Both the position numbers and the translations under genes were made by a program. This document shows positions 1-64,000 of a stretch of DNA of 64,000 nucleotides, one piece after another. How positions within the stretch are numbered: the stretch's first letter is position 1; each line of letters starts with the position of its first letter. The notes under the pieces were generated by a model. The model was not told the origin of the DNA and did not search any database. It saw nothing but the letters and a program-made list of their open reading frames with translations. The stretch comes from Myxococcales bacterium (GTDB lineage Bacteria > Myxococcota_A > Polyangia > Polyangiales > Houyiibacteriaceae), in NCBI GenBank assembly GCA_024640845.1, contig JAHEEE010000003.1, positions 26,257 to 90,256 on the forward strand, written 5' to 3'.

Positions 1-1
1 T

Positions 2-919
2 GGGTTGGTTCAGCGGGGCGAACAGATTACGATCTACTTCACCATCAAGAACCTCGGTCCGGCCGATAGCTTCGACCTTCAAGCCAACATCCAGAACAAA
101 AGCGGCCACGGTGTCCTGCTCTACGACGGGCGCTTCGAGCGCGAGGAGGGGCTCAAGCGTGGGGAGGAATGGGTCGTGCCGTTCACTCTCCAAGTGCTCC
201 CGGAGTTCGACGAAGACGAAGCTCAACTGATGGTCGGTGTGCTCGACAACGAGCTCGGCGCAGCGGCGGGTCAGAAGCTAGTGATTCCGATTGAGGCTGC
301 GCAGACGCCCATCGAAAACCTTCCGAGTAAAAAGGTGGTCCTCGTCGAGGCGGGCGCGGAGGTACGGGCGAGGCCCGACGCCCGCGCACCGGTCATCGCC
401 CGTTTCGACGAGTCAGCACGCTTGCTCCTGACGGCGCAGAGCGGCGACTTCGAGCGAGTCAACCTCGGTGGGGGCCGGCCTGGTTGGGTGGCCTCAGGCG
501 CGACGAGCGAGGCGCAGGGCCAGGTCGCGAAAAACCCGCCGCTCACATGGGAGACCCCGAACGCGTCGCCAGAGATCGAGTTTAGCAGCCTCGATACCCT
601 CGTCACCCGGGACGAGCAGATCCGGATTAAAGGCGAAGCCACCGACGGCCAGCGCGTGCGTGACCTCTACATCACGACGAGTGGCCACAAGGTCTTTTAC
701 GACTCGAACCAGCGGAGCACCACGCCGCGAGAGCTCGCGTTTGATGCCGAGATTCCGGTCCGGCCGGGTCTCAATACGATCATGGTCGTCGCGCGAGAGG
801 ACAGCAGCACCGTCACCCGCCGTTTCCTCGTCGTCCGTCGGGACGCCGAGGACGGATCGCTAATGGAGACCGAGAAGTTCCAGGGCGCCCTTCTCGGAAA
901 CGGCAACGGCTACCACTAA
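2..919 (+). CDS. C-terminal part of a multidomain (probably secreted) protein; the 5' end lies outside the window
   Basis: The frame is open to the window edge, with protein-like composition and high GC3. The segment VEAGAEVRARPDARAPVIARFDESARLLLTAQSGDFERVNLGGGRPGWV resembles a bacterial SH3 domain. Function cannot be assigned by eye. Confidence 0.6.
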   Translation, partial: GLVQRGEQITIYFTIKNLGPADSFDLQANIQNKSGHGVLLYDGRFEREEGLKRGEEWVVPFTLQVLPEFDEDEAQLMVGVLDNELGAAAGQKLVIPIEAAQTPIENLPSKKVVLVEAGAEVRARPDARAPVIARFDESARLLLTAQSGDFERVNLGGGRPGWVASGATSEAQGQVAKNPPLTWETPNASPEIEFSSLDTLVTRDEQIRIKGEATDGQRVRDLYITTSGHKVFYDSNQRSTTPRELAFDAEIPVRPGLNTIMVVAREDSSTVTRRFLVVRRDAEDGSLMETEKFQGALLGNGNGYH

Positions 920-1347
920 AGAAGGCCCGCGAACCGGTCTATGCCGGGCGGGAGCTCGCCTCCCCGGCGAATGTGGGCCCAGACCATCGGGACCAGCTTC
1001 TCGCGCGCCAGCTTCGGGTCCAGAGGCGATTCCGGGCCATGGAAGCTGAGGTCATCTGCAGATTCAATCTCGATGCGCTCGATTTCATTGGAATCCCAGG
1101 AGATCCGCAGGGACTCGCCGCCCTCTCCGCGTGAGGCGCGCATCAGCCGGACACCGCCGCGCTTCGGCGTACCCCACCCGAAGGCGACCCACTCGCGCCG
1201 CGTGGCGCCGGAAATCAGGGTGTCCAGGTCGTCGAGAATCGCGCGAACGACCGCCCCGCGCCCCAGATCCTCGGCGAGATCATTCGGGAACGGAGCTGCT
1301 TTCGCGATGCCTGGCCTTGAGCGGTGCACGTCGTCGCTATACCCCAA
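916..1347 (-). CDS. hypothetical protein (143 aa)
   Basis: The translation is protein-like, whereas the overlapping + frame (941-1435) is Arg/Ser/Pro-rich junk. Its stop overlaps the stop of the upstream + gene. The start (TTG 1347 or GTG 1329) is uncertain. Confidence 0.5.
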   Translation of the reverse strand: MGYSDDVHRSRPGIAKAAPFPNDLAEDLGRGAVVRAILDDLDTLISGATRREWVAFGWGTPKRGGVRLMRASRGEGGESLRISWDSNEIERIEIESADDLSFHGPESPLDPKLAREKLVPMVWAHIRRGGELPPGIDRFAGLL

Positions 1348-1435
1348 CTATCAGCGCCGTTCTATGTGCTCTAATGTAGTCCATTTGACTTCATTCACCC
1401 ACTTGGCTAAAGACCATCCGTTCAGGAGGCTCAGC

Positions 1436-2032
1436 ATGGCAGGTGAGGAGTTGATCGTTCAGCACCGAAAGATGGTTGTCGGTTTGGCGAGCCGTCTCAG
1501 ACGGGAGCTCTCGTTGTCGGGCGACCTGGACGACCTCGTGGCGTTTGGATTCGGTGGCTTGCTCGAGGCGCAGCACCGATTCGACCCAAGCCGGGGCGTG
1601 CGCTTTCAGACCTTCGCCTATCACCGGGTGCGGGGTGCCATGCTCGACGGGGTCCGCCAGATGGCCGACCTCCCCCGACGCGCCCACGAGCGCCTCAGAG
1701 AGGAAACGGAGTGCCGGCCGACCGCTGCGCCGACCCCGCTGGACAAGGCCTTCACGCGGATCAGCGCCCGCCTCACGAGCCCGAGCCCGGTTCAAGGAAC
1801 CTACGCTGAGGAGAACCCCGAGGCTGCACTACTCAAGAACGAGAGCATCGAGCGGCTGCTCGGAGCATTGTCGCGGCTTTCGATGCGTCAGCGCGTGTTG
1901 TTGCGAGGCCGCTACTTCGAGGGCCGGCCGCTCGACGCCATGGCAGCGGAGCTCGGCGTTTCGAAGTCTTGGGCGAGCCGACTTCACACGCAGGCCCTCG
2001 AGGCGCTTCGAGCCGCGCTCAAGGCGCCTTGA
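1436..2032 (+). CDS. RNA polymerase sigma factor, sigma-70 family (FliA/WhiG-like, group 3)
   Basis: ATG at 1436 is preceded by AGGAGG (1424-1429). Region 2 is DLVAFGFGGLLEAQHRFDPSRGVRFQTFAYHRVRGAM. The region 4 HTH is MRQRVLLRGRYFEGRPLDAMAAELGVSKSWASRLHTQAL. Confidence 0.85.
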   Translation: MAGEELIVQHRKMVVGLASRLRRELSLSGDLDDLVAFGFGGLLEAQHRFDPSRGVRFQTFAYHRVRGAMLDGVRQMADLPRRAHERLREETECRPTAAPTPLDKAFTRISARLTSPSPVQGTYAEENPEAALLKNESIERLLGALSRLSMRQRVLLRGRYFEGRPLDAMAAELGVSKSWASRLHTQALEALRAALKAP

Positions 2033-2273
2033 GCGAAAGTCGGTCGGCCAGCCGAAATCCGCCTGTTCCCGGGAGGTTGTATGCGCAGGCTGGTTCGCGC
2101 TTAGCCTCCGAATGCGCAATGTGTTTCGCACTTTTCCGGGGGTGTGCCGTTTTCGGATTCACCTGTGGCAAACGTTGCCGTTCCTTGTAAATTCCCGTGT
2201 AAAGTGGGCCCTCAAAGCCTTGGTTTTGTGGTTTTCTTCAGATGGCACGCAATCTGCATCATGCTCCAGCAAG

Positions 2274-2465
2274 ATGGGGGCATCTAGAAATCATAGTCAG
2301 AGCGTTCCCGCGGCCGACAGCCGCGGCGTTCGGATTCTTGCGAAGTCGGTCTACCGAGAGCTCCGCAATAGCGGCCACAGCCGCTCGGACATCGTCGCGT
2401 TCACCAACGCGGTTCTCGAGCTCGTGACCACCGAGCTTCGCGACGCGCAGGAAGCAGCCGAGTAG
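2274..2465 (+). CDS. small hypothetical protein (63 aa)
   Basis: ATG 2274 lies in the frame of track ORF 1476..2465. GC3 is high after the first ~10 codons. No family recognised. Confidence 0.45.
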   Translation: MGASRNHSQSVPAADSRGVRILAKSVYRELRNSGHSRSDIVAFTNAVLELVTTELRDAQEAAE

Positions 2466-2524
2466 CAACCGCGTGTAGCGCTCGTCTTCCTCGAGAAGCG
2501 CGATAGACGCGCTCGGGTGGCTCC

Positions 2525-2553
2525 TTGACCCCGCGTCGGCCCGCGCCTAGGTT
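2525..2553 (+). promoter_or_regulatory. candidate sigma-70-type promoter for gap-pgk-tpiA-secG
   Basis: TTGACC (2525-2530), a 17-nt spacer, then TAGGTT (2548-2553), about 55 nt upstream of the gap ATG. GGAGGGA lies just before the start codon. Confidence 0.4.
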
Positions 2554-2609
2554 CGGCGTTCGCCGGCGGCGTACTCTGACCGCGCCGTGGCACGGAGGGA
2601 GTCGAACGA

Positions 2610-3617
2610 ATGGCGACGAAAATTGGAATTAACGGCTTCGGGCGCATCGGGCGTTGCGTGGCCCGGATCGCTGCAGAGCGTGGAGACATCGAGATCGTCG
2701 GGATCAATGATCTGACGAGCGCGGAAATGCTCGCGCACCTTCTTGAATGGGACTCGGTGCATCGCCACTTCGGCCATCCCGTAAAAGCGGACGAAGGCGC
2801 GCTTTGGATCGGCGACCAGCGGATTCCAGTTTCGGCGGAGCGTGACCCCTCCAAGCTGAAGTGGAAAGAGCTCGGCGCAGAGATCGTTCTCGAGTGCACG
2901 GGTCTCTTCCGCACCAAAGAGAAGGCCTCGGCGCACTTGGCGGCGGGCGCCGAGCGGGTGATCATCAGCGCGCCTGGGAAGGGCGACATCGACGGCACCT
3001 TCGTGGTCGGCATCAACACCGACAAATTCGACCCCGCGAAGGACACTGTCATCAGCTGCGCGTCGTGCACGACGAACTGCCTCGCCCCGCTGGTCAAAGT
3101 CCTCAATGACACCTACGGCATCGTCAAGGGCCACATGGTCACGGTGCACGCCTACACGAATGACCAAGGGCTGCTGGATCAGCCGCACTCGGACATGCGC
3201 CGAGCGCGCGCCGCAGCGCTGTCCATGATTCCGACCTCGACGGGCGCCGCGACGGCCATCGGGCTCGTGCTTCCCGAGCTCAAGGGCAAGCTCGACGGGA
3301 CCGCCATTCGCGTGCCGACCCCGAACGTTTCGCTCACGTGCCTCACCGCGCAGGTCGCGAAGAACACCGACCGAGAGTCGGTCAACGCAGCGCTCAAGGC
3401 GGCGGCGGAAGGTCCGCTCAAGGGCATTCTCCAATTCGAAGAGAAGCCGCTGGTCTCGATCGACTTCATGGGCAACCCGCATTCGTCGATCTGCGACGCA
3501 GCCCAGACCCAGGTCGTCGGCGGCGACCTCGTCGAGGTGCAGAGCTGGTACGACAACGAGTGGGGCTTCTCTAATCGAATGCTCGACCTCGTACGCATCG
3601 TCTCGAGCGCGAGCTGA
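2610..3617 (+). CDS. gap: glyceraldehyde-3-phosphate dehydrogenase
   Basis: N-terminal [12 protein letters not shown]-binding motif and active site SCTTNCLAP. 335 aa. Confidence 0.97.
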
Positions 3618-3621
3618 GCCC

Positions 3622-4809
3622 GTGTCGGATTCAATTCGCTCGATCGAGGATCTCAGCCTCGAAGGGGTAACGACGTTCATTCGCGTCGACTTCAACGTCC
3701 CACTGAAGAACGGTGAAGTCACCGACGACACGCGCATTCGAGCTGCGCTCCCGACGATCAAGTACGCGCTTGATCAGGGTGCGCGCGTGGTGCTCGCCTC
3801 GCATCTCGGGCGCCCAAAGGGCAAGGTCGTGCCGCAGCTCTCATTGGAGCCGGTGGCGGTGCGTTTGGCCGAGCTCCTCGAAGACGGCGAGGTGCGGCTC
3901 ACGGACGACTGCATCGGGGATGGAGCGCGCAAGGTCGTGCAGGATCTTCGCGACGGACAGGTTGCGTTGCTGGAGAACCTGCGTTTCCATCCGGAAGAGA
4001 AGAGCAACGACGTCGACTTTGCCCACGAGCTCGGCGCCGGATGCACCGCTTACGTCAACGACGCTTTTGGTGCAGCGCACCGTGCCCACGCATCGGTAAG
4101 CGCCCTGCCCCGTTCGATCGAGGATCGCGCCGCAGGCTTTCTTCTTCAGCGCGAGCTCGAGGTGCTCGAAAAGCTGCGCGCTGATCCACCGCGACCCTAT
4201 CTGGCCGTACTTGGCGGAGCCAAGGTAAGCGACAAGATTGGCGTCATGGAGGCACTCATCGGCAAGGTCGACGCGCTGCTGATCGGCGGCGCGATGGCCA
4301 ACACGTTTTTGGCTGCGCAGGGCCACGGCGTGGGTAAGAGCCTATGCGAGAACGAAAAGCTCGCGCTCGCGCGCAGCTTGATGAGCACTGCAGAAGAAGC
4401 GGGGGTCGACCTCCTTCTTCCGGTCGACGTGCGCATTGGCGACTCAGTCGACGCCGCTGACGCCAGGGAAGTCGATGTGAACGCGATCCCGGCCGACGCG
4501 ATGGCTCTCGACATCGGGCCGCGAACCGAAAGCCTCTACCGCGAGCGGCTACGACGAGCGCAGGCGGTGTTTTGGAACGGCCCCATGGGGCTCTTCGAGA
4601 ATCCCGCCTTCGCGAAGGGCACGCTCGCCGTGGCGCGTGCGACCGCCGATTGCCCAGGCTTCAGTGTGGTCGGCGGCGGCGACAGCGTCGCAGCCGTCAA
4701 GCAGGCGAACCTCGCGAGTCGGTTTGACCACGTATCGACTGGCGGCGGTGCGTCGTTGGAGTATCTAGAAGGCCGCCCTCTCCCGGGCGTGGAGGCCTTG
4801 AAGCCATGA
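3622..4809 (+). CDS. pgk: phosphoglycerate kinase
   Basis: GTG start 4 nt after the gap stop. Contains the [10 protein letters not shown] motif. 395 aa, in gap-pgk-tpi synteny. Confidence 0.97.
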
Positions 4810-5582
4810 CCAGCCGCAAGCCGCTCATCGCTGGCAACTGGAAGTTGAACAACACCGTTGCCGAGTCCCAGGCGCTAGCCGGCGCGATTGCCGCGCACGT
4901 CGGCGACGGGCTGGCCTGCGATGTCGTCGTGGGTCCAGTCGCGACCTCGCTGACGGCGGTCGCCCAGACCTTGCAGGGCTCGGCCGTCGGGCTTTCCGCC
5001 CAGAACACACACTGGGAGGATTCAGGCGCGTTTACTGGCGAGCTCAGCCCCACGCTGTTGCTCGACGCCGGCTGCGGCTACTGCATCATCGGTCACTCGG
5101 AACGCCGACAGTTCTTCGGCGAGACAGACGCCGGCGTCCGCAAGAAGGTGGCCGCCCTTCTCGTCCACAAGCTCGTCCCCATCGTTTGCGTCGGCGAGAG
5201 CCTCGAACAACGTGAAGCCGGCCAGACGCTCGACGTCGTCCTCGGCCAGCTCGAGGCGGCCACCGATGGGCTCGATGCTGTCGCCCTGGCGCCGTTGGTC
5301 GTCGCGTACGAACCGATTTGGGCGATTGGCACCGGCCGCACTGCCAAGGCTGAAGACGCACAGGAAGTCCATGGCGCCATCCGGGCGAAGCTCGCCGAGC
5401 TCAAGGGCGAATCTTGGGCGAATTCGGTCCGCGTTTTGTATGGTGGGAGCGTGAAGCCAGCAAACGCGGACGAGCTGCTTGCTCAACCCGACATCGACGG
5501 TGCGCTCGTCGGTGGCGCGTCGTTGTCCGCCAGCGATTTCATCCCGATCATCGACGCCGGCGCGCGCCGCGCGGAAAGCTGA
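4806..5582 (+). CDS. tpiA: triosephosphate isomerase
   Basis: ATGA overlap with pgk. Motifs [15 protein letters not shown] and [11 protein letters not shown]. Confidence 0.97.
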
Positions 5583-5586
5583 GTCC

Positions 5587-6015
5587 ATGTATACGTTCCT
5601 TTCGATTGTCTATGTTTTCGTGTGTCTGTTCCTCATCCTCGTGGTGCTGTTGCAGTCCGGCAAAGGCGGAGGTCTTGGTTCGGCGTTCGGTGGCGGTGCA
5701 AGCCAGCAGATATTCGGCGGCGCTGGCGCCGGCAACCTGCTGACACGTCTGACAGCAGGATTCGCCTTCACATTCATGGCCCTCTCCGTGTGGCTTGCTT
5801 TCTTGTCGACCTCTGGTGAGCAGGCATTGGATCGCGCCGTTCGAGAGCAAACCGCGGCACAAGAAGCGGCTGCAGAAGCCGAAGAGAAAGAAGACGAGGC
5901 CGCCGCCGAAGAAGAGGAGGCCGCCGCCGAAGAAGCGGAAGCGGAGCCGCAACGGCCCGAGGCAACCGAGGCGGAAGCAGTCGAGTCCGACGAGACCCTG
6001 CCCGAGAGCCAGTAG
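5587..6015 (+). CDS. secG: preprotein translocase subunit SecG, with an acidic C-terminal extension
   Basis: ATG 5587 lies in the frame of track ORF 5479..6015. The protein starts MYTFLSIVYVFVCLFLILVVLLQSGKGGGLGSAFGG, and tpiA-secG synteny is preserved. The tail is EAAAEAEEKEDEAAAEEEEAAAEEAEAE... Confidence 0.9.
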   Translation: MYTFLSIVYVFVCLFLILVVLLQSGKGGGLGSAFGGGASQQIFGGAGAGNLLTRLTAGFAFTFMALSVWLAFLSTSGEQALDRAVREQTAAQEAAAEAEEKEDEAAAEEEEAAAEEAEAEPQRPEATEAEAVESDETLPESQ

Positions 6016-6017
6016 CG

Positions 6018-6827
6018 CTACGTACGGCCCCCGGTACCGTGAACCGGGTGAATCCTTAGGTAGCGCCCGAGGTGGGTCGCGCCCCAATAAAACGGAAGCG
6101 TGTCGAGCAGCGCCGCCGTTAGCTTGAAGGTGTAGCCTGCGCCGATGTACGTCAGGAGCTGGGGCCACAACGGCTCCCCCGTGTCGATGGGCAGACCCTG
6201 CACGAGGAAGTGCGTGATCAGAATGACCGACACAGTGTCGATGAGCTGACTCACCAACGTGGAGCCATTATTGCGCAGCCACAGATGACGCCCGCCGGTG
6301 AGGCGTTTCCAGAAGTGGAACACGTGGACGTCGATGAACTGCGCCGCGAGATAAGCGATCATCGACGCAGTCACCGCCCCGAACGCGAGACGCCGAACCT
6401 CGAAGAACACGCCCGACTGCGGCTGGTCTGCAGGCTCGAAACCGGGAAGCGCGCCCCCGATCCACAAGATCAGCATCACCCAGAGGTTCAAAGCAAGCCC
6501 CATCCAGACGACCTGGTTGGCCCTATGCCGGCCATAGAGCTCCGAGATGAAGTCCGTGCAGAGGAACGTAATCGGATACGGCAGGACGCCGACCGCAAGG
6601 GGCATGGGAATCGTGAGACTCGTTCCGGGGACCTCGAAGCTCAGATCGATGAAGCGAGTAATACCGAGGATGTTGAGCATCGCGAGTGTGCCGAGAAACA
6701 AGCCTGAGAGGACGAGGAAGACGAGCTGTCGGCGTTCGAGCACGGTTGCCTCGTCGAGCCGAGGAAGATCTTCGAAGGTGTACTGTTCGGATGGAAGGAG
6801 TGGGAGTGGGCGCTCGCCCTCGGTCAC
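6018..6827 (-). CDS. yhhQ: queuosine-precursor transporter family protein (YhhQ/VUT, DUF165)
   Basis: Polytopic membrane protein with PYPITFLCTDFISELYG. I chose the GTG start at 6827 because it forms a GTGA overlap with the upstream gene's stop. The track ORF extends to 6872. Confidence 0.8.
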   Translation of the reverse strand: MTEGERPLPLLPSEQYTFEDLPRLDEATVLERRQLVFLVLSGLFLGTLAMLNILGITRFIDLSFEVPGTSLTIPMPLAVGVLPYPITFLCTDFISELYGRHRANQVVWMGLALNLWVMLILWIGGALPGFEPADQPQSGVFFEVRRLAFGAVTASMIAYLAAQFIDVHVFHFWKRLTGGRHLWLRNNGSTLVSQLIDTVSVILITHFLVQGLPIDTGEPLWPQLLTYIGAGYTFKLTAALLDTLPFYWGATHLGRYLRIHPVHGTGGRT

Positions 6828-8179
6828 GGCTGCGCCTTGTCCCGCAACGCCTTCCCTTCGATGCCGCGCCAAGCCTGGTGCTCTTGGCCGGCTCGTTTGG
6901 AATCCTTGAGCTGCTCGTACAAAGAGGGGAACGAAACCGAAGCCTCGCGCTTTGCAATTGCAGCCTCCCAGGCATCTCGAAACTCTTCGAAGTTCTGGAT
7001 TGGCTGAACGATGATCTTGCCCCGCACCAGCCGCAGTGCCCCTGATGATGACGCTGACGATGAATGGTGCTCGTGGGGCTCATCGGCTTCGCAGGCGGCG
7101 CAGTGGTGCTCGACCCGCTCCTGCTGGATGAAGACCCGGGTGCCCTCGGGAAGCTCGCCCTCGAGGCCGTCGAGCGCGCCCGGCTCCCGTTCGAGACCCA
7201 CGAACGGCCAGCGGCGCTCGGCACCATGACGGAGGATCTCGAGCAAGGGGAACACCGGCACGGTCCCGTGGTCAGGGGTGTCGTGCGCGGCGACTGGGGC
7301 GCCGTCCCACAACACCAAGTCGCCGTAGTCGATGGGGGCATCGCGGAAGGTCGGCGATTGTACGACGCCGTGGCAAGGGCTCAACGGTGCCACCCAGACC
7401 AGCTCGAAGCCCACCGATTTGTCCGGAAGCTGTGAGGTTGCATCGGTCGCAGGGGTTCGTGAGAGCACGCGCAACAGCAGCGGCGGGAGGCCCGCGACAT
7501 AGGGCATGCCGCGCGAGCGATCCACACGCGCTTCGATCCCCATCTCCAGCCAAGCATCGACGGCTTCCTCGGCCTTCCCGAGCGCGGTCGCGCAGATCGC
7601 GAGATTCCAAAGGACGGGGCGCTCGTCCCCGAGGTGCATCCGCGCGAGCTCGTTGGCCGCGAACCCCTCGTCAAAGCGACCGCGCCACTTGTCCAGGAGC
7701 CCGGCGTCATACCACCATTCCCCGCGATCGGGATCGAGCTCGATCGCGCGGGTGAACGCCTCCTGCGCTTCTCCGTCGCGGTTCGGCCCTAAGAGCCGCA
7801 ACGCGTTGCCGAGCATGGCATAGAGGTTGCCGGCGATGGCGGGGTCTTTGCGATCGGCGTCGCTCAGCGCCCGTAGGGCGCGCTCCAACCCTGTCGCCGC
7901 CCATGACGCGGGACCCTCCTCCGCGATCGGGGGTTCGTCCATGCCACGGCGGCCCGCCTGCTCGACCAACATCGACGCCGCCACCAGCGAGAGACGCCAG
8001 TCGGCTTCCCAGGCCTGTGCCAGGTCCCGGAGCACGCCCCGGTGCGCGGGCGCGTTGCCCAACTCTTGGATGAGGCGCAGGCCAAGGCCTGCAAGCTTCG
8101 GATCCTCCAGGAGCTGCGCCCGTCGTTGGAGCAGCTCCTGCCAAGCTGCCTGGAGGTCTTCGGTGGCTTCGGCGTTCAT
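6824..8179 (-). CDS. hypothetical protein with TPR-like helical repeats
   Basis: 451-aa ORF with an ATG start. The N-terminal half is helical repeats (AQEAFTRAIELDPDRGEWWYDAGLL...). The C-terminal part contains HHCAACEADEPHEHH. No family recognised. Confidence 0.7.
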   Translation of the reverse strand: MNAEATEDLQAAWQELLQRRAQLLEDPKLAGLGLRLIQELGNAPAHRGVLRDLAQAWEADWRLSLVAASMLVEQAGRRGMDEPPIAEEGPASWAATGLERALRALSDADRKDPAIAGNLYAMLGNALRLLGPNRDGEAQEAFTRAIELDPDRGEWWYDAGLLDKWRGRFDEGFAANELARMHLGDERPVLWNLAICATALGKAEEAVDAWLEMGIEARVDRSRGMPYVAGLPPLLLRVLSRTPATDATSQLPDKSVGFELVWVAPLSPCHGVVQSPTFRDAPIDYGDLVLWDGAPVAAHDTPDHGTVPVFPLLEILRHGAERRWPFVGLEREPGALDGLEGELPEGTRVFIQQERVEHHCAACEADEPHEHHSSSASSSGALRLVRGKIIVQPIQNFEEFRDAWEAAIAKREASVSFPSLYEQLKDSKRAGQEHQAWRGIEGKALRDKAQP

Positions 8180-8293
8180 GCGGGCCGAGCTTAGCAGTCA
8201 ATTCCGACCTCTTCTTGGTGGAGACCGGCCTTTTTCGCTAACCTGGCAGAGCCGGGGCCGGTCAGCGGCCGCTTCTCTTCGAACGGGGACCAT

Positions 8294-9049
8294 TTGCAAT
8301 ATCACAGTGCGGGACTGACCGACGTTGGCCAGCGCCGAAAGCTGAACGAGGACGCGTTCTTAGTCGATGACGACCTCGGGTTGTATGTCGTCGCGGACGG
8401 TATGGGGGGTCACGCTGCGGGCGAGATCGCGAGCCAGCAGGCCGTCGAAACCGTCCACGGGATGGTGATTCGGGGCCACGGCGCGCTCGATAAGGTGGCG
8501 CAAGGCGACACCTCGGAGGAATCGCTTCGGCAGGCCATTCGTGTCGTCGAGAGCGCGGTGCAGGCGGCCACGTACATGGTCTTCGGCCTCGCGCAGCACG
8601 ATCCCAATCAGCAAGGGATGGGTACGACCGTGTCGGTGCTCGCCATGTGCGGTGACTATGGCATCACGGCGCAGGTCGGCGACAGCCGCATCTATCTCAT
8701 CCGTGGGCACTCGGCGGAACCGCTCACCGAAGATCACACGCTCGTCGCCTGGCAACTCAAACAAGGCATCATCACGGAGGCCGAAGCCGCCCGCTCCCCA
8801 CACCGAAACGTGATCACGCGTGCGGTCGGAAGCCGCGAGTACGTGCAAGTCGATACCGGCTTCTTCGAGGTGCGCCCGTCCGACGCTTATCTGCTGTGTT
8901 CAGACGGCCTACACGGCTATCTCCGAGAGCACGAGATCCCCGACGTGATCGAAATGGGCCCGAACGGCGCGGCACAACGCTTCATCGCGATGGCGAACTC
9001 CCGGGGTGGTCGGGACAATATCACGGCAGTCGTCGTCAGCGTGCGCTGA
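8294..9049 (+). CDS. PP2C-family Ser/Thr protein phosphatase
   Basis: The protein starts TDVGQRRKLNEDAF and contains VADGMGGHAAGE and DGLHG...GGRDNITAVVV. TTG start. Confidence 0.92.
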   Translation: MQYHSAGLTDVGQRRKLNEDAFLVDDDLGLYVVADGMGGHAAGEIASQQAVETVHGMVIRGHGALDKVAQGDTSEESLRQAIRVVESAVQAATYMVFGLAQHDPNQQGMGTTVSVLAMCGDYGITAQVGDSRIYLIRGHSAEPLTEDHTLVAWQLKQGIITEAEAARSPHRNVITRAVGSREYVQVDTGFFEVRPSDAYLLCSDGLHGYLREHEIPDVIEMGPNGAAQRFIAMANSRGGRDNITAVVVSVR

Positions 9050-9169
9050 GCGCGAACAACACCCACCCATCCCACCGCGCAAGAGGGGAACGGGATCGGC
9101 CCTCAACGACATCGAGCCCGAGTCCCATTGGGAACCCGAGCTCGAGTCAGTGTGCCGGAGGTGCCTTGG

Positions 9170-10990
<1,821 letters not shown>

Positions 10991-11094
10991 GGATAAATCG
11001 CTGCTTCCCGGAGCTGCTCAGAGCTTCCCGGCACACGTGGCCGTAGTTCCGAAGACCCCCGGAAACGCAGGGGATGACGTGGGTAGCAGGGGAG

Positions 11095-11793
11095 TTAAGG
11101 GGTGTCAATTGCAGGACTACGAAAGGATTCGACCAGCTCCAGCACGTGCCGGACGACCGCGTCCATATCGAGGCTCGTGCTATCGAGGATGACCGCGTCC
11201 TCAGCGGGCCGGAGGGGAGCGATCGCGCGAGTGGAATCCGCCTCGTCGCGCGCTTGAATCTGGGCGAGGAGCTCGTCGTAATCGACCTCGATCCCGCGTG
11301 ATTCCAGGTCTTTCACCCGCCGACGCGCTCGCTCTTCGGCAGACGCCGTCAAGAAGAGCTTCACCTCGGCGTCAGGGAACACCACCGTCCCGATATCTCG
11401 CCCTTCGAGGACCACCCCACCCTCTGCGCCGAGACGCCTTTGAATGCCCAAGAGCGCGCTACGAACGCCTGGATAGGCGCTCACCTGGCTTGCTCCGGAG
11501 GACATCTCGGGTGTTCGGATGTCATCGCCGCGATCTATGCCGTCTATCAAAAGCCGAGGAGTTCCATCATCTTGCGAGGCAAACCCAAGCTCGATCTCAC
11601 CACAAACCGCCGCCACGGCGGCCTCGTCGGCCCAAGAGATGCCGCGCTCGCGGGCGGCGAAAGCCACTCCGCGGTAGAGCGCGCCCGTGTCGACCAGCGT
11701 GTAACCGAGGCGGCGCGCCAGCTCTCGGGATGTGGTGCTCTTGCCGACTCCGGCAGGACCGTCGATCGCGATGACAGGTCGTGGGCGGGTCAT
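11095..11793 (-). CDS. cmk: cytidylate kinase
   Basis: P-loop IAIDGPAGVGKST. ATGA overlap with aroA. Confidence 0.95.
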   Translation of the reverse strand: MTRPRPVIAIDGPAGVGKSTTSRELARRLGYTLVDTGALYRGVAFAARERGISWADEAAVAAVCGEIELGFASQDDGTPRLLIDGIDRGDDIRTPEMSSGASQVSAYPGVRSALLGIQRRLGAEGGVVLEGRDIGTVVFPDAEVKLFLTASAEERARRRVKDLESRGIEVDYDELLAQIQARDEADSTRAIAPLRPAEDAVILDSTSLDMDAVVRHVLELVESFRSPAIDTP

Positions 11794-13148
11794 CCCGTCT
11801 CCTCGGTGATGTCTGCGCCGAGCGATCGCATCAGGGCAACGAAGCCCGGAAAGCTCGTGTCGACCGCCTCCGCGCCGTCGATGATGGATTCGCCCTCGGC
11901 GACAAGCCCGAGCAAGGACGCTGCCATCGCGATGCGATGGTCGCCCCGGCTGTCGATGTGTGCGCCCTGAAGCGACGCGCCCCCCGTCACGATCAAGCCG
12001 TCGGGTAGCTCCTCGCAGGGCACCCCGAACGCGCCGAGCACCTGCGCCATGGTGGCGATCCGATCGCTCTCTTTGACCCGTAGCTCGGCGGCATCGCGAA
12101 TCTCGGTCTTGCCGGCGGAGGTAGCGGCGAGCGCGCAGACTGCGGGGATCTCGTCAATCATGCGAACGACGAGCTCACCGCCCGCGATCGAGCCGCGGAT
12201 GGAAGCATGCGTGACGCGCAGCTCCGCCATCGGTTCGTCACCTGCGCCATGACCGCTCGGCCGTCGTTCGCATCGCGCGCCGATGAGCCGCAACCAATCG
12301 AACAGCCCCGTGCGTGTCGGGTTTACGCAGACGTCTTGGACGCTGACCTCGCTCCCCCGAACCATCGCCGCGGCGAGCAGCGGAAACGCGGCGCTCGAGG
12401 GGTCGCCCGGCACGTGCCACTCGAATGGCTCCCACCCGCCAGCCCAGTCTTCGTTGGGGTCCAGGACGACCGAGGCGCCGGCGGTCTGAACCGGAACGCC
12501 GAGCGAGAGCATCATGCGCTCCGTGTGGTCGCGCGAGAGCACCGGCTCCTCGAGGATCGTTGGGCCGGCGGCGTAGAGCCCGCTGAGAAGAAGCGCGCTC
12601 TTCACCTGCGCGCTTGCGACGGGCATCTTGTATTCGATGCCCTTTAGCTCTTCCCCTTCGACCAGTGGCGCGATCGAAATCGGCGGGTAGAGCTCGTCGG
12701 GTTTGGCCCCCGCGGTGCCTGCGATGTGGGCGCCGCGCGCGCGCAGCGGTTCGATGACCCGACTCATCGGACGACGGGTGAGCGACGCATCGCCAACCAT
12801 GCGGGATCCAAAGCGTTGGCCGCTCAGAAGGCCAGCGAGCAATCGCATGGTCGTGCCAGAGTTGCCGCAGTCCACCACGTCGCGTGGCATCCTTAAGCCG
12901 CGCAAGCCAACGCCCTGGATGGTGGTCGCCTCGGCGTCCCTCTCGATCACGACGCCCATCGAGCGAAACGCCTGGCGGGTGGCTTGATTGTCGAGCCCCT
13001 CCGAGAGTCCGGTGACCCGGGAAGCCCCGCGCCCAAGCGCCCCGAAGATCAAGCTCCGATGGCCGATCGATTTGTCGCCGGGGACCCGAACGCTGCCCCG
13101 GAGCGGACCCGAACGGCGGACCCGGTATCGCTTGCGGACACTATGCAC
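11790..13148 (-). CDS. aroA: 3-phosphoshikimate 1-carboxyvinyltransferase (EPSP synthase)
   Basis: Contains the VPGDKSIGHR motif. 452 aa, GTG start. Confidence 0.95.
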   Translation of the reverse strand: MHSVRKRYRVRRSGPLRGSVRVPGDKSIGHRSLIFGALGRGASRVTGLSEGLDNQATRQAFRSMGVVIERDAEATTIQGVGLRGLRMPRDVVDCGNSGTTMRLLAGLLSGQRFGSRMVGDASLTRRPMSRVIEPLRARGAHIAGTAGAKPDELYPPISIAPLVEGEELKGIEYKMPVASAQVKSALLLSGLYAAGPTILEEPVLSRDHTERMMLSLGVPVQTAGASVVLDPNEDWAGGWEPFEWHVPGDPSSAAFPLLAAAMVRGSEVSVQDVCVNPTRTGLFDWLRLIGARCERRPSGHGAGDEPMAELRVTHASIRGSIAGGELVVRMIDEIPAVCALAATSAGKTEIRDAAELRVKESDRIATMAQVLGAFGVPCEELPDGLIVTGGASLQGAHIDSRGDHRIAMAASLLGLVAEGESIIDGAEAVDTSFPGFVALMRSLGADITEETG

Positions 13149-14241
13149 GCGACTCCCTTAGCACGCGCTCGAGGGAGTCGAGAAAACGTTGGTTTTCGCC
13201 AGGCCGGCCGACGGTCACGCGAAGCCAGTGGTCGAGTGGCGGTGGCATCGGACGCACGATGACGCCTTCTTGCAACAGGGCCTCGTACACCGCCCGCCCC
13301 GGCCGCCCGACGTCGACCAAGACGAAGTTCGCTTGGCTCGGCGCCACCCGCAGACCGAAGGCTTCGAGTGCGGTCGTGAGCTTGGCCCGGTCCTCGACGG
13401 TGGCGGTCACCGTCTCGCGGAGATGCGCTTGGTCGCCGAGCGCGACGGCTGCGGCAGCCTGACCCGGGGTACTCACGTTGAATGGCGCGCGCAGTCGATT
13501 GAGGTGCGTGACGAGATCGGTGGTGCCGATGACGTAGCCCACCCGCAGCCCGGCCAATCCGTATGCCTTGGAGAAGGTTCGTAGAATCGCGAGCCTTTCA
13601 CGTGTATCGCGGAGCTCGGTTGCGGGAGCGAAATCGTCTGCGTCGACGTACTCGACATAAGCTTCGTCGACGACGGCAAGGACACGGCCCGGAAGCTCCC
13701 GTAGCAGGCGCGCGAGATCCGTACGGCCGATGTACGCGCCGGTAGGGTTGTTTGGGTTCGACACGAAGAGCAGCTTGGTCTCGTCCGTCACGGCCGCGAG
13801 CAGGTCGTCGACATTCCAGTATAGATGCTCGCGGAGCGGCACGGCGGTGAACCGCAGCTCCTGCGCGATCGACCCGATGCGATAGCAGGGAAACGAAGGG
13901 TGCCCAAAGACCGCGTGCTCCCCCCGGCCAGCGCAGACCCGGCAGATTAAGTCGATTATCTCGTTGGACCCGTTCCCCAGACAGATCTCAGCCGCCGAAA
14001 CGCGATGATGCGCCCCGAGCGCCTCGCGCAGGTGATGTCCGCGCGGGTCCGGGTAGCGGTGCAGCGCCAGCGTCTCCCCCGAGACGGCGGCCACCGCTTT
14101 GGGCGACGGCCCATAGGGGTTCTCGTTCGACGCGAGCTTGACGATATCCTCGAGCCCGAGCTCGCGGCGAAGCTCGTCTTCGGGTTTGCCCGGCTCGTAC
14201 GCCGTCAGCGCTAGAATGTGGGGGGCCGCGAGGTCGCTCAT
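13141..14241 (-). CDS. hisC: histidinol-phosphate aminotransferase
   Basis: LASNENPYGPSP, and the PLP-lysine region TFSKAYGLAGLRVGY. Confidence 0.93.
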   Translation of the reverse strand: MSDLAAPHILALTAYEPGKPEDELRRELGLEDIVKLASNENPYGPSPKAVAAVSGETLALHRYPDPRGHHLREALGAHHRVSAAEICLGNGSNEIIDLICRVCAGRGEHAVFGHPSFPCYRIGSIAQELRFTAVPLREHLYWNVDDLLAAVTDETKLLFVSNPNNPTGAYIGRTDLARLLRELPGRVLAVVDEAYVEYVDADDFAPATELRDTRERLAILRTFSKAYGLAGLRVGYVIGTTDLVTHLNRLRAPFNVSTPGQAAAAVALGDQAHLRETVTATVEDRAKLTTALEAFGLRVAPSQANFVLVDVGRPGRAVYEALLQEGVIVRPMPPPLDHWLRVTVGRPGENQRFLDSLERVLRESRA

Positions 14242-14250
14242 GTGTCTCGG

Positions 14251-15318
14251 TCAGCTCGGTCGGGGATAGCTCCCGAGGACCTTGGCATAGCGTGCGATGC
14301 GGCGCAGCTCCTCGACCGCAGTCAGGATGGCGCGGTCGGTGACGTGCCCGTCCATTTCCAGGAAGAAGACGTGCCTCCACTCCGCATTTTTCGCCGAGCG
14401 CGACTCGATTCGCGTCAGGTTGATCTCTCGGTCCGCCAGGGGACGAAGCGCTCGGTGAAGGGCGCCCGGGTCGTCACCTGGCGCCATCGCGATCATCGTT
14501 CGGTCTTTCCCAGTCCGCGACGGGAGCCGGTTGCCGACGATTCCAAATCGAGTTTGCGCCGCCGAGTCGTTTTCGAGTCGGTCGTCGATCAGCTTCAGCG
14601 GGTGGAGCTCTTTGAGCAGGGGCGAGCCGAGCGCGGCGGATTGGTCGTCGCCCAGGGCAAAGTGCGCCGCCGCTTCGCCCGATTGCACGTCCACGAGGAT
14701 GGCGTCCGGGTACCGCGATCGAAGTTGGCGCTCGCATGCGGCAATGGCTTGCGGCGAGCCGTAGATCTTCAGTACATCCGACGCTTCGCCCGATTGCGAC
14801 AGCAGCTGGTAGCGCAGTGGCACGACGCGCTCGGCGCATAGCTTTGCGTCGGTTGCGACGAGGCCGTTGAGTGTGGCCGTGATGGCACCGTCGCTCGATG
14901 TCTCCAGCGGGACCACGCCAAAGGTGGCGTGCCCGTGGATGACCGACTCGAGAACGGCGGTGACCGACTCGCTAGGCCGGAAGCTCGGGGCGTGGCCGAA
15001 ATAGTCGCGAGCGGCCGCGTGCGCGAGATCCCCTGGCGCTCCGAAATACGCGACGACGTCGGGCGTGATGAGGCGCGTGCACGCCGATAGCACTTCCCTG
15101 AACACCGGTTCGATGCTCTCGACCGGGAACTCCTCGGCGAGTGCGCGCGCACTTGCGATGACGGAAGCCTTCTTTGGGATACGCAAGGGCTCGTCCCGGG
15201 CGCCCTCGCGGAGCGCGTTGTACTCGTGGATCGCTTTCGCGCGCGCGTTCAACCCGCTCACGATCTGCCGATCGGCCTCCTCGAGCGCTTCCGTGATGTG
15301 GCGAAGACGATCGTCCAT
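14251..15318 (-). CDS. pheA: bifunctional chorismate mutase / prephenate dehydratase
   Basis: N-terminal chorismate mutase helix region, a prephenate dehydratase core, and a C-terminal ACT region (GALHRALRPLADREINLTRIESRS). Confidence 0.9.
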   Translation of the reverse strand: MDDRLRHITEALEEADRQIVSGLNARAKAIHEYNALREGARDEPLRIPKKASVIASARALAEEFPVESIEPVFREVLSACTRLITPDVVAYFGAPGDLAHAAARDYFGHAPSFRPSESVTAVLESVIHGHATFGVVPLETSSDGAITATLNGLVATDAKLCAERVVPLRYQLLSQSGEASDVLKIYGSPQAIAACERQLRSRYPDAILVDVQSGEAAAHFALGDDQSAALGSPLLKELHPLKLIDDRLENDSAAQTRFGIVGNRLPSRTGKDRTMIAMAPGDDPGALHRALRPLADREINLTRIESRSAKNAEWRHVFFLEMDGHVTDRAILTAVEELRRIARYAKVLGSYPRPS

Positions 15319-15371
15319 GGCTCCGATGGTAACAGGCGGCCGAACGAGCGTATACCGCCGCCCGGTGTTCG

Positions 15372-17945
15372 CTACTCATCGCGTCGCTGCGCGAGGTCGC
15401 GCAACCTCGCCAGGGTGACGAGGGCATCGACCGGCGTCATCCGTTCGACGTCGAGTGCGCGCAACGTCGCCTCGACCTCGGAGTCCGGTGCCGGCGGGGT
15501 CTCGAACAGGGGCATCTGTGGCGCCGGGGACGACTCGGCCCGAGTTTCGAGCTCGCGAAGCTTCGCCTTCGCGCGGGCAAGAACGACCGGAGGGACGCCG
15601 GCGAGCCTAGCAACAGCCAGCCCATAGCTCCGGTTCGAACCCCCTGGGACCAATTGATGCAGGAGCACCATCCTGTCATCATGCTCTTTTGCCGCGACGT
15701 TGTAGTTCGCAGCGTTCGGGAGCCGATCGGCCAACTCACATAGCTCGTGGTAGTGCGTCGCGAAGATCGCCCGGCAACGCGTTGCGTCGTGGAGGTGCTC
15801 GGCGACGGCCCATGCGATCGCAAGGCCGTCATACGTGCTCGTCCCACGGCCGATCTCGTCGAGGATGACGAACGACCGTTCGGTGGCGCCGCGGAGGATC
15901 GCTGACGCCTCGGTCATCTCGACCATGAAGGTGCTTTGGCCTCGCGCGAGCTGATCGCTCGCCCCGACTCGGGTGTAGACCCGGTCGACGACCCCGATGC
16001 GCGCCGATTTGGCGGCCACGAAGCCTCCAGCCTGCGCCATGATCACCGCTAGCGCCGCTTGCCGCATCGCGGTGGACTTCCCCGCCATGTTGGGGCCGGT
16101 GAGAAGCATGAAGCGAGTGCCCTCCGGATCGAGCTCGATCGTATTGGGCACGAAGCCGTCCTTCGCGGCGTAGCACTCGACGGTCGGATGCCGGCTGTCT
16201 TCGAGGTAGAGGTCCCGGCTGGGATCGACCGTAGGGCGAACGTACCCGCGAACATGAGCGACCTCCGCGAGCGCTGTCGCAACGTCGATGGCGGCGATGA
16301 CCCGCGCGAGCCGATGGAGACGGGGAGCTGCATCCCCCACCCTTGTCCGCAGCTCGACGAATGCCGACGACTCGAGCGCGCGAGCGCGTTCATCTGCGTG
16401 GAGAATACGGTCCTGCAGCTCGGCGAGCTCGGCCGTAATGAAACGCTCGCCGTTCGCAATCGTCTGTTTGCGAACATAGTCGTCGGGCACGGCGTCTAAC
16501 TTCGATTTCGTGATCTCGATGTAGTAACCGAAGACCCTGGTGAACTTGATCTTGAGCGACGCGATGCCGGTGCGCTCCTTTTCGCGCCGTTCGAGGTCGA
16601 GGACGATGTCCTTTGCCGTGGTCGACAAGCGACGGAGCTCGTCGAGCTCCTCGAGGTGGCCTTCCGCGAAGATCCCACCTTGTCGATCGATTGCCGGGGG
16701 CTCTGCGACGAGCGCGCGCTCGAGAAGGGCGAGCACATCGGCACACAAGTCAGCGTCGTGTAAGTCCTCAAGCGCATCGTCCAGGTCTCGCCCAGGCAGG
16801 CTGGAGAGCTGCTCGTGGAGCGCCTGCGCGCTCCGGAGGCTGTTGCGAATCACGCCGAGGTCGCGCGGAGTTGCCAGGCCGACCGCGGTGCGCACTGCGA
16901 GGCGTTCGAGGTCGCCAATCTCCGCGAGGAGAGCCCTCGCCTGGTCGCGCGCACGGGCGTCACAAAAGAAGATCTCGATTGCGTCGTGGCGGCGGCGGAT
17001 CCTTTCGATGTCGGTCAGAGGCTCCAGCAGCCGCGATCGAAGCGCGCGCGCGCCCATCGACGTCTTGGTGTGGTCGAGCAGGTGCAATACCGAGCCGCGC
17101 CGCTCGCCGTCGAGCGTCCGCACCAGCTCTAGGTTCCTCACCGCCGCATCGTCCAGCACCAGGCGGTCGCCCGCGGTGTAGAGCGTCGCGAGGTGAATGT
17201 GCGAGTGCGCGAGATGCGCCTTGGCGTAGTCGAGGACGAGGGACGCGGCGCGCGCCGCAGCAGGCTCCGCCGAAAGCTCCTTTACCTGTTCTCCGGTCAG
17301 CGCTTGTTCGAGGGTCGTCGCCCCGAAGGAGGGCGACACGATGCGCAGTGCTGCGTTCGGGAGACTCTGACGGCATGAGGTTTCGAGGTCCGCGGCGTCC
17401 GCCTCCACCAAGACCTCCGCAGGGTCCAGTCGAACGAGCTCGCCGACCCACTGAGGCCCGATCTCGACGACGCACGCGCGCAACGTCCCAGTCGACAGCT
17501 CGAGCGCTGCGATGCCACCCTCCGCGGTGAGGGCGACGAGGAAGTTCTCGGCGCGCGCGTCGAGGGCGTCGGGCTCCAGACATAGCCCGGGTGTGACTAC
17601 CCTGACGACCTCTCGCGGGACGACGCCGCGCGCGCTCGAGGGGTCGCCCACTTGCTCGCAGATAGCGACCTTCTCACCGGCGCGGAGCAGGGTTGCAAGA
17701 TAGCCGGCAGCCGCGTGATGCGGCACACCGGCCATCGGGATCTTGTTGCCGTCGGGCCCGGTACCACGCGAGGTCAGCGCGATGTCGAGGATCTCGGCCG
17801 CGCGACCGGCATCCTCGTAGAACATCTCGTAAAAGTCCCCGAGTCGGAAGAATACGATCGCGTCTGGATGCTGCGCCTTCGCGGCCAAGAACTGACGCAT
17901 GACCGGCGTGTGGTCTTTTTTCCGCCCCGTACGCCGTCCACCCAT
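15372..17945 (-). CDS. mutS: DNA mismatch repair protein MutS
   Basis: TPVMRQF near the N-terminus and Walker A TGPNMAGKST. 857 aa. Confidence 0.97.
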   Translation of the reverse strand: MGGRRTGRKKDHTPVMRQFLAAKAQHPDAIVFFRLGDFYEMFYEDAGRAAEILDIALTSRGTGPDGNKIPMAGVPHHAAAGYLATLLRAGEKVAICEQVGDPSSARGVVPREVVRVVTPGLCLEPDALDARAENFLVALTAEGGIAALELSTGTLRACVVEIGPQWVGELVRLDPAEVLVEADAADLETSCRQSLPNAALRIVSPSFGATTLEQALTGEQVKELSAEPAAARAASLVLDYAKAHLAHSHIHLATLYTAGDRLVLDDAAVRNLELVRTLDGERRGSVLHLLDHTKTSMGARALRSRLLEPLTDIERIRRRHDAIEIFFCDARARDQARALLAEIGDLERLAVRTAVGLATPRDLGVIRNSLRSAQALHEQLSSLPGRDLDDALEDLHDADLCADVLALLERALVAEPPAIDRQGGIFAEGHLEELDELRRLSTTAKDIVLDLERREKERTGIASLKIKFTRVFGYYIEITKSKLDAVPDDYVRKQTIANGERFITAELAELQDRILHADERARALESSAFVELRTRVGDAAPRLHRLARVIAAIDVATALAEVAHVRGYVRPTVDPSRDLYLEDSRHPTVECYAAKDGFVPNTIELDPEGTRFMLLTGPNMAGKSTAMRQAALAVIMAQAGGFVAAKSARIGVVDRVYTRVGASDQLARGQSTFMVEMTEASAILRGATERSFVILDEIGRGTSTYDGLAIAWAVAEHLHDATRCRAIFATHYHELCELADRLPNAANYNVAAKEHDDRMVLLHQLVPGGSNRSYGLAVARLAGVPPVVLARAKAKLRELETRAESSPAPQMPLFETPPAPDSEVEATLRALDVERMTPVDALVTLARLRDLAQRRDE

Positions 17946-17954
17946 GCACCGGGT

Positions 17955-20630
17955 CTAGTCAAAAGTCTGGACGATGGAAAGCGGAGAAAAGACGATCCTG
18001 CGCACGCCGGTCTCATAGTCGACGAAATAGAGCTCGTCGCGAAGCGTCGAAAAAAGCATCGAAGCCGGCAACGAAATCGGCGCGCCACCGCCGGTGTCGA
18101 GCACCTCGATGCCGAACTGGTTCAGAATGGCGAAGCTCGCGAGTGCGATCGTCGAGTCCGTGGGCGTCACGTCCGCGGCAAAGTCGCTGATCTGAAAACT
18201 CACCAGGGGGTTCACGAACTGGGTTCCCGGGAAGGCGCGTCCTGTCAGGTAGGTGTCGACGTCGTACGTGACATCAGGGCTGGTCGGAACATCGACCGGA
18301 CGGCTCGGGTCGAAGATGCAAAGGCCGTCTCGGGTCTCGTCGGGGATCACGCGGTTGATGAAGCCCGAGCTGCTGCCGACGACCGTGTACACGTTGCGCG
18401 TTTGGATCTGGTACTGGGTGTACTGGTTGAAGCACAGCTTGACCAGGTCCGTGAAATCCGTGCCTCTCGGAGAGGGTCCGATTTCGAGTTGGTCGTCGAA
18501 CGCTCGGATGATCGGGAACCAGACTTGGCGGTTGTCGACGTCTTCGGCGAGGTCTTCGAACTCTTGCGAGCATACTTCGAGGTCTCGCGTGTTCGGCGGA
18601 AGCTCCCCGACGATCACGAGGCGATCGCCCACGTAGGATTCGAGCTCGTCGATGCTGAGGCCGTTGCCGGTCGGTGTCCCATTCTGACGCCCGAGCACGC
18701 CGACCCGACAGAACGGCACGTCGCCCCCCAGGAACCAGTTTCCAGGTTCACCTTGGAACGATTCATCGGAGAACAGCCCGAGGCCACCCTCGGAGTCCGG
18801 GATCAGTCCTTGCCAGCGAGCATCCCATCGCTGCGAAAAGCTGCTCCAGACCTGCGAGGATGCACAGATTAATCCCTCGCCCGCCGTGCCCTGCGGGGGG
18901 ACACCAAAGACGTTGAATTGGGACAGGGGGCATTCGATGTAGTCGAGGCCCGGGCCGTCGGAGGCGATGGGAAGGCCGGTGATCTCGTCCAACACGCCTG
19001 GAGCAGCGTTGAACTGAATCGACGGTGAGCCATCGATGTCGATGAACGTGTTGGGGGTGAAGCCAAAGCGCCTTCGGTGTCTCCGAATGCTAGCCAGTCG
19101 ATCCGGTCCTGTCTCGGCGAGCGTGCAAGCGGTATTGCCTTCTCCGCCGCGACAAGGGGCGTTCAGATCGTAGATGTCCAAAAAGAACATCGTTCCGTTC
19201 GAAAGGCTGACGGCCAAAAAGACACCCCGCATGTTGCGCGGGTTGGCCGCCAACGACGCGGCGTCAGGGTCGCTGAGGCTGCAGATGTCGGTTTCCGAAT
19301 CGCCTTGGGGTATTTGGAGAACGCCGGTCGATGGGTCGACCTCGAGCGCATAAGACGGCGTGATGACCTCGATCGAGCGGGCGTTCGCGAATCCGGAGCG
19401 AACGCGGTTGCGGGACTCGACGTTCTCTTCGTCGGCCCGGGGGCTCTGCCCAGCAACGACGGGGAGCACGGCGCCGAAGGTCGTAGAGCCGGGGGTGTAG
19501 TCCACCGCCAACACGCTTCCGTCGAGCGCACCAACCGCATAGAGGTAGCGCTCCGTGGCGTCGCGGTCATCCGGATCGGAGCTCGCAGGAACGAAAGGTG
19601 TGACGTCGACATCGCTCGTTGGGCTCAGCGAGATGATCGGTGGCTGCTCCGTGGCTCCGTTTTGCCAGACGCCGAACCTGTGGATCACAGGCTGGTTCGC
19701 GTCCGCGACGAGCAAGATGTCGTCGACGGGGTTGTTGGGGTCGCCTGGGTCGATCGCCAGCGCCACGGGCAATGGTCTGTCACCGTTGCCTTCGGTACAC
19801 GGGGTGGTGGTCTGAACGTTCTTGACGTATCGACCCTCACCCCGGTTGTCGAAGTCCTCGGGACAAATGCGGTTGTAGATGTCGACGTCCGAGACCGGCG
19901 GAGGAACGGGGGTCACCGTGTCGCAGGTGTAGGTCGGGAGCTGCAGCGCGGTGACTGGGCCGAAGGTCTGCTCGCCCGTGTCGTCGTCGATGAAGACTTG
20001 GACTTGCGCGACTTGGCCCAGATCGGGAAGCGCGGCGTAGAGAAAGCGGTATTCGACTTCGGTTTTTACCACCGTCGTGCCGTCCTCCTCGACTTCGAAG
20101 TACCTGGCTTCCTCATGGAGCACGAGATCGGTCGGAGCGGCGTTGAAGCGGATCTCCTGGCGCTCGAGCACGTCGGCGGAGCCCGTGACCACCTCACGGG
20201 TGGAAATCGCCTGCAAGCTCTTGGGGCTGAAGCTGGTCACATAGCTGTAACGCGCGTCCACTTTCGAAACCTGGACCGCAGTCGGTTGCTCGCCGACCCT
20301 CAGCGCCGTCACGCCTGGAACGGTCACGTTGGTGTCGAAGATCGCCCCATTTGAAAAGTTGACGACCGCGAGTGTGCCGATTTCGGTCTGTGTCACTTCC
20401 CCGAGGAGCTGTGGTTGCGGGCCGTCCGTGGTGCTGTTGGTCTCTTGGCAGAGGTCCAGAGGAAGGGCGCCGTCAAAGCTATACAAGTTGCCGGTGAGCT
20501 GCTCCACCGTGCCGCATACGAGCGCAATCTTCTCGGAGCGATCCAGCGATGCCAGAACCACGTTGTTGGCATTGTTTTGACATGAGGCCAACAACAGCGT
20601 GCAAGTGACGAAGGCGGCGAAGCGAGTCAT
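17955..20630 (-). CDS. large putative lipoprotein, beta-propeller-like repeats, unknown function
   Basis: ATG at 20630 gives MTRFAAFVTCTLLLASC (lipobox LLASC) and forms an ATGA overlap with the upstream gene's stop. Recurrent strand-turn motifs are present (RYLYAVGALDGSVLAVDY, VFLAVSLSNGTMFFLDIYD, DELYFVDYETG). Confidence 0.75.
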   Translation of the reverse strand: MTRFAAFVTCTLLLASCQNNANNVVLASLDRSEKIALVCGTVEQLTGNLYSFDGALPLDLCQETNSTTDGPQPQLLGEVTQTEIGTLAVVNFSNGAIFDTNVTVPGVTALRVGEQPTAVQVSKVDARYSYVTSFSPKSLQAISTREVVTGSADVLERQEIRFNAAPTDLVLHEEARYFEVEEDGTTVVKTEVEYRFLYAALPDLGQVAQVQVFIDDDTGEQTFGPVTALQLPTYTCDTVTPVPPPVSDVDIYNRICPEDFDNRGEGRYVKNVQTTTPCTEGNGDRPLPVALAIDPGDPNNPVDDILLVADANQPVIHRFGVWQNGATEQPPIISLSPTSDVDVTPFVPASSDPDDRDATERYLYAVGALDGSVLAVDYTPGSTTFGAVLPVVAGQSPRADEENVESRNRVRSGFANARSIEVITPSYALEVDPSTGVLQIPQGDSETDICSLSDPDAASLAANPRNMRGVFLAVSLSNGTMFFLDIYDLNAPCRGGEGNTACTLAETGPDRLASIRRHRRRFGFTPNTFIDIDGSPSIQFNAAPGVLDEITGLPIASDGPGLDYIECPLSQFNVFGVPPQGTAGEGLICASSQVWSSFSQRWDARWQGLIPDSEGGLGLFSDESFQGEPGNWFLGGDVPFCRVGVLGRQNGTPTGNGLSIDELESYVGDRLVIVGELPPNTRDLEVCSQEFEDLAEDVDNRQVWFPIIRAFDDQLEIGPSPRGTDFTDLVKLCFNQYTQYQIQTRNVYTVVGSSSGFINRVIPDETRDGLCIFDPSRPVDVPTSPDVTYDVDTYLTGRAFPGTQFVNPLVSFQISDFAADVTPTDSTIALASFAILNQFGIEVLDTGGGAPISLPASMLFSTLRDELYFVDYETGVRRIVFSPLSIVQTFD

Positions 20631-22303
20631 CGTGGAAGCTCCGAGACCGGCTGCGGGAAGCCGACCAGGCCGAGGGGTCTCGGGGAACACTCCTGGGGGG
20701 CAACGCTGCCCTCGTCGAGACAGGCGACGAGCGGTCGGAGATCAGCCACGCGAAGCACGGACGTGCTGAAGTCGGCCGTGTACATCAGAAGTCGCGGTCC
20801 GTCGATGACGAACTGGAAGGCTCCACTGACATTGGTGAGCGTCGTCACGCCCTGACGCCTCTCGGTGTCGATTATGTTCACATTTCGCGAGAGGAAGCAG
20901 CTCACGAAAGCAAGTAGCACGGTGCCGCCTCGGGCTGGAACCTCGGCGAGCTGGACGCGGGACGGATCACGGCAGGTCGAAATCTCATCAATCATGGTGA
21001 GATTTTCACCCGCACTGTTGGTGCGCGCGACGAGTAGCGCCTCGGGAGAACGTGACACGATGTACGCCAGATTCTGGTCTGGTCGCGGATCAAACAGGAT
21101 GTCGCGATTGCTCGTGCCACGATCGAGACCGGTGACGAAGAGCGTGCCGGCATCGAACAGGTAGCTCTGCGTCGGATCTCCGTCGATGCCGATGCCCACG
21201 CGGACGATGGAGTTCGTGAGCGCGCTCGGGATCCAAGCGATCTTGGAGCCAGGTTGGCGCGTGATCGTCACCTGCTCGGGCGCGAGCCCCTCGACGGTAG
21301 CTGCGAAGCGAGGTCGCTTTTCCTCGGTTTGGTTGACACCCGGCTGCGGAACCTGGTCGATGAGAAGGCTTGCCCGGCCTTCGCGGTGCGCCACCAGGAT
21401 GTAGTCGCCGTTGAAAATGGGGTCGTCTTCCTGACCCTGTGGTGCGAAGTCGGCCGCCAGGTCACCGACGAATACGTCGACCGGGTCAGACGGGAACGCG
21501 ATGTCGACATCCGGGTTGACCTTCTCGCCGGCGCCGTCGCGGTACTTCCCCATGCAGGTCTGCTCGACGCCGAACGGTTCGCCGCAGCTCAGCTGGCCCT
21601 GTTCGTTGACGTCGATCCACGTGATGTTGGAGTCGCTCCGAACGGGAAGATAGAGGCGGCGGCCGTTCGTCGAGACCGCGAGCCCGTCGGAGAACGAGCC
21701 GATCGCCACCTGCCCGGTGATCAGTCCGTCGACGGGAACCAGTTTCAACAAGGCCTGGTCCGGAACGGGAAACTCGAAGTCGCCGGGAACCACGGAGCAG
21801 CGGTCCGGAGGCACGGCGGTGCACGTTGGGTCATCGGGCCCTGGGTCGCACTCGCACGCTGGGCTACTGACGTCGTCCTCCGAGTCCTCCTCGAGGCAAC
21901 TATTGAGGACTCCGATCGGCAGTGCACTGCACAGTGGGTCGAAAGGCTCGCACTGGCATTCGGGAAGCGCCGGGTCGAGGCCGACCTGGAGGCACTCCGT
22001 GAGCACCCAGCTACTGATACACCCCGATTCGATCCCACCGACTATCTTTTCGATGTCGTAGGCTTGGACGTTCCCCGAGTTGTATTGAAGCGCGAAGTTC
22101 GAGCTGGTGACGAAGAGAAACTTCGGCTTCCCTTCCGCATCCTCATCTGGCGACAGCTTGATCGCGATAGGAAAGGACATCAGCCCAGGAACCAGCGCGT
22201 CGCCGGTCCTGTTGACGCATCCGGTCGAGACCGTCCCGGACATAAGCAAGAACCCCAGAGTTAGCCAAAACGAGGCGCTCTGTGGGCCGAATCGCGACCC
22301 CAT
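20627..22303 (-). CDS. putative lipoprotein, YVTN/beta-propeller-like with a Cys-rich acidic insert, unknown function
   Basis: The signal peptide ends in VSTGC. It has YVTN-like repeats (DGLAVSTNGRRLYLPVRSDSNITWIDV). The Cys/Asp-rich insert is CQCEPFDPLCS...CECDPGPDDPTC. Confidence 0.75.
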   Translation of the reverse strand: MGSRFGPQSASFWLTLGFLLMSGTVSTGCVNRTGDALVPGLMSFPIAIKLSPDEDAEGKPKFLFVTSSNFALQYNSGNVQAYDIEKIVGGIESGCISSWVLTECLQVGLDPALPECQCEPFDPLCSALPIGVLNSCLEEDSEDDVSSPACECDPGPDDPTCTAVPPDRCSVVPGDFEFPVPDQALLKLVPVDGLITGQVAIGSFSDGLAVSTNGRRLYLPVRSDSNITWIDVNEQGQLSCGEPFGVEQTCMGKYRDGAGEKVNPDVDIAFPSDPVDVFVGDLAADFAPQGQEDDPIFNGDYILVAHREGRASLLIDQVPQPGVNQTEEKRPRFAATVEGLAPEQVTITRQPGSKIAWIPSALTNSIVRVGIGIDGDPTQSYLFDAGTLFVTGLDRGTSNRDILFDPRPDQNLAYIVSRSPEALLVARTNSAGENLTMIDEISTCRDPSRVQLAEVPARGGTVLLAFVSCFLSRNVNIIDTERRQGVTTLTNVSGAFQFVIDGPRLLMYTADFSTSVLRVADLRPLVACLDEGSVAPQECSPRPLGLVGFPQPVSELPR

Positions 22304-22356
22304 GGAGCGGCACCGTAGCCGTTCCCCCCACGGGGGGCAACTGGCAGGGAAGCGCG

Positions 22357-23652
22357 CTATTTCCAGGGATCCAGAATCGTGGAGCTACCCTCGGGCGTGG
22401 ACTTCTTGGGCGCCGCCCGCTTGCGCCGAGCCGACCGTCTCCGTGAAGGCTCGGCTTTGTCTCCGCGCTCCTCTACCGTGGAGGCGACCTTCGATTCCGG
22501 CGCCTCGGCGACGGCGGGCTCCGCCGGCTCGGGCGCCGACGGGAGGTCGGTCGTCGCAATCAGTCCGGTGGGCTCCTGCCTCTTCGAACGATCCTCGAGG
22601 GCGTCTATGGCGAGGGTGCCCGCCAAGGCGATGAGCGCTGCGGCGAGCCCGCCGAGATATATCGGAGAAACCCGCGGGCGTGGAGGCTCGGGCGGTCGTG
22701 TCGGAGTGAGCGTGACCGCTTCGGGTCCGACCGGCCGTTTTCCAGACTGGACGCGGGCGAGGTCAGCTTCGAGCTCGCGCATGGTCTGGTAGCGCCGCTC
22801 CGGCCGTTTTTCGAGGCACCGCAGGATGACCTGCTCGAGCTCTCCGGACACCTGCGGCACCCTGATCTTGGGTGGGATCGGATCCTCGTAGAGATGCTTG
22901 GTGAGAATGCCCATCATGGTGTCGGCGTCGTGGGGGACGTGCCCCGTGAGCATCTCGTAAAGCAGGACGCCAAGGGCGTAGATGTCCGTGCGATGGTCGA
23001 CGTCCTCGCCTTCGCACTGCTCTGGTGACATGTAGTGGGGTGTCCCGAGGACCTCGCCCTTGCGTGTCAGACGCGTTGGGCCGTTGGCAACCTTCGCGAT
23101 GCCAAAATCCAGAACCTTCACGAAGTCGCTGATGCCTTCCCGCGACGTGAGAAAGACGTTCTCAGGCTTGAGGTCGCGGTGCACGATACCCGCGTCGTGC
23201 GCCGCGCCGAGTGCCTTGCAAATCTGGGTCGCGATGTGTAGCGCCCGGCCCTCGGGCATGCGCTTTGCAAGGTCCATCGCCTCGATCAGGTCCATGCCTT
23301 CGAGGCACTCCATGACGAAGTACGTCGACCCATCGCGAAGTACGCCGAAGTCGTTGATGTCGACGATATGCTGGTTGCCGATCGCCGATGCGCTCTCCGC
23401 TTCTCGTCGGAAGCGCGCGAGCACCTCCTCGTCGTGGGTATTCTCGCGGCGGAGAACCTTGATCGCCAGTGGCTTGTTGAGGTGTGTGTGCGTCACGCGG
23501 TAGACCAGCCCCATGCCGCCCTCGCCGAGTAAGGACTCGACCCGGTAACGTGCATCGATGATCTCCCCGATCAGCCCGGGGGGAGATTGCGACACCCCGG
23601 ATTCAGGCCCGCTCGCCTGTCCGTCGTCAAACCCTCTCGTGTCGATCGGCAT
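22357..23652 (-). CDS. Ser/Thr protein kinase with one C-terminal TM helix and a basic tail
   Basis: Motifs GEGGMGLVYR, AIKVL, HRDLKPEN and DFGIAK, with a TM helix PIYLGGLAAALIALAGTLAI. I preferred the start at 23652 (GGTGGGA lies 5 nt upstream). The track ORF reaches 23712 and would overlap the ppdK stop. Confidence 0.9.
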   Translation of the reverse strand: MPIDTRGFDDGQASGPESGVSQSPPGLIGEIIDARYRVESLLGEGGMGLVYRVTHTHLNKPLAIKVLRRENTHDEEVLARFRREAESASAIGNQHIVDINDFGVLRDGSTYFVMECLEGMDLIEAMDLAKRMPEGRALHIATQICKALGAAHDAGIVHRDLKPENVFLTSREGISDFVKVLDFGIAKVANGPTRLTRKGEVLGTPHYMSPEQCEGEDVDHRTDIYALGVLLYEMLTGHVPHDADTMMGILTKHLYEDPIPPKIRVPQVSGELEQVILRCLEKRPERRYQTMRELEADLARVQSGKRPVGPEAVTLTPTRPPEPPRPRVSPIYLGGLAAALIALAGTLAIDALEDRSKRQEPTGLIATTDLPSAPEPAEPAVAEAPESKVASTVEERGDKAEPSRRRSARRKRAAPKKSTPEGSSTILDPWK

Positions 23653-23705
23653 ACAGTCCCACCGCAATCTTCCAGCATTAGACATTCCAACACGGCGGCG
23701 AGGTT

Positions 23706-26387
23706 TCAGCAACCGGAATTTTGGCGGATTCGTGCCTGCGCGGCTGCGAGTCGGGCTCCTGGAAGCTGCGAAAGCGGTGCGCAGACGAAATCAAGGCCTA
23801 AGCGCTCACAGGCCTCGATCGAGTCGGGGCTGCCCCCATGGTCCCCGCAGAGGCCCGCGAGGAGGCCCGGTCGGAGCCCTCTCGCACGCTCGAGGGCGAT
23901 GCGGATCAGCTCGATCACCTGGGGATCGAGGACGGTGAACGGATCCGAAGCGATGAGCCCGAGCTCGTTGCGGTAGCCGGGAAGGAAGCGGTTGGCGTCG
24001 TCTCTGCTCGCGCCTAGCACTGTCTGGGTCAAGTCATTGCCCCCGAAGGAAAAGAAGTCGGTGTGCTGCGCGAGCTCGTCCGCGATGAGACATGCGCGGG
24101 GTAGCTCCATCATCGTCCCGAAGCGGCACTTGAATAGCGTGGTCGGTCGCTTGAAGACCTGCGCCTGCGCGCGGTCGAGGACCGCACGGAGGGCCACGAC
24201 TTCAGAGGTGAACGCGACCATCGGAACCAGCACTTCGAGTGTGACGGCAGTCCGTCGTTCAGTGCAGCGATGCGCGGCGCGGAGCATCGCGCGCAACTGC
24301 ATGTCGTAGAGACCGGGGACGGTCAGTCCAGCACGAACGCCGCGGTGCCCGAACGCAGGGTTCGATTCGCGATGGCGCGCGGCCGCTTGGGCGACCTCCT
24401 CGATCTCGCGGTCGAGCGCATCGGCGATCGCGCGAAGCGACCGCTCGTCTTCCGGCATCAACTCCTGTAGCGCGCGGTCGAGCAAGCGAATCGTAACCGG
24501 GCGGCCGTTCATCGCCTCGAAGATCTCGACGAAGTCGTCACATTGGGCGCGTTCGAGCTCGCCGAGCCAATGGCTTCGCTGCTCTGCTTCGACCGCGAGC
24601 AGTGCGCACTGCATCGCAAAGAGACGATCGGGAGCGAAGAACATCCGCTCCGTTCGGCAGAGGCCCACGCCTTCAGCTCCGTAGCTCAGCGCAGCGCGGG
24701 CCGCTTGAGGTGTGTCGGCCTCGGCGTAGACCCGCATGCGACGTGTTTCGTCAGCCCACGCCATGAGCTCGGCAAGCTCGTCCACCGTCGCGGAGGCCAC
24801 GAGATCGAGCGCTCCCGCGTAGACCTTGCCAGTTGAGCCGTCGAGGGTGAGCAGGTCGCCCTCTTGGAGAGGTTCCGCCCGGTCGCTGAGGTGCACGGTG
24901 CGACGCTCGAAGTCGATCCGGAGGCCGCCGCAACCGACCACGCAGCACTTGCCGAGACCGCGGGCGACGACCGCTGCGTGCGAGGTCATCCCACCGGCCG
25001 AGGTGAAGACCCCCTTGGCGACCTTCATTCCATGGATGTCTTCCGCGCTCGTCTCCTGGCGGACCAAGATCACATCTTTGCCCTCTGCTGCCGACCGCAC
25101 GGCCTCATCCGCGTCGAACACGATGCGGCCCGATGCGGCCCCTGGACTTGCCGGCAGGCCGGTTGCAGCCGGAACAACCCCGCGCGAAGCGAGCTCGCGC
25201 TCGCTCGGCAGCCGCGCCTGCAGGAGTTGTTCGAGCGAGCTGGCGTCGACCCGAACGAGTGCTTGTTCCTTCGAGAGGACCTGTTCCCGCACCATGTCGA
25301 CAGCGATCCGCACCGCAGCACGCGCCGTACGTTTCGCTACGCGAGTCTGCAGGATGTACGCCGTGCCGTCCTCGATGGTGAACTCGATGTCCTGCATGTC
25401 GCCGAAGTGCCGCTCGAGCGCCTCACAGTATCCGGACACCGCGGCGAACGCCTCGGGCGACGATTGCTCGAGGCTCGTCGCCTCCTTGCCAGGTGCGGTC
25501 GCGCTCGCCGTCAATGGCACAGGCGTCTGAAGCCCGGCCACGACGTCCTCCCCTTGCGCGTTCGGCAAGTACTCTCCGTAAAGATGCTTGTCTCCATTGG
25601 ACGGGTTGCGCGTGAACACGACCCCGGAACCGCTCGTCATGCCCGTGTTGCCGAACACCATCGCTTGGATGGTACATGCAGTGCCGATGGCTTCCTCGAT
25701 GCCCTGCATTCGTCGGTAGCGGACCGCGCGGGCGTTGCCCCACGATTTGAATACTGCCGCGATCGAATCCCAGAGCTGCGTGTCGGGATCTTGTGGAAAG
25801 GGGGAGCCGGACGCTTCTTCGGTCAGCGACAGATAGGCTGCCACGAGCTCCTGCATCGACTCGATACTGAGCTCGGAATCTGGCATCCGTGGACGACCAA
25901 GCTTGGTCTTGAGCGCTGTGAGTCGAAACTGGAAGCGGTCGATGCCGATGTTCCTGACGACGGTTGCATACATCTGAATGAGTCGACGGTATGCGTCGAG
26001 CGCGAACCACTCGTTGCCGTGTCTCGACGCGAGGCCTCCAAGGGTGCTGTCGTTGAGCCCGACGTTGAGGATCGTATCCATCATGCCTGGCATCGAAACC
26101 TGCGCCCCGGAGCGGACCGAGATCAGCAGCGGGTTCGCGCGATCGCCGAAACGGCGTCCGAGGCGCTGTTCGATTTGCTCGAGCGCGCAGTCGAGCTCGG
26201 GAGCGAGCGTGTCGGGCCACTTGCCGGTTTTTCGGAACTCAGCGCCGACCTCCGTCGTGATCGTAAACCCCGGGGGGACCGGAATGCCGAGAGCCACCAT
26301 TTCATGGAGGCCGGCCGCCTTCGTTCCGAGGAGTCGCAACCGGAGGTCCCGGTCGAGCGCAGCGTCAAGCGGATAAAGAAGGGTCAC
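23706..26387 (-). CDS. ppdK: pyruvate, phosphate dikinase
   Basis: Phosphohistidine motif GGMTSHAAVVARG, and N-terminal LLGTKAAGLHEM. The GTG at 26387 is proposed as the start because the track ORF's first 35 codons run deep into glyS. Confidence 0.92.
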   Translation of the reverse strand: MTLLYPLDAALDRDLRLRLLGTKAAGLHEMVALGIPVPPGFTITTEVGAEFRKTGKWPDTLAPELDCALEQIEQRLGRRFGDRANPLLISVRSGAQVSMPGMMDTILNVGLNDSTLGGLASRHGNEWFALDAYRRLIQMYATVVRNIGIDRFQFRLTALKTKLGRPRMPDSELSIESMQELVAAYLSLTEEASGSPFPQDPDTQLWDSIAAVFKSWGNARAVRYRRMQGIEEAIGTACTIQAMVFGNTGMTSGSGVVFTRNPSNGDKHLYGEYLPNAQGEDVVAGLQTPVPLTASATAPGKEATSLEQSSPEAFAAVSGYCEALERHFGDMQDIEFTIEDGTAYILQTRVAKRTARAAVRIAVDMVREQVLSKEQALVRVDASSLEQLLQARLPSERELASRGVVPAATGLPASPGAASGRIVFDADEAVRSAAEGKDVILVRQETSAEDIHGMKVAKGVFTSAGGMTSHAAVVARGLGKCCVVGCGGLRIDFERRTVHLSDRAEPLQEGDLLTLDGSTGKVYAGALDLVASATVDELAELMAWADETRRMRVYAEADTPQAARAALSYGAEGVGLCRTERMFFAPDRLFAMQCALLAVEAEQRSHWLGELERAQCDDFVEIFEAMNGRPVTIRLLDRALQELMPEDERSLRAIADALDREIEEVAQAAARHRESNPAFGHRGVRAGLTVPGLYDMQLRAMLRAAHRCTERRTAVTLEVLVPMVAFTSEVVALRAVLDRAQAQVFKRPTTLFKCRFGTMMELPRACLIADELAQHTDFFSFGGNDLTQTVLGASRDDANRFLPGYRNELGLIASDPFTVLDPQVIELIRIALERARGLRPGLLAGLCGDHGGSPDSIEACERLGLDFVCAPLSQLPGARLAAAQARIRQNSGC

Positions 26388-28473
26388 GGCTTTGCAACCT
26401 GGTCCCAAGCTGGTGGAAGTGCGCAATACCGCTGACCGTGTCTGCGATTTCACCGAGCAAACGAAGCCGGTTCTCGCGCACCTTGATGTCATCGACCATG
26501 ACGAAGACCTCGTCGAAGAAGCGATCGATGGGCGCCCCTAGCTCCTTTGCGACGAGCTTGAGGGCGTCGGCGTAGCGTCGCTGACCCGTTGCCTCGCGGA
26601 TCTGATCGCGCACCGTGCCAAAGCGCTCCGCGAGTGCGCTCTCCGCCCCATCTTCGAGGAGTCCGGGTTCGACGTCGCCTCGCGCGGCGTCTTTCGTGAT
26701 GTTGAACGCACGCTTGAATGCGATCGCGAGCGCTTCGAATTCGGGAGCCTCTCGAAGCTCGGACACGGCCTCGATGCGCGCCCGCAGATCATGGACCGAG
26801 GTTCCGTCCCATGCGCCGAGGCAGGCGTCGACGACGTCCGCTCCATATGAATCTTTTAGCATCGCGCGAATGCGACCACGGAAGAAATCATCCAGGGCGG
26901 CGCCGACTTCGTCCGCGGGCCGGAGCTCGGCGTCGCCAGAATACGCGCCGTGGGCCCCCGCGACCAGAGCATGGAGGTCGACGTCGAGCGGGCCCTCGAG
27001 GGCGATACGAAGGATGCCGAGTGCGGCACGTCGAAGCGCGAATGGATCGGCAGACCCACTCGGAACCAGACCAATGCCGAAACACCCGACCAAAGTGTCG
27101 ATGCGGTCGGCGACGGCCGTGACGGCGCTCACGAGCTGGTCGGGCACGCTGTCATCTGCGCCTTGCGGCCGGTAGTGATCACGAATGGCGTCCGCGACGG
27201 CCGGCTCGATGCCCTCCCGGAGCGCATACCATCGGCCCATCTCCCCTTGAAGCTCGGGAAATTCGTACACGATCAGGGTCTCGAGATCGGCTTTGCAAAT
27301 GCGCGCAGCTGCTTTGCAGGCCGCCGGGTCGGCGCCAGCTCGCTCGGCAATGGCGGTGGCGTTCGTCTCGAGGCGGCGAACCTTGGCTCCCATCGTCCCT
27401 AGCTTCGATTGGAAGACCACGGACTCGAGTTTCTGCAATCGGTCGGCGAGCGGTGCCTTCAGGTCCTCCTCGACGAAGAAGCGGGCGTCCGCGAGCCGGG
27501 CACGGAGGACGCGGTCGTTGCCTGTGGCGATGGTCTCCGGGTCACGGGCGGTGTTGACTACGTTCAGGTAGGACGGGAGCAGGACGCCGCCCTCGGAGGC
27601 GCGAACGGCGAAGTACCGCTGGTGGTCGCGCATGACCGAGATGACGACTTCATCTGGCAGTTCCAAGAAGGCCTCATCGAACCGGCCGGGAACCACGAAA
27701 GGCTCTTCGACCAAAGACACGCACTCGTCCGCAAGAAACGCGTCCGGCTGGAGGACCCCGCCGAGCTCCTTCGCGACCCGCAGTAGCTCGCTCATCATAA
27801 GCGCCTTGCGGCGCTCGATGTCCACGATCACGTGTGCGTCCTCGAGCGCCCTTTCGTAGTTGCGCGCATCGTCGATCTCGAACGTCGCGGGCGCGAGAAA
27901 ACGGTGACCGCGTGTGCTGCGCCCGGCACGGATATTGGCAAACTCGAAATCCACGACGTCGCGGTCGAGCAAGGACACGATCCAGTGAATTGGTCTGCCG
28001 AAGGCAATCTCACCAGGGCCCCAACGCATCGACTTGGGAAACGTGATCCGTTCGCAAAGTTGCGGCAGCAGCTCGCCGAGAACATCGGCGAGCGGCTTGC
28101 CGTCTTCGTGGACCTCGACGCTGACGTACTCGCCCTTCTCCGTGGTCTGCTTGCGGAGCGCGCTGGCGTCGACACCATGCTTCTTCGCGAAGCCGACGGC
28201 CGCCTTTTTCGGGCTGCCGTCCGCTTCGAACGCTGCGCTCCAAGGGGGGCCCATGACCGTCTCATTCCGGTCAGGTTGGGCTTCAGCGAGCCCGCGAATG
28301 CGAAGCGCGAGGCGCCGAGGCGTTCCCATCGGTTCCACGGAAAGCGCGTCCGTGCCGAGTCGAGCCTGAGCGATCAGCTCGACCGCGCTCCGGTGCATCG
28401 AGCCGAGTGCGTGCCGCACGAATGAGGACGGTAGCTCCTCGGTCCCGATTTCCAGTAAAAACTCGGCGGACAT
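26365..28473 (-). CDS. glyS: glycine--tRNA ligase beta subunit
   Basis: The protein starts MSAEFLLEIGTEELP. 702 aa, immediately downstream of glyQ. Confidence 0.95.
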   Translation of the reverse strand: MSAEFLLEIGTEELPSSFVRHALGSMHRSAVELIAQARLGTDALSVEPMGTPRRLALRIRGLAEAQPDRNETVMGPPWSAAFEADGSPKKAAVGFAKKHGVDASALRKQTTEKGEYVSVEVHEDGKPLADVLGELLPQLCERITFPKSMRWGPGEIAFGRPIHWIVSLLDRDVVDFEFANIRAGRSTRGHRFLAPATFEIDDARNYERALEDAHVIVDIERRKALMMSELLRVAKELGGVLQPDAFLADECVSLVEEPFVVPGRFDEAFLELPDEVVISVMRDHQRYFAVRASEGGVLLPSYLNVVNTARDPETIATGNDRVLRARLADARFFVEEDLKAPLADRLQKLESVVFQSKLGTMGAKVRRLETNATAIAERAGADPAACKAAARICKADLETLIVYEFPELQGEMGRWYALREGIEPAVADAIRDHYRPQGADDSVPDQLVSAVTAVADRIDTLVGCFGIGLVPSGSADPFALRRAALGILRIALEGPLDVDLHALVAGAHGAYSGDAELRPADEVGAALDDFFRGRIRAMLKDSYGADVVDACLGAWDGTSVHDLRARIEAVSELREAPEFEALAIAFKRAFNITKDAARGDVEPGLLEDGAESALAERFGTVRDQIREATGQRRYADALKLVAKELGAPIDRFFDEVFVMVDDIKVRENRLRLLGEIADTVSGIAHFHQLGTRLQSRDPSLSA

Positions 28474-28532
28474 GAAGTGGCGTTGCTACCAGACCGGATC
28501 CGGGGACGCAATGAGGCAGGGCCCAAAACCGC

Positions 28533-29471
28533 TCATTGGGCGGCCGCTGCGCTCTGCAACAAGGGAAAGCCGAGGGCCTCACGCTGGGCGTACCAGGATT
28601 CGGCGACCGCGCGGGCGATGAGCCTCACTCGGCCGATGTAGCGCTGTCGCTCGGTCACGCTGATCGCGCCGCGGGCGTCGAGCACGTTGAAGTAGTGGCT
28701 GCACTTGATGACCGCGTCGTAGGCGGGCAGCACCAAGCGCTGCAGGGGCTCGCGATCGAAGCGGAGCGCCCCGCCCTTCCCACGCTTGTCACTGAGGCCC
28801 AATAGTTTCGCAACCTGCGTCTCATATTCCTCGAACAGCTCTTTTTGCAGGCGGGTGTCGGCTTGCTCGAAGTTGTACGTGCTCCACTCCCATTCGGCTC
28901 TCTTGTAGAGGTCGCCGTACCGGATTCCGGGAGCCCACTCGAGCTCATACACATCGTCGACGTCTTGCAAGTACATCGCGATGCGCTCGAGCCCGTAGGT
29001 GAGCTCGCCGCTGATCGGCTTGCAGTCGATCCCGCCGCATTGTTGGAAGTAGGTGAACTGGCTGATCTCCAGACCGTCGAGCCACACCTGCCATCCGAGG
29101 CCCCACGCCCCAAGCGTCGGCGATTCCCAATCATCCTCGATGAAGCGGATATCGTGGCGGCTCGGGTCCGTACCGAGAGCGCGGAGCGACTCGAGGTAGA
29201 GCTCCTGAATATCGAGCGGCGAGGGCTTGAGGATCACCTGATACTGGTGGAACTGCTGAAGGCGGTTCGGGTTTTCGCCGTATCGCCCATCGGTAGGTCG
29301 GCGGCTCGGTTCGACGTAGGCGACGTTCCACGGCTCGGGCCCGATCGCACGCAGGAAGGTGTGCGGATTGAACGTGCCAGCGCCGACCTCCGAATTGTAC
29401 GGTTGCACGATCAAGCAACCGCGCTCTGCCCAAAAGCGCTCGAGTGCGAGGATGAGCTCTTGAAAGGTCAT
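28533..29471 (-). CDS. glyQ: glycine--tRNA ligase alpha subunit
   Basis: The protein starts [14 protein letters not shown] and contains [23 protein letters not shown]. 312 aa. Confidence 0.96.
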
Positions 29472-29710
29472 GGGCGTGCTTTAGCAGAACCTCAGCACCA
29501 CGCCCGGGCGTCGCGGTGCACACGGGGCTCGGAAAAACACGACACGGGGTTTCACGGGACGGGCGGCCTGCAGATGCGGCCTCGTAGGACTGGGTAGGTC
29601 AGGCCGCGCACGCCGCCCTCGGACGGCGCGCCAATCGCGGTCGTTGCTGTCTTGCGATTGGCACTTCGTACGCCCGCTCCAACCCCTATCGCGTTTTTCC
29701 GAGCCCCTTA
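29472..29710 (-). promoter_or_regulatory. structured 5' leader of glyQS (candidate cis-regulatory RNA; class not recognised)
   Basis: A 27-bp helix forms between plus 29681-29707 and 29524-29551, enclosing about 130 nt that contain three hairpins. Two mutually exclusive hairpins lie next to the start codon (29495-29519 and 29476-29498). No credible ORF in the region. Confidence 0.55.
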
Positions 29711-29780
29711 TGGACGACTCTTTGCGAAAGATGGGCTGCGACGGTGTGTGCACGCGGAAGACCCAGTTCAGAAGACAAGC

Positions 29781-29895
29781 GCGGCAGCGCGAGCCGGAAC
29801 GGCGAAGCCCGGCGCGAAGCGCCGCCAAGGCCCGGCGAAGCCAGGGCCGCGGAGGGAGGATTACGCGGTGGGGGTGGGCGGGTGGATGTGACTAA
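29781..29895 (+). repeat. 115-bp intergenic element, copy A (G-rich strand on +)
   Basis: A hand alignment to the reverse complement of 62963-63077 gives about 98 identities over about 117 columns. This includes an identical 19-mer GGTGGGGGTGGGCGGGTGG (29867-29885). It also contains GAA-triloop hairpins at 29811-29823 and 29829-29848. Confidence 0.8.
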
Positions 29896-29946
29896 ACCAA
29901 ACAGACGCCGAAGGCGTCCGGGCGGGTGGATGTTATTAAACCAAAC
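29876..29946. repeat. two 27-bp direct repeats flanking a GACGCC-GAA-GGCGTC hairpin
   Basis: GGGCGGGTGGATGTGACTAAACCAAAC (29876-29902) and GGGCGGGTGGATGTTATTAAACCAAAC (29920-29946) match at 24 of 27 positions. The hairpin lies at 29904-29918. Confidence 0.8.
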
Positions 29947-29979
29947 CACGCCGCCAGTCCTCACCACCGCCGAAGCCAG

Positions 29980-30852
29980 CTATTGCTCGTCGTCCTCGTC
30001 GTCCTCGTCCCAGTCCTCGTCGTCCCAGTCCTCGTCCTCGTCCTCGTTAGCATCAACATCAGTGCGAGCGACCGTATCAGCGTCGGCGTCAGCGCCAGCA
30101 TCATCTTCCTCTTGGGCGTACGCGGCCTCCACAGCCGCAATGGCGGCCTCCTCTTGCGCGAGCAGCTCCTGTTCGGCCTCTTCCATGGCTTCGGCCGCTG
30201 CGAGCTCTGCAGAGGCGATGTCGATCGATTCGCCGATCTTGCGTTCGAAGAGTGCTTTGTGCTCGTCGGTGAGGTCGCTGAACTCCTGGAGCGTCGGCAG
30301 GTCCCCGAGGCTGCCCAAGCCGAAGAACTCGAGGAACTGGGGCGTCGTGCCATAGACGAGCGGGCGGCCGGGCTCGTCCTTGCGTCCTAGGATCTTCACG
30401 AGACCTCGGTCGGTCAGCACCTTGAGCGAAGAGCCGGAATCGACCCCTCGCACATCGTCGACCTCCGGCCGCGTGATCGGCTGGCGGTACGCCACGATTG
30501 CGAGCGTTTCGAGCTGCGCGCGAGTGAGACGAATCGGCTTTGGCGCGACGAGCGTCTTTACGAAGTCGGCCGTCTCCCGCGCCGAGCGAAACTGGTAGCC
30601 GCCTGCGACGAAATAGAGGTGGACGCCTCGGTGTTGGTAGTCGGACACGAGCTCGTCGAGCAGCGGTTGGACTTCGGCGATCGTAGCCCGCGCCGCGCGC
30701 GCAAGTCGCTTTGCGCTCACCGGTCCATCGGACACGAAGATCAAGCTCTCGAGCACGTTCTTCAGGGCTTCACCGCTGGGCGCGATGGGCGCTCCGGCGC
30801 CGTTCTCGGCAACGTCGTTGGTCTGGGCTTCTGCTTGGATCATGGTGCTCAC
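29980..30852 (-). CDS. scpB: segregation and condensation protein B, with a polyacidic C-terminal tail
   Basis: Winged-helix pair region (LESLIFVSDGPVS..., TRAQLETLAIVAYRQPITRPEVDDVRGV), with scpA immediately upstream. The tail is DEDEDWDDEDWDEDDEDDEQ. Confidence 0.9.
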   Translation of the reverse strand: MSTMIQAEAQTNDVAENGAGAPIAPSGEALKNVLESLIFVSDGPVSAKRLARAARATIAEVQPLLDELVSDYQHRGVHLYFVAGGYQFRSARETADFVKTLVAPKPIRLTRAQLETLAIVAYRQPITRPEVDDVRGVDSGSSLKVLTDRGLVKILGRKDEPGRPLVYGTTPQFLEFFGLGSLGDLPTLQEFSDLTDEHKALFERKIGESIDIASAELAAAEAMEEAEQELLAQEEAAIAAVEAAYAQEEDDAGADADADTVARTDVDANEDEDEDWDDEDWDEDDEDDEQ

Positions 30853-31811
30853 TCGTCCTCATGCCATTCGTACGCGGCCGTTGTTCCCGCCGGAACGACG
30901 ACGGACTCTCGTCGCTCCTTTTTGGCGGGCGTCGCGTCCTCGAAGTTGATCGCCTCGTCGGAGACATCGGCGGTGACCCGTTTGACGTCCGTTGGAACCA
31001 CGGGCTCTCCGGCGGCATCGAGGAGGCTGTACTCGAGATAGATCGGCTCCTCGTGGTCGGTCTGGTAGATGCTCGCCAGTCGCATCTTGGCCATTTCGAG
31101 CAGTGCGAGAAACGTGACCACGAGATCGTAAGACGTCGTCACGCCTTCGAAGAGCTCGTCGAACCGGCAGCGTCGCCGCTCGCGGAGCGTGTCGACCAGT
31201 GCGCCGATGCGGTCCTGGATCGTCATGCGCTCGGCATCGACCTCGAGTGCGATATCCGCGTTGACGCGTTCCGCGATCTTCTTGAGGGCGTCGAGCAGCT
31301 TGAAGACGCTCACCTCCTTGAGAGGCGGCGGCCCGCCTGCCGATGGCGGCGGCGTCCCCCTCGAAAACACATCTCGACCGGCGATCGCCCGCTCGCCCAG
31401 ATCTGCGGCGACCGTCTTGTACTTCTGGTACTCGAGCAGGCGGCGGATCAACTCGGCCCGCGGATCGAGCTCGTCGAGCTCCTCGTCGTCTTGATCCTCT
31501 GGGGGCCGCGGCAGGAGCATCTTGCTCTTGATGTGGGCCAGCGTGGCCGCCATCACCAGGTATTCCGAGGCGATATCGAGGTTCAGCCCTTGCAGCAACC
31601 CGAGGTATTCCAGGTACTTATCGGTGATGAAAGCGATCGGCAGGTCGAGGATGTCGAGCTCGTGCTTCCGGATCAGATGCAAGAGGAGATCGAGCGGCCC
31701 CTCGAAGTTGGGCAGCTCGATCCGGAAGTTGGGGTCCAGAGCCTCCGGGCCATCGGGCACCGGCATGGGGCTGGGCTCGCTCATCGCAGGGGAACCATGC
31801 GCCGGGGTCAT
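30849..31811 (-). CDS. scpA: segregation and condensation protein A
   Basis: Contains FEGPLDLLLHLIRKHELDILDLPIAFITDKYLEYL. The start is ATG 31811, or TTG 31823 (a TTGA overlap with bcp). Confidence 0.9.
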   Translation of the reverse strand: MTPAHGSPAMSEPSPMPVPDGPEALDPNFRIELPNFEGPLDLLLHLIRKHELDILDLPIAFITDKYLEYLGLLQGLNLDIASEYLVMAATLAHIKSKMLLPRPPEDQDDEELDELDPRAELIRRLLEYQKYKTVAADLGERAIAGRDVFSRGTPPPSAGGPPPLKEVSVFKLLDALKKIAERVNADIALEVDAERMTIQDRIGALVDTLRERRRCRFDELFEGVTTSYDLVVTFLALLEMAKMRLASIYQTDHEEPIYLEYSLLDAAGEPVVPTDVKRVTADVSDEAINFEDATPAKKERRESVVVPAGTTAAYEWHEDE

Positions 31812-31819
31812 CCCCAGTG

Positions 31820-32290
31820 TCAATCGCTACGGGCTTCGTTGAGGGCTTCGATCACTTCATCGACGTGGCCGTTTACCTTCACCTTGGGCCAGTGCTTGAT
31901 GACTTTGGCGTCGGGTCCGATCAGCACCGTCGAGCGGATGATGCCCATGGACTTCTTGCCGTACATGTTCTTCTCGCCCCAAGCGGCGTACTTCTCGAGC
32001 ATCTTCCCGTCGGGGTCGCTCAGGAGTGGGAACTTGAGCGCGTATTTGTCAGCGAACTTACAATGCGACTCGATCGAGTCCTTGCTGACGCCAACGACCA
32101 CCGCGTCGTGGGCCTTGATCTTGCGAAGCGCCTTGTTGAAGTCGTTCGCCTCCGTGGTGCACCCGGGGGTGTTGTCGCGTGGGTAGAAGTAGACGATCAC
32201 GTACTTGCCCGCGAGGTCTTTCAGCGCCAGCTTGCCACCTGTGGACGAGGGGAGATTGAATGCGGGAGCCTTGCGGCCTTCTTGGATCAT
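31820..32290 (-). CDS. bcp: thioredoxin-dependent peroxiredoxin Bcp
   Basis: Contains FYPRDNTPGCTTEA with the peroxidatic Cys. 156 aa. Confidence 0.93.
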   Translation of the reverse strand: MIQEGRKAPAFNLPSSTGGKLALKDLAGKYVIVYFYPRDNTPGCTTEANDFNKALRKIKAHDAVVVGVSKDSIESHCKFADKYALKFPLLSDPDGKMLEKYAAWGEKNMYGKKSMGIIRSTVLIGPDAKVIKHWPKVKVNGHVDEVIEALNEARSD

Positions 32291-32383
32291 GAGGACCGCT
32301 CTATTGCCGGTTTGTGCCCGCTGTCAACGGCTCACGGCCCGCACGAACTTGGATTCTCCGCCAGACCTCCTCAAGATCGGGCC

Positions 32384-33061
32384 ATGAGCACCCGCACCCT
32401 CATCGTCGGAGACATCCACGGGTGCCGCGAAGAGCTCGAGGATCTGCTCGAAGAATCGGGCTGGGAAGATGGCGATCAACTCGTTTCGGTCGGAGATTTA
32501 GTTGCTAAGGGTCCGGATTCGCTTGGTGTTATTCGGCTGTTCCGCGAGGTCGGCGGGTCGGCGGTGCGCGGCAATCACGATCAGCACTGCCTGAGTTGGT
32601 GGGACGCGCAGCAGGCAGGAGAGCCGCTACCCAAGCTACGGCCGGCTCACCAGAAGGTGGTGGACGAGCTCGATGAAGCGGATTGGCGATGGCTCGCCGG
32701 TCGACCGCTGTGGATCGAGCTCGAGCAGCATGACGCGCTGGTCGTGCACGCCGGTCTGTTGCCGGACCTCCCGCTGGACGATCAGGATCCTTATGACCTG
32801 ATGAACATGCGGAGCATCCTCGACGACGGCACCGGATCGCGCAGCTATGAGGATGGGACCCCGTGGGCGGCGCTATGGCCTGGTCCCCGACTCGTCGTGT
32901 TTGGTCACGACGCGGTGCGAGGCCTTCAGACGCGGCCTCACGCCATTGGCCTCGATACCGGATGCGTGTACGGTGGGTGGCTCACCGGGGTCTGGTTGCC
33001 CGAGCGCGACTTGGTCTCGGTTCCGGCGAGGGCGATCTATACGCGGCCGGGTAAGGATTGA
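32384..33061 (+). CDS. metallophosphoesterase (ApaH/PrpE-like diadenosine tetraphosphatase family)
   Basis: ATG 32384 lies in the frame of track ORF 31817..33061. Motifs GDIHGC, GDLVAKGPDS and GNHD. Confidence 0.85.
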   Translation: MSTRTLIVGDIHGCREELEDLLEESGWEDGDQLVSVGDLVAKGPDSLGVIRLFREVGGSAVRGNHDQHCLSWWDAQQAGEPLPKLRPAHQKVVDELDEADWRWLAGRPLWIELEQHDALVVHAGLLPDLPLDDQDPYDLMNMRSILDDGTGSRSYEDGTPWAALWPGPRLVVFGHDAVRGLQTRPHAIGLDTGCVYGGWLTGVWLPERDLVSVPARAIYTRPGKD

Positions 33062-33408
33062 GCCCGGTGGAGGTCTGGGTTTGCCGCGAAGAGGAGCTCG
33101 ATCCCGGAACCGTGCGCACGGCGCGCCTCGGTCACGATGCCGACGGCCTACCGATTCAGGCGCTGCTCATGCGCGATGATCAGGGTGCAGTGGTGGCTTA
33201 TCGAAACCTCTGCCGGCATCTACCCGTCCCCCTCGACGGCGGCACGGGTGAGCTCTTGAGCGACGACCGGGCGCACCTGGTCTGTGGGACCCATGGTGCC
33301 ACCTACCGGGTGCGCGACGGCTATTGCGTGGAGGGTCCGTGTGAAGGAATGAGGCTGCAACGCTTGACCGTTCGCCTCGCCGCGGGCGACCTCTACGTGT
33401 CGCTCTGA
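33058..33408 (+). CDS. Rieske (2Fe-2S) domain protein
   Basis: CRH...(19 aa)...CGTHG ligand pattern. TTGA overlap with the upstream gene, with an alternative GTG start at 33067. Confidence 0.8.
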   Translation: MSPVEVWVCREEELDPGTVRTARLGHDADGLPIQALLMRDDQGAVVAYRNLCRHLPVPLDGGTGELLSDDRAHLVCGTHGATYRVRDGYCVEGPCEGMRLQRLTVRLAAGDLYVSL

Positions 33409-33490
33409 GCCGAGCCTTACTTTCTGACGACTGCGGCGGACTCCTATGGTGAGCTTCAGACCGGCGTCGTGTCCGCTGGCGGCGTGGTCG

Positions 33491-34366
33491 TCAGCCCGTC
33501 TTTTCTTGGCGAGCGGTCCACGCGGCGGGAGCGGAGAGCGGTCCGACCTCGGCCCATGGCTTGTCTTCGCTGTTCTGGACGACGTTCTTCCGAGTCGTGA
33601 GCACTTCGCAACCTTCGCGGGTGACTAAGACCGTGTGCTCGAATTGCGCCGAGAGTGAGCGGTCCGCCGTCAGCACGGTCCATTCGTCGTCCATGACCTC
33701 GGTTTGGTAACCGCCGAGGTTGATCATGGGCTCGATGGTGAAGACCATCCCAGCCTTCATCCGCTTGTCCTTCCCGCGACGGCCGAAATGGGGGATCTGC
33801 GGCGGCATGTGGAACTCCCGGCCGACACCGTGGCCGACATAGTCGCGCACGACGGAGCACCCTCGCCCTTCGGCGTATTCTTGAATGGCAGCGCCGATGT
33901 CACCGATGCGCTTGCCATGCTTCACTTCCCCGAGGCCGAGCTCGAGGCAGCGGCGTGCCGTCTCGACGACATGGATCGTTTCTTCGCTCGGCTCGCCGAT
34001 GTAAAAGGTCACGCTCGTGTCGCCGTGGTAGCCGTGCTCCTTTGGAAGGTAGGTGGTCACGTCGACGTTCACGATGTCGCCGTCTTGCAGCAGGTATGGC
34101 CCGGGGATGCCGTGGCAGACGCAATCGTTCACGCTGGTGCAGACGCTCTTTGGGAAAGGAGGCCGCCCCCCGCCGCCGCCGTACTGAAGTGGGGATGGAT
34201 GGGCGTCGTGCGAGACGATGTACTCGTGCACGAACGAATCGATTTCATCGGTCCGGAGCCCCGGTCGGATCATCTCACCGACCGCGTTCAGGCAGTCTGC
34301 GGCCAGTTGGCAGGAACGGCGCATGTCTTGGAGCATGCGCGGGGTCATGAGCTCGATAGCGGACAA
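33491..34366 (-). CDS. map: type I methionine aminopeptidase
   Basis: Motifs DIVNVDV, HGYHGD, GHGVGREFH, FTIEPM and AQFEHT. The start is uncertain. TTG 34366 has GAGG 10 nt upstream and gives MSAIELMTP, which resembles the E. coli N-terminus as I recall it. Alternatives are ATG 34348 and TTG 34414. Confidence 0.9.
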   Translation of the reverse strand: MSAIELMTPRMLQDMRRSCQLAADCLNAVGEMIRPGLRTDEIDSFVHEYIVSHDAHPSPLQYGGGGGRPPFPKSVCTSVNDCVCHGIPGPYLLQDGDIVNVDVTTYLPKEHGYHGDTSVTFYIGEPSEETIHVVETARRCLELGLGEVKHGKRIGDIGAAIQEYAEGRGCSVVRDYVGHGVGREFHMPPQIPHFGRRGKDKRMKAGMVFTIEPMINLGGYQTEVMDDEWTVLTADRSLSAQFEHTVLVTREGCEVLTTRKNVVQNSEDKPWAEVGPLSAPAAWTARQEKTG

Positions 34367-34505
34367 AGCGGAAACCTCAGGCGGTGGCCTAACGCTTGTA
34401 AGACGGCCCCGCAAATTGTCGAGCGACCGGCCGACGGGCGGGTTTGACCCGTCGCTCCGATGGCACTAAGTAGCCGCCCCGAGAGGGTTTAGAGGGCTTT
34501 TTCCC

Positions 34506-34739
34506 ATGTCAGACACCTACAACAACGTCCCGATGAGCGACGCAATGGCGGCCAAGGTCGATAAGGAAGGCAGCTTCTGGACTGGACCCAAGCTCATCGT
34601 GTTGAGCTTCGTGACCTTGGCGGTGGCGTTCGGCCTGCTCTGGTCGATGGCGCAAGGCATCATCGGTCCGACCCGGCATGGCTCCGTAGAGGGAGGCGAA
34701 GTGCACTTCCTGCAGCCGGGCGGCGGTCCGATCGACTGA
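34506..34739 (+). CDS. small membrane protein (77 aa), hypothetical
   Basis: High GC3, one TM helix (LIVLSFVTLAVAFGLLWSMA), and an AGAGGG upstream of the ATG. Confidence 0.6.
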   Translation: MSDTYNNVPMSDAMAAKVDKEGSFWTGPKLIVLSFVTLAVAFGLLWSMAQGIIGPTRHGSVEGGEVHFLQPGGGPID

Positions 34740-34740
34740 G

Positions 34741-34920
34741 TCAGAAGTCGAAGTCCAGCTCTTTCGGCTCGTCGTTCTTGAGCGAGTCGTCCTCACCGGG
34801 ATCGAAGGCGGCTTCGGAATACAGATCGTCGAGCGACCAGCCGGCCTTGTGATGGCGTCGCAGCTCCTCGCGCTCGAACTCGGCCATGGTGTGATAGCTC
34901 TTTGGTCCCTTAGGGCGCAT
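34741..34920 (-). CDS. small acidic hypothetical protein (59 aa), not in the ORF track
   Basis: My own translation is MRPKGPKSYHTMAEFEREELRRHHKAGWSLDDLYSEAAFDPGEDDSLKNDEPKELDFDF. GGGAGGGG lies directly upstream of the ATG (plus 34923-34930). About 80% GC3 by hand count. Confidence 0.55.
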   Translation of the reverse strand: MRPKGPKSYHTMAEFEREELRRHHKAGWSLDDLYSEAAFDPGEDDSLKNDEPKELDFDF

Positions 34921-35071
34921 GTCCCCTCCCTTTTGCCGCTCTTCATCGTAGAGACGGGTGTGTCGGTTGACTACTTTATCCTACACTGCAGCACACCCTA
35001 CCCACGCGGATCGAGATGGCAAAAAAACAGACGAGATTGAAACCCTGCACCGGCGCTGGTAGACGCAGACC

Positions 35072-35842
35072 ATGAGTCGGGTGGTGGCGATCGCCAATCA
35101 AAAGGGCGGCGTGGGGAAGACGACGACGGCCGTCAATCTAGGCGCCAGCCTCGCCGTCGCCGAGCAGCGCGTGTTACTGGTCGACCTCGACCCACAGGGC
35201 AACGCGTCCACCGGCGTCGGCGTGAGCCCCGGCGACGAAGAGGTCCAAGGCTCCTACGAGCTATTGCTCGGCGAGGTCGAAGCAGCCGACGTCATCTACG
35301 AAACCGACATGCCGTACATGCACGTCATCGCGGCAACTCAGGATCTCGTCGGTGCCGAACGGGATCTATTGCAAGCCGACGACAGCGCCACCCGCTTGCG
35401 TGATGCGCTCGAGGGCGTGCGCGACGACTACGACTTCATCGTCGTCGACTGCCCCCCTTCGCTTGGCATGTTGACGATCAATGCGCTCACTGCGGCCGAC
35501 ATGGTGATCGTGCCGCTTCAATGCGAGTACTATGCGCTCGAAGGGCTGTCGCAGTTGGTCGGGACGATCGAGCGCGTGCGCGCATCAGTCAACGAACACC
35601 TGGAGATTCACGGCGTGCTGCTCACGATGTTCGACTCGCGCAACAACCTCGCCAACGAGGTCGCCGACGAGGTGCGTCGCCACTTTCGGGTCTACGAAAC
35701 GATCATCCCGCGCAATGTGCGGCTCGCCGAAGCACCGTCACACGGGAAGCCCGTCATCCTATATGATGCGTCGTCTCGCGGGTCCTACACGTACTTGAAT
35801 TTGGCGCGCGAGCTTCTCGATGATCTGGAGGTAGCGGCGTAG
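35072..35842 (+). CDS. parA: chromosome partitioning ATPase ParA/Soj
   Basis: Deviant Walker A KGGVGKTTT. 256 aa, directly upstream of parB. Confidence 0.95.
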   Translation: MSRVVAIANQKGGVGKTTTAVNLGASLAVAEQRVLLVDLDPQGNASTGVGVSPGDEEVQGSYELLLGEVEAADVIYETDMPYMHVIAATQDLVGAERDLLQADDSATRLRDALEGVRDDYDFIVVDCPPSLGMLTINALTAADMVIVPLQCEYYALEGLSQLVGTIERVRASVNEHLEIHGVLLTMFDSRNNLANEVADEVRRHFRVYETIIPRNVRLAEAPSHGKPVILYDASSRGSYTYLNLARELLDDLEVAA

Positions 35843-36690
35843 TGGCTCGCCGGCGCTTGGGGCGTGGTTTGGACGGGTTGCTTCCGGCAGCGCCGCCGCC
35901 TTCCGAACGCCCTTCGAAGAACAGTGCTGGGATCGAGGAGCTTCATCCCGGTCGCATGCAGCCGCGCGTGCGCATGGACGCGGAAGCGTTGGCCGAGCTC
36001 GCCGCATCGGTTCGCGAGCATGGGGTGCTCGAGCCCATTCTCGTCCGGAAGCGGTCGTCCGGAGGCTTCGAGATCATCGCTGGCGAGCGACGGTGGCGCG
36101 CCGCCCAGCAGGCGGGGCTCAAGGACGTTCCGATCTTCGTGCACGACCTCGACGACGAAAAGGCTTTCGAAGCTGCACTGGTCGAGAACCTGCAGCGTGA
36201 GGATTTGAATCCGATGGAAACGGCCCGAGCCTTTCAGCGCCTCGTCGACGACTATGGCTACACGCAAGAGACGATCGCTACGAAGGTCGGAAAAGAGCGT
36301 TCGACCGTGGCTAACGCGTTGCGTCTGCTGAAGCTTCCCGAAGACGTCTCTGACCTGATTGAGGCTGGCCAGCTGAGCGAAGGACACGGGCGCGCCCTGC
36401 TTTCCGCTCCGAGTGTCGCGACAATGAAGAAGCTCGCCCGCTCCACCGTGAGTAAAGGCTGGAGCGTCCGCGAAGTCGAGCGTCAGTCTCGCCGCGCCGC
36501 GCGCGGGGACGCGGCACCCAAGAAGAACGCGTCTTCGAAGAGCGCCAACGTGCGCGACCTCGAGCAGCGCCTCTCGCGCGCCCTGGGCTCGACGACGACG
36601 ATCCAAGAGAGCGGCAAGGAACGCGGCCAGATTCGAATCAACTACTCGAGCTTCGACGAGTTGGATCGGTTGATTGAGAAGCTGACGTAG
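35842..36690 (+). CDS. parB: chromosome partitioning protein ParB/Spo0J
   Basis: The protein starts RGLDGLL, and has the ParB box IIAGERRWRAAQ and an HTH region. The GTG start overlaps the parA stop by 1 nt. Confidence 0.95.
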   Translation: MARRRLGRGLDGLLPAAPPPSERPSKNSAGIEELHPGRMQPRVRMDAEALAELAASVREHGVLEPILVRKRSSGGFEIIAGERRWRAAQQAGLKDVPIFVHDLDDEKAFEAALVENLQREDLNPMETARAFQRLVDDYGYTQETIATKVGKERSTVANALRLLKLPEDVSDLIEAGQLSEGHGRALLSAPSVATMKKLARSTVSKGWSVREVERQSRRAARGDAAPKKNASSKSANVRDLEQRLSRALGSTTTIQESGKERGQIRINYSSFDELDRLIEKLT

Positions 36691-36708
36691 GGTTGCTGCC
36701 GTGAGTGC

Positions 36709-37560
36709 TCAGAGGATGCGGGCTTCGGCTGCGTCCACGGTGTTGCTCAAGAGCATTGCAATCGTCATCGGGCCCACGCCGCCAGGGACGGGGGTGATGT
36801 AGGACGCGTGCTCTGAGGCGCCCTCGAAGTCGACATCACCGGTGAGGGTTCCGTCGTCGAGGCGGTTGATGCCCACGTCGATGACGACTGCGCCATCTTT
36901 GATCCAGTCGCCCTTCACCAGATTCGGACGCCCCACGGCGGCAATCACGACGTCTGACTCACGTACGCGATCCGCGAGGTCGACGGTGCGCGAATGGGCG
37001 ATGGTCACCGTGGCGTGTTTCTCGAGAAGCATCATCGCGATGGGTTTGCCGACCAGCGTGCTTCGGCCGAGCACCAGCGCGCGCTTTCCTTTTGGGTCGC
37101 AGCCGATGCGCTCGAGCATGCGCATACAACCGCTTGGCGTGCATGGTCGGAGCCCCTTGCGACCGACCGACAGCAGGCCCGCGTTGAAGGGATGAAGGCC
37201 GTCGACGTCCTTGGCAGGGTCGATCGCATCGACGATCGTCTGATCGTGCAGATGATCGGGGAGCGGAAGCTGAACGAGAATGCCGTCAATGTCGTCATCT
37301 CCGTTGAGCTCGAAGATCAAGGCGAGGAGATCGGCTTCGGACGTCTCGGCCGGCAAGCGATGGACCCGTCCGCGGATCCCGGCTTTTTCCGCCGCGCGCT
37401 CTTTGTTGCGGACGTAGACATGCGAGGCGGGGTCGTCTCCGACCAGCACGACGTCCAAACCGGGGGCCCGGTTGTGCGTCGCCCGGAACGCCTCCGCTCG
37501 CGCCTTCACCTCGGCCCTCACCTCTTTGGCAAGTGCCTTCCCATCGATCAACTCGGCCAT
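36709..37560 (-). CDS. folD: bifunctional methylenetetrahydrofolate dehydrogenase/cyclohydrolase
   Basis: The protein starts [15 protein letters not shown] and contains PGGVGPMT. 283 aa. Confidence 0.95.
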
Positions 37561-37646
37561 GGGCGGGGTCTAACAGGAGCGCCGGACGTTCTCAAACCAG
37601 CGGGTCCCAGTGGAAATCGCAGCCTGTCGTGGTATGCCGCGGGGCC

Positions 37647-40600
37647 ATGTTCGACCCCGTCTCGCCGCAGGTAGCGTTCCCCGAGATCGACGCGACCCAG
37701 CTCGTGTTCTGGCAGAAGTCCCGGATTTTCGAGAAGACCCTGGAAGACGGTCGGGAAAAGAAGTCCTTTGTTTTCTACGAGGGGCCTCCCACTGCCAACG
37801 GGATGCCACATCCCGGGCACGTCCTCACCCGCGTCATGAAGGACGTCTTCCTTCGGTACCGAACCATGTGCGGCTACTACGTCCCCCGTCGTGCGGGGTG
37901 GGACACGCACGGGTTGCCGGTCGAGGTCGAGGTCGAGAAAGAGCTAGGCATCAGCGGACGGGAGGCGATTGAGGAGTACGGCGTCGAGGCGTTCAGTCGC
38001 AAGTGCATCGACTCGGTGTTCAAGTACATCGGCGAGTGGCGCAAGATGACGGAACGGATCGGCTTCTGGGTCGACTTCGATTCCGCATACGTGACCTTCC
38101 ACAAGTCGTACGTAGAGAGCGTCTGGTGGGCGCTCTCCGAGATGTTCAAACAGGGGCTGCTCTATCAAGGCTACAAGGTCGTCTGGTGGTGGCCGCAGGG
38201 CGGCACAGCGCTCTCGGCCGGCGAGGTCGGTCAGGGCTACAAGACCATCGACGACCCCTCGGTGATGATTCGCTTCCCGGTCGAGGTCGAGGCAAACACT
38301 TCCTTGCTCGCATGGACCACCACGCCTTGGACTCTTCCTTCGAACATCGCGTTGGCGGTCGACGCGAAGGTCGACTACGCGACTGTCGAGCTCGATGACG
38401 GCGAGCGCTTGATCCTGGCGGCTGCCCTGGTGGACAAGGTGCTCGGTGAAGGCGCCAAGGTGGTCGCGACGCGCAAGGGCGCAGAGCTCGTCGGGATGCG
38501 CTACGAACCGCCTTTCCGATACGCTGAGCCCGAGGGTGGCCCGGCCTGGCAGGTGGTCGATGCGGATTTCGTCTCGCTCGATAGCGGCTCGGGCCTCGTC
38601 CATCTGGCACCGGCATTCGGCGAGGACGACTTCCGGGTCTGTAAGGAAAAACGCATGGGCTTTTTGCAGCTGCTGAAGCCCGACGGCACCTTTCCCGACG
38701 AGGTGACGGATTTCGCCGGTCGCTTCTGCAAAGAGGCGGACCGCGACATCATCCGGAACCTCAACGCTCGAGGCGTGCTGTTCAAAGAAGAGGTGTACCG
38801 GCACGATTACCCCTTCTGCTGGCGCGCGATGGACGATCCGTTGATCCAGTATGCCCGGCGGTCATGGTTCATCCGCACCACCCAAGAGATCGCACGCGTC
38901 AAAGAGAACAACCAAGACGTCCATTGGGAGCCCGAGCACATCAAGAATGGACGCATGGGCCAGTTTCTCGAGGGGAATGTCGACTGGGCCTTGTCGCGCG
39001 AGCGCTTCTGGGGCACGCCGCTCCCGATTTGGAGGAACGACGAGACCGGCGCCGTCGAGTCGGTCGCCTCGGCCGCCGAAATTTTGGAGCGCAATCCCGC
39101 TGCCTTTGCGCACTTCGAGCAAGCCAAGGCTGCCGATCCGACACTTCAGGATCACCTGATGGTGCACAAGCCTTGGATCGATGAGGTCACTTGGACCAAG
39201 GATGGTGAGCCTGGGGTGTACCGTCGCGTGCCCGAGGTGATCGATTGCTGGTTCGACTCCGGTTGCATGCCGTTCGCGCAGTGGGGCTTCCCCCACCAAA
39301 ACGCCGAGGGCTTCGAGCAGAGCTTCCCTGCCGACTTCATCACCGAGGCGGTCGATCAAACGCGTGGTTGGTTCTATTCCCTCATGACGATTAGCTCGCT
39401 CATGTTTCCGGAGCGCCCCCTTCCCCACCCGTTCAAGAACTGTGTCGTGCTCGGCTTGATGACGGACGAAAAGGGCAAGAAGCTCAGCAAGCGAGACAAG
39501 AACTACACCGACCCGCTCGTGCTGATGGAACGGGTTGGCGCCGACGCCGTGCGATGGGCGCTTTATGCGGGCACCGTCCCCGGCCAAAACACGCGCTTCT
39601 TCGACGACGCAGCCACCGATGCGGTCCGAGAGTTCCTTCTGAAGATCTGGAACGTCTACAGCTTCTTCGTCACCTACGCGAACATCGACGGATGGGGCCC
39701 AAGCGCTGAACGACCTCCTCTCGTAGAACGCCGGGACACAGACCGATGGGTGCTTGCGGAGTTGGATGCGACCGTGCGCGCGGTGCGCGAGGAGCTGGAC
39801 GACTACAAGAGCCACATGGCGGTGCGCCACCTGCTCGGCTTCGTCGACGGGCTCTCGAACTGGTACGTACGAAGAAGCAGATCTCGCTTCTGGGCCGCCG
39901 ACGACTCGGCCGACAAGCACGCCGCGTTCAGCACGCTCTACGAGGTCCTTGTGGATCTCACCAAGATGGCCGCACCGTTCATTCCTTTCATGACCGAGAC
40001 GCTGTTCCAAAACCTCGTTCGCAAGCACGACCGCTCGGCGCCGGAGTCCGTCCATTTGTCGGCCTTTCCGGAGCCGGACGAGGCACGGGTCGATGACGAG
40101 CTCCGCCGCACGATGGAGCGGGTCCGCAACGTGGTCACACTCGGGCAGCGCGTGCGCAACGAGAACAAGCTCAAGGTGCGACAGCCGCTCGCCGAGGCGA
40201 TCGTGGTCGTGGCGGACGACGCCGAGCGCCAGGCGATCGATCGGTTCTCGACCGCGATTCGAGAAGAGCTCAACGTGCGGCAGCTCGGGTTCACCCAGGA
40301 GCCGCACAAGTACGTCGAGTTCCAGCTCCTACCGAACTTCCGCGTCCTCGGCCCGAAGCTCGGCAAGCAGGTTCCGGCCTGTAAGAAGGCGCTCGCGGAG
40401 GCCGATGGATCGGCGCTCTATGTCGAGATGGAGAATGCCGGAAAGATCGTCGTCCAGTTGCCGGACGGCCCGGTCGACCTCAGCGCAGACGAGGTCGAAG
40501 TGCGTCTCAGCGCTCGTGAGGATTTCGCGGCGGCCTCGGGCGCTGGACAGGTGGTCGTACTCGATACCAGGCTCGACGGCAGCCTGAGGCGGGAGGGTCT

Positions 40601-40844
40601 GGCGCGCGAGGTGATCAACCGGATTCAGCGCGCGCGAAAAGCGATGGACCTCGCATACGAGGCCCGCATCGAGGTGAGTTGGACCGCCGAGGGTGAGCTG
40701 GCGACTGCGATCGAGGAACATGCAGACCGGATTGCCGGTGAGACGTTGGCCACGGGGTTCGCGCGCGGTGACGCCGCTTCGAGTGAGCATGATACCGAGA
40801 TCGAGGGCCAGGCACTGGGGCTCGTGATCAAGTCTGCGCGCTGA
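37647..40844 (+). CDS. ileS: isoleucine--tRNA ligase
   Basis: ATG 37647 is in-frame within track ORF 37533..40844. HIGH motif PHPGHVL and KMSKS variant KLSKR. About 1065 aa. Confidence 0.96.
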   Translation: MFDPVSPQVAFPEIDATQLVFWQKSRIFEKTLEDGREKKSFVFYEGPPTANGMPHPGHVLTRVMKDVFLRYRTMCGYYVPRRAGWDTHGLPVEVEVEKELGISGREAIEEYGVEAFSRKCIDSVFKYIGEWRKMTERIGFWVDFDSAYVTFHKSYVESVWWALSEMFKQGLLYQGYKVVWWWPQGGTALSAGEVGQGYKTIDDPSVMIRFPVEVEANTSLLAWTTTPWTLPSNIALAVDAKVDYATVELDDGERLILAAALVDKVLGEGAKVVATRKGAELVGMRYEPPFRYAEPEGGPAWQVVDADFVSLDSGSGLVHLAPAFGEDDFRVCKEKRMGFLQLLKPDGTFPDEVTDFAGRFCKEADRDIIRNLNARGVLFKEEVYRHDYPFCWRAMDDPLIQYARRSWFIRTTQEIARVKENNQDVHWEPEHIKNGRMGQFLEGNVDWALSRERFWGTPLPIWRNDETGAVESVASAAEILERNPAAFAHFEQAKAADPTLQDHLMVHKPWIDEVTWTKDGEPGVYRRVPEVIDCWFDSGCMPFAQWGFPHQNAEGFEQSFPADFITEAVDQTRGWFYSLMTISSLMFPERPLPHPFKNCVVLGLMTDEKGKKLSKRDKNYTDPLVLMERVGADAVRWALYAGTVPGQNTRFFDDAATDAVREFLLKIWNVYSFFVTYANIDGWGPSAERPPLVERRDTDRWVLAELDATVRAVREELDDYKSHMAVRHLLGFVDGLSNWYVRRSRSRFWAADDSADKHAAFSTLYEVLVDLTKMAAPFIPFMTETLFQNLVRKHDRSAPESVHLSAFPEPDEARVDDELRRTMERVRNVVTLGQRVRNENKLKVRQPLAEAIVVVADDAERQAIDRFSTAIREELNVRQLGFTQEPHKYVEFQLLPNFRVLGPKLGKQVPACKKALAEADGSALYVEMENAGKIVVQLPDGPVDLSADEVEVRLSAREDFAAASGAGQVVVLDTRLDGSLRREGLAREVINRIQRARKAMDLAYEARIEVSWTAEGELATAIEEHADRIAGETLATGFARGDAASSEHDTEIEGQALGLVIKSAR

Positions 40845-40860
40845 GCACGGCGCGTTACGC

Positions 40861-41502
40861 TTACGCGGCGGCCTCTTTGGCTCGCTTCTCGTTCCGCCCG
40901 TCTACAAAGCCCTCGATCAAAATCAAGACCACTCCGATCGTAATCCACGCATCTGCTACGTTGAAGGTTGGATAAGCCCAGCGGTCGTTGAGGTGAAAGC
41001 GGACGAAGTCGACGACGTAGCCGAGGTTGACCCGGTCCACGAAGTTGCCGATCGCGCCGGCGACGATCAGCGGAACACTCACCGCAAATAGGCGTCCACC
41101 GCGGCCGATCATGAACATGCCCAAGAGCAGTACGATGGCGCCTGTGGCGGCTACATAGAAGACGCCCTTGCGGACCAGTGTCGGCATGTCGCGCATGAAG
41201 CCGAAGGCAGCGCCACAGTTCTCCGCGTAGCGAAGCTCAAGATAGCCGTCGATCAAGATGACCGGGGGTTTTTGCGCGCGCTGAGGAAGGATACGGCCGT
41301 ACGCGTCCGGCTCGCACACCGGGTCCGACCCAATCGTCGAGGGCTGCGACAAGCGGTCGAGGGCCCACTCCTTCGAGCCGAGGTCCATTGCGGTCAGCGC
41401 GGTGATGGCAGCCAGGCAAAGGACGATGGCCTTGGGCGAGCGGGTGGTTCGAGACACGGCGGCGGACTCTAACAGGTCGGTTTGACACGTCAAATCAGCC
41501 AT
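40861..41502 (-). CDS. lspA: lipoprotein signal peptidase (signal peptidase II)
   Basis: NFVDRVNLGYVVDF and FNVADAWITIG catalytic-Asp regions, with four TM segments. Confidence 0.9.
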   Translation of the reverse strand: MADLTCQTDLLESAAVSRTTRSPKAIVLCLAAITALTAMDLGSKEWALDRLSQPSTIGSDPVCEPDAYGRILPQRAQKPPVILIDGYLELRYAENCGAAFGFMRDMPTLVRKGVFYVAATGAIVLLLGMFMIGRGGRLFAVSVPLIVAGAIGNFVDRVNLGYVVDFVRFHLNDRWAYPTFNVADAWITIGVVLILIEGFVDGRNEKRAKEAAA

Positions 41503-41533
41503 TTACAGGGTGTGACACAAAAGAGCTGGTTAT

Positions 41534-41552
41534 TGTATCACGTTGTGTTACA
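41534..41552. promoter_or_regulatory. imperfect 19-bp palindrome, candidate operator upstream of the RHH gene
   Basis: TGTATCAC-GTT-GTGTTACA (one arm mismatch) ends 8 nt before ATG 41561. A second small palindrome, GTGTGACAC, lies at 41510-41518. Confidence 0.35.
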
Positions 41553-41560
41553 TCTCCGGC

Positions 41561-42067
41561 ATGGCCGAAGAGGACGGGAAGAAGGTGCGCCAAGAGGCTC
41601 GCAAGGAGCGAGTCCTCCACACGAGGGTGCCGGCCGTGCTCGAGCAGGAGCTCAAGCGGGTGGCAAATGCCTGGCGTGTTCCAGTGTCGAATGTCGTTCG
41701 GGCGCTGCTCGAGGACGCCCTCGATACCCTCGATGTGGTCGGGGCCAAGGCAGAGGACGAGCTGCGCGTCGTGGCAGAGAAGCTCGCTGCTGAGCGCCAA
41801 CGTATCCGTCAGAAGTCGACCGAGCACCGAAGCGAGGAGCCCCGCTCTCCCGTGAAGACGGATCCAGCCGATCCACTCGAGGGCGCGGTGGGCGCGACGC
41901 CCATCACCCTCGTCCACGATGCCACGTGTAGCCTGACCGGAGCAAAGCTTCCCGCCGGGTCCGAAGCATTCATGATTCTGTTCGACGATCCCCGTCGAAA
42001 ACTAGTCACGGGCAAGAACGCCTTGCCCCAAGCATCGACACCCAACGAGGAGAAAGCCGATGACTGA
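41561..42067 (+). CDS. hypothetical protein with an N-terminal ribbon-helix-helix-like segment
   Basis: RVLHTRVPAVLEQELKRVANAWRVPVSNVVRALLEDAL fits a strand-helix-helix pattern. ATG 41561 is preferred over track TTG 41543. Confidence 0.6.
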   Translation: MAEEDGKKVRQEARKERVLHTRVPAVLEQELKRVANAWRVPVSNVVRALLEDALDTLDVVGAKAEDELRVVAEKLAAERQRIRQKSTEHRSEEPRSPVKTDPADPLEGAVGATPITLVHDATCSLTGAKLPAGSEAFMILFDDPRRKLVTGKNALPQASTPNEEKADD

Positions 42068-42311
42068 ACAAGAAAGAATTCAAACCAACGTAGAAGAGAG
42101 CGTCAACGCAGCGGTCGATCAGGTGACCGAAGCGGCAGGCGCCGCCGTCTCGCTCGGTCGTCAGGTTGCCGCGTTGTGGCTTGGCGTTTCGCGCTCAGCC
42201 ATCGATGCAGCGGCCAAGACGCTCAGCACGACATCGGAGATGATTAGCAGCGTCGCCGACTCGATGGGCGAGCTGGCGAAGCGAATCGAAGGTTCGACGA
42301 AGAAGGTCTGA
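42060..42311 (+). CDS. small helical hypothetical protein (83 aa)
   Basis: 8-nt overlap with the upstream gene. Ala/Ser/Val-rich and predicted helical. No family recognised. Confidence 0.55.
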   Translation: MTEQERIQTNVEESVNAAVDQVTEAAGAAVSLGRQVAALWLGVSRSAIDAAAKTLSTTSEMISSVADSMGELAKRIEGSTKKV

Positions 42312-42382
42312 TCTCCGGCCGACGGGTTGGCGGTATCGGCCTGCCACCACCACCGCGCCGTCGACCCGTCGGCTTCTCCTTT

Positions 42383-42937
42383 TCAAGGATCGAGCGGACC
42401 GTGGGACAATCGGCGGCCTTTGCGCAAATGACGAACGGCGTTGATGCCCCATCGGGTCAGGAAATACGTCGGTAGAGCCACGATGATTCCGCACAGCAAA
42501 CCGCCGATCCAGAGCTCGGCGCCCGTGCTGACGAGAAGGTGCCCTGCTGCGTCCCAGAACTCCGCCTCGAAAAGGCCGTTCAGGCCGTCATTCTTCAAAG
42601 CGCGTCCCGTCGTCCCGAGCCACTGCTGGATCGTAGCCTCGGTGACTTCCTTTTCCGGGCGCATCACCGCGGCGCCGACCTTCCAGGTCATGTAGTAGAG
42701 AGGCACCGCAGTGAACGGATTGCTGATGAAGAGGATGGGAATGCCCGACACCTTGTTGGCCTGGAGCAGCGTGGCGATCGGAATGTAGATCAGAATCTGC
42801 AGCCCGAGCGTCGGCGTAAACGCGATGATCGTGCCGATGAACACTCCCCATGCGATTCGGTGCGGTGTGTCGTCGAGGTGGAGGATGTTGTGGACGACGA
42901 TCTGCTGAAGACGTCGCCACACGTTTTTGAGGTTCAT
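42383..42937 (-). CDS. DUF2062-family membrane protein
   Basis: Contains TPHRIAWGVFIGTIIAFTPTLGLQILIYIPIATLL. 4-nt overlap with the upstream oxoprolinase gene. Confidence 0.7.
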   Translation of the reverse strand: MNLKNVWRRLQQIVVHNILHLDDTPHRIAWGVFIGTIIAFTPTLGLQILIYIPIATLLQANKVSGIPILFISNPFTAVPLYYMTWKVGAAVMRPEKEVTEATIQQWLGTTGRALKNDGLNGLFEAEFWDAAGHLLVSTGAELWIGGLLCGIIVALPTYFLTRWGINAVRHLRKGRRLSHGPLDP

Positions 42938-45900
42938 CGCGGATTACCCCAGGCGCCGCCTCCCGGCGTTTCAACGCGCAAGACGTCTCCAGGCGATACC
43001 TCGACGGTGACGTTGTGTTCTAGTGGCCTGCCGTTGAGTAGATTCATGCCCGCCGCCCCTGGGCCGCCGCCGCGCATACCATAGGGCACGGTAATGCGCC
43101 GCTCCGAAACCACAGAAACTCTCATTGGCGCAAGGAATTCGAGCTCGCGAACCAACCCATCACCTCCGGGCTGCGCGCCTCGACCGCCCGACCCGGGTCG
43201 CAGCGAGAATCGTCGTACTCGGATGGGGAAGCGGGTCTCGAGAACCTCTGGGTCCGTGCATTTGGAGTTCGTCATGTGTGTGTGCACGCCGGACGCTCCG
43301 GGGCGCGAAGCGGTCGCCCCGGAGCCGCCGCCGAGCGTCTCGTAATACGCCAGTTGTTCGTCGCCGAACGTGATGTTGTTCATGGTCCCTTGGCTAGCGG
43401 CAGCGAGGCGTAGCGCTCCAAGGAGCACATCGACGATGCGCTGCGAGGTCTCGACGTTACCCGCGGCCACCGCCCGCTCGGGCTCGGGAGACAACAGCGA
43501 GTGCTCGGGAATCCGAATGCTCACCGGGCGGAGGCAGCCGCTGTTCAGCGGGATTGGTTTTCCGATCATCAGGCGCAGGACGTAGAGCACGGCCGCCATC
43601 GTCACCGCGCGCGGCGCGTTGAGGTTGCTATCGACCGCGCCATCCGTTCCCGTGAAGTCGATCTCCATGGCGCGGCCGTCCACGGTGACCTTGACCGCAA
43701 TTCGCGCGCCGTCGTCGAGGCGATCCTCGAAACGGTGTTCTCCATCGGGCAAGTCCGAAATTGCGCGGGCTGTCAGGTCCGCCGCGTTGTCTTGGATGTG
43801 CTGCATGTACGCTTCAACGACGTCCAATCCGTAGCGTCCGAGGAGGTCCTCGAGAAGCTGCACGCCCTTCTCGTTTGCGGCGATCTGAGCCCGGATGTCG
43901 GCGATGTTCTCGTCTGGGTTCCGCGCAGGATACGGCCCTTTGGCGAGGGCGTTGCGAAGCCTTCTCTCGTCGAAGATGCCTTCGGTCACGATCCTGAGAC
44001 TTCGGAGGACCACACCCTCCTCTTCGAGGCTGCGGGAGAAAGGAGGCATCGATCCGGGCGTCAGCCCACCTACATCGGCGTGGTGCCCGCGGGACGCAAC
44101 CACGAAGCGCAGGGCTCCTGCGTCATCGTGCACCGGCGTCACCACCGTGATGTCCGGAAGATGCGAACCGCCCGCCGACGGATCGTTGGTCACGAAGACG
44201 TCGCCCGGCTGGCTATTCGGGTGCGCCTCGAGCACGGCCCGAACCGATTCGCTCATCGCGCCGAGATGTACCGGGATGTGCGGAGCGTTCGCGACCAAGT
44301 CCCCATCTGCGTCGAAGACCGCGCACGAGAAGTCGAGACGGTCGCGGATGTTGGTGCTCATCGCGGTGCGCTGAAGGACGATGCCCATCTGCTCCGCGAT
44401 CGAAGTGAACTGGTTGTTGAAGACCTCGAGCAGAACCGGGTCGACCTCGTCGTCGACCTCGTCGTCGGCATCGGCGGCGACGCGTTGGCTGCCGTGAGTC
44501 GCGTCGTGAAGGATGAGGTAGTCGCGTACATCGCGAACGGCCGTGAACCCGGTGTCGACGACGACGGCGCCGGTGGTGTCGAGGATTAACGCCGGACCAG
44601 CGATCTCGGTATCGAGGGGGAAGTCTTCCCTGAGGTAAACCGGGGCCTCGACGAGTGCGTCGCCCGACCAGAGCAGCGTCGTGCGCTCGGGGACTCCGCT
44701 GCCGGGCCGCACTTCGGGTAGCTCGGGCTTCGCGCTTCGGAGCTCGACGCCGACCCGGAGCGTCGAAGCCTCGATGGGATGCGAGGGGCGTGTGTATCCG
44801 AACTCGCGCCGATGCAGAGCTTCGAACGCTGTGCGCATCGTCGCGGGCTCGTCGAAGTCGACGTCGAGTGCAGTCTCGGTGCCACGATAGCGGAGCGCAA
44901 CACTTCTGCGAACGCGCCACACCGCGTCGTCACCGGCGTCGCCCTCGAGCGCGCGACGTCCGGCTGCCTCGAGCGCGGCAAATGCACCATCCCACTCTTC
45001 GGGCCATGCGTCTTCGAGCCTTCGCCGTCTTGCGTCCCTCTCTCCGTGCCATTCGAAGTTGGCGACACCCATGCCGAAAGCCGAGAGAGCACCTGCGTAG
45101 GGGTGAAATACGAGCTGCCGCATCCCGAGGCGTCGCGCGATCAAGCACGCGTACTGCCCTCCAGCTCCGCCGAAGACGACCATGCTGTGGGTCCGTACAT
45201 CATGGCCGCGGCTGATAGACACCTTCTGAATTGCAGCCGCCATGTTCTCCACCGCAACGCGCAGGAACCCGACGGCGATTTCAGTCGGCGTTCGGTCGAC
45301 CCCGATCGCGCAAAGTGATTCGGCAACGCGCTCGAGCTCACGTTCCACCGGCGCCCGAGCAAGCGCGAATGGAAAGCGGTCCGCAGCGATGCGCCCGAGC
45401 ACTAGGGACACATCGGTCAGCGCGAGCTCCGCGGCTGCCGGGTTGCCGTAACAAAGCGGTCCGGGGTGGGCGCCCGCGCTTCGGGGACCAACCGTCATGC
45501 GCTTGCCTTCCAGTGAGCAGATCGAGCCCCCGCCCGAAGCGACCGTATGGAGCTCGATCATCGGAGCTCGGATGCGCACGCCGCCGATCTGACTCTCGAA
45601 GACACGGATGACTTCGCCCGCGTATCGTGAGACATCGGTCGATGTGCCGCCCATGTCGAAGCCGATCACTTCGGTGGACCCGATCTCGTCGGCAACGGCG
45701 CCGGCGGCAACGACACCTGCAGCGGGCCCGGACAGCACCGCGTTGCGACCGATGAAGCCGGCTGCGTCCACCAGCCCCCCATTGCTTTGCATCATCCGAA
45801 GCCTGCCAGCGCCGAGGTCCCGTTCGAGTTGTTCCATGTAGTCGGTCAGCAGCGGTGTCAGATAGGCGTTCGCCGCGGCGGTGTCGGTGCGGCCGAGCAG

Positions 45901-46491
45901 TCCGAGCTCGTGGGAGATCTCGTGCGATAGGGAGATGTGGGCGAAGCCGAGCTCCCTCGCGAGGTCTCCGACTCTCTGCTCGAGGGCCCCATCCCGGTAT
46001 GCATGAATCAGCGATACGGCGACCGACATCACACCTGCGTCTCGCGCCTGCCGGAGCGCCTCTCGGAGCCCCTGGGGGTCGAGCGGCCGAAGGACCGTGC
46101 CGTCCGCACCTGTGCGGGCTGCGATTTCAATCACGGATTGCGGAAGCGGAGGAGGCTTTTCGATCGCCAAGGCGAATAGATCCGGCCGGGTCTGATCGCC
46201 GATGATGCCGAGGTCGCCGAGCCCCTCGTTCGCCACGAGCACGCAGGGGCATCCAGCCCGCTCGAGGAGGGCGTTGGTCGCGAGCGTCGTGCCCATGCGG
46301 ACGTCGGCCGGCGGGATCGGATCGTCCGCTTGGAGCCCGAAGAGCGCCCGAATTCCAGTGATCGGGGCGAGATCCGAAGAGAGAACCTTCGTTACCCGAA
46401 GAGCGCCGGTCTGCCGATCGCGATGGATGCAATCGGTGAACGTGCCGCCACGGTCGATCCAGAACTCGTGCCGCGGGGCTCGTCGTGCCAT
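42934..46491 (-). CDS. 5-oxoprolinase / hydantoinase A-B fusion (ATP-hydrolysing)
   Basis: The N-terminal HyuA-like part has [10 protein letters not shown], and the C-terminal part is HyuB-like. About 1185 aa. ATG 46491 is preferred over 46503. Confidence 0.88.
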
Positions 46492-46689
46492 CGAGATCTG
46501 CATCGAAGCACGGCCATTCGCGGGGTCAAGAGCGCGTTCGCGATCTGCGTATTTGTGTGCAGAAGTCGCCCGAACAGCTTACAACGATGGCACAAATGGC
46601 CACGTTGACGGTATGTCGGGCGCAATTTTCTGGTTTTCAAACGGGTTTCCTGGACTTATACAGGCGAGCAAGTCAAGGAACTTAGGACG

Positions 46690-48018
46690 ATGGACACGGA
46701 AGAATTCACTGTCTCGTCCGTGATACCCGCGAGCCCAAACCGTATTTATTCTGCGTGGATGGACGAGCGCCACCACAGTGCTTTCACGGGAGCACGGGCA
46801 ACGGTGGACCCCTGGGTAGGCGGGCGAGTGGTTGCGCACGATGGTTTCATCGATGCGACACACGTCTATCTCGTGACCGGTAGCCGCATCGCGATGACCT
46901 GGCGAACCCGTGATTTCCCTAAGGGTGCAAACGACTCTCAGGTGGACATCACGTTTGACCCGATCGCCGGGGGCACGAAGGTCCAGGTCACTCAGACCAA
47001 GATTCCGGCGGGTCTCGGGGAAGCCTGCGAGTCGATCTGGAAGAACCTCTACCTCGAGCCCATGAGGGAGTATTTCTCGAAACCTGGCGCGATGAAGGCC
47101 GCATACGATGCTGCGAAGAAGGCCGGCCACCTTCCCCTCTCTGGAATCAAGGCAAGCCGGCCGGCTCCGAGGAGGCCATTTGTGCCGCCCCCGCAGCTCC
47201 CCGTCGAAGAGGACGCCGGGGATGAGGAGAAGCCCAAGAAGACCCGCAAGCGGGTCGAGGCGAAGGCTATCGACCTCCGCGAGCTCGCAAAGGCTCAGGC
47301 TGAGGCGCGCAAGGAAGCGGCCCGCAAGAAGGCCGAGGCAAAGAAGAAGGCGGAGGCCGCGCGTCGTGCAGCCGAGGCAGCCCGCAAGAAGGCCGAGGAC
47401 AAGAAGAAAGCGGAGCAGCTTCGCCTGAAGAAGGCGGAAGCGAAGCGCATCGCTGACGAGAAGCGCAAGGCCGCGCTCGAGAAGAAACGGGCAGCGGCGA
47501 AGAAGAAGGCCGAGGCGAAGAAGAAGGCCGAGGCCAAAAAGAAGGCCGAGCTAGCCCGCAAGAAGGCGGCAGCGAAGAAAAAGGCGGACCTAGCCAAGAA
47601 GAAGGCGGCAGCCAAGAAGAAGGCCGAGGCGAAGAAAAAGGCGGCAGCCAAGAAAAAGGCGGCAGCCAAGAAGAAGGCCGAGGCGAAGAAGAAGGCGGCA
47701 GCGAAGAAGAAGGCGGCAGCGAAGAAGAAGGCGGCCGCGAAGAAGACGAAGAAGCGCCCGACGAAGAAGCGTGCTTCGAGCAAGAAGCGCCCGACGAAGA
47801 AGCGGGCCCCGAGCAAGAAGCGTCCGACGAAGAAGCGGGCCCCGAGCAAGAAGCGTCCGACGAAGAAGCGGGCCCCGAGCAAGAAGCGTCCGACGAAGAA
47901 GCGGGCCCCAAGCAAGAAGCGCCCGACGAAGAAGCGCGCTGCGCCAAAGCGATCCGCCAAGAAGAAAGCCGCCCCGAAGAAGCGCCCGACCAAGAAGACG
48001 AAGCGGCGCAGGCGCTAG
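46690..48018 (+). CDS. SRPBCC (AHSA1-like) domain protein fused to a long Lys/Ala-rich histone-H1-like tail
   Basis: The N-terminal ~135 aa start FTVSSVIPASPNRIYSAWMDERHHSAFTG...VQVTQTKIP. These are followed by AKKKA[EA] hexapeptide repeats and six KKRPTKKRAPS repeats. Confidence 0.85.
   Translation: MDTEEFTVSSVIPASPNRIYSAWMDERHHSAFTGARATVDPWVGGRVVAHDGFIDATHVYLVTGSRIAMTWRTRDFPKGANDSQVDITFDPIAGGTKVQVTQTKIPAGLGEACESIWKNLYLEPMREYFSKPGAMKAAYDAAKKAGHLPLSGIKASRPAPRRPFVPPPQLPVEEDAGDEEKPKKTRKRVEAKAIDLRELAKAQAEARKEAARKKAEAKKKAEAARRAAEAARKKAEDKKKAEQLRLKKAEAKRIADEKRKAALEKKRAAAKKKAEAKKKAEAKKKAELARKKAAAKKKADLAKKKAAAKKKAEAKKKAAAKKKAAAKKKAEAKKKAAAKKKAAAKKKAAAKKTKKRPTKKRASSKKRPTKKRAPSKKRPTKKRAPSKKRPTKKRAPSKKRPTKKRAPSKKRPTKKRAAPKRSAKKKAAPKKRPTKKTKRRRR
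47749..47946 (+). repeat. six tandem 33-bp coding repeats (KKRPTKKRAPS)
   Basis: AAGAAGCG(C/T)CCGACGAAGAAGCGGGCCCCGAGC occurs six times head to tail. The inner copies are identical or differ by 1 nt. It is preceded by 18-bp AKKKAE-type repeats from about 47497 to 47745. Confidence 0.9.
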
Positions 48019-48058
48019 CGCAAGGCAGCGCCGTCCCCGACGGTGTGCAACTCCGGCC

Positions 48059-48595
48059 TCATGGGTGCTCGCCAAGCGGCGATTCCGATTGGCGCCGCAG
48101 GCCGACCAGGAGCGAGCCGAGGGTGCGGTGCTCTTCCGCGCGTTCGATGACACTCACTTCTTCGAGCGTCTCGTCGCTCTTGCTTGCGTCAAGCCAGAGC
48201 TGCATCACATCGAGCGCGGGGATGAGCCTGAGGCTTCTGCCTGGGAGAACCATCGCAGCCGTGGTCACCATGGACTCTCGCAACGCGCCAGCGATCACAG
48301 AGCAGGCCCTCTTCGCGACGCTCCGATCGAACGAGTTCATGGGCCCAAGGCCGACCAGGAGCAGGCCTTCGGCTTTGAGCCTAGGTGGCGCGGCGATCAT
48401 CCCTTTCTCGCCGAAATGGCCGTCGAGGTGACCCGCGAGTAGTTTGCGAGACAGCGCTCCGCACATGCGCCAATCGATCAGAGCTGCGGCACCCGTTAGA
48501 GGGCGCTCGTCCGAAAAAAAAGGCAGCACGATCACTTCGGCCTGGAGCCGGTCGAGGCTGTCCACGGAGGACGCGACGAATTCGTACGCGGTCAC
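48059..48595 (-). CDS. conserved hypothetical protein (178 aa), possibly aminopeptidase-M17 N-terminal-domain-like
   Basis: GTGA overlap with the nusB stop. Protein-like composition (AEVIVLPFFSDERPLTGAAALIDWR). The family call is tentative. Confidence 0.6.
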   Translation of the reverse strand: MTAYEFVASSVDSLDRLQAEVIVLPFFSDERPLTGAAALIDWRMCGALSRKLLAGHLDGHFGEKGMIAAPPRLKAEGLLLVGLGPMNSFDRSVAKRACSVIAGALRESMVTTAAMVLPGRSLRLIPALDVMQLWLDASKSDETLEEVSVIERAEEHRTLGSLLVGLRRQSESPLGEHP

Positions 48596-49011
48596 GGCTT
48601 TCCAAGCTCGGTCGCGATGCGGTCGAGCACCCCGTTCACGAACGAGCCGCTTCCTTCCGAACCGAAGCGCTTCGCCAACTCGACGGCTTCGTTGAGGGTC
48701 ACGCGCTTGGGGATGTCCTTCATCGTCCGCAGCTCGACGATGGCCACGCGAAGTACGTTGCGGTCCACAATAGGCATCCGTTCCAATCGCCAGTGGTGAC
48801 TGGACGAGCGAATGAGCTCGTTCACTTCGCTCTCGGTCTCTGCATACGAATGGACGATCTGGTTTGCGAAACTCTGCTCATCAGAAGCCTCTGGGCTCTC
48901 GACGAGGTGCCCCCAGTAGTGCTTGATCGCCTGCGCGCCGCTCACGCCGGACACATCCATGAAGTACAGGATGCGCAACGCTGCTTCACGCCCTTTTCGT
49001 CGTGATCCCAT
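48592..49011 (-). CDS. nusB: transcription antitermination factor NusB
   Basis: The protein starts RRKGREAALRILYFMD, in ribH-nusB synteny. 139 aa. Confidence 0.92.
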   Translation of the reverse strand: MGSRRKGREAALRILYFMDVSGVSGAQAIKHYWGHLVESPEASDEQSFANQIVHSYAETESEVNELIRSSSHHWRLERMPIVDRNVLRVAIVELRTMKDIPKRVTLNEAVELAKRFGSEGSGSFVNGVLDRIATELGKP

Positions 49012-49492
49012 CGTCGGCCAGCTTGCGATCGAACAGTGCCATCTCGATGGCCGTCAGCGCGGCGTCCCGGCCTTTGTTGCCGTGGTCGCCGCCCGCGCGG
49101 TCCATTGCTTGCGCCTCGTCATCGGTGGTTAGCACACCAAACACCACGGCAACACCCGTGTCGAGCGCGACTCGTCCAATACCGAGGGCGGTGCCCTGCG
49201 AAACGTAGTCGAAGTGAGGGGTGCCGCCGCGAATGATCGCGCCAAGCGCGACCACCGCGTCGAATCGGCCGCTCTTCGCGAGCTGCTGCGATGCATACGG
49301 GAGCTCCCACGCCCCCGGTACCTCCGCGACGTAGAGCGCGCTCGGGTCGACCCCGTGCTCGGAAAAGCACGCCTTGGCGCCATCGAGGAGCCTGCTGACG
49401 ATCGCGTAGTTGAAGCGCGACCAGACGATGGCGAATCGCGCGTCGGCGGGCGCTCGAACCTCTCGGAGAGGCGGGTTCTGGTCCTGGCTCAC
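48986..49492 (-). CDS. ribH: 6,7-dimethyl-8-ribityllumazine synthase
   Basis: Contains ARFAIVWSRFNYAIVSRLLDGA and VPGAWELP. 168 aa. Confidence 0.93.
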   Translation of the reverse strand: MSQDQNPPLREVRAPADARFAIVWSRFNYAIVSRLLDGAKACFSEHGVDPSALYVAEVPGAWELPYASQQLAKSGRFDAVVALGAIIRGGTPHFDYVSQGTALGIGRVALDTGVAVVFGVLTTDDEAQAMDRAGGDHGNKGRDAALTAIEMALFDRKLADDGITTKRA

Positions 49493-50643
49493 GACACCTC
49501 CCCCGTCGGAGGATTCGCTGGGCCGAGCTCGCCACCGGGCGAGACACTGAGTTGGTCGACCACCTCGAGTCCGTATGCGTCGAGGCTCGGCATTCGTCGC
49601 GGCCGGTTGGTGAGGATACGGAGTTGCTGAAGCCCGAGGTCCGACAGGACCTGTGCGCCAAAGCCGTACTCCCGCAGCACGACGCCCGGTTCTTCGGGAG
49701 GACGCGAAATCGGCTCGCCCAAGTAGAATGCAAGATCGGTTTCGGGGTCGGGGTGACCGGGCAAAAATAGAATGACTCCGTTGCCCTCTCGTTCGATGGC
49801 CGCAACGCAGTCGGCGATGTGCACGCGTTCTCCCATGCGTACTTGGAACGCGTCGCCGAGTACGCTGCCTCGGTGCACTCGAACCATGGTTGGCTCGGGC
49901 GTAACGCGGCCGTAGCTAAGTGCCATGAACTGCTGCCGATCGTCGACTTGCACCTGGTAGACCGAAGCCGTCCACGTTCGACCGGTCGGCATCTTGACCG
50001 GGGTTTGCCGAATGCGCGTGACGAGACGCTCGCGCGCGAGACGGTACTGAATCAAATCGGCGATGGTGAGGAGGCGCAGATTGTGCGCTTCGGCGAAGGC
50101 GACCAGGTCCGGATAGCGGGCCATGGTGCCATCGTCTTTCATGATCTCGCAGATCACGCTTGCAGGCTTCAGGCCGGCGAGCCGTGACAGATCCACGGAG
50201 CCCTCGGTGTGCCCCGTTCGCTGAAGTACGCCACCCGGCACCGCCTTTAGTGGAAATACGTGGCCGGGGCTCACGAGGTCGGCCGGGCTGGCGTCGTCGG
50301 CGACCGCGGTGAGGATCGTGTGCGCACGGTCAGCAGCGCTGATACCGGTCGTTACCCCGTGACGGGCTTCGATGGAAATCGTGAACGCCGTGGAACGTGA
50401 CGAGCGGTTGTCGTCGACCATCATCGGCAGGTCGAGCTGACGAATGCGATCCTCGGTGAGGCTGAGGCACACCAGCCCGCGCGCATGCCGTGCCATGAAG
50501 TTGATCGTTTCCGCATCCGCCATCTCGGCAGCCATGCAAACGTCGCCTTCGTTTTCGCGGTCCTCGTCGTCGACCAGGATGACCATCTTGCCTCGGCGAA
50601 TGTCATCCAGTGCCGCGACGACCCGCTCGATCGCGCTCGTCAT
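49489..50643 (-). CDS. ribBA: bifunctional 3,4-dihydroxy-2-butanone-4-phosphate synthase / GTP cyclohydrolase II
   Basis: Contains [11 protein letters not shown], plus a C-terminal cyclohydrolase II part. ATG 50643 (MTSAIERV) is preferred over 50694. Confidence 0.93.
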
Positions 50644-50698
50644 ATGGCGGCCACCATGACGCGAAAGTACGCGCCATACCAGGGGAAGCTGCAATTCA

Positions 50699-51304
50699 TC
50701 AGTCGCCGGGCGCGTCTACGCCGGGCTTGCCGAGCAAGCTGGCCACGTACTTCGCCAAGATGTCGACCTCGAGGTTCACGCGGGCGCCCGACAGCATTCG
50801 CCCGAACGTGGTTTCGTCGAGCGTATACGGTACCAACATGACGTCGAAACACCTGCCTGCGACAGCGTTCACAGTGAGGCTGACGCCGTTGACGGTGATC
50901 GATCCCTTGGGCGCGAGGAAAGGCGCGAGTGGTTTCGGCACCTCGAAGGTGACCCGGAGGTAGTCACCTTCGGTCTCTCGTCCGACGAGGGTTCCGACGC
51001 CGTCGACGTGCCCGGTTACGAGATGGCCGCCGAGTCGGTCCCCAAGCGCCATCGCCCGCTCGAGGTGAACACGGTCGCCAGTCGACAGGTCGCCCAGGTT
51101 CGTCTTGTCCAGCGTCTCCGGCGAGGCGTCGGCGTCGAAATGCGTCTCCGAGAACGATTTTACCGTGAGGCAGGTTCCGTTGACCGCAATCGACTCCCCA
51201 AGCGTGTAGGGATGGAGTGCGCACGCGATTCGAACGGACAGACCGTCCTTCCCGCGGTCGAGAGCCTCGATGGTGCCGACCTGTTCTATCAAGCCTGTGA
51301 ACAT
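50699..51304 (-). CDS. ribE: riboflavin synthase
   Basis: The protein starts MFTGLIEQVG, with an internal duplication (SIAVNGTCLTV / SITVNGVSLTV). Confidence 0.94.
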   Translation of the reverse strand: MFTGLIEQVGTIEALDRGKDGLSVRIACALHPYTLGESIAVNGTCLTVKSFSETHFDADASPETLDKTNLGDLSTGDRVHLERAMALGDRLGGHLVTGHVDGVGTLVGRETEGDYLRVTFEVPKPLAPFLAPKGSITVNGVSLTVNAVAGRCFDVMLVPYTLDETTFGRMLSGARVNLEVDILAKYVASLLGKPGVDAPGD

Positions 51305-52408
51305 CTATTGCATCCTTTCGAAGTCGCCCGTCACGAGCCAGTCCGAACCGAATGTTCGAAGTTCGGTGCGCGCGAGGCGCCATGCCTTGTCGATCGACTC
51401 GACGCCGGTACCCGCCGCAAAGGAAAGCGCGCCAGCGTCGCCCACGATTCGCGGTGCGATGAATATGGCGGCGCGGTCCGCAAGCCCGAGATCGAGGAAC
51501 GTACCGTGTACGTGTGCGCCACCTTCCACCAAGAGCCTCACTACGTCCCGGCTTCCTAGAACTTCGAGAACCTCGGCGACATCGACGCCGCGTGCGTGGC
51601 GCGAAACGGGGATCAGCTCGGCGCCGGCACGTCGGAGCGCGTCTCGGCGCGACTGGTCAGCGTCTTCTGCATGAAAGAGCAGGACATCCGCGCCGGAGCC
51701 ATCTTTCGGTCCGAGCACCGCCGCATCCTCGGGGGTGCGAAGGTCAGCGTCCAGCACGGCCCGGATCGGATCGCGTCCAACCACGTGTCGCACGGTGAGC
51801 GAAGGGTCGTCCGCCAGCACGGTTCCGACACCTACCAGGATGGCATCCGCATCATCTCGAAGGCGATGTGCCTCTGTTCGGGCCTCTTCGCCGCTAATCC
51901 ACTTCGAGTCACCCGTGCGAGTGGCGATCTTTCCATCGAGTGTCACGGCCGCCTTCAAAGTGACGAACGGAAGGCCGGTCTCGATGTGTTTGGCGAAGTC
52001 GGCGACCAACGCAGCGCACTCCTCCTCCATCAGCCCGACTTCCACGTCGACGTCGCCGGTCTCGAGTCTAGAGATGGCGCCAGGGACGTGCGGGGCTGGG
52101 TCACGACAGCCAATCACAACACGCCTGACGCCCGCCTCGAGAATGGCTTCGGTGCATGGGCCGGTGCGACCCTGATGATTGCAGGGTTCCAAAGTGACGT
52201 ACAACGTCGCCCCTTCGGCGCCCGCCCCTGCGTTGCGAATTGCGTCGACTTCGGCGTGCGCGAATCCGGCCTTGGCGTGGTGACCGAGCGCAATGACCTC
52301 CCCTTCGCGGACGAGCGCGGCTCCGACGCGTGGGTTCGGGCTAGGCCGGCCGCGCTTGGCTTCGACGATCGCCTTGGCCATCACCTCGCGCTCGAAATCA
52401 GACCACAT
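51305..52408 (-). CDS. ribD: bifunctional riboflavin-biosynthesis deaminase/reductase RibD
   Basis: Zinc motifs HAEVDA and PCNHQGRTGPC. ATG 52408 lies 1 nt after the nrdR stop. The track ORF extends to 52489. Confidence 0.93.
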   Translation of the reverse strand: MWSDFEREVMAKAIVEAKRGRPSPNPRVGAALVREGEVIALGHHAKAGFAHAEVDAIRNAGAGAEGATLYVTLEPCNHQGRTGPCTEAILEAGVRRVVIGCRDPAPHVPGAISRLETGDVDVEVGLMEEECAALVADFAKHIETGLPFVTLKAAVTLDGKIATRTGDSKWISGEEARTEAHRLRDDADAILVGVGTVLADDPSLTVRHVVGRDPIRAVLDADLRTPEDAAVLGPKDGSGADVLLFHAEDADQSRRDALRRAGAELIPVSRHARGVDVAEVLEVLGSRDVVRLLVEGGAHVHGTFLDLGLADRAAIFIAPRIVGDAGALSFAAGTGVESIDKAWRLARTELRTFGSDWLVTGDFERMQ

Positions 52409-52409
52409 G

Positions 52410-52859
52410 TCAATCCTTGAGCCTGCCGAGCTCCTCGAGGAACTCGCCCACATCTTGAAAGTCACGGTAGACGCTCGCGAAACGGACATATGCGACGGGG
52501 TCCAAGTCGCGAAGCTCGTGGAGCACGTGCTCGCCGAGGCGTGCTGACGAGACCTCCTGTTCCCCGGTGTCCACCATCCAGCGCTCGACCTGATGCAGGA
52601 AGCGTTCGAGGGCCTCGGCCGAAACGGGGCGCTTCACGCACGCGCGACGAAGACCGGCCAGGAGCTTATCCCGGTCGTATGGCTGGCGCCGTCCGTCGTT
52701 CTTCACGATGAGCGGCAGGGTTTGTTCAACCCGCTCGTAGGTCGTATAGCGCCTACCGCAGTGCTCGCACTCGCGGCGTCGCCGAGTGACCTCGCCGGCT
52801 TGAGAAAGGCGCGAGTCGATCACGCGGTTTTCCAGTGTTCCACAGTAGGGACAACGCAT
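52410..52859 (-). CDS. nrdR: transcriptional repressor NrdR
   Basis: MRCPYCG...CEHCGRRYTTYERVE zinc ribbon plus an ATP-cone. ATG 52859 is preferred over 52898. Confidence 0.94.
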   Translation of the reverse strand: MRCPYCGTLENRVIDSRLSQAGEVTRRRRECEHCGRRYTTYERVEQTLPLIVKNDGRRQPYDRDKLLAGLRRACVKRPVSAEALERFLHQVERWMVDTGEQEVSSARLGEHVLHELRDLDPVAYVRFASVYRDFQDVGEFLEELGRLKD

Positions 52860-52911
52860 TGGTCCGCAGAAGCTAGCGCTGGCAGCAACGCGCGGCAATG
52901 AGAGCGATAGC

Positions 52912-54135
52912 TTACGCGCGCACCAGCCGGACCAACGATTCCAGGTGTGCAGTTTGTGGAAACATGTCGAAACCGATCATGCGATCGATCCGGTAGCCCC
53001 TACCGGTCGCGATCCGCAGATCGCGCGAGAGGGTCGCGGTGTCGCACGAGACGTAAACGATCCGCTTAGGCCCGGGCCAGAGCTCATCGCGCTCGAAGAG
53101 AGCCCGCGCTCCTTGGCGCGGAGGATCGAGCACCACGACGTCGTATCTGCCTTTTGGCGGCTGGCTTGCATCGCCTGCGGTCACGCGTGCGCGAAGCCCC
53201 CTGCCTTCGAGCGTCGCCTGACAAATCTCGACCGCGCGTGGATCCTGTTCGACGGCGACCAAGGCAGAAGGCGAGCGCGAGGCGAGCGCGAGGGTGAAGT
53301 TCCCGATGCCAGAGTAAAGCTCGAGCACGCGCAGCCCCTCCGGGGCCGCGAGCTCGGCGACGGTTCGCACTAGCGTATCGTTGATTCCGGCGTTCGCCTG
53401 GGAGAACAAAACGACGTGCTCGTCTCCCCACGTGGCAGGCGCGCCACCGTCGGCCGTGCGAAGACTTACTCCCGCAATCGAAGGATCCGCGCTGAGCGCT
53501 CCGCACGCGTCGAACAACGCGGGCGTCGGGTCGGCGCCTGTGATCAGCGCAGCGACGACGCGACGACCGGAGCCAAGCTGGAGCTGGATCTCGCCCGAGC
53601 CCGCGAGGGCGTCCGTGAGGCGCGTGCGGACGGCCGTCCACGCGGCTCGCAGAGGCGGGACGAGCACGATACATTCATCGATGTCGTTGACGTGCTTGGA
53701 GTGCAGCGCGCGGTACCCGAGCGTGTTGCCATGCCAGGCGAAACGCGCGCGGCGTCGATACCCAAAGGCGTCTGGCGACGACACCCATCGAGGCTCGGTA
53801 TCCGCGGCGCCAGGAAGTCCGCGGCATGCGTCCCGGAGGAAGCCAAGCTTGATCTCACGCTGCGCGGCAGCGTCCGCGATCATCAACGGGCAACCGCCAC
53901 AGCGTGCCGCATGCGTGCACGGTGGGTCGACTCGGGCCTCGCTTGGACGCAGTACACGCTTCAATCGGCCGCGCGCCGCGCCTCGTTTCGAACGGGTCGG
54001 CTCGAGCTCAATGTGTTCCCCTGGCAGCGCCCCCGGCACCAACACGACACCCTCGCGTGTTTGCGTGATCGCGTCTCCGCCGCGGCCGATCGCTCGAACA
54101 TCCCCCTGCAGCGACCTAGGCAATGAAGCCGCCAC
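52912..54135 (-). CDS. 23S rRNA (uracil-5-)-methyltransferase RumA/RlmD-type, SAM-dependent
   Basis: Fe-S pattern C-x5-C-x2-C (CTHAARCGGC), SAM motifs LELYSGIGNFTLALA and VVVLDPPRQG, and YVSCDTATLSRDL. The start is one of GTG 54135, 54150 or 54153. The track N-terminus overlaps mnmA and is an artefact. Confidence 0.8.
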   Translation of the reverse strand: MAASLPRSLQGDVRAIGRGGDAITQTREGVVLVPGALPGEHIELEPTRSKRGAARGRLKRVLRPSEARVDPPCTHAARCGGCPLMIADAAAQREIKLGFLRDACRGLPGAADTEPRWVSSPDAFGYRRRARFAWHGNTLGYRALHSKHVNDIDECIVLVPPLRAAWTAVRTRLTDALAGSGEIQLQLGSGRRVVAALITGADPTPALFDACGALSADPSIAGVSLRTADGGAPATWGDEHVVLFSQANAGINDTLVRTVAELAAPEGLRVLELYSGIGNFTLALASRSPSALVAVEQDPRAVEICQATLEGRGLRARVTAGDASQPPKGRYDVVVLDPPRQGARALFERDELWPGPKRIVYVSCDTATLSRDLRIATGRGYRIDRMIGFDMFPQTAHLESLVRLVRA

Positions 54136-55168
54136 CGACGACCTCGTCACCACGGTACACAACCGCGGCCTGCCCGGGCGTAATCGCGCGCTGCGGCTCC
54201 TCGAATCGCACGTCGAAGCCGGTGCCGTTCGGGGTGATGTCTGCCCGTGCGCCGCGATGGCGGTAGCGGATGCGGACTTCGGCTTCGAACGGCTCCGCGG
54301 GTCTGCCGGCGATCCAGTGTGCATCCGTCGCCCGGAGTTGTGCGTCGTAGAGCTCGGACTCTTCGCCAACGACGACCTCTGCCCGATCGGGCAAGATCCG
54401 AAGAACGTACCGCGCGCCCCCGCCACCGAGACCGAGGCCGCGCCGTTGCCCGCGGGTGAAGTTGGCTACGCCCTCGTGTACGGCGAGCACCTCGCCGCGC
54501 GAGTCGACCATGTTTCCGGGCGTCGTGGGCGTCCCCTGGCGCTCGATGAAGTCGCCGATGCGCCCATCGGGCACGAAGCACAACTCTTGGGATTCGGGCT
54601 TGCTCGCATTGGGCACGCCGAGCCGACGTCCCGCTTCTCGGACCTCCGATTTCCTGAGCTCGCCTAAGGGGAAGACCAGCCGTTCGAGCGTCGACTGCGG
54701 CAAACCAAACAGGAAGTAGCTCTGATCCTTTTCGTCGTCGATCCCGCGAAGGAGCCGAAGGTGCCCATCGCCCGCACGCGCGAGGCGCGCGTAGTGACCG
54801 GTCGCGATATGGGTGGCATCGAAGCGCCGCGCCACGTCGGCAAGATAGGTGAGCTTCACGGTGCGGTTGCAGCTCACGCATGGAATTGGCGTCCGCCCTG
54901 CCTGATAGTCGGCGACGAACGGATCGACGACGTGTTTGCGAAAGGCCTCTCGCTCGTCGAGCACGTAGTGCGGGATCCCCAGGTGCTCGCAGGTTCGCCG
55001 CGCGTCGTCGCGGTCTTCGGGCGCACAGCAGCGTCCAACCTGCTGCGCGCCATCGGCGTCCCACAAGTGCAGCGTGACGCCGACGAGCTCATGACCGGTC
55101 TCGTGCAGCAATGCAGCAGCGACCGAGGAGTCCACGCCTCCACTCATTGCGACCAACACTCGCTTCAT
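54116..55168 (-). CDS. mnmA: tRNA 2-thiouridine(34) synthase MnmA
   Basis: PP-loop VAMSGGVDSSVAA. The start is ATG 55168 (MKRVLVAM), or 55177, or TTG 55198. Confidence 0.93.
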   Translation of the reverse strand: MKRVLVAMSGGVDSSVAAALLHETGHELVGVTLHLWDADGAQQVGRCCAPEDRDDARRTCEHLGIPHYVLDEREAFRKHVVDPFVADYQAGRTPIPCVSCNRTVKLTYLADVARRFDATHIATGHYARLARAGDGHLRLLRGIDDEKDQSYFLFGLPQSTLERLVFPLGELRKSEVREAGRRLGVPNASKPESQELCFVPDGRIGDFIERQGTPTTPGNMVDSRGEVLAVHEGVANFTRGQRRGLGLGGGGARYVLRILPDRAEVVVGEESELYDAQLRATDAHWIAGRPAEPFEAEVRIRYRHRGARADITPNGTGFDVRFEEPQRAITPGQAAVVYRGDEVVGGGFIA

Positions 55169-55198
55169 CTCAGTCATTCGATTCGAGCCACTGAACAA

Positions 55199-55353
55199 AT
55201 ATGCCGTGGTTCATTCCACTTAATAGAAAAGGAAGTTTGCCAAATTACAGGGTTCAAAAATCTATCAATTACAAATATTTATGGATAGAAAACAGAACTG
55301 CTTTGAAGGTTGTCGAAGCAGAGCTCAAATTTGCCTGAGGTTCTAACCCGCTT
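55199..55353. other. AT-rich intergenic island (about 34% G+C over 55201-55320 by hand count)
   Basis: It contrasts sharply with the flanks at roughly two-thirds G+C. It lies between the desulfurase stop and the mnmA start. Confidence 0.9.
55284..55321 (-). terminator. weak intrinsic-terminator-like hairpin after the cysteine desulfurase gene
   Basis: In the minus sense, CUGCUU-12 nt-AAGCAG is followed by UUCUGUUUUCUAUC. The stem is only 6 bp. Confidence 0.3.
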
Positions 55354-56466
55354 CTAGCTCTCTTTGCGGGCTAGCACACGCTGAAACGCGTGTAATGCCG
55401 TCTCGATATCGCTCGGGGATGTTTCGAAGCCTAGACTAATTCGAACCGCGGACCGAGCGCGCCACTGTTCATCCGGATACATGGCGCGGATCACGGCGGA
55501 GGGCTCGTGCAGGCCCGACGAGCAGGCCGCTCCCGTGGAGACACAGACCCCCTCGAGGTCGAGCGCCGCGACCAGCAGCGCTCCCTCCCATCCGTCCAGG
55601 CTGAGGTTCGAGGCTGTGCCCACGCGAGGTGCTTCCGCGGCGTTCGTTACGGCTCCAAGCTCGCTTAGGCTCGATTCGAGCCGGTCGCGGAGGGCTGCGA
55701 TGGCCGGCTGGGCCTCGACACGCCGCGCGACGAGGAGGCAGGCCGCGCCGAAGCCGACCATACTTGCGCTGTCGGGGGTGCCAGGCCGGCGGCCGCGTTC
55801 CTGGGAACCTCCGTCGAACACCGGCTCCACATCGAGGCCGCGGCGCACCCAACAGGCTCCCGCACCGGCGGGCCCTCCGACCTTCTGAGCTGCGACCGCC
55901 AGGGCATCCGCCCCCAGCGTTTCGACGTCGATCGGCAGCTTGCCGAGCGCTTGGGTGCCGTCGATGAACAGGCGTGCTCCGTGCGCGCGGCAGGCCCGTG
56001 CATAGGCCGCAACCGGAAAAATGGTCCCGGTCTCGTGGTTCACCCATTGAACGGCCACCGCTGTGTCCGAGTCGAGATGTGCGGCAAGGGCTTCCGCTGA
56101 CGGCGGCCGACCCCGGGGCACCGCGAGGATGACCGCTTCGGCCCCTTGTCGTTCGATTCGCTCGACGCTCTTCGCGACAGCGGGATGCTCGACAGCGGTC
56201 GACACGATTCGGCGACGCCCTGCGGAGACCGCTCGGATCCCGAGGTTGCAAGCTTCGGTGCCGCCGCCCGTCAGGACGAGGTCTGCCGGGCTCGCGCGCA
56301 AGACCTTGGCGACCGACTCTCTGGCCTCCTCGAGGAGCCGCCGAGAGGCCCGCCCCGCCGCGTGCGTGCTCGACGGGTTCGCCCAGGCGATAGCGGCCGC
56401 TTCCTGCATGGCTCGTCGGACGGCTTCCGGTGTCGGCGCCGCAGCGTGGTGGTCGAGGTAGATCAC
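55354..56466 (-). CDS. cysteine desulfurase (class V aminotransferase, NifS/IscS/YrvO-like)
   Basis: The protein starts IYLDHHAAAP, with PLP-lysine region AAQKVGGPAGAG and catalytic-Cys loop STGAACSSG. GTGA overlap with the upstream kinase gene. Confidence 0.88.
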   Translation of the reverse strand: MIYLDHHAAAPTPEAVRRAMQEAAAIAWANPSSTHAAGRASRRLLEEARESVAKVLRASPADLVLTGGGTEACNLGIRAVSAGRRRIVSTAVEHPAVAKSVERIERQGAEAVILAVPRGRPPSAEALAAHLDSDTAVAVQWVNHETGTIFPVAAYARACRAHGARLFIDGTQALGKLPIDVETLGADALAVAAQKVGGPAGAGACWVRRGLDVEPVFDGGSQERGRRPGTPDSASMVGFGAACLLVARRVEAQPAIAALRDRLESSLSELGAVTNAAEAPRVGTASNLSLDGWEGALLVAALDLEGVCVSTGAACSSGLHEPSAVIRAMYPDEQWRARSAVRISLGFETSPSDIETALHAFQRVLARKES

Positions 56467-57680
56467 TTGGCTTGCATCTCGGGACGTTCCGGCGAGCGGC
56501 TGACTCGGAGCTCGACGAGCGTGCCTGACAGCTGCCGCTCGGCTACTTCGCCGGCTGGCGGGCTCGAAATCTCGATGCCTCCCCCGAGCGCCTCGGTGAC
56601 TCGCCGCGCGAATGCGAGACCCAAGCCGACGCCTCCGTGGTCGCGGGTGACAGAGCCGTCGACTTGATAGAAGGGCTCCATGATGCGGGCGATGTGCTCG
56701 GGTCGAACGCCCGGACCGCTATCGGCGACCTCGAACGAGTACTCGGCGTCGCCTTCAGCGCGCACTTCGACCGCGACTTCTCCACCGGTCGGCGTGAACT
56801 TGCATGCGTTGTCGAGCACGTGCGTCATCGCGCGGAGCAGCTTGTCCGGATCGCCGAGCGCTGGCATCGGGTCGTCGGGAATCCGCTCGATGAGCGTCAC
56901 ATCGCGCTCGTCGAGCTTCGAACGGACTTCATCGATCGCCTTGGCAGATACAGCGCGGAAATCGTATTCGCGCGTGTAATAGTGCATGCGACCGGTCTCG
57001 AGCGAGCTCACGTCGAGCAGTGTGTCGACTACGGATCGGAGGCGCTGTGTGGAGGTTTCGATCGAACCGAGGCACTTGCGTTGTAGATCTGTGAGCGGGC
57101 CGAGCTCTTCGTTTAGCAAGAGGCGAAGGTAGCCCACCACGGGCGTCATCGGCGTGGCGAGCTCGTGGCTCACGTTCTGAAGGAACTCCCTTCGGAGCCG
57201 CGCGACGTCTTCGAGGCGCTGATTGGTTTCCGACAGCTCGACGATTTTTTTTTCGAGGCGGGCGACGATCTTCTGCGTTCGCTCGCGCAGCAGCTTGTCA
57301 CTGGCGCCTTCCGCCCACTCGCGGTGACCTCCCAGGAACTGGGCGATCGTATCGGCGAAATGCGCGGCGTCGATCGGTTTTGCGATGAATCCATCGCAGC
57401 CGACCGCCAGCGTCGAGTCCCGGTCGCCCTCCGCGGTTATCGCGACGATGGGGACTTCTTGCAGCGCGGGGATCCCGCGAAGACGCAGCGTTACCTCATA
57501 TCCGTCCAGGTCCGGAATGTTGATGTCGACCAACACGAGGTCTGGATGGCTGTCGCGGGCGAGCTGAATGCCTTCAACCCCGCCTTCGGCCTCGATGACC
57601 TCGTGACCGGCAGCCCCGAGCAGCTTCTGCACGAGGCGCCGATTGTTGGGGTCATCCTCGATGTGCAGGACCCTTGCCAT
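56463..57680 (-). CDS. hybrid response regulator / histidine kinase (REC-HisKA-HATPase, no TM or sensor domain)
   Basis: REC domain VLHIEDDPNNRRL...DLVLVDINIPDLDG, H-box SHELATPMTPVVGYL, N-box LDNACKF, and G-boxes ADSGPGV and GGVGLGLA. Confidence 0.9.
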   Translation of the reverse strand: MARVLHIEDDPNNRRLVQKLLGAAGHEVIEAEGGVEGIQLARDSHPDLVLVDINIPDLDGYEVTLRLRGIPALQEVPIVAITAEGDRDSTLAVGCDGFIAKPIDAAHFADTIAQFLGGHREWAEGASDKLLRERTQKIVARLEKKIVELSETNQRLEDVARLRREFLQNVSHELATPMTPVVGYLRLLLNEELGPLTDLQRKCLGSIETSTQRLRSVVDTLLDVSSLETGRMHYYTREYDFRAVSAKAIDEVRSKLDERDVTLIERIPDDPMPALGDPDKLLRAMTHVLDNACKFTPTGGEVAVEVRAEGDAEYSFEVADSGPGVRPEHIARIMEPFYQVDGSVTRDHGGVGLGLAFARRVTEALGGGIEISSPPAGEVAERQLSGTLVELRVSRSPERPEMQAK

Positions 57681-57744
57681 GGAGTAGCGATGCTATCAGT
57701 CTCTCGTCCTTGCCGCACGCGGTGAGCCTGGGTAGGAATCGGGT

Positions 57745-58971
57745 ATGTCAGGGCAATTGGTGGACCAGCTCGTCGAGGCAGGACTCGTCACGGAGGCCCA
57801 GGCGCGCGCGAGCGACCCTGGCGACCCACTGGTATCGACGAGCCGCGTGATTCAGAATTTGGTCGCGCACGGCCTCGACGAACGCATGCTGGCGGGGTTC
57901 TTCGTGACCAAGGGCTTTGGTCCGATGCTGCAAGCCCCAGAGCTTGCGCGCGCGGATCTCGAGCTTGCGCATCGCGTGTCTGCGGCCGACGCACACGATT
58001 TGTGCGCGATGCCATTGCGTCCAAGCGCTGCCGGCGCTGTCGTCGCAATGGCCGACCCCACCGACCGACGCGCGATCGAGAGACTCAGCTCGGCCCTCGG
58101 TGGTCGCATCTTGCCAACGGTGGCGAAGCTCTCGGACTTGCTCTCTGCGATCGATCGCGTCTATCCGCCCGACCGGCCGACGATAGTCAGCGACCCGGCC
58201 GCTGTAGCGCGCGCTCGCACCCCGAGTGGTGTGATGCCTTTGGTACAGGAAAGAACGGGCGACATGGCTCAAACGCTAGACGACTTCGCGCCACCCGCAT
58301 CCGGCTTCGCGTCGACGGCGAGTCCGGAATGGGATCGGGCATGGAGCCATTCGGCGACCGAGCGTGACGTCTCGCTCACGCCCAGGTCGAGCTATGTTCC
58401 TTTGCCTACCGTCCCGCCGCCGAGCGCTGTGCCGTCGGCACCAAGTCCCGTGGCTGCACAGGCCGAGGCGCGACCCTCGACCGAGCGACCGCCCATCGTC
58501 GCGGCGGCCGCAATCGATGCGCGCCTCGCTGAGCTCCGACAGGTCGACACACGGGACGACGCGGTTCGAGTGGCTTGTGAGGCGTGCTTGCTGGCGTCCC
58601 GAGGTGCGGCGTTTCTGGCGCTGCGCAAGGGCGTTTTTCGAGGATGGGATGGCGCCGGCGAGGGCGTGACGCGCGCGAGCATTCGAAGTCTCTGGGTGCC
58701 CGCGAGCAACCCGTCGATCCTCAACGAGGTTCTTCATACGGGGAAGGTATTTTACGGCGCCTACGGCCAGACCGCTGCAGACCACCTCTTTAGGGCGGCG
58801 TTTGGCAGCCATGGCAAGGATGTCATCATCGTTCCCGTCCTCATCGGCGCCCGTATGGTGGGAGTCCTCTGCGCGAACGAGCCCGCTGAGAACAGCATCG
58901 TCGAGCGGACCGCCGGGGCATTGGGCCAGGCCTTCGAAAGGCTCATCGTTTCGCAGAAGGCAGCGACTTAG
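57745..58971 (+). CDS. hypothetical protein: GspE/MshE N-terminal-like domain, Pro-rich linker, GAF-like C-terminal domain
   Basis: QLVDQLVEAGLVTEAQARAS and AMPLRPSAAGAVVAMADPTD resemble T2SSE_N. The C-terminal ~150 aa are GAF-like by eye. GGTAGGA lies 8 nt upstream of the ATG. Confidence 0.7.
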   Translation: MSGQLVDQLVEAGLVTEAQARASDPGDPLVSTSRVIQNLVAHGLDERMLAGFFVTKGFGPMLQAPELARADLELAHRVSAADAHDLCAMPLRPSAAGAVVAMADPTDRRAIERLSSALGGRILPTVAKLSDLLSAIDRVYPPDRPTIVSDPAAVARARTPSGVMPLVQERTGDMAQTLDDFAPPASGFASTASPEWDRAWSHSATERDVSLTPRSSYVPLPTVPPPSAVPSAPSPVAAQAEARPSTERPPIVAAAAIDARLAELRQVDTRDDAVRVACEACLLASRGAAFLALRKGVFRGWDGAGEGVTRASIRSLWVPASNPSILNEVLHTGKVFYGAYGQTAADHLFRAAFGSHGKDVIIVPVLIGARMVGVLCANEPAENSIVERTAGALGQAFERLIVSQKAAT

Positions 58972-59666
58972 TCGATGAATACGGCGGCTTGCGCAGAGCT
59001 GGCGTTCTTGGCGAGCCGAAGGAGCCTGCGGCGCTCCCTCAAGACCGACGAGGCGTATCCGTTCTGCTTGTCGCATCGACCGGAGTTGTACCAGGCCAGA
59101 CCTTTCTCTACGTTGCCGCCACATCGGCTCACCGCCCATTGATAGAGGCCCAGGCCCGCCTCGAGGACCTCGCGCTGGCAGGCGCCCGGTCGGCGGCTGC
59201 ACTGCTCGCGATAGCTCTCGTTGTAGACGAATGGCACGGTCTTGCCCCGATACTTCGGGTTGAGTTGCACCACGCCTCGCGCCCCGACCGGGCTCACGGC
59301 AAGCGGGTTTAGACCCGATTCACGCATGGCGATCGCAGCGGTGAGAAACGGGTCGATGCCCGCGCGGTTGCTTGCCTCAGTGATCAAACGCGACAGTGTT
59401 GCGATGCGGGAACGGCACCCACCTTCGACGATACGGCAGTGCTGTACGTGAATTGGCTCACCCGCTCGGCTCTCTCTGACGATCAAGCGCGCATCGACGG
59501 CGCGCGCCAAGGCCAGCGAAGTCGGATGATCACCCACGGCGGCGCGGTAGTCGATGACGTCCTCGGCCGCTGCGCGCACAGCATCGTTGAACGAGGGACC
59601 CGCTTCCGAATGCGAGTGCCAAGCGCTGACGACAACGACGCCGATGACCAATAGTGCGATTCGCAT
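58968..59666 (-). CDS. lytic transglycosylase (SLT domain), secreted
   Basis: Signal peptide MRIALLVIGVVVVSAW, and catalytic region AAIAMRESGLNPLAVSPVGARGVVQL. Confidence 0.88.
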   Translation of the reverse strand: MRIALLVIGVVVVSAWHSHSEAGPSFNDAVRAAAEDVIDYRAAVGDHPTSLALARAVDARLIVRESRAGEPIHVQHCRIVEGGCRSRIATLSRLITEASNRAGIDPFLTAAIAMRESGLNPLAVSPVGARGVVQLNPKYRGKTVPFVYNESYREQCSRRPGACQREVLEAGLGLYQWAVSRCGGNVEKGLAWYNSGRCDKQNGYASSVLRERRRLLRLAKNASSAQAAVFID

Positions 59667-59765
59667 GACCTACCCCTGATGAGCATCAAGAGGCTGAGAC
59701 GGTAGGTCATGCGCACACCTTGCGCCACCCCCCACGCCGAAGCTGTATCCGCTTTGCTACAGTGG

Positions 59766-61448
59766 TTAGGCTTCGACCGGAGGCTCGGGCGCCGTGTCGA
59801 CAGTCTTTTTCTCTTTGTCTTCGGCAGGTTCCGACGCGGCCTCAGTTACGGATTGCGTTTCGGCACTTTCGCTGCCCGGGGATTCCGAGTTGCCCGATTC
59901 TTCGCGGGCACTCTCCTCAGATCCCTCGTCACGCCCACCGCGTCGGCGGCCGCCGCGCCGGCGGCCGCGTCGACGCTTGTTGCCGTTCGCTTCGGCGGTT
60001 TCGTCGGTGGTCGACGTGTTGCTCTTGCTTCGCGTCGCGCCGCCGGCGAGTGAGTCCAGCAAATCGAGGTCGAGTACGGCCAGTGGAAGTGACACACGTT
60101 GAATACCGACACCGACCTCTTCCATGGAAGCCGCCAGCGCGTCGCCATCGAATACCGCGCACGGCGCTGCGCCTTCGGCATGGCCTTCCGTCGCGGTGCC
60201 TTCGGCGGCCCGCCCGAGCGTGATCACCCAACCGATGCGCGCATGGTCGAAGTCGTGCAGGCCGCCACGCAATTTGACGATGGCGTCTTTGTCGACTGGC
60301 TTGTGTCCTTTGTAGATGCTGATCGCGAGAGGCGTCTCCTCGGGGCCTCGCCGAAGAGTTCCGGCGAGGTTGAAGTCACCATCGGCGCGCACTGCGCGGA
60401 GCGAATGCACACCCACGGCATTGAGCCATGCCGCGAGAAGCTCGAGCAGCGCCCCGTCGGGAAGTTCCTTCAGACGACTGATCAACGCACGCCGAACACT
60501 GTGGCGCTGACGGTCCGCGGCTCGGAGGGCGTCGCGTTCGGAGTTGACCGCGTCGTTGGGCAGCTCCCATTCGAGAAGCGACACCTGGCCGTCGCCCTCC
60601 CTGAACCTCGGCCGGCCCCCCGCAGCGCGCCGTTTTGCGTTGTCGCCGCGGATGGCGGCAGCCAGCGTTGGGGCCAGCGTGGCCGGGGAACCGGCTAGTC
60701 GGCCACCCTCGATGAGGTTCTCGGCCACTTGCACGAGGCTCCGGGCCTGCCGCCCTCGTGTCCTCAGGGCCGTTTCGATGGCGTCGGATAGGTCCCGCCC
60801 AACAGGCTCTCCAGCCTCTGCGGGCCGGGTGGCGGGCGCCTCGGGCTCCTTGCGGGGCCGTCGGTGCGTTGGGGGTGAGCGGCGCTCGCGCTCAGGACGG
60901 GCTTCTCGGGCTTCGCTCTGCCCACCGCCATCGGAATCTCGGTCACGTCGTCTGCGGGGGCGGCGCTTGCGAGCGCGCCGGCCTTCGCCCGAGTCCTCGT
61001 CGAGGTTGGCCAGGATCAGCTCGTCGTCGTCGTCTTCCTCTGGGAAAACATCAGCACCTGGGAGATCTTGCGCTGCGATGCTTGGCTCCTCTTCAGGTTC
61101 CTCTGCAGGGGTGTCGTCGGCGACCTTGAGCGCCTGCTCGCCCGCCTCGGCGACCTCTGGAGCATCGCTCTCTGCGGTCGTGTTCTCTTCCTCCGGCTCC
61201 TCGGCGGAGTCGCGAAGCGCAAAGACACCGGGCTTCACCTTGATAATCGGCGCATCGCCACGGTCCTTTTTGACCATCGTGGCGAGCCTCGAGCTCATGG
61301 TGGTTTCTGGGGTTTTACCGACGTGCGACAGAAGGTTTCTCTCGATCGCGATTTCGGTGATTTTCTTGTAGTGGAGGGGCTTTCCGACGCTGCGGAGAAC
61401 CTCCACGGCTGCTTCCGTGAATGTCATTGATGTAGTCGTTCCTGTCAC
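59766..61448 (-). CDS. HARE-HTH domain protein with an acidic linker and a restriction-endonuclease (Mrr_cat)-like domain
   Basis: The N-terminus TFTEAAVEVLRSVGKPLHYKKITEIAIERNLLSHVGKTPETTMSSRLATMV...VKPGVFALRD is HARE-HTH-like. There is an Mrr_cat-like LLELLAAWLNAVGV...ADGDFNLAG...LAISIYKG...IGWVITLG. Long mixed-charge segments are present. GTG start. Confidence 0.8.
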   Translation of the reverse strand: MTGTTTSMTFTEAAVEVLRSVGKPLHYKKITEIAIERNLLSHVGKTPETTMSSRLATMVKKDRGDAPIIKVKPGVFALRDSAEEPEEENTTAESDAPEVAEAGEQALKVADDTPAEEPEEEPSIAAQDLPGADVFPEEDDDDELILANLDEDSGEGRRARKRRPRRRRDRDSDGGGQSEAREARPERERRSPPTHRRPRKEPEAPATRPAEAGEPVGRDLSDAIETALRTRGRQARSLVQVAENLIEGGRLAGSPATLAPTLAAAIRGDNAKRRAAGGRPRFREGDGQVSLLEWELPNDAVNSERDALRAADRQRHSVRRALISRLKELPDGALLELLAAWLNAVGVHSLRAVRADGDFNLAGTLRRGPEETPLAISIYKGHKPVDKDAIVKLRGGLHDFDHARIGWVITLGRAAEGTATEGHAEGAAPCAVFDGDALAASMEEVGVGIQRVSLPLAVLDLDLLDSLAGGATRSKSNTSTTDETAEANGNKRRRGRRRGGRRRGGRDEGSEESAREESGNSESPGSESAETQSVTEAASEPAEDKEKKTVDTAPEPPVEA

Positions 61449-61922
61449 TCCAGTGGGCGATGGTGAGCGGCGCGAGGGCCATGGCGTCGGGGAGCCTTAA
61501 ATCGCTCCACCCGCGCATCGACCCGCTGCCCTGTGGGCTAAGCGTCATGCTCGTTCGCACTCCGACCGGACAAAATCGTGGTTGAAATCGGTTGGCGGGT
61601 CCCATGACCCACTTCGTACCCCTTCGGTACCATCGACACTGGGGCGAGGCAATGAAACGACGCCCGAAAGTCTCACCCCCGGCTTAACCCTTGGCGATTT
61701 GACTTCAAAACCTCCAAGGACCATGAGAGCGGCCTTGCGGTTAATTGGCTCTGGCCGATCGCCGCTGTTACAGCCGGAGCGGTATGGGCAGCGTTCTTTC
61801 GTGTCAGACGGGCATCGCCTTCGTGGCACCGCAGACACGGGCACCGAACCACCAAGCAGGGTTTTCGGGGGCCAGTGGGGTTGGCCCGCTCTTCGCATAG
61901 AGAGTCGGTCGAGGAGAATCGA

Positions 61923-62918
61923 ATGAAGGACAAAGAAATCGGCATTCTGCTTGGGGGCGTGAGCGCGGAGCGCGAAATCTCCCTCAAGACCGGCGAGGCG
62001 ATGTACGACGCCCTCAAAGCACGTGGCTACCGCGTGCAGAAGGTGTTCGTCGATGCGGACATCGACCGGGTTCTCCGGCAGACCACGATCGACGTGGCCG
62101 TCATCGCGCTCCATGGGACCTATGGCGAGGACGGCTGTATCCAGGGCATGCTCGAGACGATGGGGATTCCGTATACGGGTTCCGGGGTCCTCGGGAGCGC
62201 GCTCGCGATGGACAAGCTCAAGAGCAAAGAGCTCTTTCGTCTCTACAACGTGCCGACACCGTCGTACTACGCGGTGCGCCGGGGCGACCTCAGCCGACTC
62301 GAACAGATCCATAGCTCCTTTGGATTCCCGAGCTTCGTCAAGCCACGTAGCGGTGGTTCCAGCGTGGGCGCGGGCGCCGCAAACAGCTTGAGCGAGCTCA
62401 AGCAGCGATGCGAGGATGCCGCGCGGTTCGACGATTGGGTCCTCGTCGAGCGTCTGATTCGTGGTCGCGAGGTGGCGGTGGGCGTGCTCGATGGAAACGC
62501 TCTCGGGGCGATAGAAATCGAGCCAAAGGGTGGCTTCTACGACTACAAGTCGAAGTACCAAAAGGGACAGAGCGAGTATCATTTCCCCGCCCGACTATCG
62601 CCGACCCGCTACCAAGGGGTCCTCAATCTCGCGGAGCGCGCAGTACATGCCGTCGGCGCAACCGGCGCGACTCGAGTGGACTTGCTCGTGACTTCGGACG
62701 AGAATGAATATGTCCTCGAGGTGAACACCCTCCCCGGGATGACCCCGACTTCTCTCCTGCCGAAAATCGCAGCAGGCGCCGGCTATGACTTCGAAGACCT
62801 CTGCGAGGCGATTCTCGAGCGCGCTACGTTGCATCGCGGCGAGGCGCTGCCAACTGTGCCGGAGGATGAGCGGCCGTCGCGAGTCCACTCGAGGGTGCCA
62901 GCGGAACCAGCGGAGTAG
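61923..62918 (+). CDS. ddl: D-alanine--D-alanine ligase
   Basis: ATG 61923 has GAGGAG 7 nt upstream. Contains IGILLGGVSAEREISL and the ATP-grasp EVNTLPGMT. Confidence 0.94.
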   Translation: MKDKEIGILLGGVSAEREISLKTGEAMYDALKARGYRVQKVFVDADIDRVLRQTTIDVAVIALHGTYGEDGCIQGMLETMGIPYTGSGVLGSALAMDKLKSKELFRLYNVPTPSYYAVRRGDLSRLEQIHSSFGFPSFVKPRSGGSSVGAGAANSLSELKQRCEDAARFDDWVLVERLIRGREVAVGVLDGNALGAIEIEPKGGFYDYKSKYQKGQSEYHFPARLSPTRYQGVLNLAERAVHAVGATGATRVDLLVTSDENEYVLEVNTLPGMTPTSLLPKIAAGAGYDFEDLCEAILERATLHRGEALPTVPEDERPSRVHSRVPAEPAE

Positions 62919-62962
62919 CGCGGGGGACCGCTAAGTGCGGGGTGTGCAGTAGCTTGAGCTTT

Positions 62963-63077
62963 TTAGTTACACCACCCGCCCACCCCCACCCGTAGTCCTC
63001 CCTCCACGGCGTTCGCTGCGCTCCGCCTTGGCGGCGCCTTTGGCGGGGGGCTTCGCAGTTCCGGTTCGCGCTGCCGC
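62963..63077 (-). repeat. 115-bp intergenic element, copy B (G-rich strand on the minus strand)
   Basis: This is the reverse complement of copy A (29781-29895). The identical 19-mer is at 62972-62990, and GCGAAGC (as its reverse complement) is at 63050-63056. Confidence 0.8.
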
Positions 63078-63095
63078 TCTCAGGAGATGCCATTC

Positions 63096-63126
63096 TTGAC
63101 AATTCCGATGTGGGAACACATATATC
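63096..63126 (+). promoter_or_regulatory. candidate promoter plus palindromic operator for the Rrf2-cysK pair
   Basis: TTGACA (63096-63101), a 17-19 nt spacer, then CATATA/TATATC (63119-63126). The palindrome ATGTG-ggaa-CACAT (63108-63121) overlaps the spacer and the -10 element. Confidence 0.4.
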
Positions 63127-63133
63127 TGACTCG

Positions 63134-63592
63134 GTGAAGCTCTCGAACAAAGGCCGGTATGGCGTCCGCGCCATTTTCGACATCGCCTTTCATAGCGGAG
63201 GCAAGCCCACGCAGATCAAAGACATCTCGCGTCGGCAGGCCATTCCCCCGCGCTTTTTGGAGCAGATTTTCCAGGACCTGAAGCGGGCGGGCCTCGTAAC
63301 GTCGAAGCGGGGTCCACGCGGTGGCTACGCCCTGGCGATGGAACCGGATGACGTGCGTCTTGGCGATATCGTGCGCGCGCTTGAGGGCCCTATCGTGTTG
63401 GGGAGCGGCGACCGAAACGGCAACGCCGAGGGCGACGAAACTAGTAGGGTCGTCACAGAAAATGCGTTTTCCGAGCTCTCCGACAGCATAGAGGCGTGCT
63501 TCGACGCCATCACGATCCAAGATCTATGTGACCGAGGCGACGCACATGGCGTGCGCCGCGCTCCTCCTCGCCGCTACGTCTACTCCATCTAA
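63134..63592 (+). CDS. Rrf2-family transcriptional regulator (IscR/CymR-like)
   Basis: [18 protein letters not shown]...[41 protein letters not shown] 63134 gives the canonical Rrf2 N-terminus. The track start is GTG 63110. Confidence 0.88.
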
Positions 63593-64000
63593 TGCCTGCT
63601 CCCGTCGTTGATAGCGTCCTCGATTTGGTGGGCGAAACCCCAGTCGTCCGGCTTCGCAAGCTTTCGCCCGCGGGTGGCGCCACGATTTGGGGCAAGTGCG
63701 AGCATCTCAATCCGGGCGGTTCGGTCAAGGACCGCATCTGCTTGGCGATGATCGAAGCGGCCGAAGCAGAGGGGCGGTTGAAGCCAGGTGACACCATCGT
63801 CGAGCCGACCAGCGGCAACACGGGGATCGGTCTTGCGCTGGTGTGTGCACGCAAGGGCTACAAGCTCGTACTCACGATGCCGGCCAGCATGTCGCTCGAG
63901 CGGCGCGCGTTGCTCGAGGCGTACGGCGTCGAGATCGTTCTCACCGCGCCCGAGCGCGTCATGGAAGGCGCGATGGAAGCCGCGCGGAACATCGTGAAAG
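63592..64000 (+). CDS. cysK: cysteine synthase A (O-acetylserine sulfhydrylase); the 3' end lies outside the window
   Basis: Not in the track because there is no stop in the window. My own translation is [21 protein letters not shown]...[10 protein letters not shown]...[17 protein letters not shown] overlap with the Rrf2 stop. Confidence 0.9.

Follow-up and report, generated by a model that had tools for sequence, protein, structure and literature searches.

The 115-bp element described here is most probably (we put the probability at about 0.78) the core, or G, module of a non-autonomous, mobile and mosaic family of intergenic repeats, confined to a single genus of uncultured Polyangiales (Myxococcota). 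It came to attention as two inverted copies, hereafter copies A and B, in a window of 64,000 nucleotides that corresponds to C110:26257-90256 of a 4.1-Mb, 145-contig assembly (genome G000). The earlier note described the element as present twice, but this count applies to the window only; a search of the whole genome with nhmmer returned 81 matches to the 115-bp unit. The unit is real, but in place of a stand-alone, two-copy element it is the core building block of a mosaic family that numbers about 80 copies per genome. Intergenic repeats of this sort, dispersed and palindromic or mosaic in build, are familiar from other bacteria. The present one is a new repeat family of this type, akin to REP/BIME and BOX repeats, rather than a genetic element of a new kind. 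No published description of it was found in the literature searched, Myxococcota included.

Copy A and the reverse complement of copy B agree at 98 of 117 columns of a global alignment, exactly the figure first proposed. When copy B was shuffled 500 times and compared with copy A, the mean number of matches was 68.6 (sd 3.5) and the maximum 81, which rules out chance or low-complexity similarity between the two copies. Their identity is thus far above chance, and many further copies exist. The end motifs quoted in the earlier note were all recovered in both stretches, as were the invariant 19-mer GGTGGGGGTGGGCGGGTGG, the copy A hairpins GGCGC-GAA-GCGCC and GGCCCGGC-GAA-GCC(A)GGGCC, and the copy B mini-hairpin GCGAAGC. 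The proposed build, small GC hairpins with GAA-type loops followed by a G tract, is therefore supported. Single-nucleotide indels are frequent among the copies (the loop of hairpin 2 has 3, 4 or 5 nt; other sites are TACG(N)GG and GGGT(C)GG) and no reading frame is conserved, which rules out a peptide-coding element and agrees with the suggestion of a non-coding one, conserved at the level of nucleotides and structure. A covariance model (R1) was built from seven collinear G000 copies, copy A included, with the three hairpins specified by hand. Scanning the window with R1 returned exactly two matches, copies A and B (Table 1).

Table 1 Features of the two copies, their surroundings and the Y1 transposase gene. 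Positions are those of the window, except for the Y1 gene, which lies on contig C81.
Feature	Position	Strand	Remarks
L (left) module	29497..29780	+	284 bp; ~45 copies, 80-95% identity
G module, copy A	29781..29895	+	Intact: three GNA-loop hairpins and G tract; R1 131.4 bits, best in window
Hairpin 1, GCCG-GAA-CGGC	29793..29803	+	Overlaps the invariant GGCGAAGCC mini-hairpin at 29801-29809
Hairpin 2, CGGCGC-GAA-GCGCCG	29810..29824	+	Six pairs, 99.2% of cells paired, five changed on both sides
Hairpin 3, GGCCCGGC-GAA-GCC-A-GGGCC	29829..29848	+	Variable outer stem around a GC-GNA-GC mini-hairpin
G tract, GAGGGAGGATTACGCGGTGGGGGTGGGCGGGTGG	29852..29885	+	Most conserved segment of the family
Composite tail	29896..29980	+	~16 copies in the genome
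glyQ	28533-29471	-	Neighbour of copy A
scpB	29980-30852	-	Neighbour of copy A
G module, copy B	62963..63077	-	Solo; hairpins 1 and 2 decayed; R1 77.8 bits
Predicted canonical G-quadruplex motif, GGGTGGGGGTGGGCGGG	62975..62991	-	In copy B; regex scan, motif only
RAYT-like Y1 (IS200-like) transposase gene	C81:14169-14492		Beside mglA; flanks unique

The hairpin stems are kept by compensatory substitutions. In 150 copies from G000 and other species aligned by R1, 98.7% of the stem cells hold standard pairs as compared to 87.5% after shuffling of the partners, and the covariation score is 0.215 as compared to 0.053, a value reached by none of 500 shuffles; both comparisons use an alignment fitted to the model. 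Eleven of the 16 stem pairs have changed on both sides (194 cells), and sliding the partners by 1-3 columns reduces covariation to 0.005-0.044. The innermost pair of hairpin 1 alternates between C-G (65 copies) and G-C (41 copies), and its loop is G-N-A in 122 of the 141 copies listed. This hairpin occurs as CC-GAA-GG, CG-GAA-CG or CC-GCA-GG, and mixed forms are almost lacking. The loop of hairpin 2 ranges from 3 to 6 nt in the covariance alignment. In hairpin 3, all four pairs of the outer stem show compensatory changes (for instance C-G in 73 copies, G-C in 58 and A-U in 8). An alignment-free check agrees: an outer stem of at least 4 bp forms in 89% of 54 distinct variants and in 21% of arm-swapped controls.

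The non-Watson-Crick cells are unevenly distributed. Read on the G-rich strand, G·T (22 cells) exceeds A·C (7 cells; p = 0.008), which indicates that the fold of the G-rich strand is the one kept. Folding energies of single copies are no better than those of shuffled sequences (z-scores from -0.5 to +1.4, not significant), and stability by itself is no evidence in so GC-rich a sequence; the case for a structure hence rests on covariation. Downstream of the hairpins, the G tract keeps to its consensus with a frequency of about 0.9-1.0 in each column (145 distinct copies).

This tract had been proposed to form a G-quadruplex. At the motif level (regex scan for four G3+ tracts with loops of 1-7 nt), the proposal holds for copy B, which carries a canonical motif, but not for copy A. 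A 1-nt insertion after TACG breaks the first tract in copy A and in most G000 copies, so that they lack the canonical motif, although the G tract of copy A still has a G4Hunter score of 1.88. Of 70 G000 copies, 20 contain the canonical four-tract motif with 1-nt loops; in the cross-species set of 145 distinct copies, 82 do.

The G module is part of a larger, variable architecture that consists of an optional left module, one to three G modules and alternative tails. Copy A stands at the centre of a composite that spans about 484 bp (29497-29980), in the order L module, G module and tail. The L module starts with a perfect palindrome, GACGCCCGGGCGTC, and its first 82 nt (L1) always lie about 200 nt upstream of the G module, or about 170 nt in a second subtype. 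Beyond the G module, the copy A tail has the hairpin GACGCC-GAA-GGCGTC, partly duplicates the end of the G module and then runs through a C-rich stretch up to the scpB stop codon. The same tail type is found at C46, C49, C35 and C1. Overall, there are three tail types: TAAACCAAACC with a C-rich stretch, TAAACCTCCCGACGCCAATCGCG, and the partial end-duplication around GACGCC-GAA-GGCGTC. G modules also occur alone, as in copy B, or in direct tandem pairs (about ten G000 loci, and one triplet), in which the units after the first start at model position 8 and are separated by a C-rich linker of 38-46 nt. Other species yielded 133 G modules but only 13 L1 ends, which marks G as the core unit. Among the copies, hairpin variants are freely reassorted, and the main variant features are found in every pairwise combination, which indicates recombination or gene conversion between copies.

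No terminal inverted repeats were found, the left ends (GACGCCCGGGCGTC... or GCGG(C/T)AGCGCG...) being unrelated to the right ends (...GGATGTAACTAAACC and tails). Between L1 and the G module, no ORF was found in G000 or in 85 loci of other species. An autonomous master copy was thus rejected, L1 always lying about 170-200 nt from the G module.

Several interacting repeat families inhabit the G000 genome. Another of them is a dispersed repeat, CTGACCCCGTAAAGTGACTTCGTCACCACGGGGCTCCGCGCCGAAGGCCCGTGG, that is often found after the TAAACCTCCCGACGCCAATCGCG tail (for example at C93:31750-31830, C96:38480-38570 and C140:12830-12910). Hexamer satellites, (CAGCGY)n / (RCGCTG)n, form 72 arrays of at least three units, 22 of them inside predicted genes; examples outside the window are C110:94570-94613 and C62:25560-25640. 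One such array, adjoining a G module, is hugely expanded in G011, the closest relative of G000. The satellite was considered as a part of the element and rejected, as only 10 of the 72 arrays lie near a copy.

The G000 copies are all intergenic with respect to our own gene prediction, based on codon usage (3,439 genes, 90% coding), save two marginal overlaps with predicted genes. Eighteen copies adjoin contig ends and have nothing but a contig end on one side, as expected because repeats break assemblies. Within G000, BLAST matches to copy A reach at most about 95% identity, which gives no sign of very recent bursts, with the proviso that repeats collapsed at contig ends could conceal near-identical copies. 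Among 25 sampled genomes of the same genus, 17 contain the unit, often at more than 50 candidate sites, and eight are devoid of it (seven without a match and one with only two). The element-free genomes include the near-complete assemblies G008 and G014. In the genomes sampled from 16 other families of the order, the unit is essentially absent. The 32-nt core of the G tract, GGAGGGAGGAYTACG(N)GGYGGGGGTGGGYGGG, has exact matches in more than 20 assemblies at the species level, which carry the labels Polyangiales, Myxococcales, Myxococcota or Sandaracinaceae MAGs. Viral contigs, phage records and plasmid records gave no match to the element, and a phage or plasmid carrier was rejected on this ground.

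Comparison of orthologous sites shows that the element is gained and lost between species. Copy A lies between scpB and glyQ, in a G000 spacer of 508 bp whose stretch 29497-29980 consists of repeat. Wherever another genome of the genus has both flanking matches on one contig, these matches are adjacent. Base-by-base alignment of five relatives showed the scpB stop codon abutting the glyQ start in each of them (...TGA ATG...), suggesting a translational coupling that the 508-bp insertion has broken in G000. The C-terminal end of ScpB (window 29980-30060) is a long acidic (D/E) tail of low complexity, and its length and sequence differ in every relative.

Copy B is located between ddl and the promoter of an Rrf2-family regulator gene, and ends 18 nt upstream of a TTGACA (-35) box that is conserved across the genus. 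Its orthologue was found only in G011, which adds a second, inverted copy. The site is empty in eight other genus genomes, in six as judged by alignment and in G008 and G014 by a shorter gap between the flanks. Hairpins 1 and 2, lost from copy B in G000, are kept in the G011 orthologue. Copy B is the sole copy shown to be older than the G000/G011 split, and an old shared copy with decayed hairpins fits selection on propagation and not on a function at the site. The promoter-like elements of the regulator gene comprise TTGACA at 63096-63101, an A/T-rich -10 at about 63119-63125 and a GTG start at 63134, some 10 nt further on. From this spacing, the regulator mRNA would be nearly leaderless. The block CATTCTTGACAATTCCGATGTGGGAAC.CATA.AT (window 63096-63136) is conserved in the seven genus genomes aligned.

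G000 and G011 were compared over 90 kb of collinear sequence, with a coding identity of about 81-86%. Four sites carry G modules in G011 only, three as whole insertions and one as an extra inverted copy. The same region holds larger G011-only segments and one G000-only insertion. No target-site duplication is visible at scpB/glyQ, at ddl/Rrf2 or at the four G011-only sites, where junctions are inexact at 81-86% identity. Several insertions run into the stop codons of convergent genes or take their place, the stop then being supplied by the A/T-containing end of the element (…AACTAA…). An exact-pattern scan of metagenomes for a strain-level empty site gave no match. One G011-only insertion of 3.4 kb (locus L143, G011:C8, 17263-20636) carries two paralogous genes for secreted trypsin-like serine proteases, each with a G module ahead of it. 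The G011-only insertions of kilobase size that adjoin G modules were considered in the search for an autonomous copy; they encode secreted trypsin-like proteases, not transposases.

What could move such an element? One candidate is the single RAYT-like Y1 (IS200-like) transposase of the genome, which would read the hairpins as single-stranded DNA and mobilise the family as a REP/REPIN-type element. G000 has one Y1_Tnp gene (46.2 bits, confirmed by Pfam), and the family shares several features with the REP/REPIN elements of Pseudomonas and Enterobacteria that are served by RAYT Y1 HUH enzymes: GC-rich extragenic hairpins with compensatory change, apparent selection on one strand, a preference for gene 3' ends, and a lack of terminal inverted repeats and of visible target duplications, as in HUH-mobilised elements. 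In addition, GG(T/C)AG occurs at the 5' end of the element, within a CGCG-loop-CGCG hairpin, and some inverted doublets are seen in G011. However, the present unit is three to five times longer (115 nt and three hairpins, versus an imperfect palindrome of about 20-40 nt), and in G000 the doublets are mostly direct, inverted pairs being seen only in G011. The Y1 gene is not flanked by repeats and lies in a region (G000 C81:14124-14780) between an mglA-like GTPase gene and leuS. A Y1 match exists in most genus genomes (its genomic position was checked in G000), but over 24 genus genomes its presence is uncorrelated with that of the element: Y1 genes are found in five of seven element-free genomes, and are absent or sub-threshold in the element-rich G009 (100% complete), G016 and G004. 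A RAYT gene that is both flanked by the repeats and co-distributed with them, the hallmark of REP/REPIN-RAYT systems, was thus not found; Y1 was rejected as the partner, and mobilisation by this enzyme is unlikely.

Other enzymes fared no better. A TnpB/IS605 partner, which would make the family an IS200/IS605-derived PATE, was rejected as Cas12f1-like_TNB (PF07282) has no match in 12 genus genomes and Y1 is uncorrelated. The IS91-type Y2 transposase, present in eight of 25 genomes and uncorrelated with the element, was also rejected; it is absent from the element-rich G000 and G011, save for a weak partial Y2 match in G011. IS110 is sporadic (10 of 25 genomes), is absent from the same two genomes and was likewise rejected. 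Finally, the orientation of the element is not associated with local GC skew (Fisher p = 0.76), and a replication-strand bias was rejected. Such a link might be expected for lagging-strand transposition of single-stranded DNA, but the skew is very weak here, at only about ±0.02.

Alternatively, the repeat could be a cis element kept for the benefit of the cell. As suggested for REP/BIME, it might punctuate transcription, stabilise mRNA by its cluster of hairpins or bind a nucleoid or topology protein. The copies are strongly biased towards gene 3' ends and convergent intergenic regions and avoid promoters (26 convergent versus 8 divergent layouts), the G tract is near-invariant across species, and stable hairpins form on either strand. 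On the other hand, orientation relative to flanking transcription is random (15 sense versus 14 antisense between co-directional genes), the module and tail sequences have no visible T-run as in a terminator, and a long hairpin specific to the G tract and the C-rich tail was rejected, since shuffled tails pair with the tract as well as the real one does (mean z = -0.3). Furthermore, most sites in the 90 kb compared with G011 are occupied in one species only, eight members of the genus live without the element, and the sole old orthologous copy has decayed hairpins. A benefit to the host as the reason for the repeat is therefore improbable, although a cis function (terminator, mRNA stabiliser or protein-binding site) may exist as a side effect.

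It is very improbable that the copies represent small-RNA genes or regulatory RNA elements: covarying stems and a one-strand tolerance of G·U would fit RNA as well, but no promoter or terminator is conserved, orientation to neighbours is random, presence or absence between close species is unexpected for regulators, G-N-A triloops closed by C:G are a signature of DNA mini-hairpins, much weaker in RNA, and Rfam yields no significant match even at E = 10. The comparison with Rfam models, advised in the earlier note, gave no gathering-level match over the whole window, and only chance-level matches (E > 5) at 29400-30050.

We return to the mobile, non-autonomous repeat family as the preferred reading. 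Against it stand the failure to find terminal inverted repeats, a target-site duplication or an autonomous copy with a gene inside, the lack of co-occurrence with the transposase families examined (Y1, Y2, IS110 and TnpB), and the absence of signs of very recent bursts. The family would spread as selfish DNA, and the feature under selection would be the fold of the G-rich strand, most likely as single-stranded DNA, judging from strand asymmetry and loop chemistry. Indeed, the loops obey the d(GC-GNA-GC) mini-hairpin rule, a motif whose stability in DNA greatly exceeds that in RNA: the DNA mini-hairpin GCGNAGC has a Tm of 76.5 °C, while the RNA form of the related GCGAAAGC mini-hairpin is reported to melt at 39 °C (PMC13037366). 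The invariant G tract would then serve as a sequence-specific recognition site for a protein that moves or copies the element, and hairpins and G tract would both be needed for propagation. Any influence on adjacent genes would be a by-product and would not explain why the element exists. A more specific version, which we consider distinctly unlikely, is that the G module acts as single-stranded DNA, through very stable GNA mini-hairpins and a G-quadruplex-prone tract, and is recognised by an enzyme outside the HUH, DDE and IS110 families, or copied by templating linked to replication or repair. If true, this would be a new mechanism of repeat spread in bacteria.

Among known systems, the closest in architecture are the BOX elements of Streptococcus pneumoniae (boxA-boxB(n)-boxC) and the BIMEs of Escherichia coli, which are mosaics of REP units. 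Like them, the present family is modular, non-coding, strictly intergenic and rich in hairpins, has tens to hundreds of copies per genome and no internal transposase, and joins alternative flanking modules to a central module whose tandem number varies (one to three G modules here, with a C-rich linker). The modular build and intergenic location that characterise those repeats are both found here, with two L subtypes, 1-3 G modules and three tail types. The likeness is one of architecture only, and a sequence relationship is not expected. In contrast to BOX and BIMEs, the family belongs to the phylum Myxococcota, has no known binding proteins, and has a core made of three G-N-A triloop mini-hairpins and an invariant G tract, not of a single palindrome.

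The family also resembles prokaryotic MITEs (review PMC10969869; survey PMC11602168) in being small, non-autonomous, non-coding, multi-copy, intergenic and insertion-polymorphic. However, terminal inverted repeats (at least 10 bp) were sought and not found, no target-site duplications were seen at junctions that are not base-exact, and a parent insertion sequence was not found. With respect to the hairpins themselves, d(GCGNAGC) mini-hairpins are present at single-strand initiation sites and in phage N4 promoters (PMC13037366). Hairpin 3 and the GGCGAAGCC core carry the exact GC-GNA-GC motif, in which the middle loop base is free while G and A are fixed. There, each motif is an individual site with a function in the replication and transcription of phages or plasmids; here, it belongs to a dispersed chromosomal repeat.

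On present evidence the family opens no new class of system, and its unusual aspects are limited to the question of the mobiliser and to the DNA-type mini-hairpins. As to the latter, the copies amount to a clean set of natural data on DNA-type GNA mini-hairpins that compensatory changes have preserved. As to the former, a repeat family without an obvious transposase is a reasonable case for the discovery of a mobiliser by phyletic profiling. For the genus, the family explains many long, ORF-free and hairpin-rich spacers, which could be mistaken for riboswitches, leaders or small RNAs, and its repeats fragment short-read assemblies. It has also reshaped gene junctions, with one copy splitting the stop-start-coupled scpB-glyQ pair and another abutting a promoter.
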